Part shown: positions 1 through 676 of the stretch, piece after piece | How the letters are laid out: each line of letters starts with the position of its first letter | How positions within the stretch are numbered: position 1 is the first letter of the stretch | Assembly (NCBI RefSeq): GCF_003334405.1 | Contig: NZ_QOWM01000058.1 | Direction: 5' to 3' (one strand) | Source of the DNA: Escherichia coli | GTDB lineage: Bacteria; Pseudomonadota; Gammaproteobacteria; Enterobacterales; Enterobacteriaceae | Length of the DNA: 676 nt | Notes under the pieces: generated by a model | The model's database searches: none | Told to the model about the DNA's origin: nothing | What the model saw: only the letters and a program-made list of their open reading frames with translations | Made by a program: the position numbers and the translations under genes

Positions 1-676
1 GTAAGTCACTGTGTGGATTATCATAACGGTAGCGGGTGATATCGCCGTCAGGGGCAGTTTCCTGAATCAGACGGCCCAATTCATCATATTCCCGGCGCAA
101 TTCCAGCCCGTCAGGCCCGGTGGCTGACGTTAACTGGTTGTGGTGGTTATAGTAAAACGCCGATGCCCTGCCATCCGGCGTGGTTATGCGCGTGATGAGG
201 CCCGTCACCACATCCGGGCTGTACTCTGTTGTCCTGCCTGCGGCATCCGTCTGTGCCCTGAGCCTGCCCACGGCGTCAAACTGACTCTGCGTGACGCTGC
301 CGTCCGCGTGTTCCTTTTTCACCACCCGCTTCAGCCCGGCTTCGCCCTGCGTGTGCAGCACTTCACGGCGGTCCAGGCTGTCGGTGATGGTGATGCGGTC
401 TTTCTCATACTGATACGTGTAGCTTAAGCCTGCCGGGTTTAGCTGTTCTGTCACCCGCCCGTCGCTGTCGTAACGGTAACGGATTTCCGGCCGGCCCGTG
501 TGACGGTGCGCCACCATCCGGCCCCGGTATTTATCATCGTAAGTAAAGCTGCGCACCTGTTTGCCACTACGGTCATACACCACCGCCAGTTCGCCGCGTG
601 GCGTCCAGCCATAGCGCACCAGCGGCGCGGCAGGTAAATTCTCCGGGTATTCCGGGTCGTGCGTCAGCCACACGGC
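1..676 (-). CDS. Rhs-family YD-repeat core protein (polymorphic toxin scaffold), internal fragment, partial at both ends
   Basis: Hand translation of the reverse complement, with codons ending at plus position 676 (base 1 is a partial codon), gives 225 residues and no stop: AVWLTHDPEYPENLPAAPLVRYGWTPRGELAVVYDRSGKQVRSFTYDDKYRGRMVAHRHTGRPEIRYRYDSDGRVTEQLNPAGLSYTYQYEKDRITITDSLDRREVLHTQGEAGLKRVVKKEHADGSVTQSQFDAVGRLRAQTDAAGRTTEYSPDVVTGLITRITTPDGRASAFYYNHHNQLTSATGPDGLELRREYDELGRLIQETAPDGDITRYRYDNPHSDL. It contains repeated YD-repeat signatures (YxYD followed by G/R-rich turns), which I recognise from memory as E. coli-type Rhs core (rhsA/B/C/D-like); I cannot tell which paralog from this fragment, so no symbol is given. 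Third-codon positions are strongly G/C-biased in this frame (about 20 of the first 25 codons), supporting the frame. Window GC is about 60% by hand count. No start or stop codon lies in the window. Confidence 0.93.

Follow-up and report, generated by a model that had tools for sequence, protein, structure and literature searches.

Which gene runs through this stretch of E. coli DNA, and what does its presence say about the locus from which the stretch comes? The stretch comprises 676 bases and is referred to below, at its full length, as the window. Six-frame translation of the 676-base window gives exactly one stop-free frame, frame 0 of the minus strand (reverse complement, window positions 2-676), which is translated into 225 residues with zero stops; the five remaining frames contain 6, 8, 10, 13 and 15 stops. 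The first-pass annotation had described a minus-strand frame as the only long one spanning the full window, and this was borne out with 225 codons free of stops; furthermore, re-translation revealed neither a stop nor a frameshift in this frame. (Note that the program-made ORF list contains no window-spanning ORF, because ORFs that stay open past the window ends were left off this list.) A frame open over at least 224 codons was found in 33 of 5000 mononucleotide shuffles of the window, and the analytic probability of such an open frame, for a single frame at 60% GC, is ~5e-4. By itself, the open frame is only moderately improbable at 60% GC, i.e., suggestive and not decisive, and it is therefore the homology evidence that decides the identification.

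The translated window was compared with protein family models. The NCBIfam model RHS_core (NF041261, equivalog) aligns with it collinearly over model positions 301-525 of 1261 (E 2.2e-128, 429.9 bits). The whole-protein cutoff of this model is 2000 bits, and the window remains below it because it is a 225-aa fragment corresponding to 18% of the model length; full-length K-12 RhsA reaches 2647 bits against the same NCBIfam cutoff. The multiple YD-repeat motifs that had been expected from a profile search were obtained as well: Pfam RHS_repeat (PF05593) has five matches with E <= 1e-3 in the window translation, plus a sixth weak one, and NCBIfam TIGR01643 (YD_repeat) matches in four stretches (E 7e-21; 73.8 bits vs a cutoff of 15.8), the best of them being residues 117-152. 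In a motif scan of the 225-residue translation, YD dipeptides are located at residues 34, 46, 69, 197 and 218, and the canonical YxYD pattern at residues 67 (YRYDSDGR) and 216 (YRYD). The YRYDSDGR motif (window nucleotides 455-478) begins two residues upstream of the repeat at residues 69-100. The repeat at residues 197-219 corresponds to model positions 1-23 of 38, as it is cut by the window end. The features in window coordinates are as follows:

2-676, minus strand: internal fragment of an rhs core ORF, 225 codons (open frame, RHS_core match, 100% DNA identity to rhsA/rhsB).
500-601, minus strand: weak YD/RHS repeat, residues 26-59, including the YD dipeptides at 34 and 46 (Pfam RHS_repeat E 0.56, not significant alone).
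377-472, minus strand: RHS/YD repeat, residues 69-100 (Pfam RHS_repeat E 7e-6).
230-328, minus strand: RHS/YD repeat, residues 117-149 (Pfam RHS_repeat E 9.4e-4).
164-280, minus strand: RHS/YD repeat, residues 133-171 (Pfam RHS_repeat E 8.4e-8, full model 1-38).
107-205, minus strand: RHS/YD repeat, residues 158-190 (Pfam RHS_repeat E 4.6e-6).
20-88, minus strand: RHS/YD repeat, residues 197-219, with YRYD at 216 (Pfam RHS_repeat E 3.4e-6).

These YD repeats are protein-level and degenerate, and they are not DNA tandem repeats; the only tandem repeats detected in the window at the DNA level were two trivial matches of ~2 copies with a length of 10-11 nt.

Across its full 676 bases, the window DNA shows 100% identity with two genes of E. 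coli K-12 MG1655, rhsA and rhsB (positions 9001-9676 of the K-12 rhsA locus record, L001, and 12631-13306 of the K-12 rhsB locus record, L002), so that the near-identity to enterobacterial Rhs cores foreseen in the first-pass annotation is full identity for these two genes. It corresponds to nucleotides 877-1552 of the rhsA gene and thus to residues 293-517 of the 1377-aa RhsA, and to the same residues in RhsB. The identity to K-12 rhsC is 96.45% at the DNA level (24 mismatches, no gaps) and 96.0% at the protein level. With a probability of roughly 0.97, the window stems from the interior of an E. coli rhs gene of clade I in the sense of Jackson et al. 2009, i.e., the RhsA/B/C(F) subfamily.

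Of 5426 complete E. coli genomes searched with megablast, 3885 contain a match to the segment; the matching places add up to 12129, and a matching genome has between 1 and 7 of them (median 3). In 972 records of these complete genomes, the best match has an identity of 99% or more, and among the matches listed, 25 of 25 lie under intact annotated genes for rhsA, rhsB, rhsC or 'RHS element core protein'. Two of the 12129 matching places are plasmid-borne, the remainder being chromosomal. In one genome (NZ_CP130447.1, positions 3035222-3036027), the match is joined from two pieces, spans 806 bases against the 676 of the query and reaches a higher summed bit score, which suggests a local duplication or overlap in its rhsB. 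An attempt to assign the window to a single rhs paralog or strain failed, since K-12 rhsA and rhsB, as well as rhsC of other strains (see below), contain it without any difference. Hence, the statement that the window marks its locus as a polymorphic toxin element holds with respect to the kind of element, but what is marked is a family of loci (rhsA, rhsB and, in some strains, rhsC) and not one locus. The segment is a known one, and its annotation is correct in thousands of public genomes; that the window itself is not novel had been recognized from the start, and it is indeed identical to known E. coli Rhs core genes. The rhs family was reportedly described in 1984, among the earliest repeated-gene families found in E. 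coli K-12. As part of an old and well-annotated E. coli family, the segment carries little weight as a discovery.

Could the relevant feature lie on the opposite strand? The longest plus-strand ORF in the window is GTG-initiated and encodes 95 aa (140-427), and just upstream of it there is one sigma-70-like site (124-153, plus strand; CTGACG, an 18-nt spacer and TATAGT), vs 0.1 such sites expected in shuffles. An antisense ORF or an antisense promoter would then be the feature of interest, and we give this reading almost no credence. Antisense ORFs of such length are expected opposite a gene with 60% GC and 70% GC3; NCBIfam models give no match to the 95-aa ORF at E <= 1, and no plus-strand annotation is present at the window position in the five rhs locus records inspected. 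The promoter-like site is a single consensus match at 9 of 12 positions and is probably due to chance. Furthermore, an Rfam scan of both strands of the window (E <= 1) yielded no RNA elements, and no terminator-like sites were found in the window. The antisense ORF 140-427, having neither a family match nor an annotation, was dismissed as a side effect of the high GC content of the gene.

As neither end of the ORF is visible in the window, its source might also be a pseudogene or 'silent cassette', i.e., an rhs core fragment that is decayed or orphaned, rather than a full-length functional gene. Partial core fragments do occur downstream of the main rhs gene, and the K-12 annotation contains a 'RHS repeat-associated core domain-containing protein, missing N-terminus'. 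However, orphan core fragments keep only the 3' end of the core, whereas the window is located far upstream, at residues 293-517; it matches each K-12 rhs locus once, and this in the main gene only. The 225-codon frame is without defect, and the intact annotation of all 25 of the matches listed points in the same direction. An orphan origin was rejected, because the K-12 orphan fragments do not contain the window segment, and a decayed fragment in general appears very improbable to us. The orphan fragments themselves can be seen downstream of K-12 rhsA-yibA (L001, 13151-15725), where a string of rhs core-end fragments with internal stops is interleaved with small ORFs, namely yibG (sel1 repeat) and a frameshifted Imm57 immunity gene. 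They are displaced toxin/immunity cassettes of the type described earlier (PMC2935791, PMC3150448).

The full-length K-12 proteins show what surrounds the window segment. K-12 RhsA starts with MSGKPAARQGD and thus has a literal P-A-A-R at residues 5-8 (encoded within L001 8125-9024). Its residues 2-20 match positions 51-69 of 70 of the Pfam PAAR_motif model weakly (E 0.13), and the N-terminus looks like a truncated PAAR domain. After this PAAR tail, DUF6531 is matched significantly at residues 46-123. At the other side of the protein, the Rhs-associated core (TIGR03696, Rhs_assc_core) occupies residues 1170-1247 and ends with DPLGL (the DPxGL boundary) at residues 1243-1247, followed by a C-terminal tip with an Ntox34 toxin domain. 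The window itself contains no start, stop, DPxGL boundary or toxin part. The proposal that it belongs to the conserved shell and not to the variable part is correct, given its position in the RHS_core model (301-525 of 1261), more than 700 residues before DPxGL. In Hill's original scheme, the first part of the window counts as core. In the scheme of Jackson et al. 2009, the same part belongs to the 'clade-specific N-terminal domain', outside a more narrowly defined 'core domain' (PMC2935791).

The division between shell and tip is sharp in the paralog comparison: the cores of K-12 RhsA, RhsB and RhsC are 96-100% identical, whereas their tips share 13-18% identity right after DPxGL. The G+C content is 60.2% for the window (GC3 70%), 61.6% for the core, 40.2% for the tip, 33.7% for yibA and ~52% for the chromosomal flanks; with 60% GC, the segment is compositionally foreign to the E. 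coli chromosome. The K-12 values fit the pattern known for Rhs elements, in which a G+C-rich core is combined with an A+T-rich tip and downstream region (PMC2935791).

The conservation of the core extends far beyond the window. K-12 rhsA (L001 8125-12258) and rhsB (L002 9947-14182) are free of mismatches between gene nucleotides 82 and 1892, and no more than 28 are present across the first 3700 nt. A perfect repeat of 1.8 kb is thus present at two positions of the K-12 chromosome (rhsA and rhsB), with the whole window inside it. Because several kb of the core are near-identical between the paralogs, they represent a substrate for homologous recombination, and the recA-dependent unequal crossover between rhsA and rhsB is the source of the name 'rearrangement hot spot' (PMC2935791, PMC3150448). 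Besides, the rhsC gene of strain M217 (L005 8125-12318) is identical to K-12 rhsA/B from about gene nucleotide 750 to 1890, the window segment included, and agrees with K-12 rhsC (L003 12806-16999) at the 5' end, in the distal core and in the tip, i.e., this is a mosaic gene. The mosaic looks like the result of a gene-conversion tract between paralogous cores; note that gene conversion between clade I loci was deemed infrequent (Jackson et al. 2009, PMC2935791). As a multi-copy, near-identical repeat of several kb, the sequence is a possible source of errors in assembly and read mapping, and it favours chromosomal rearrangement.

The surroundings of the rhs genes vary as well. Each paralog has its own neighbour, which is yibF in the case of rhsA, nikR in that of rhsB and ybfA in that of rhsC. 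Genes for transposases of the ISAs1 family (H-rpt/ISEc1), either intact or decayed, are present at the distal end of the K-12 rhsB (L002 7860-8996) and rhsC (L003 7732-10137) elements. In E. coli ECCHD184, an IS5-like ISKpn26 element directly follows rhsA (L004 12330-13310), and the region from yibA to yibH, located behind rhsA in K-12, is absent in its entirety. The RhsA of this strain has 1388 aa and an altered tip with 78.7% tip identity to K-12.

What the segment may contribute to the protein can be predicted from solved structures. In a PDB sequence search, window residues 12-222 align to chain residues 213-422 of Tse5 of P. aeruginosa (8cp6) with a whole-sequence E of 2.6e-38. Ten further solved Rhs shell chains were matched with E 1e-21 to 1e-24, and teneurin-like YD shell proteins were matched more weakly (E 6e-11 to 3e-3). 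The cryo-EM structure of Photorhabdus Rhs1 reveals a hollow central beta-barrel with two plugs that close it, one N-terminal and the other a C-terminal aspartyl protease; the C-terminal toxin is enclosed inside, and toxicity needs two aspartyl autocleavages (PMC8636562). By homology to these structures, the window residues (RhsA 293-517 of the ~1250-residue core) would form successive YD-repeat beta-hairpins that, together with ~700 more core residues, wind into a closed beta-sheet shell, of whose wall the window would make up roughly the N-terminal third. The Rhs-associated core domain, a putative aspartyl autoprotease plug ending with PxxxxDPxGL, would seal the C-terminal end of the shell, and the short variable C-terminal toxin (Ntox34 in K-12 RhsA) would be held inside. 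This toxin is neutralized by the protein that the following gene encodes, which is yibA in K-12. In accounts of the work of Vlazny & Hill 1995 given in PMC3150448, the C-terminal region of rhsA is toxic and stops stationary-phase cells from recovering, and the downstream ORF yibA neutralizes it. For clade I proteins, the shell fold, the encapsulation of the toxin and the autocleavage are thus predicted from the literature and from homology to solved Rhs structures.

How such a protein might reach its target is a separate question, on which the window itself is silent. The first-pass annotation noted that Rhs toxins are often delivered by type VI secretion. This is true for Rhs proteins generally, as most characterized Rhs effectors are carried on the T6SS spike by a PAAR domain (PMC8636562, PMC6730261), but for clade I the evidence is weak: the N-terminus has a PAAR tail only, and vgrG and eagR are lacking at the five loci inspected. 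In fact, none of vgrG, eagR (DUF1795) or T6SS genes could be found within ~8-9 kb of the rhs gene at the five loci examined (K-12 rhsA, rhsB and rhsC, ECCHD184 rhsA and M217 rhsC). A T6SS is absent from the K-12 and B strains of E. coli (PMC6730261), and the linkage of rhs and vgr 'is not true in E. coli' according to Jackson et al. (PMC2935791).

It may be, then, that the clade I YD-shell protein is not a T6SS effector, and that it uses another export route, acts at the cell surface, or is effectively silent in T6SS-less strains such as K-12. The N-terminus, which covers only positions 51-69 of the 70-position PAAR model (E 0.13), the missing vgrG, eagR and T6SS neighbours, and the lack of a T6SS in K-12 and B would fit this proposal. 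Nevertheless, the literal PAAR at residues 5-8 and DUF6531 are typical features of the N-terminus of T6SS Rhs proteins, and all Rhs shell structures matched by the window are T6SS effectors. Moreover, apart from K-12 and B, the majority of E. coli strains carry T6SS genes elsewhere in the genome (PMC6730261), and the part of the work of Ma et al. 2017 that is reported in PMC6730261 relates 'neighborless' E. coli Rhs-CTs to T6SS2-linked Rhs. T6SS delivery of the clade I Rhs protein is plausible, and we regard a protein outside the T6SS as unlikely, although deserving some weight. A T6SS-independent delivery route or role of RhsA/B/C is conceivable, because the PAAR domain is truncated, vgrG and eagR are absent from the loci, and intact 4-kb ORFs are kept in the T6SS-less K-12; to us this appears more doubtful still.

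For the locus, the presence of the segment means that it flags a polymorphic toxin/immunity locus, with the variable tip and the immunity gene located ~2.2 kb downstream of the window. The toxin tip and the immunity gene are the sole potentially novel content at such a locus, and both are outside the window.

Among known systems, RhsA (WP_000015300.1) and RhsB (WP_000015298.1) of E. coli K-12 share with the window the frame, the repeats and the G+C-rich composition, without any difference, and K-12 RhsC (WP_000015200.1) shares its family and register and differs at 24 nucleotides. The solved T6SS Rhs effectors Tse5 (8cp6), Photorhabdus laumondii Rhs1/Tre23 (7pq5), Salmonella bongori Rhs (8qjb-d), Tse15 (8uxt) and the 'Rhs family protein' 7q97 possess a homologous YD-repeat shell, and the mechanism expected for the family of the window would be the same, with a toxin in a beta-shell and aspartyl autocleavage (PMC8636562). 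These effectors are distant in sequence, though, and either their N-termini comprise a full PAAR or prePAAR-TMD or their loading takes place via VgrG and chaperones, whereas E. coli clade I proteins have only a PAAR tail and DUF6531 at the N-terminus, and their loci are without vgrG/eagR neighbours. The YD shells of teneurins (7bam, 9ifo) are built from the same YD-repeat block, but their relationship to the window is far more distant; the TcB-TcC shells of Tc toxins are related YD shells as well (PMC8636562). Teneurins and Tc toxins are, respectively, eukaryotic proteins and proteins of insecticidal complexes, with other N- and C-terminal modules, and the C-terminal domain of teneurins is located outside the shell, unlike that of Rhs proteins (PMC8636562).

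Follow-up and report, generated by a model that had tools for sequence, protein, structure and literature searches.

The window analysed here (a stretch of DNA of 676 nt) carries on its minus strand a piece of an rhs gene, and the question that it raises is which part of such a gene it represents and whether, as supposed in a preliminary description of the stretch, a variable toxin tip and its immunity gene lie beyond its left edge. In Rhs systems the motif PxxxxDPxGL marks off the variable Rhs-CT toxins, which together with RhsI constitute specific toxin/immunity pairs (PMC3150448); the tips are exchanged by ‘C-terminal displacement’, which leaves orphan cassettes downstream (PMC2935791); and the repeats build a closed beta-barrel inside which the toxin is enclosed, with an aspartyl-protease plug (carrying a DPLGL-type motif) that autocleaves and so frees it (PMC8636562). 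We hold with high confidence that the 676 nt come from the interior of a full-length clade-I Escherichia coli rhs gene (rhsA/rhsB/rhsC type) lying on the minus strand.

The window within the YD-repeat core

Frame 0 of the minus strand was found to be free of stops across all 675 translatable bases of the window (225 codons), and the remaining five frames contain many stops. In the 225-aa translation, Pfam recovered five RHS_repeat matches with E <= 0.001 (best 8.4e-08), and the tandem YD (RHS) repeats by which an Rhs core is recognised are therefore present. At the nucleotide level, the window is an exact match to nt 877-1552 of 4.1-4.2 kb rhs genes (i.e. K-12 rhsA, K-12 rhsB and the rhsC of strain M217), a span that comprises codons 293-517 together with the first base of codon 518, in genes whose intact proteins measure 1377-1411 aa. 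The translation also matched the solved shells of related proteins, namely that of Tse5 from P. aeruginosa (8cp6, E 2.6e-38) and those deposited as 7q97 and 7pq5 (about 1e-22). Judged from these matches, positions 2..676 of the minus strand are predicted to encode YD/RHS repeats of a beta-shell, and the window would form part of the shell of an Rhs polymorphic toxin. The preliminary description had taken the stretch for the earlier part of the core of a minus-strand gene with its C-terminus toward lower coordinates, and both points are borne out by the position of the codons within the protein and by the open frame, which leaves the window through its left edge.

The leftmost positions (1-60) had been flagged with the expectation that a variable tip and its immunity gene would be situated beyond them. 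Window positions 2-61 (minus strand) encode ETAPDGDITRYRYDNPHSDL, which corresponds to RhsA residues 498-517 and is an ordinary YD repeat (Table 1). Scans for promoters and terminators, Rfam families and repeats detected neither a motif nor a junction at positions 1-60, and no RNA family, terminator or repeat of note either; a special feature at this place was rejected on that basis. What had been flagged there holds as regards the coding part inside the window; a tip or an immunity gene is not encoded within the window, and this half of the flag concerns sequence outside it. Over the full 676 nt, the scans returned no Rfam family and no terminator, a single weak promoter-like match (plus strand, 124-153), one two-copy direct repeat of 19 nt and one inverted repeat of 15 nt, both repeats being compatible with chance. 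The longest plus-strand ORF (95 aa) was likewise rejected as a gene, since it runs antisense to the strongly supported rhs CDS; in every genome examined its span falls wholly within the annotated rhs CDS, with no gene annotated there on the opposite strand, and an ORF of this length is to be expected opposite a G+C-rich coding frame, for which reason we judged it spurious.

Table 1. Features of the window (coordinates in window positions) and of the rhs loci that carry an identical window (residues of the full proteins; distances from the left edge of the window)
Feature	Position	Strand or orientation	Length	Family, basis or remark
Ordinary YD repeat	1..60	minus		Translation; Pfam RHS_repeat match spanning residues 197-219 of the fragment; codon 518 starts at position 1
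Internal fragment of rhs core ORF (rhsA/rhsB/rhsC type), codons 293-517	2..676	minus		Open frame, RHS_repeat, exact match
Longest plus-strand ORF, judged spurious	140..427	plus	95 aa	Mechanical ORF listing
Motif PVTNTDPLGL, RhsA	residues 1238-1247			
Motif PISDIDPLGL, RhsB	residues 1238-1247			
Motif PISNIDPLGL, RhsC	residues 1238-1247			
Motif PVINVDPQGL, among the rhs loci with identical window	residues 1238-1247			
RhsA tip	last base of stop 2,582 nt beyond the edge		130 aa	Pfam Ntox34, E 6.5e-44
RhsB tip	last base of stop 2,684 nt beyond the edge		164 aa	DUF4329, E 4.6e-40
RhsC tip	last base of stop 2,642 nt beyond the edge		150 aa	No Pfam family
yibA	20-nt gap after rhsA	co-oriented	280 aa	HEAT repeats
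yhhH	29-nt overlap with rhsB	co-oriented	127 aa	NTF2-fold immunity family PF15631, E 9.6e-25
ybfB	1-nt overlap with rhsC	co-oriented	108 aa	No family

Core end, tips and small downstream ORFs

Our statements on the tip rest on other public genomes carrying DNA identical to the window, from which (and from other matching genomes) eleven loci were fetched as a qualitative sample of the tips found beside matching windows. When the sequence is followed leftward in the seven fetched loci whose rhs ORF reaches a tip (L001, L002, L003, L005 and L008-L010, each with an identical window), the frame stays open as far as residues 1238-1247, where the PxxxxDPxGL motif is found, and then continues into a tip, as the preliminary description had proposed for such an extension. 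The motif ends 2,189 nt past window position 1, which places the junction well outside the window, again in keeping with what had been claimed. Three full proteins with an identical window scored 2644-2659 bits over residues 1-1247 against the NCBIfam RHS_core model NF041261 (curated cut-off 2000 bits), and the RHS-associated core domain TIGR03696 was detected at residues 1170-1247 (E about 1e-23), ending in PxxxxDPxGL.

The variable tip that succeeds the motif measures 130-164 aa, with its stop 2,582-2,684 nt beyond the left edge and the small ORF behind it taking up another 0.3-0.9 kb, and the tips of the paralogues are unrelated (about 27% ungapped nucleotide identity to each other, which is roughly chance). 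Behind each of the three canonical tips comes a small ORF in the same orientation (Table 1), and orphan rhs C-terminal fragments are found farther downstream, each accompanied by a small ORF of its own (e.g. yibG, ybfC and an Imm57 pseudogene). In a Pfam scan of the joined FORC 064 tip, YhhH, YbfB, YibG and YibA (in which only per-domain matches were used), YbfB and YibG gave no match to any immunity family. The three canonical modules are common: of 5,426 complete E. coli genomes, 1,757 contain rhsA-tip/yibA at a coverage of 80% or more, 2,684 rhsB-tip/yhhH and 2,536 rhsC-tip/ybfB. The last of these modules, with its cysteine-rich RhsC tip and hydrophobic YbfB (L003 10866-11644), matches no Pfam or NCBIfam family, yet it is among those covered to this extent in 2,536 of the 5,426 genomes.

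These layouts support, from the sequence of neighbouring DNA in related genomes, the earlier view that a tip and an immunity gene would be situated beyond the left edge: tips of the lengths given above and small co-oriented ORFs (yibA, yhhH, ybfB, yibG) were indeed found left of the core. The rhs ORF would usually run about 2.2 kb leftward to the core domain, to be succeeded by the tip, a small ORF and orphan tip/immunity cassettes. By analogy with related Rhs proteins described in the literature, the repeats may fold into a closed beta-shell around the tip, an aspartyl-protease plug may cut at the DPxGL motif and so free the tip, and the downstream protein would bind and neutralise its cognate tip. 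According to Hill-lab work, as it is cited in PMC3150448, growth inhibition by the RhsA C-terminus (a block of stationary-phase recovery) is neutralised by yibA. The preliminary description had named this junction as the place of any new toxin/immunity pair; the pairs encountered there are already known.

Within its whole length, the window shows no difference from K-12 RhsA and RhsB (clade I, rhsABCF subfamily), with both of which it is base-for-base the same at nt 877-1552, and the core family, motif position, tip and downstream ORF (YibA and YhhH, respectively) are as in the RefSeq annotation. Neither the window nor its likely surroundings depart from published descriptions, and the Rhs polymorphic-toxin architecture encountered here is the classical one, already known and described since 1990-2011. 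It was with these genes that the Rhs family was founded. The outcome confirms, for the bacterial genome that has been studied best, an architecture found in textbooks and matters little.

Among the Rhs effectors that are delivered by type VI secretion systems (T6SS) and have solved structures, Tse5, Rhs1/Tre23 of P. laumondii and RhsA of P. protegens enclose their toxin and possess, at the C-terminus, an aspartyl-protease plug whose motif is of the DPLGL type (PMC8636562). From these effectors the E. coli proteins of clade I differ in that they carry an N-terminal DUF6531 and lack PAAR: a Pfam scan of RhsA residues 1-1200 yielded DUF6531, RHS repeats and RHS only, with no PAAR. Moreover, no vgrG or T6SS genes stand beside the K-12 rhs loci (whose upstream neighbours are yibF, nikR and ybfA), nor does an Eag chaperone. 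The features of the T6SS-dependent (PAAR/VgrG-loaded) subclass are thus missing from the clade-I E. coli proteins, and delivery by a T6SS is unsupported for RhsA-type proteins because no PAAR was found and no vgrG is adjacent. K-12 is not known to have a T6SS. Outside the Rhs family, the CdiA-CT/CdiI systems are built in a like manner (a conserved delivery region, a demarcation motif, a variable tip, an immunity gene and orphan cassettes; PMC3150448), with VENN as the demarcation motif in CdiA as against PxxxxDPxGL in Rhs (PMC3150448). The delivery proteins themselves are unrelated, that of CdiA being a haemagglutinin-repeat filament of two-partner secretion and that of Rhs a YD-repeat shell.

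Paralogues that share the window

The window was compared by megablast with 5,426 complete E. coli genomes and was matched in 3885 of them, at a median of 3 places per genome, in features annotated as rhsA, rhsB, rhsC or ‘RHS element core protein’. In 972 records the best place reached an identity of 99% or more, and 100% was reached in at least 39 records. In K-12 the three places correspond to three full-length genes, of which rhsA and rhsB match exactly and rhsC has 24 mismatches within the window; the rhsC alleles of M217 and of other strains are identical to it. As exact copies exist in rhsA, in rhsB and in alleles of rhsC, an assignment of the window to one locus was rejected.

These occurrences also bear on the possibility that the window stems from an rhs remnant (truncated or rearranged) and has neither tip nor immunity gene to its left. 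Such remnants have their precedents, since rhs cores are hot spots of rearrangement in which breakpoints within the core do occur: in strain 11899A_LBHALD (see below) 130 nt are duplicated in the region of the window, and the broken core is annotated as a pseudogene, and in the record H90 only query nt 1-386 are covered, under a partial RHS annotation. Against this, a place covering at least 80% of the window was found in 3877 of the 3886 matching records, the window has no interruption and shares 100% identity with intact genes, and its places in K-12 are full-length genes. Furthermore, the orphan fragments of K-12 span only 219-1521 nt and therefore cannot extend back to core nt 877-1552. 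We consider an origin from a remnant extremely unlikely, and an internal piece of a full-length gene remains the reading that we follow.

The sharing of the window by several loci reflects the state of the core as a whole, the cores of the paralogues being 97-99% identical. K-12 rhsA and rhsB agree at every base of a 1,811-nt stretch, from gene nt 82 to nt 1892. The first site leftward of the window at which these two genes part (core nt 1893) is 341 nt past the left edge, nt 81 is 796 nt past the right edge, and the 5' flank specific to each locus (yibF, nikR or ybfA) is about 0.9-1.1 kb to the right. Since the core is shared and homogenised among the paralogues, the window alone cannot tell which tip/immunity pair stands to its left and, lying as it does in this repeated stretch, it is unusable for predicting the variable cassette attached to it.

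A comparison of K-12 rhsA (L005 7193-11326) with K-12 rhsB (L002 7125-11360) revealed 42 differences in the core, all but five of which fall within the 640 nt that directly precede the tip. This pattern fits a central core that would have been homogenised, with divergence rising toward the displaced tip.

The rhsC of strain M217 (L003 7125-11318) was typed at the 113 sites where K-12 rhsA (L005 7193-11326) and K-12 rhsC (L006 7584-11777) differ, and was found to be rhsC-type over nt 18-724 and 2400-3738 and rhsA/B-type over nt 954-2337. The M217 allele thus has an rhsA/B-type patch in its core, and it is identical to the window, whereas K-12's own rhsC differs from it at the 24 positions already mentioned. 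Read from its site pattern, the mosaic is consistent with an inter-paralogue gene-conversion tract of roughly 1.4-1.7 kb between different loci. In the literature, exchange of cores between paralogues has been judged ‘infrequent (if any)’ (PMC2935791).

Loci that depart from the canonical layout

Three of the eleven fetched loci deviate from the canonical layout: FORC 064 (L010), ECCHD184 (L011) and 11899A_LBHALD (L004). In FORC 064, the core at the rhsA locus (L010 5127-9827) is fused to a 162-aa tip that has no Pfam family and is directly followed by yibG; neither the RhsA tip nor yibA is present. It looks as though a deletion had, in nature, loaded an orphan tip onto the main gene, and the tip, judged by its position alone, looks like the orphan cassette that lies upstream of yibG in K-12. 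The rhs CDS of FORC 064 is annotated as frameshifted, as are several neighbouring genes, which may be a matter of assembly quality. In ECCHD184 (L011 9200-10310), an IS5-like element (ISKpn26) cuts the Ntox34 tip of RhsA after ...CGDI and no immunity gene is present; all of the DNA between and including yibA and yibH has gone, and yibI is reduced to a fragment before mtlA. In 11899A_LBHALD (L004 8001-11262), the region equivalent to the window contains a tandem duplication of 130 nt (query nt 282-411 repeated), and the core breaks near gene nt 2700, where it is joined to a second copy of an rhs 5' end; this second piece ends abruptly beside pdeA, and both parts are annotated as pseudogenes. 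The arrangement could be a true rearrangement or a misassembly. The outcomes that the preliminary description had named as telling against it (an ORF without a variable extension, or a truncated core remnant) were thus encountered in a minority of the sampled loci, as the IS-truncated tip of ECCHD184 and the truncated core of 11899A_LBHALD.

Two of these loci illustrate a further alternative, in which the window would belong to a gene with a displaced or damaged tip (through an orphan tip brought in by deletion, or through the cut of an insertion sequence) and the pair to its left would be non-canonical. FORC 064 and ECCHD184 provide an instance of each kind, and the best matches of the tip modules include apparent IS1 insertions between tip and immunity gene. 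On the other hand, canonical pairs are present at most of the fetched loci whose window is identical, and the canonical modules are covered to at least 80% in the large numbers of genomes given above, so that we regard a displaced or damaged tip as very improbable. It is likewise improbable, if by a little less, that the source genome harbors an uncharacterised tip/immunity pair to the left of the window, e.g. one with a newly displaced tip or with a tip of the RhsC or FORC 064 type, the latter two types being without a Pfam family.

In the best-scoring records for the rhsA-tip/yibA and rhsB-tip/yhhH modules (H91-H96), the match is in two pieces and an IS1A transposase is annotated under it, together with the tip and the gene for immunity. 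As several strains from different sources are concerned, this suggests that IS1 insertions in the rhsA and rhsB modules are recurrent or inherited.

Follow-up and report, generated by a model that had tools for sequence, protein, structure and literature searches.

The DNA considered here, referred to as the window, is the whole of a 676-nucleotide stretch from Escherichia coli. One of its minus-strand frames is free of stops across all 225 codons, from 676..674 down to 4..2 with base 1 left over, and the two remaining minus-strand frames are full of them. Such a frame stayed open in 2 of 5000 mononucleotide shuffles. Every base of the window (676/676, 100% DNA identity) matches rhsA of E. coli K-12 (MG1655) inside the annotated CDS, and the encoded product is residues 293-517 of the 1377-residue RhsA. 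The K-12 rhsB gene is likewise 100% identical to the window, and RhsB has the same residues over this interval. These two K-12 proteins (NF041261) show no difference from the window. Identity to the other K-12 paralogues is 96.45% for rhsC and 74% for rhsD. Knowledge of the rhs genes of E. coli K-12 dates back to 1984, and many structures of the YD-repeat shell fold have been determined since 2013. Neither the gene to which the window belongs, in the best studied of all bacteria, nor its YD fold is therefore new.

A megablast search of complete E. coli genomes detected the window in 3,885 of 5,426, at 12,129 places and with a median of three per genome. In the other 1,541 complete genomes, megablast detected no copy of this segment of the core. 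The best place was at least 99% identical in 972 records, and the annotation was always rhsA, rhsB, rhsC or 'RHS element core protein'. Two of the 12,129 matches are plasmid-borne, and the remainder are chromosomal. Because the sequence is multi-copy and identical at the two K-12 loci rhsA and rhsB, it cannot be placed uniquely from the window alone: it may derive from either gene, or from an identical copy in another strain.

The G+C content of the window is 60%, and that of its third codon positions is 70%. At the rhsA locus, the rhs core has a G+C content of approximately 60-65%, which drops to 33-46% in the tip and in the orphan genes and fragments downstream. This contrast between a G+C-rich core and a poorer tip and downstream region has been described for rhs elements (PMC2935791).

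Table. Features of the window, with window coordinates and strand, and positions of the matching segments in the extracted K-12 rhs loci.
Feature	Position	Strand	Basis or remark
Internal fragment of rhs core ORF, RhsA residues 293-517	1..676	-	Open frame, K-12 identity, RHS_core match
Lead-in, residues 1-33 AVWLTHDPEYPENLPAAPLVRYGWTPRGELAVV	578..676	-	First ~19 residues a lower-confidence loop (pLDDT 66-69 at residues 1-20), then the first two strands of the predicted sheet (E20-24, E30-34)
Half unit, residues 34-45 YDRSGKQVRSFT	542..577	-	Literal Y-D 12 residues before the next; predicted strand E40-46
YD unit, residues 46-68 YDDKYRGRMVAHRHTGRPEIRYR, 23 residues, literal Y-D	473..541	-	Unit HMM 43-51; weak Pfam RHS_repeat 26-59
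RYRYD unit, residues 69-89 YDSDGRVTEQLNPAGLSYTYQ	410..472	-	Unit HMM 16.6 bits; Pfam RHS_repeat 69-100, E 7e-6
Degenerate unit, residues 90-111 YEKDRITITDSLDRREVLHTQG, Y-E replaces Y-D	344..409	-	Register; predicted strands E94-99, E104-110
Degenerate unit, residues 112-132 EAGLKRVVKKEHADGSVTQSQ, without Y-D	281..343	-	Unit HMM 116-129; Pfam RHS_repeat 117-149
Unit, residues 133-154 FDAVGRLRAQTDAAGRTTEYSP, F-D replaces Y-D	215..280	-	Pfam RHS_repeat 133-171, E 8.4e-8; unit HMM 13.2 bits
Degenerate unit, residues 155-175 DVVTGLITRITTPDGRASAFY	152..214	-	Pfam RHS_repeat 158-190; unit HMM 159-171
Degenerate unit, residues 176-196 YNHHNQLTSATGPDGLELRRE, Y-N replaces Y-D	89..151	-	Unit HMM 180-190; predicted strands E182-186, E192-197
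YD unit, residues 197-217 YDELGRLIQETAPDGDITRYR, closest to unit consensus	26..88	-	Unit HMM 20.3 bits; Pfam RHS_repeat 197-219, E 3.4e-6
Beginning of next YD unit, residues 218-225 YDNPHSDL, truncated at window edge	2..25	-	Register, unit HMM
Peptide VVYDRSGKQ	557..583	-	Exact position
Peptide FTYDDKYRGRMV	512..547	-	Exact position
Peptide IRYRYDSDGRVTEQ	443..484	-	Exact position
Peptide LRREYDELGRLIQET	56..100	-	Exact position
Peptide ITRYRYDNPHSDL	2..40	-	Exact position
Hexamer tandem GTAACGGTAACGG	470..482	+	RYRY codons
Second hexamer tandem GGTGATGGTGATG	383..395	+	ITIT in DRITITD
Window match in K-12 rhsA locus	L001 6001-6676
Window match in K-12 rhsB locus	L002 3069-3744
Window match in K-12 rhsC locus	L003 3460-4135
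Window match in K-12 rhsD locus	L004 3150-3825

Repetition of the window as DNA

The dispersal of this sequence raises an explanation in which the stretch matters mainly as DNA, serving as a dispersed repeat for RecA-dependent unequal crossing-over, with its peptide motifs incidental. The identity between rhsA and rhsB, the 96.4% identity to rhsC and the 12,129 places in 3,885 genomes are in keeping with it, and crossover between rhsA and rhsB is what gave these elements the name 'rearrangement hot spot' (PMC2935791). A mosaic rhs gene in one strain, with its junction inside the window region, also fits. This mosaic lies at the ybfA/kdp locus of E. coli 11899A_LBHALD, the position of rhsC, and is annotated as two pseudogene pieces (L005 563-4650). 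Window bases 266-395 flank the junction at L005 3395/3396 on both sides, and a third copy, comprising bases 266-676, is found at L005 563-973. Either rhs cores have truly been rearranged with one another here, or the mosaic is an artefact of the assembly.

Recombination is, however, a consequence of repetition rather than a designed function, and several properties of the window point to the protein instead. The frame is open, and the periodicity and fold of the protein are conserved down to 20-30% identity across tens of thousands of proteins. The window itself is almost devoid of internal DNA repeats: the search detected just a weak pair of 19 nt and an inverted pair of 15 nt, so that the protein periodicity is invisible as DNA repeats. 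The exact Chi site GCTGGTGG is absent from the window, and its three one-mismatch near-matches occur at chance frequency, with 15 of 200 shuffles reaching three. We consider it extremely unlikely that the stretch matters mainly as DNA; rhs DNA does serve as a substrate for recombination, but that role is secondary.

Short tandems are likewise explained by the encoded protein. A preliminary description of the window had drawn attention to a tandem encoding an RYRY stretch, and this is borne out: on the coding strand, gtaacggtaacgg is merely the codons CGT TAC CGT TAC. A second hexamer tandem, absent from that description, encodes ITIT (Table). The first pair is too short to be reported by Tandem Repeats Finder, and at least one period-6 tandem arises in approximately 10% of codon shuffles. 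The other RYRY, at 23..34, uses CGC TAC CGT TAT, and rhsC has ICYRYD at the first RYRY site, with Cys in place of the first Arg. The RYRY tandem thus has no significance of its own as DNA. Both hexamer tandems are by-products of alternating beta-strand residues, which reuse the same codons.

Few other DNA-level features were found. An Rfam scan of both strands, with E up to 1, returned no match, and the window has no terminator-like sites. No NCBIfam model matches either of two plus-strand open reading frames, 140..427 (95 aa, GTG start) and 500..637 (45 aa), which were set aside as the usual antisense frames of a GC-rich gene. An unremarkable sigma-70-like match antisense to rhs lies at 124..153 on the plus strand (CTGACG, 18-base spacer, TATAGT; 9/12), with 0.1 expected in shuffles; it overlaps the larger of these two frames.

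YD-repeat units and their register

At the protein level, the window is a YD-repeat sequence, as the preliminary description had correctly recognised from sequence alone. Alignment to YD-repeat profiles, together with a count of units, gave repeated significant matches and nine units in register. The NCBIfam equivalog model RHS_core (NF041261) aligns residues 1-225 of the window product to its model positions 301-525 with 429.9 bits. The YD_repeat model TIGR01643 matches four stretches with 73.8 bits (cut-off 15.8; E 7e-21), and Pfam RHS_repeat (PF05593) gives five matches with E-values of 8e-8 to 9e-4, plus one weak match.

Units were also delimited with a 21-residue HMM built from 135 units, all taken from homologues no more than 29% identical to the window. 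This unit HMM, with SYTYDAAGNLTSETDALGNTT as its consensus, placed nine window units in register, spaced 19-24 residues apart, and seven of these had positive scores; in 200 shuffled windows the mean was 0.07 and the maximum 1. With the half hairpin at residues 30-45 included, the window holds about ten units.

The peptides that first suggested YD repeats all lie in the single minus-strand frame, at the coordinates originally assigned to them (Table). The accompanying claim, that Y-D dipeptides recur at a spacing of roughly 20 residues, holds for the repeat register, which has a period of 21, but fails for the literal dipeptides. Literal Y-D occurs at residues 34, 46, 69, 197, and 218, with gaps of 12, 23, 128, and 21. 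Residue shuffles lead one to expect 1.4 such dipeptides, and the window product has five (P = 0.007). A BLOSUM62 autocorrelation over all 225 residues has its peaks at lag 21 (z = 5.5), at lag 64 (z = 6.1) and, lower, at lags 42-43 (z = 2.2 and 3.1); in 2000 shuffles, the maximum over all lags had a 95th percentile of 3.4.

Units in register start at residues 46, 69, 90, 112, 133, 155, 176, 197, and 218. In order, these nine units carry YD, YD, YE, none, FD, none, YN, YD, and YD at the position of the dipeptide, the degenerate forms being YE at 90, FD at 133, and YN at 176. Since literal Y-D is present in only five of approximately ten units, the spacing of about 20 residues is a property of the register and not of the dipeptide. 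Degeneracy at this position is normal in the YD/Rhs family; therefore, a missing literal Y-D is no argument against membership. The first two Y-D dipeptides, 12 residues apart, fall on successive strands of one hairpin (model strands 30-34 and 40-46), and residues 34-45 are one hairpin strand rather than a full unit. A 1990 paper on the peptide motif of rhsA reportedly counted GxxxRYxYDxxGRL(I/T) about 28 times in the core.

Homologues of the window are very numerous. An exhaustive HMMER search matched 42,096 cluster representatives at E <=0.001, of which 3,205 were at E <=1e-30. Many of the matches are giant proteins with 10-40 matching stretches each. In a 40-sequence alignment, the conserved columns are Y46, Y69, D70, Y90, D99, G126, D144, Y197, D198, and Y218. 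Among these, Y69 is the sole invariant column, and Y90 and D99, both in a degenerate unit, are conserved in at least 90% of the aligned sequences.

Predicted fold and structural relatives

The predicted fold is beta-rich, as the preliminary description had anticipated for a YD-repeat segment. AlphaFold2 was run on the 225-residue fragment alone with the 40-sequence alignment, a length at which a closed spiral cannot show, and returned a confident sheet of antiparallel strands (mean pLDDT 91.7, pTM 0.72). The 19 modelled beta-strands are each 3-7 residues long and are joined by turns of approximately five residues, and no helix exceeds three residues. Taken with the register and the conserved columns, the model suggests an anatomy for the unit. 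The x-Y-x-Y segment forms the end of a strand, with side chains alternating in and out. The Asp then opens a D-x-x-G-R/N turn that leads into a second strand, followed by a D/P-x-G turn and the next strand.

A Foldseek comparison of the model with the PDB placed exclusively Rhs effectors, Tc-toxin BC cocoons, and teneurins at ranks 1-41. The best superposition was with the Salmonella bongori Rhs core 8qjb (TM 0.74, rmsd 2.9 A), and the first unrelated fold, the single-layer sheet of OspA, appeared at rank 42 with a TM of 0.25. Sequence searches point to a similar set: 13 distinct PDB sequences match at E <=0.001, all of them Rhs effectors or teneurin-like proteins, with Tse5 (8cp6) at the top (2.6e-38). 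Profiles, period, units, and predicted fold therefore all agree, and because the window passed the comparisons of profile, register and fold alike, the beta-shell interpretation of the preliminary description stands. No evidence contradicting the rhs/YD identification was found.

The closest solved relatives are type VI secretion system (T6SS) Rhs effectors, which share the YD-repeat shell wall with the window. Those compared were Tse5 of P. aeruginosa (8cp6), RhsA of P. protegens (7q97), Rhs-Tre23 of Photorhabdus (7pq5), Tse15 of A. baumannii (8uxt), RhsP of V. parahaemolyticus (8h8a), and the S. bongori Rhs core (8qjb). Their identity to the window is approximately 17-29%, with E-values of 2.6e-38 to 2.8e-21 and TM up to 0.74. 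In the solved homologues, the Rhs repeats build a hollow, cocoon-like shell from antiparallel strands; that of P. protegens RhsA makes three turns with 76 strands (PMC8765631). The C-terminal aspartyl autoprotease region seals one end of the cocoon and an N-terminal plug the other, and the toxin lies inside, cleaved and largely unfolded (PMC8765631).

Tc-toxin BC cocoons (YenBC 4igl, TcdB2-TccC3 4o9x/6h6g) have the same repeat fold as the window and follow the same principle, that of containing a toxin set free by autoproteolysis (PMC8765631). They are, however, more distant from the window (14-18% identity, E 1e-9 to 1e-7), and two proteins contribute to the Tc shell, which makes four turns, carries a beta-propeller gate, and relies on TcA rather than a T6SS for delivery (PMC8765631). 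The YD-shell fold also occurs in metazoan teneurins (6fb3) and teneurin-like proteins (9ifo), with TM up to 0.68, and the sequence matches between teneurin-like proteins and the window are at about 1e-10. Teneurins are eukaryotic cell-surface proteins whose shell is empty, acts as a scaffold, and does not undergo autocleavage (PMC8765631). Domains particular to the Tc and teneurin systems (beta-propeller gate and TcA-binding; FN-plug, NHL, and EGF) were absent from an NCBIfam scan of full-length RhsA and from Pfam scans of its ends.

Before 2013, YD repeats were viewed as an exposed array that binds ligands or carbohydrates at a surface, for example in a cell-surface complex, and not as the wall of a toxin container. 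In the older literature, YD repeats are associated with the binding of carbohydrates, and RhsA with the KpsD capsule-export complex (PMC2935791). Such an array is hard to reconcile with the structural comparison, since the solved structures that resemble the window significantly in sequence or fold are all closed YD shells. Full-length RhsA, moreover, has both the Rhs_assc_core autoprotease region that closes the shell and a C-terminal toxin domain. A surface array consequently seems scarcely credible as an account of the window.

A putative toxin container and its possible use in K-12

Full-length K-12 RhsA matches RHS_core over residues 1-1247 with 2647 bits (cut-off 2000). Rhs_assc_core (TIGR03696) covers residues 1170-1247, and the boundary sequence PVTNTDPLGL, of the form PxxxxDPxGL, is present in RhsA outside the window. 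An Ntox34 toxin domain lies at the C-terminus. The PxxxxDPxGL demarcation has been described, as has the neutralisation of RhsA C-terminal toxicity by yibA (PMC3150448). At the locus, yibA, a HEAT-repeat gene reported to confer immunity, is immediately downstream of rhsA. Beyond it are two orphan pseudogene fragments annotated 'RHS repeat-associated core', each followed by a small gene (L001 1-3500): one of these is yibG, whose product has Sel1 repeats, and the other is an Imm57 immunity gene with a frameshift. The region downstream of rhsA is a classic array of displaced toxin tips.

On this evidence, the window is almost certainly a fragment of an rhs core made of about ten YD units of approximately 21 residues, and encodes an N-terminal-proximal stretch of the wall of a toxin-enclosing shell. 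Its position soon after the plug follows from its alignment to residues 213-422 of Tse5 and residues 432-636 of P. protegens RhsA. Each YD unit is predicted to be a beta-hairpin in which an aromatic-x-aromatic-Asp segment ends one strand, D-x-x-G-R/N makes a tight turn, and D/P-x-G makes a second turn some ten residues later. In the model, neighbouring hairpins stack to give a single unbroken antiparallel sheet. No E. coli K-12 Rhs structure is among the PDB matches, and we therefore infer the closure of the RhsA shell and encapsulation from the homologues, as we do autocleavage and delivery. By analogy with them, the sheet in the whole protein may spiral into a closed shell, or cocoon, that would enclose the C-terminal toxin domain (Ntox34 in RhsA), and the window would then contribute to the first turn of this container. 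An aspartyl autoprotease would cut the toxin off at the PxxxxDPxGL boundary, and the downstream gene yibA would give immunity.

The manner in which such a container might be delivered sets K-12 apart from the solved systems. The solved T6SS Rhs effectors have complete PAAR or clade domains and T6SS contexts, whereas K-12 RhsA has a clear N-terminal DUF6531 domain (residues 46-123), a weak and partial PAAR match, and no T6SS genes nearby. The Pfam PAAR_motif match covers residues 2-20 only (E 0.14). The N-terminus of RhsA reads MSGKPAARQGD and so spells PAAR literally (residues 1-320 correspond to L001 6593-7552). No vgrG, hcp, or other T6SS gene was found within 6 kb of rhsA in K-12, or in the 2-4 kb flanks around rhsB, rhsC, and rhsD. 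Type VI delivery is thus unsupported in K-12, because the PAAR match is marginal and T6SS genes are not nearby.

It is possible, though on balance unlikely, that rhsA is an idle relic in K-12, in which the shell folds and the protein goes undelivered because the apparatus is missing. K-12 is not known to have a type VI secretion cluster, and the lack of vgrG, hcp, and T6SS genes within 6 kb and the partial PAAR match are what an idle gene would lead one to expect. The open reading frame is nevertheless intact and scores above the equivalog cut-off. An idle rhsA is compatible with the shell-wall explanation, since it concerns how the protein is used in one strain and not the coding content of the window.

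The finding is an ordinary one and carries little weight as a discovery. With shell and toxin intact, the PAAR match vestigial, and T6SS genes not nearby, it is conceivable, but improbable, that K-12 RhsA and RhsB act by a route other than type VI secretion, such as an intracellular, stationary-phase, or envelope-complex role. If that were true, the shell segment encoded by the window would serve something besides the delivery of toxins between cells.

Follow-up and report, generated by a model that had tools for sequence, protein, structure and literature searches.

High G+C content of the Escherichia coli rhsA core as a probable family signature at a vertically inherited locus

Introduction

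A G+C-rich core followed by an A+T-rich tip has been a textbook feature of the Escherichia coli Rhs elements since the 1990s, and this mosaic is already known in the literature together with the debate over a foreign versus an ancient origin. In the account of Jackson et al. (2009; PMC2935791), rhs genes have a core rich in G+C and a tip rich in A+T; the authors report a Serratia rhs core at 67.7% GC and find the composition of rhs genes of one clade to be dissimilar between genomes. The background to that study also documents long cores as recombination substrates. The GC of Rhs cores is not mentioned in the review of type VI secretion systems (T6SS) PMC6730261 or in PMC2530875. The preliminary description of the DNA analysed here had noted that Rhs cores of the E. 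coli type are GC-rich, in agreement with Jackson et al.

We analysed a stretch of 676 nt from E. coli, hereafter the window. Its closest described relatives are RhsA, RhsB and RhsC of E. coli K-12 (clade I, NF041261), and there is no difference to discuss, the window being this gene. The K-12 gene has the clade-I layout of a core (61.6% GC) ending in the motif PxxxxDPxGL, a tip of 40% GC and AT-rich downstream genes. Several solved Rhs shells, all of them distant in sequence, are also matched. The YD-repeat segment can be aligned over residues 12-222 (E = 2.6e-38) with Tse5 of Pseudomonas aeruginosa (8cp6), and matches extend to T6SS Rhs cores including that of Salmonella bongori (8qjb-d), to Tre23 (7pq5), the RhsA-type structure 7q97 and Tse15 (8uxt). 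K-12 is not known to possess a T6SS that could deliver an Rhs protein.

A second point of comparison is the class of 'alien' genes defined by composition. Under the Lawrence-Ochman rule a gene is 'atypical' when its G+C at third codon positions (GC3) lies more than 8 points over that of the genome (quoted in PMC7042692). The window resembles such genes in its GC3, which exceeds the genome by more than this margin, and in its codon-position GC, which is that of a genome of 60-62% GC. It differs from them in that its locus is orthologous in the sister species, has diverged to the same extent as its flank, and shows the same kind of GC offset in every host examined.

Results

The window is an internal segment of a clade-I rhs core

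Identity between the window and rhsA of E. coli K-12 MG1655 (NZ_CP032667.1 119639-120314) is 100%, and the match covers codons 293-517 of the 1377 in this gene. A single one of the six reading frames is free of stop codons, running on the minus strand from window position 676 down to 2 (225 codons). The translation gave a colinear match to positions 301-525 of the 1261 in the NCBIfam model NF041261 (RHS_core; E = 2.2e-128, 429.9 bits), a score under the whole-protein cut-off of 2000 bits because the window comprises only 225 aa of about 1250. TIGR01643 (YD_repeat_2x) was matched at E = 7e-21 with 73.8 bits, compared to a cut-off of 15.8, and Pfam PF05593 (RHS_repeat) five times at significant i-Evalues of 8.4e-8 to 9.4e-4. 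The features are as follows; coordinates refer to the window unless the K-12 rhsA locus (L001) is named.

L001 17419-21552, minus strand: K-12 rhsA, with the window match at L001 20001-20676
2-676, minus strand: internal segment of the rhs core coding sequence, with neither start nor stop in the window
20-472, minus strand: RHS/YD repeat region (PF05593, TIGR01643)
377-472, minus strand: RHS repeat, residues 69-100 (PF05593)
230-328, minus strand: RHS repeat, residues 117-149 (PF05593)
164-280, minus strand: RHS repeat, residues 133-171 (PF05593)
107-205, minus strand: RHS repeat, residues 158-190 (PF05593)
20-88, minus strand: RHS repeat, residues 197-219 (PF05593)
140-427, plus strand: 95-aa open reading frame from the mechanical list, antisense to the rhs frame and wholly inside it

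Identity to K-12 rhsA, the RHS repeats and the RHS_core model bear out the assignment to an Rhs core made in the preliminary description: the window lies in the interior of the conserved core of an E. coli rhs gene belonging to clade I. By homology, it is predicted to encode YD-repeat beta-strands in the wall of the shell ('cocoon') that encloses the variable C-terminal toxin in solved Rhs proteins. Sequence searches with the translation also returned teneurin-like proteins. Scanning the window against Rfam at E values up to 1 revealed no RNA family. The DNA repeats in the window are limited to one imperfect direct pair of 19 nt and one imperfect inverted pair of 15 nt, both seemingly fortuitous or a reflection of the underlying YD repeats. 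The plus-strand reading frame at 140-427 was rejected as a gene, as it is a shadow frame expected of a GC-rich coding strand and nothing supports a gene there.

Distribution and copies in E. coli

Of 5426 complete E. coli genomes, 3885 (72%) carry the window sequence, in 1-7 copies each (median 3), and the gene was not found in the other 28%. This distribution is compatible with gain or with loss and shows that such turnover of the rhs gene does occur within E. coli. Sequence records matching the window at 99% or more number 972, and an identical sequence is labelled rhsA, rhsB or rhsC depending on the strain. Over the full core, K-12 rhsA and SE11 rhsC share 97.9% identity. Because the cores are 98-100% identical, the window may derive from any of these paralogues. 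Only 2 of the 12129 matching places in E. coli genomes are on plasmids, the rest being chromosomal.

In E. coli strain 11899A_LBHALD the window is split into two pieces across 806 nt of rhsB (NZ_CP130447.1 3035222-3036027), which points to about 130 nt having been duplicated inside this core. At least four copies with identical core segments are present in Trabulsiella odontotermitis TbOT1.10 (L023-L026), several of them at contig ends, and most homologues in the protein database are 'partial' proteins, with member counts in the thousands, from contigs about 1 kb long. Assemblies thus appear to break at repeated Rhs cores.

The window lies inside the GC-rich block of the rhs mosaic

The core of K-12 rhsA (codons 1-1247, 3.7 kb) has a GC content of 61.6% and a GC3 of 0.721. 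It ends in PVTNTDPLGL at residues 1238-1247, an instance of the PxxxxDPxGL motif located outside the window, and is followed by a tip of 130 aa whose codons show a GC of 40.3% and a GC3 of 0.277. The downstream genes yibA and yibG have 33.7% and 32.3% GC, respectively. The same landscape of core, tip and downstream GC was found at the rhsC locus of SE11. The window is situated wholly inside the GC-rich block and contains no compositional boundary.

Downstream of K-12 rhsA, a trough of 32-38% GC extends over L001 13500-17400. Besides yibA and yibG it contains an Imm57 immunity gene with a frameshift and two orphan 'RHS repeat-associated core' fragments. At L001 16001-16500, GC rises to a spike of 54%, where the orphan core fragment at 15570-16526 is located. 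The region is the array of displaced tips reported by Jackson et al. (2009; PMC2935791).

Base composition of the window is atypical for the host, but not extreme

The window contains 407 G+C among 676 nt (60.2%), exactly the count made by hand in the preliminary description. Over the 675 coding bases the value is 60.1%, with 63.6, 46.7 and 70.2% at the first, second and third codon positions of the minus-strand frame (GC1, GC2 and GC3), and local GC in 150-nt windows varies from 0.53 to 0.65. As host baseline we used 283 kb of K-12, composed of the rhsA neighbourhood without the rhs element and five 50-kb stretches round the chromosome. GC of this sample is 0.508, and that of the flank local to rhsA is 0.522.

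Among 676-nt windows of the K-12 sample (mean GC 0.508, sd 0.057), 2.3% reach 0.602. In-frame windows of 225 codons, drawn from 205 long-ORF gene proxies, have a mean GC3 of 0.571 (sd 0.087) and 3.8% of them reach 0.702, a value attained by 4.4% of the 205 proxies themselves. All 30 annotated genes within 20 kb of rhsA have a lower GC3 than the window (mean 0.570, maximum 0.661). A simple binomial at p = 0.508 gives a z of about 4.9, whereas by the empirical spread of the genome the window stands at about +1.65 sd. It therefore belongs to the upper tail of the host genome and is atypical, not an extreme outlier. The preliminary description had called the window atypical on the proviso of a host near 50% GC, and had named comparison with the genome and the flanking genes as the check. 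With a host sample at 50.8% GC, this holds: both GC and GC3 are raised relative to the 283 kb and to the 30 genes, the window ranking in the top 2.3% for GC and the top 3.8% for GC3. The converse case raised there, a host of about 60% GC in which such a composition would be ordinary, does not apply to E. coli.

Compared to codon-weighted host coding DNA (0.560), the GC3 of 0.702 is 14 points higher and thus beyond the 8 points of the Lawrence-Ochman rule. For a total GC of 60.2% the Lawrence-Ochman regressions (PMC7042692; values computed here) give 63.9, 43.0 and 69.6% for GC1, GC2 and GC3. Since GC3 matches its regression value, it carries no information beyond total GC. The bias at third positions noted in the preliminary description is therefore real, but 'strong' overstates a moderate elevation that is implied by 60% GC. 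For the window as for the entire core, GC1 and GC3 agree almost perfectly with the values that the regressions give at a genome GC of 60-62%, which is also the expected look of an unameliorated import.

Both amino-acid composition and synonymous choice contribute to the excess

Recoding of the window protein with host codon usage resulted in a GC of 55.4% and a GC3 of 0.542. Host coding DNA has 52.2% GC and the window 60.1%, so that the excess of 7.9 points splits into about 3.1 points due to amino-acid composition (about 40%) and about 4.8 points due to synonymous choice (about 60%). The encoded protein is rich in Arg (11.1% versus 5.3% in the host) and Thr (9.3% versus 5.5%), contains more Tyr, Asp, Pro, His and Gly, and is poorer in Lys, Asn, Ile, Phe and Met; GC2 is 0.467 compared to a host mean of 0.417.

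Synonymous usage differs significantly from that of the host (G = 306, 41 df). The shares of CGG (0.30 versus 0.11 in the host), GGG (0.22 versus 0.15), GTG (0.72 versus 0.38) and CAG (0.95 versus 0.65) are increased and C-ending two-fold codons are commoner, while CGT, GGT, GCT and ACT are rarer than in the host. The latter four codons are preferred in highly expressed E. coli genes. As they are reduced in the window, the pattern is not one of translational optimisation.

The GC offset recurs in Rhs cores of other hosts

An alignment of 13 homologues, used for a scan of one genome per species, detected 35 loci. Removal of metagenome bins, short contigs and identical duplicates left 22 loci in 11 genera, represented by Escherichia albertii, Pseudocitrobacter, Citrobacter, Buttiauxella, Phytobacter, Trabulsiella, Superficieibacter, Atlantibacter, Serratia, Mixta and Delftia. 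An Enterobacter locus from a metagenome-assembled genome (MAG; L011) and the other MAG or short-contig loci were left out of the offset statistics since their host assignment is unreliable. Each locus was compared to at least 2 kb of its own flank, from which the rhs gene and the 5 kb adjoining it downstream were excluded, and these flanks of 2-14 kb served as an approximation of the GC of the host genome.

In all 22 loci, GC of the segment that corresponds to the window exceeded that of the flank, by a mean of +8.1 points (range +1.6 to +16.6), in hosts whose sampled GC is mostly 50-57%, low-GC hosts not being among the loci; the corresponding offset in K-12 is +8.0 points. GC3 was above the flank in 21 of the 22 loci (mean +9.7 points), and GC2 of the homologues was 0.42-0.51. 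Core GC spans 0.55 in Serratia silvae (flank 0.50) to 0.70 in Delftia (flank 0.69) and correlates with flank GC at r = 0.61. Within one Phytobacter genome, rhs clades have GC contents of 0.59, 0.65 and 0.66. Because clades of one genome differ in this way, the offset is not one fixed value. The Serratia silvae segment (L037 10001-10975) is the exception to the synonymous offset of the other 21 loci, with a GC3 of 0.583 versus 0.595 in the flank and a 5-point GC excess confined to first and second codon positions.

Third positions of these cores are heavily diverged. Identity at third positions between K-12 and other enterobacterial genera is 0.47-0.60, and 0.32-0.44 for Mixta, Serratia silvae and Delftia, where about 0.30 is expected by chance. 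At 0.58, Pseudocitrobacter is too diverged to serve as an outgroup with which substitutions between E. coli and E. albertii could be polarised by reliable parsimony. Among the genomes scanned, one per species, no genuine cross-genus pair exceeded 85% nucleotide identity, and the same scan found no near-identical core in an unrelated donor of matching composition. Given that the offset is present in all 22 loci, including lineages with heavily diverged third positions, it is a trait of the Rhs family, as opposed to a stamp left on E. coli by a single donor. Lineages that separated long ago have each retained the offset, in line with the composition data of Jackson et al. (2009; PMC2935791).

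Several matches are located in assemblies labelled as unrelated taxa. An Oscillospiraceae MAG (L007 793-1464) contains a segment with 98.1% nucleotide identity to the window, a 553-nt contig of Rheinheimera sp. A13L (L039 322-553) is identical to it over 232 nt, and a 253-nt contig of Methylobacterium frigidaeris (L041 1-253) shows 80% identity. Bins assigned to Lentisphaerae, Akkermansia and Collinsella (L010, L021, L032 and L034) share 70-73% identity with the window. Such enterobacterial Rhs core fragments on short contigs under the names of unrelated taxa probably reflect contamination or misbinning, not transfer.

The E. albertii locus is orthologous and has diverged like its flank

The core of E. 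albertii (L008) shares 91% amino-acid identity with the window. The 8.9 kb upstream of it correspond to the E. coli kdp operon and ybfA, with a match at 91.9% in 5424 of 5426 genomes. In E. coli SE11 this kdp-ybfA flank is directly followed by rhsC, which is the order also seen in E. albertii. Over 3.7 kb, the E. albertii core is 92.0-92.4% identical to K-12 rhsA and SE11 rhsC, and over 7.8 kb the kdp operons of the two species are 91.9% identical. At the E. albertii kdp-ybfA locus, the core was thus neither missing from the site in the sister species nor discordant with its flank. Equal divergence of core and flank at an orthologous site implies vertical inheritance of a locus that the common ancestor already possessed, and excludes that E. 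coli imported the core recently. Jackson et al. (2009; PMC2935791) likewise concluded that the E. albertii rhs loci predate E. coli. As a distance of about 8% between the two species leaves too little time for amelioration to become apparent, an older transfer is still conceivable, and an ancient foreign origin of the Rhs family is possible.

Downstream of SE11 rhsC (L042 25061-26199), the element carries the ISAs1-family transposase fragments ybfQ and ybfD at its distal end. The annotation shows no mobility gene alongside K-12 rhsA.

Discussion

The preliminary description read the raised G+C as the mark of a horizontally acquired core. The compositional part of this reading stands, GC and GC3 being atypical for the host; that this composition marks a horizontally acquired segment is not supported, in view of the offset in all 22 loci, the co-divergence with E. 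albertii and the amino-acid share of the excess. We consider it probable that the raised G+C is a signature of the family, maintained at a vertically inherited locus, and not the mark of a recent import. The raised G+C extends over the whole 3.7-kb core. Of the roughly 8 points over host coding DNA, about 3 come from the amino acids of the repeats and about 5 from G/C-ending codons. The offset of about +8 points is a property of the Rhs core family across the hosts examined, and vertical inheritance of the E. coli locus goes back at least to the ancestor shared with E. albertii. The synonymous part may be kept up by a fixation bias towards G/C, for which GC-biased gene conversion among recombining, nearly identical core copies would be the most plausible source; alternatively, it could derive from ancient or ongoing exchange with GC-richer hosts. 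That the synonymous excess is actively maintained by GC-biased gene conversion among cores of 98-100% identity, recombining with each other and with incoming tips, is a tentative proposal that we regard as possible but rather doubtful.

The classical interpretation, shared by the preliminary description and the Hill laboratory, holds that the core was transferred from a donor of about 60-62% GC too recently to have ameliorated. It accounts for a GC3 14 points over host coding DNA and past the Lawrence-Ochman limit of 8, for the fit of GC1 and GC3 to the regressions of a 60-62% GC genome and for synonymous usage far from that of the host (G = 306). It also agrees with the patchy distribution (3885/5426 genomes), with the ISAs1 transposase fragments downstream of SE11 rhsC and with the title of Wang, Zhao and Hill (1998), according to which the subfamilies diverged prior to their acquisition by E. 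coli. However, the core at the E. albertii kdp-ybfA site differs from its E. coli counterparts by as much as the flank does (92% versus 91.9% identity), the offset of +8 points recurs in 22 of 22 loci of 11 genera in spite of heavily diverged third positions, and the scan contained no near-identical cross-genus pair. Moreover, the Rhs family is ancient in enterobacteria according to Jackson et al. (2009; PMC2935791), and the 40% of the excess driven by amino acids says nothing on origin. We therefore judge a recent transfer unlikely.

Less probable still is that the protein alone dictates the composition, with the demand of the YD-repeat shell for Gly, Arg, Asp, Thr and Pro explaining the whole excess. 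The raised GC2 (0.467 versus 0.417), its range of 0.42-0.51 throughout the 22 homologues and the surplus of Arg, Thr, Tyr and Asp at the expense of Lys, Asn, Ile, Phe and Met all point to a contribution of this kind. Recoding with host codons nevertheless reached only 55.4% GC and a GC3 of 0.542, compared to the observed 60.1% and 0.702, and synonymous usage differs significantly from the host. The recoding calculation refutes amino-acid demand as a complete explanation and leaves it as a partial cause. The remaining reading, an ordinary composition in a host that itself has about 60% GC, has practically no probability: it is refuted by the 100% identity to K-12, the sample GC of 0.508 and the local flank GC of 0.522.

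A maintained signature at a vertically inherited locus, which we favour, means that a parametric signal is here unmatched by phylogenetic evidence of recent transfer, as the offset occurs in every host examined and the E. albertii locus is orthologous. The GC and GC3 signal of an 'alien' gene coincides with an orthologous, co-diverging locus and a family-wide offset, and composition alone is therefore insufficient. For Rhs, it should not be counted by itself as evidence of recent transfer. The regularity of the offset of about +8 points across hosts provides a modest, testable lead on how base composition is kept up in recombining repeat genes. If GC-biased conversion were indeed responsible, Rhs cores would constitute a natural test case, within single genomes, for biased gene conversion in bacteria.

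What the first reader, a model, noticed from the sequence alone, without database searches (positions are those of the whole stretch)
1..676. Probably a multi-copy genomic repeat (recombination and assembly hazard)
Rhs cores were named rearrangement hot spots because several near-identical multi-kb copies per genome act as substrates for homologous recombination, causing duplications and inversions. A conserved-core window like this may be present in several copies, so read mapping, assembly and paralog assignment are ambiguous from this fragment.
Basis: established knowledge. Interest (0 to 1): 0.3.

Follow-up and report, generated by a model that had tools for sequence, protein, structure and literature searches.

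The report
Multi-copy E. coli Rhs core fragment

Summary
The window is one uninterrupted reading frame on the minus strand. It encodes 225 residues of YD repeats, equal to codons 293-517 of the E. coli clade-I Rhs core (NCBIfam RHS_core, E=2e-128).

The multi-copy prediction holds. The window matches 3,885 of 5,426 complete E. coli genomes at 12,129 places, with a median of 3 and a maximum of 7 places per genome. All but 2 places are chromosomal.

In K-12 MG1655 the window is 100% identical to both rhsA and rhsB. It lies inside a 1,811-bp block of perfect identity, within a 3,713-bp core that is 99.2% identical. It is 96.4% identical to rhsC and 74% to rhsD.

In strain M217 the exact window sits at the rhsC site instead, and the rhsA- and rhsB-site copies differ from it by 2 bases. 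M217's rhsC-site gene is a mosaic, with an rhsA/B-type tract of at least 1.4 kb that contains 599 of the window's 676 bases. Paralog assignment from this fragment is therefore strain-dependent, and impossible between rhsA and rhsB in K-12.

Published work documents recA-dependent rhsA x rhsB duplications and rhs-caused contig breaks.

Two caveats. All K-12 copies are direct repeats, which favours duplication or deletion rather than inversion. About 28% of E. coli genomes lack the sequence.

Verdict: observation confirmed, interpretation supported, already known, low interest.

The parts
2..676 (-). Internal fragment of an Rhs core ORF. It holds 225 complete codons, equal to codons 293-517 of K-12 RhsA/RhsB (CDS nt 877-1551). 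Window base 1 is the first base of codon 518. There is no start or stop codon in the window.
   Evidence: This is the only frame without stops. NF041261 RHS_core positions 301-525/1261, E=2.2e-128. The reverse complement matches exactly at CDS nt 877 of K-12 rhsA and rhsB.
20..472 (-). Stretch encoding five significant YD (RHS) repeat matches (protein residues 69-219). These are beta-hairpin units of the Rhs shell.
   Evidence: Pfam PF05593 at residues 69-100, 117-149, 133-171, 158-190 and 197-219, i-E 8e-8 to 9e-4. TIGR01643 has 3 stretches. Sequence match to solved Rhs shells, best Tse5 8cp6_B, E=2.6e-38.
1..676 (.). Dispersed-repeat segment. It is identical in K-12 rhsA (NC_000913.3 3763059-3763734) and rhsB (3620068-3620743), and lies inside an 1,811-bp block of perfect rhsA=rhsB identity (CDS nt 82-1892).
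78..599 (.). Span holding the 24 positions that separate this allele from K-12 rhsC. Of these, 12 are nucleotide differences in unchanged codons and 12 lie in 9 changed codons. The longest exact run shared with rhsC inside the window is 77 nt.
   Evidence: In strain M217 these same 24 positions carry the window's allele at the rhsC site.
396..440 (.). The two positions (window 396 and 440, equal to CDS nt 1157 and 1113) that are the only differences between the window and the rhsA-site and rhsB-site copies of strain M217.

Best explanation
The window is an internal segment of a clade-I (RhsA/B/C-type) Rhs core gene of E. coli or Shigella.

At the protein level it encodes part of the YD-repeat beta-shell. 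That shell encloses the variable C-terminal toxin of an Rhs polymorphic toxin until delivery.

At the DNA level the roughly 3.7-kb GC-rich core is present in about three dispersed, near-identical chromosomal copies in most E. coli.

- Short reads and short contigs from the window cannot be placed uniquely.
- Assemblers break or mis-join there.
- RecA-dependent homologous recombination between copies produces duplications or deletions (direct repeats) and gene conversion that homogenises the cores.

Shown here: the identity of the fragment, the copy numbers, the within-genome identity, the direct orientation in K-12, and a mosaic tract over most of the window in one strain. Taken from the literature: that crossovers between rhsA and rhsB occur and are recA-dependent, that rhs breaks assemblies, and that the shell encapsulates the toxin. 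Inferred: that the unknown source genome also holds two or more copies.
For: - Single open frame on the minus strand.
- RHS_core, E=2e-128, and YD repeats. Solved Rhs shells match, with Tse5 at E=2.6e-38.
- 3,885 of 5,426 genomes carry it at 12,129 places, median 3 per genome. In the spread sample, 58 of 60 carriers have at least 2 places.
- K-12: exact in rhsA and rhsB, 96.45% in rhsC, 74% in rhsD. The rhsA/rhsB cores are 3,713 bp at 99.19% with no gaps, and only 1 mismatch between nt 82 and 3107.
- The full K-12 genes that contain the window pass the curated RHS_core cut-off (2,644-2,647 bits against 2,000). They end the core at PxxxxDPxGL (residues 1238-1247), followed by a tip of 37-40% GC against a core of 62% GC.
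- M217: three copies that differ at only 2 sites between nt 725 and 2703. Its rhsC-site gene is rhsC-like at nt 1-724 and 2400-3713 and rhsA/B-like at nt 954-2337.
- Literature: PMC2935791, PMC3045373, PMC5289635, PMC3967940, PMC10684867.
Against: - The source genome is unknown and the window has no flanks, so its own copy number was not measured.
- 28% of complete E. coli genomes have no match, and 2 of 60 sampled carriers have a single place.
- Recombination at rhs is rare in practice. In one mutation-accumulation study, IS elements mediated 96% of structural variants, and repeats such as rhs mediated about 2%.
Confidence: 0.95

Rival explanations
1. The window is Rhs core DNA but is single-copy in its source genome, for example a strain that retains only one clade-I rhs. 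In that case there is no mapping or recombination hazard in that genome.
For: Places per carrying genome go down to 1. Two of 60 evenly sampled carriers (H81, H83) have one place.
Against: Both single-place genomes match the window at only 97.0-97.2%. All 40 best records, each with a 100% match, have 2-3 places. The two exact-match genomes examined in detail have 3 copies each at 96% identity or more.
Confidence: 0.04
2. The repetition comes from a mobile element (IS, transposon or prophage) that copies itself, not from a repeated cellular gene.
For: ISAs1-family (H-repeat) transposase genes lie a few kb downstream of several rhs loci.
Against: The window has no transposase signal and matches only RHS_core and YD repeats. 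No meaningful terminal inverted repeats are present. 12,127 of 12,129 places are chromosomal. The copies sit at the same conserved sites (yibF, nikR, ybfA/kdp) in K-12, M217, 51008369SK1 and FORC 064. Homology between K-12 rhsA and rhsB begins at the ATG and ends at the core-tip boundary (nt 3713).
Confidence: 0.01
3. The 676-base window is itself a collapsed or chimeric consensus of several paralogs produced by an assembler, not the sequence of any one real copy.
For: The source is only 676 bases long with no flanks, a size typical of repeat-derived short contigs. Rhs elements are documented causes of contig breaks.
Against: The window is 100% identical over its full length to real copies in many finished genomes, including K-12 MG1655 rhsA and rhsB. 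The sequence is therefore a genuine allele, whatever the origin of the fragment.
Confidence: 0.03

Closest known systems
E. coli K-12 rhsA and rhsB (Rhs clade I; RhsA-B-C-F subfamily)
   Same: 100% nucleotide identity over all 676 bases (CDS nt 877-1552 of both genes), with the same frame and the same YD repeats. The core is GC-rich (window 60.2%, core 61.7%).
   Different: Nothing within the window. The window alone cannot say which of the two it is, or whether it comes from another strain's rhsC-site copy (M217, 51008369SK1) or yibF-site copy (FORC 064).
E. coli K-12 rhsC
   Same: Same subfamily and collinear, 96.45% identical with no gaps.
   Different: 24 substitutions in the window, changing 9 codons. 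In M217 the rhsC-site gene carries the window's allele instead.
E. coli K-12 rhsD / rhsE (RhsD-E subfamily)
   Same: Same protein family, and rhsD passes the same RHS_core model. rhsD aligns across the window.
   Different: Only 74% nucleotide identity with 4 gaps, too diverged for efficient homologous recombination with this allele. The rhsE pseudogene lacks this part of the core.
Structurally solved Rhs / YD-repeat shells (P. aeruginosa Tse5 8cp6; P. protegens RhsA 7q97; Photorhabdus Rhs1/Tre23 7pq5; Salmonella bongori Rhs 8qjb-d; teneurins)
   Same: YD-repeat shell segment. Sequence match at E=2.6e-38 (Tse5) down to about 1e-10 (teneurin-like proteins). The shell encapsulates an autoproteolysed C-terminal toxin (PMC10684867).
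   Different: These are distant homologues from other genera. They are not part of the near-identical DNA repeat family that creates the mapping and recombination hazard. No structure was predicted or compared here.
Other dispersed repeats of E. coli that break assemblies (rrn operons, IS elements, tufA/tufB, gadA/gadB)
   Same: Multi-kb or near-identical repeats that cause contig breaks and RecA-mediated rearrangements. They are listed alongside rhs in PMC3045373.
   Different: Rhs cores are protein-coding and not mobile. Copy number varies from 0 to 7 between strains. Each copy carries a different C-terminal toxin tip.

Membership tests
Rhs / YD-repeat polymorphic toxin core (NCBIfam NF041261 RHS_core) | Tandem YD (RHS) repeats | tested here: met
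   Five Pfam PF05593 matches with i-E of 9e-4 or lower. TIGR01643 at 73.8 bits against a cut-off of 15.8.
Rhs / YD-repeat polymorphic toxin core (NCBIfam NF041261 RHS_core) | Collinear match to the curated core model above its whole-protein cut-off (2,000 bits) | tested here: met
   The window fragment scores 429.9 bits over model positions 301-525. A 225-aa fragment cannot reach 2,000 bits. The K-12 RhsA and RhsB proteins that contain the exact window score 2,647 and 2,644 bits over 1-1261. For the window's own, unseen parent gene this is an inference.
Rhs / YD-repeat polymorphic toxin core (NCBIfam NF041261 RHS_core) | Core ends in the PxxxxDPxGL motif / Rhs-associated core domain, followed by a variable AT-rich toxin tip and a small downstream (immunity-type) ORF | tested here: met
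   This lies outside the window and was tested on the K-12 genes that contain it. The motif is at residues 1238-1247. TIGR03696 matches residues 1170-1247. The tip is 37-40% GC against 62% for the core. Downstream ORFs are yibA, yhhH and ybfB. Immunity function was not tested.
Rhs / YD-repeat polymorphic toxin core (NCBIfam NF041261 RHS_core) | Forms a closed beta-shell that encapsulates the toxin; delivery through T6SS (PAAR/VgrG) | not tested
   Only sequence homology to solved shells is available, plus the literature. No structure prediction was run and no T6SS context was examined.
E. coli Rhs clade I (RhsA-B-C-F subfamily) | Near-identity to the rhsA/B/C cores and roughly 22-26% divergence from rhsD/E | tested here: met
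   100%, 100% and 96.45% against 74%. Whole cores are 99.2% and 96.8% against 77%.
Dispersed genomic repeat serving as a substrate for homologous recombination | Two or more copies per genome | tested here: met
   Median 3, up to 7 places per carrying genome. 58 of 60 sampled carriers have at least 2. The source genome itself is not available.
Dispersed genomic repeat serving as a substrate for homologous recombination | Long tracts of uninterrupted identity between copies in one genome | tested here: met
   K-12 rhsA/rhsB share 1,811 bp of perfect identity around the window, and have 1 mismatch in 3,026 bp. The three M217 copies differ at 2 sites in 1,979 bp.
Dispersed genomic repeat serving as a substrate for homologous recombination | Evidence that exchange between copies has happened | tested here: met
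   The M217 rhsC-site gene is a mosaic. At the informative sites it follows K-12 rhsC for nt 18-724 and 2400-3678, and K-12 rhsA for nt 954-2337, with 4 exceptions among 103 sites. The direction and timing of the exchange are not resolved. Experimental crossovers are known from the literature.
Insertion sequence / transposon | Transposase coding sequence and terminal inverted repeats | tested here: not met
   There is no transposase family hit. The only inverted repeat is one 15-nt, 87% pair. The copies sit at fixed chromosomal sites.

The most novel reading that the evidence does not exclude
In some lineages (M217-type) the central 2 kb or so of the clade-I Rhs core, including this window, is actively homogenised among the three loci by gene conversion. 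In others (K-12 rhsC) it is not. The tract ends (between nt 725-953 and nt 2338-2399) lie near the two co-oriented Chi sites at CDS nt 633 and 2433, which rhsA/B/C share and rhsD lacks. This would suggest RecBCD/Chi-guided conversion that shapes which part of the toxin shell evolves in concert.
Probability: 0.1. Interest if true: 0.25.

Novelty: already known. Interest (0 to 1): 0.08.

Why it matters
The value is practical, not conceptual. Reads or contigs from this window cannot be placed uniquely in most E. coli genomes. Variant calls there are unreliable, and short-read assemblies break there. Naming the paralog (rhsA, rhsB or rhsC) from core sequence alone is unsafe, because the same 676-nt allele occupies different chromosomal sites in different strains. 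None of this is new: the rhs family was discovered through exactly this behaviour in 1984, and it is routinely listed among E. coli repeat classes.

Tried and rejected
- **Rfam scan**, both strands, at E<=1: no match. No RNA element is hidden in the window.
- **Internal DNA repeats:** only three short two-copy direct families (15-19 nt, 76-87%) and one 15-nt inverted pair. At DNA level the YD repeats are too diverged to count as repeats, and these matches look like chance.
- **Promoter and terminator scan:** one weak promoter-like site on the antisense (+) strand at 124-153 (9 of 12 matches) and no terminators. This was treated as chance. The + strand ORF at 140-427 (95 aa) starts upstream of where such a promoter would fire, and is the kind of antisense ORF expected in a 60% GC gene.
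- **Chi sites:** none in the window. Two flank it in the gene.
- **Mobile-element explanation:** rejected (see rivals).
- **FORC 064 comparison:** the position-by-position comparison of the FORC 064 yibF-site gene with K-12 (last line) is invalid, because that gene is annotated as frameshifted and the ungapped comparison does not follow either parent. It was not used.

Full report
**What is in the window.**
- The 676 bases (60.2% GC) have stops in five of six frames. Only the minus strand, frame 0 (window 676 down to 2), is open throughout. The mechanical ORF list shows only short internal ORFs, because the real frame runs off both ends.
- The 225-aa translation aligns from its first to its last residue with positions 301-525 of the 1,261-position NCBIfam equivalog NF041261 'RHS element core protein' (E=2.2e-128). 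It also matches the YD-repeat model TIGR01643. Pfam gives five significant RHS_repeat matches between residues 69 and 219.
- Against solved structures, every hit is an Rhs or teneurin-type YD shell. The best is P. aeruginosa Tse5 (8cp6_B, E=2.6e-38).
- Nothing else was found. There is no Rfam family at E<=1, no meaningful internal DNA repeat, no terminator, and only one weak antisense promoter-like match.

**Is it multi-copy?**
- Megablast of the window against all 5,426 complete E. coli genomes in RefSeq finds 12,129 places in 3,885 genomes. Carrying genomes have between 1 and 7 places, with a median of 3. All but 2 places are chromosomal.
- In 60 records taken at even steps down the ranking, 2 have one place, 7 have two, 42 have three, 5 have four and 4 have five.
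- All 40 best records, each with a 100% full-length match, have two or three places.
- 1,541 genomes (28%) have no match at megablast sensitivity, so the repeat is common but not universal.

**How alike are the copies within one genome?**
- In K-12 MG1655 (NC_000913.3) the window is 100% identical to rhsA (3763059-3763734) and to rhsB (3620068-3620743). It is 96.45% identical to rhsC (24 mismatches, no gaps) and 74% to rhsD. The rhsE pseudogene lacks this part.
- The window is CDS nt 877-1552 of both rhsA and rhsB.
- The rhsA and rhsB cores align for 3,713 bp at 99.19% without gaps, from the ATG to the core-tip boundary. The 30 mismatches cluster at the ends, leaving a perfect 1,811-bp block (nt 82-1892) around the window and only one mismatch between nt 82 and 3107.
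- No base in the window can therefore distinguish rhsA from rhsB in K-12.
- The 24 differences from rhsC comprise 12 in unchanged codons and 12 in nine changed codons.

**Is paralog assignment portable between strains? No.**
- In strains M217 and 51008369SK1 the exact window lies at the kdp-ybfA site, which is the rhsC site. In FORC 064 it lies at the yibF site, which is the rhsA site.
- I located the other two copies in M217 by synteny. The rhsA-site and rhsB-site copies each differ from the window at two positions (CDS nt 1113 and 1157, window 440 and 396). All three M217 copies differ at only those two sites between nt 725 and 2703.
- At the 103 sites that separate K-12 rhsA from K-12 rhsC, the M217 rhsC-site gene follows rhsC for nt 18-724, rhsA for nt 954-2337 and rhsC again for nt 2400-3678, with 4 exceptions.
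- That is a clean mosaic with a tract of at least 1.4 kb that contains 599 of the window's 676 bases (CDS nt 954-1552); the left breakpoint, between nt 725 and 953, may fall inside the window. Either the M217 lineage's rhsC was converted by an rhsA/B-type copy, or the K-12 lineage's rhsC acquired a divergent patch. The data do not say which.
- Either way, exchange has occurred across most of this window. The same 676-nt allele is 'rhsA/rhsB' in one strain and 'rhsC' in another.

**Mechanism.**
- *DNA level.* The copies are long, near-identical and dispersed, so they are substrates for RecA-dependent homologous recombination. In K-12, rhsA and rhsB both lie on the + strand, 142,991 bp apart. 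This is the geometry that yields a tandem duplication of the interval by unequal crossover.
- Jackson et al. 2009 (PMC2935791) recount that rhs was discovered and named in 1984 through exactly this recA-dependent rhsA x rhsB event, which duplicates glyS. They also report that clade I has expanded by duplication in E. coli and that several cores are 'almost identical'.
- All five K-12 rhs loci are on the + strand. Crossovers among them should therefore give duplications or deletions, not inversions.
- In a mutation-accumulation study, IS elements mediated 96% of structural variants, and other repeats such as rhs mediated about 2% (PMC5289635). The name 'hot spot' therefore overstates the frequency.
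- In Salmonella, recombination between a main rhs gene and a downstream orphan fragment is selected, and it switches the deployed toxin (PMC3967940).
- *Protein level* (literature plus homology, not tested here). YD repeats build a hollow beta-shell that encloses the autoproteolysed C-terminal toxin until delivery (PMC10684867). The K-12 genes holding the window have the full architecture. They score 2,644-2,647 bits on RHS_core against a cut-off of 2,000, and have an Rhs-associated core domain. The core ends in PxxxxDPxGL at residues 1238-1247. After it comes a tip of 37-40% GC, against 62% for the core.

**Comparison with what is known, and verdict.**
- The window is an exact member of the E. 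coli clade-I Rhs core family. All testable defining features are met, and no feature contradicts membership.
- The mobile-element alternative fails. There is no transposase, the chromosomal sites are fixed, and in K-12 rhsA/rhsB the homology starts at the ATG.
- This is established knowledge of four decades' standing, so interest is low.

**Limits.**
- The source genome is unknown and the window has no flanks, so its own copy number is inferred (about 95% likely to be 2 or more), not measured.
- Within-genome identity was examined in detail in only two genomes, K-12 and M217.

Noticed in passing
L006 3563-7651 (NZ_CP130447.1 about 3,032,784-3,036,872, strain 11899A_LBHALD); the junction falls in window 266-395: A scrambled rhs gene sits at the kdp-ybfA site. 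Read in gene sense, CDS nt 1-1287 is followed by nt 1158-2703 (a 130-nt overlap is duplicated), then by nt 1-1287 again. After that comes non-rhs DNA next to pdeA, two tRNA-Ala genes and yfeC/yfeD, genes that to my knowledge lie about 1.8 Mb from kdp in K-12 (their K-12 positions were not looked up here). PGAP calls both pieces pseudogenes. One junction (nt 2703 joined to nt 1) lies at the ATG, where rhs homology starts. That looks more like an assembler join than biology, but a real rearrangement is not excluded.
   Followed up: partly
L007 3359-7552 (M217 rhsC-site gene) against L003 2584-6777 (K-12 rhsC): Mosaic structure. The two genes have no differences over nt 1-953 and one (nt 3246) over nt 2338-3713, and 65 differences in nt 954-2337, where M217 follows the rhsA/B allele. 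This is a gene-conversion-type tract that contains CDS nt 954-1552 of the window.
   Followed up: yes
K-12 rhsA/rhsB/rhsC CDS nt 633 and 2433 (outside the window, which is nt 877-1552): Two co-oriented Chi sites (GCTGGTGG) flank the window in all three clade-I genes. There are none in rhsD and none in the window. They lie 92-320 nt and 34-95 nt outside the intervals that hold the two ends of the M217 mosaic tract. The proximity may be chance, since two Chi sites in 4 kb is not unusual for E. coli.
   Followed up: partly
K-12 rhsA against rhsB, CDS nt 1-3713 (L002 2184-5896, L001 2193-5905): The 30 mismatches are strongly clustered: 4 in nt 18-81, 1 at nt 1893 and 25 in nt 3108-3705. About 3 kb of near-perfect identity remains. 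This is consistent with recent duplication or homogenisation of the core interior.
   Followed up: partly
Whole collection: 1,541 of 5,426 complete E. coli genomes have no megablast match to the window, and 2 of the 12,129 places are on plasmids. I did not examine which lineages lack the sequence or what the plasmid copies are.
   Followed up: no
window 124-153 (+) and 140-427 (+): There is a sigma-70-like match (CTGACG, 18-nt spacer, TATAGT; 1 found against 0.1 expected in shuffles) on the strand antisense to rhs. It overlaps the start of a 95-aa GTG ORF. This is probably chance in a GC-rich gene, and the ORF starts upstream of any transcript the site would make.
   Followed up: no
L001 7379-8515, L005 6817-7953, L007 1-690, L010 9359-10495: ISAs1-family ('H-repeat') transposase genes and truncated rhs core and tip fragments lie downstream of several rhs loci. 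The rhsB and rhsE downstream regions share 1,291 bp at 97.9%. This is a second repeat family, adjacent to but outside the window.
   Followed up: no
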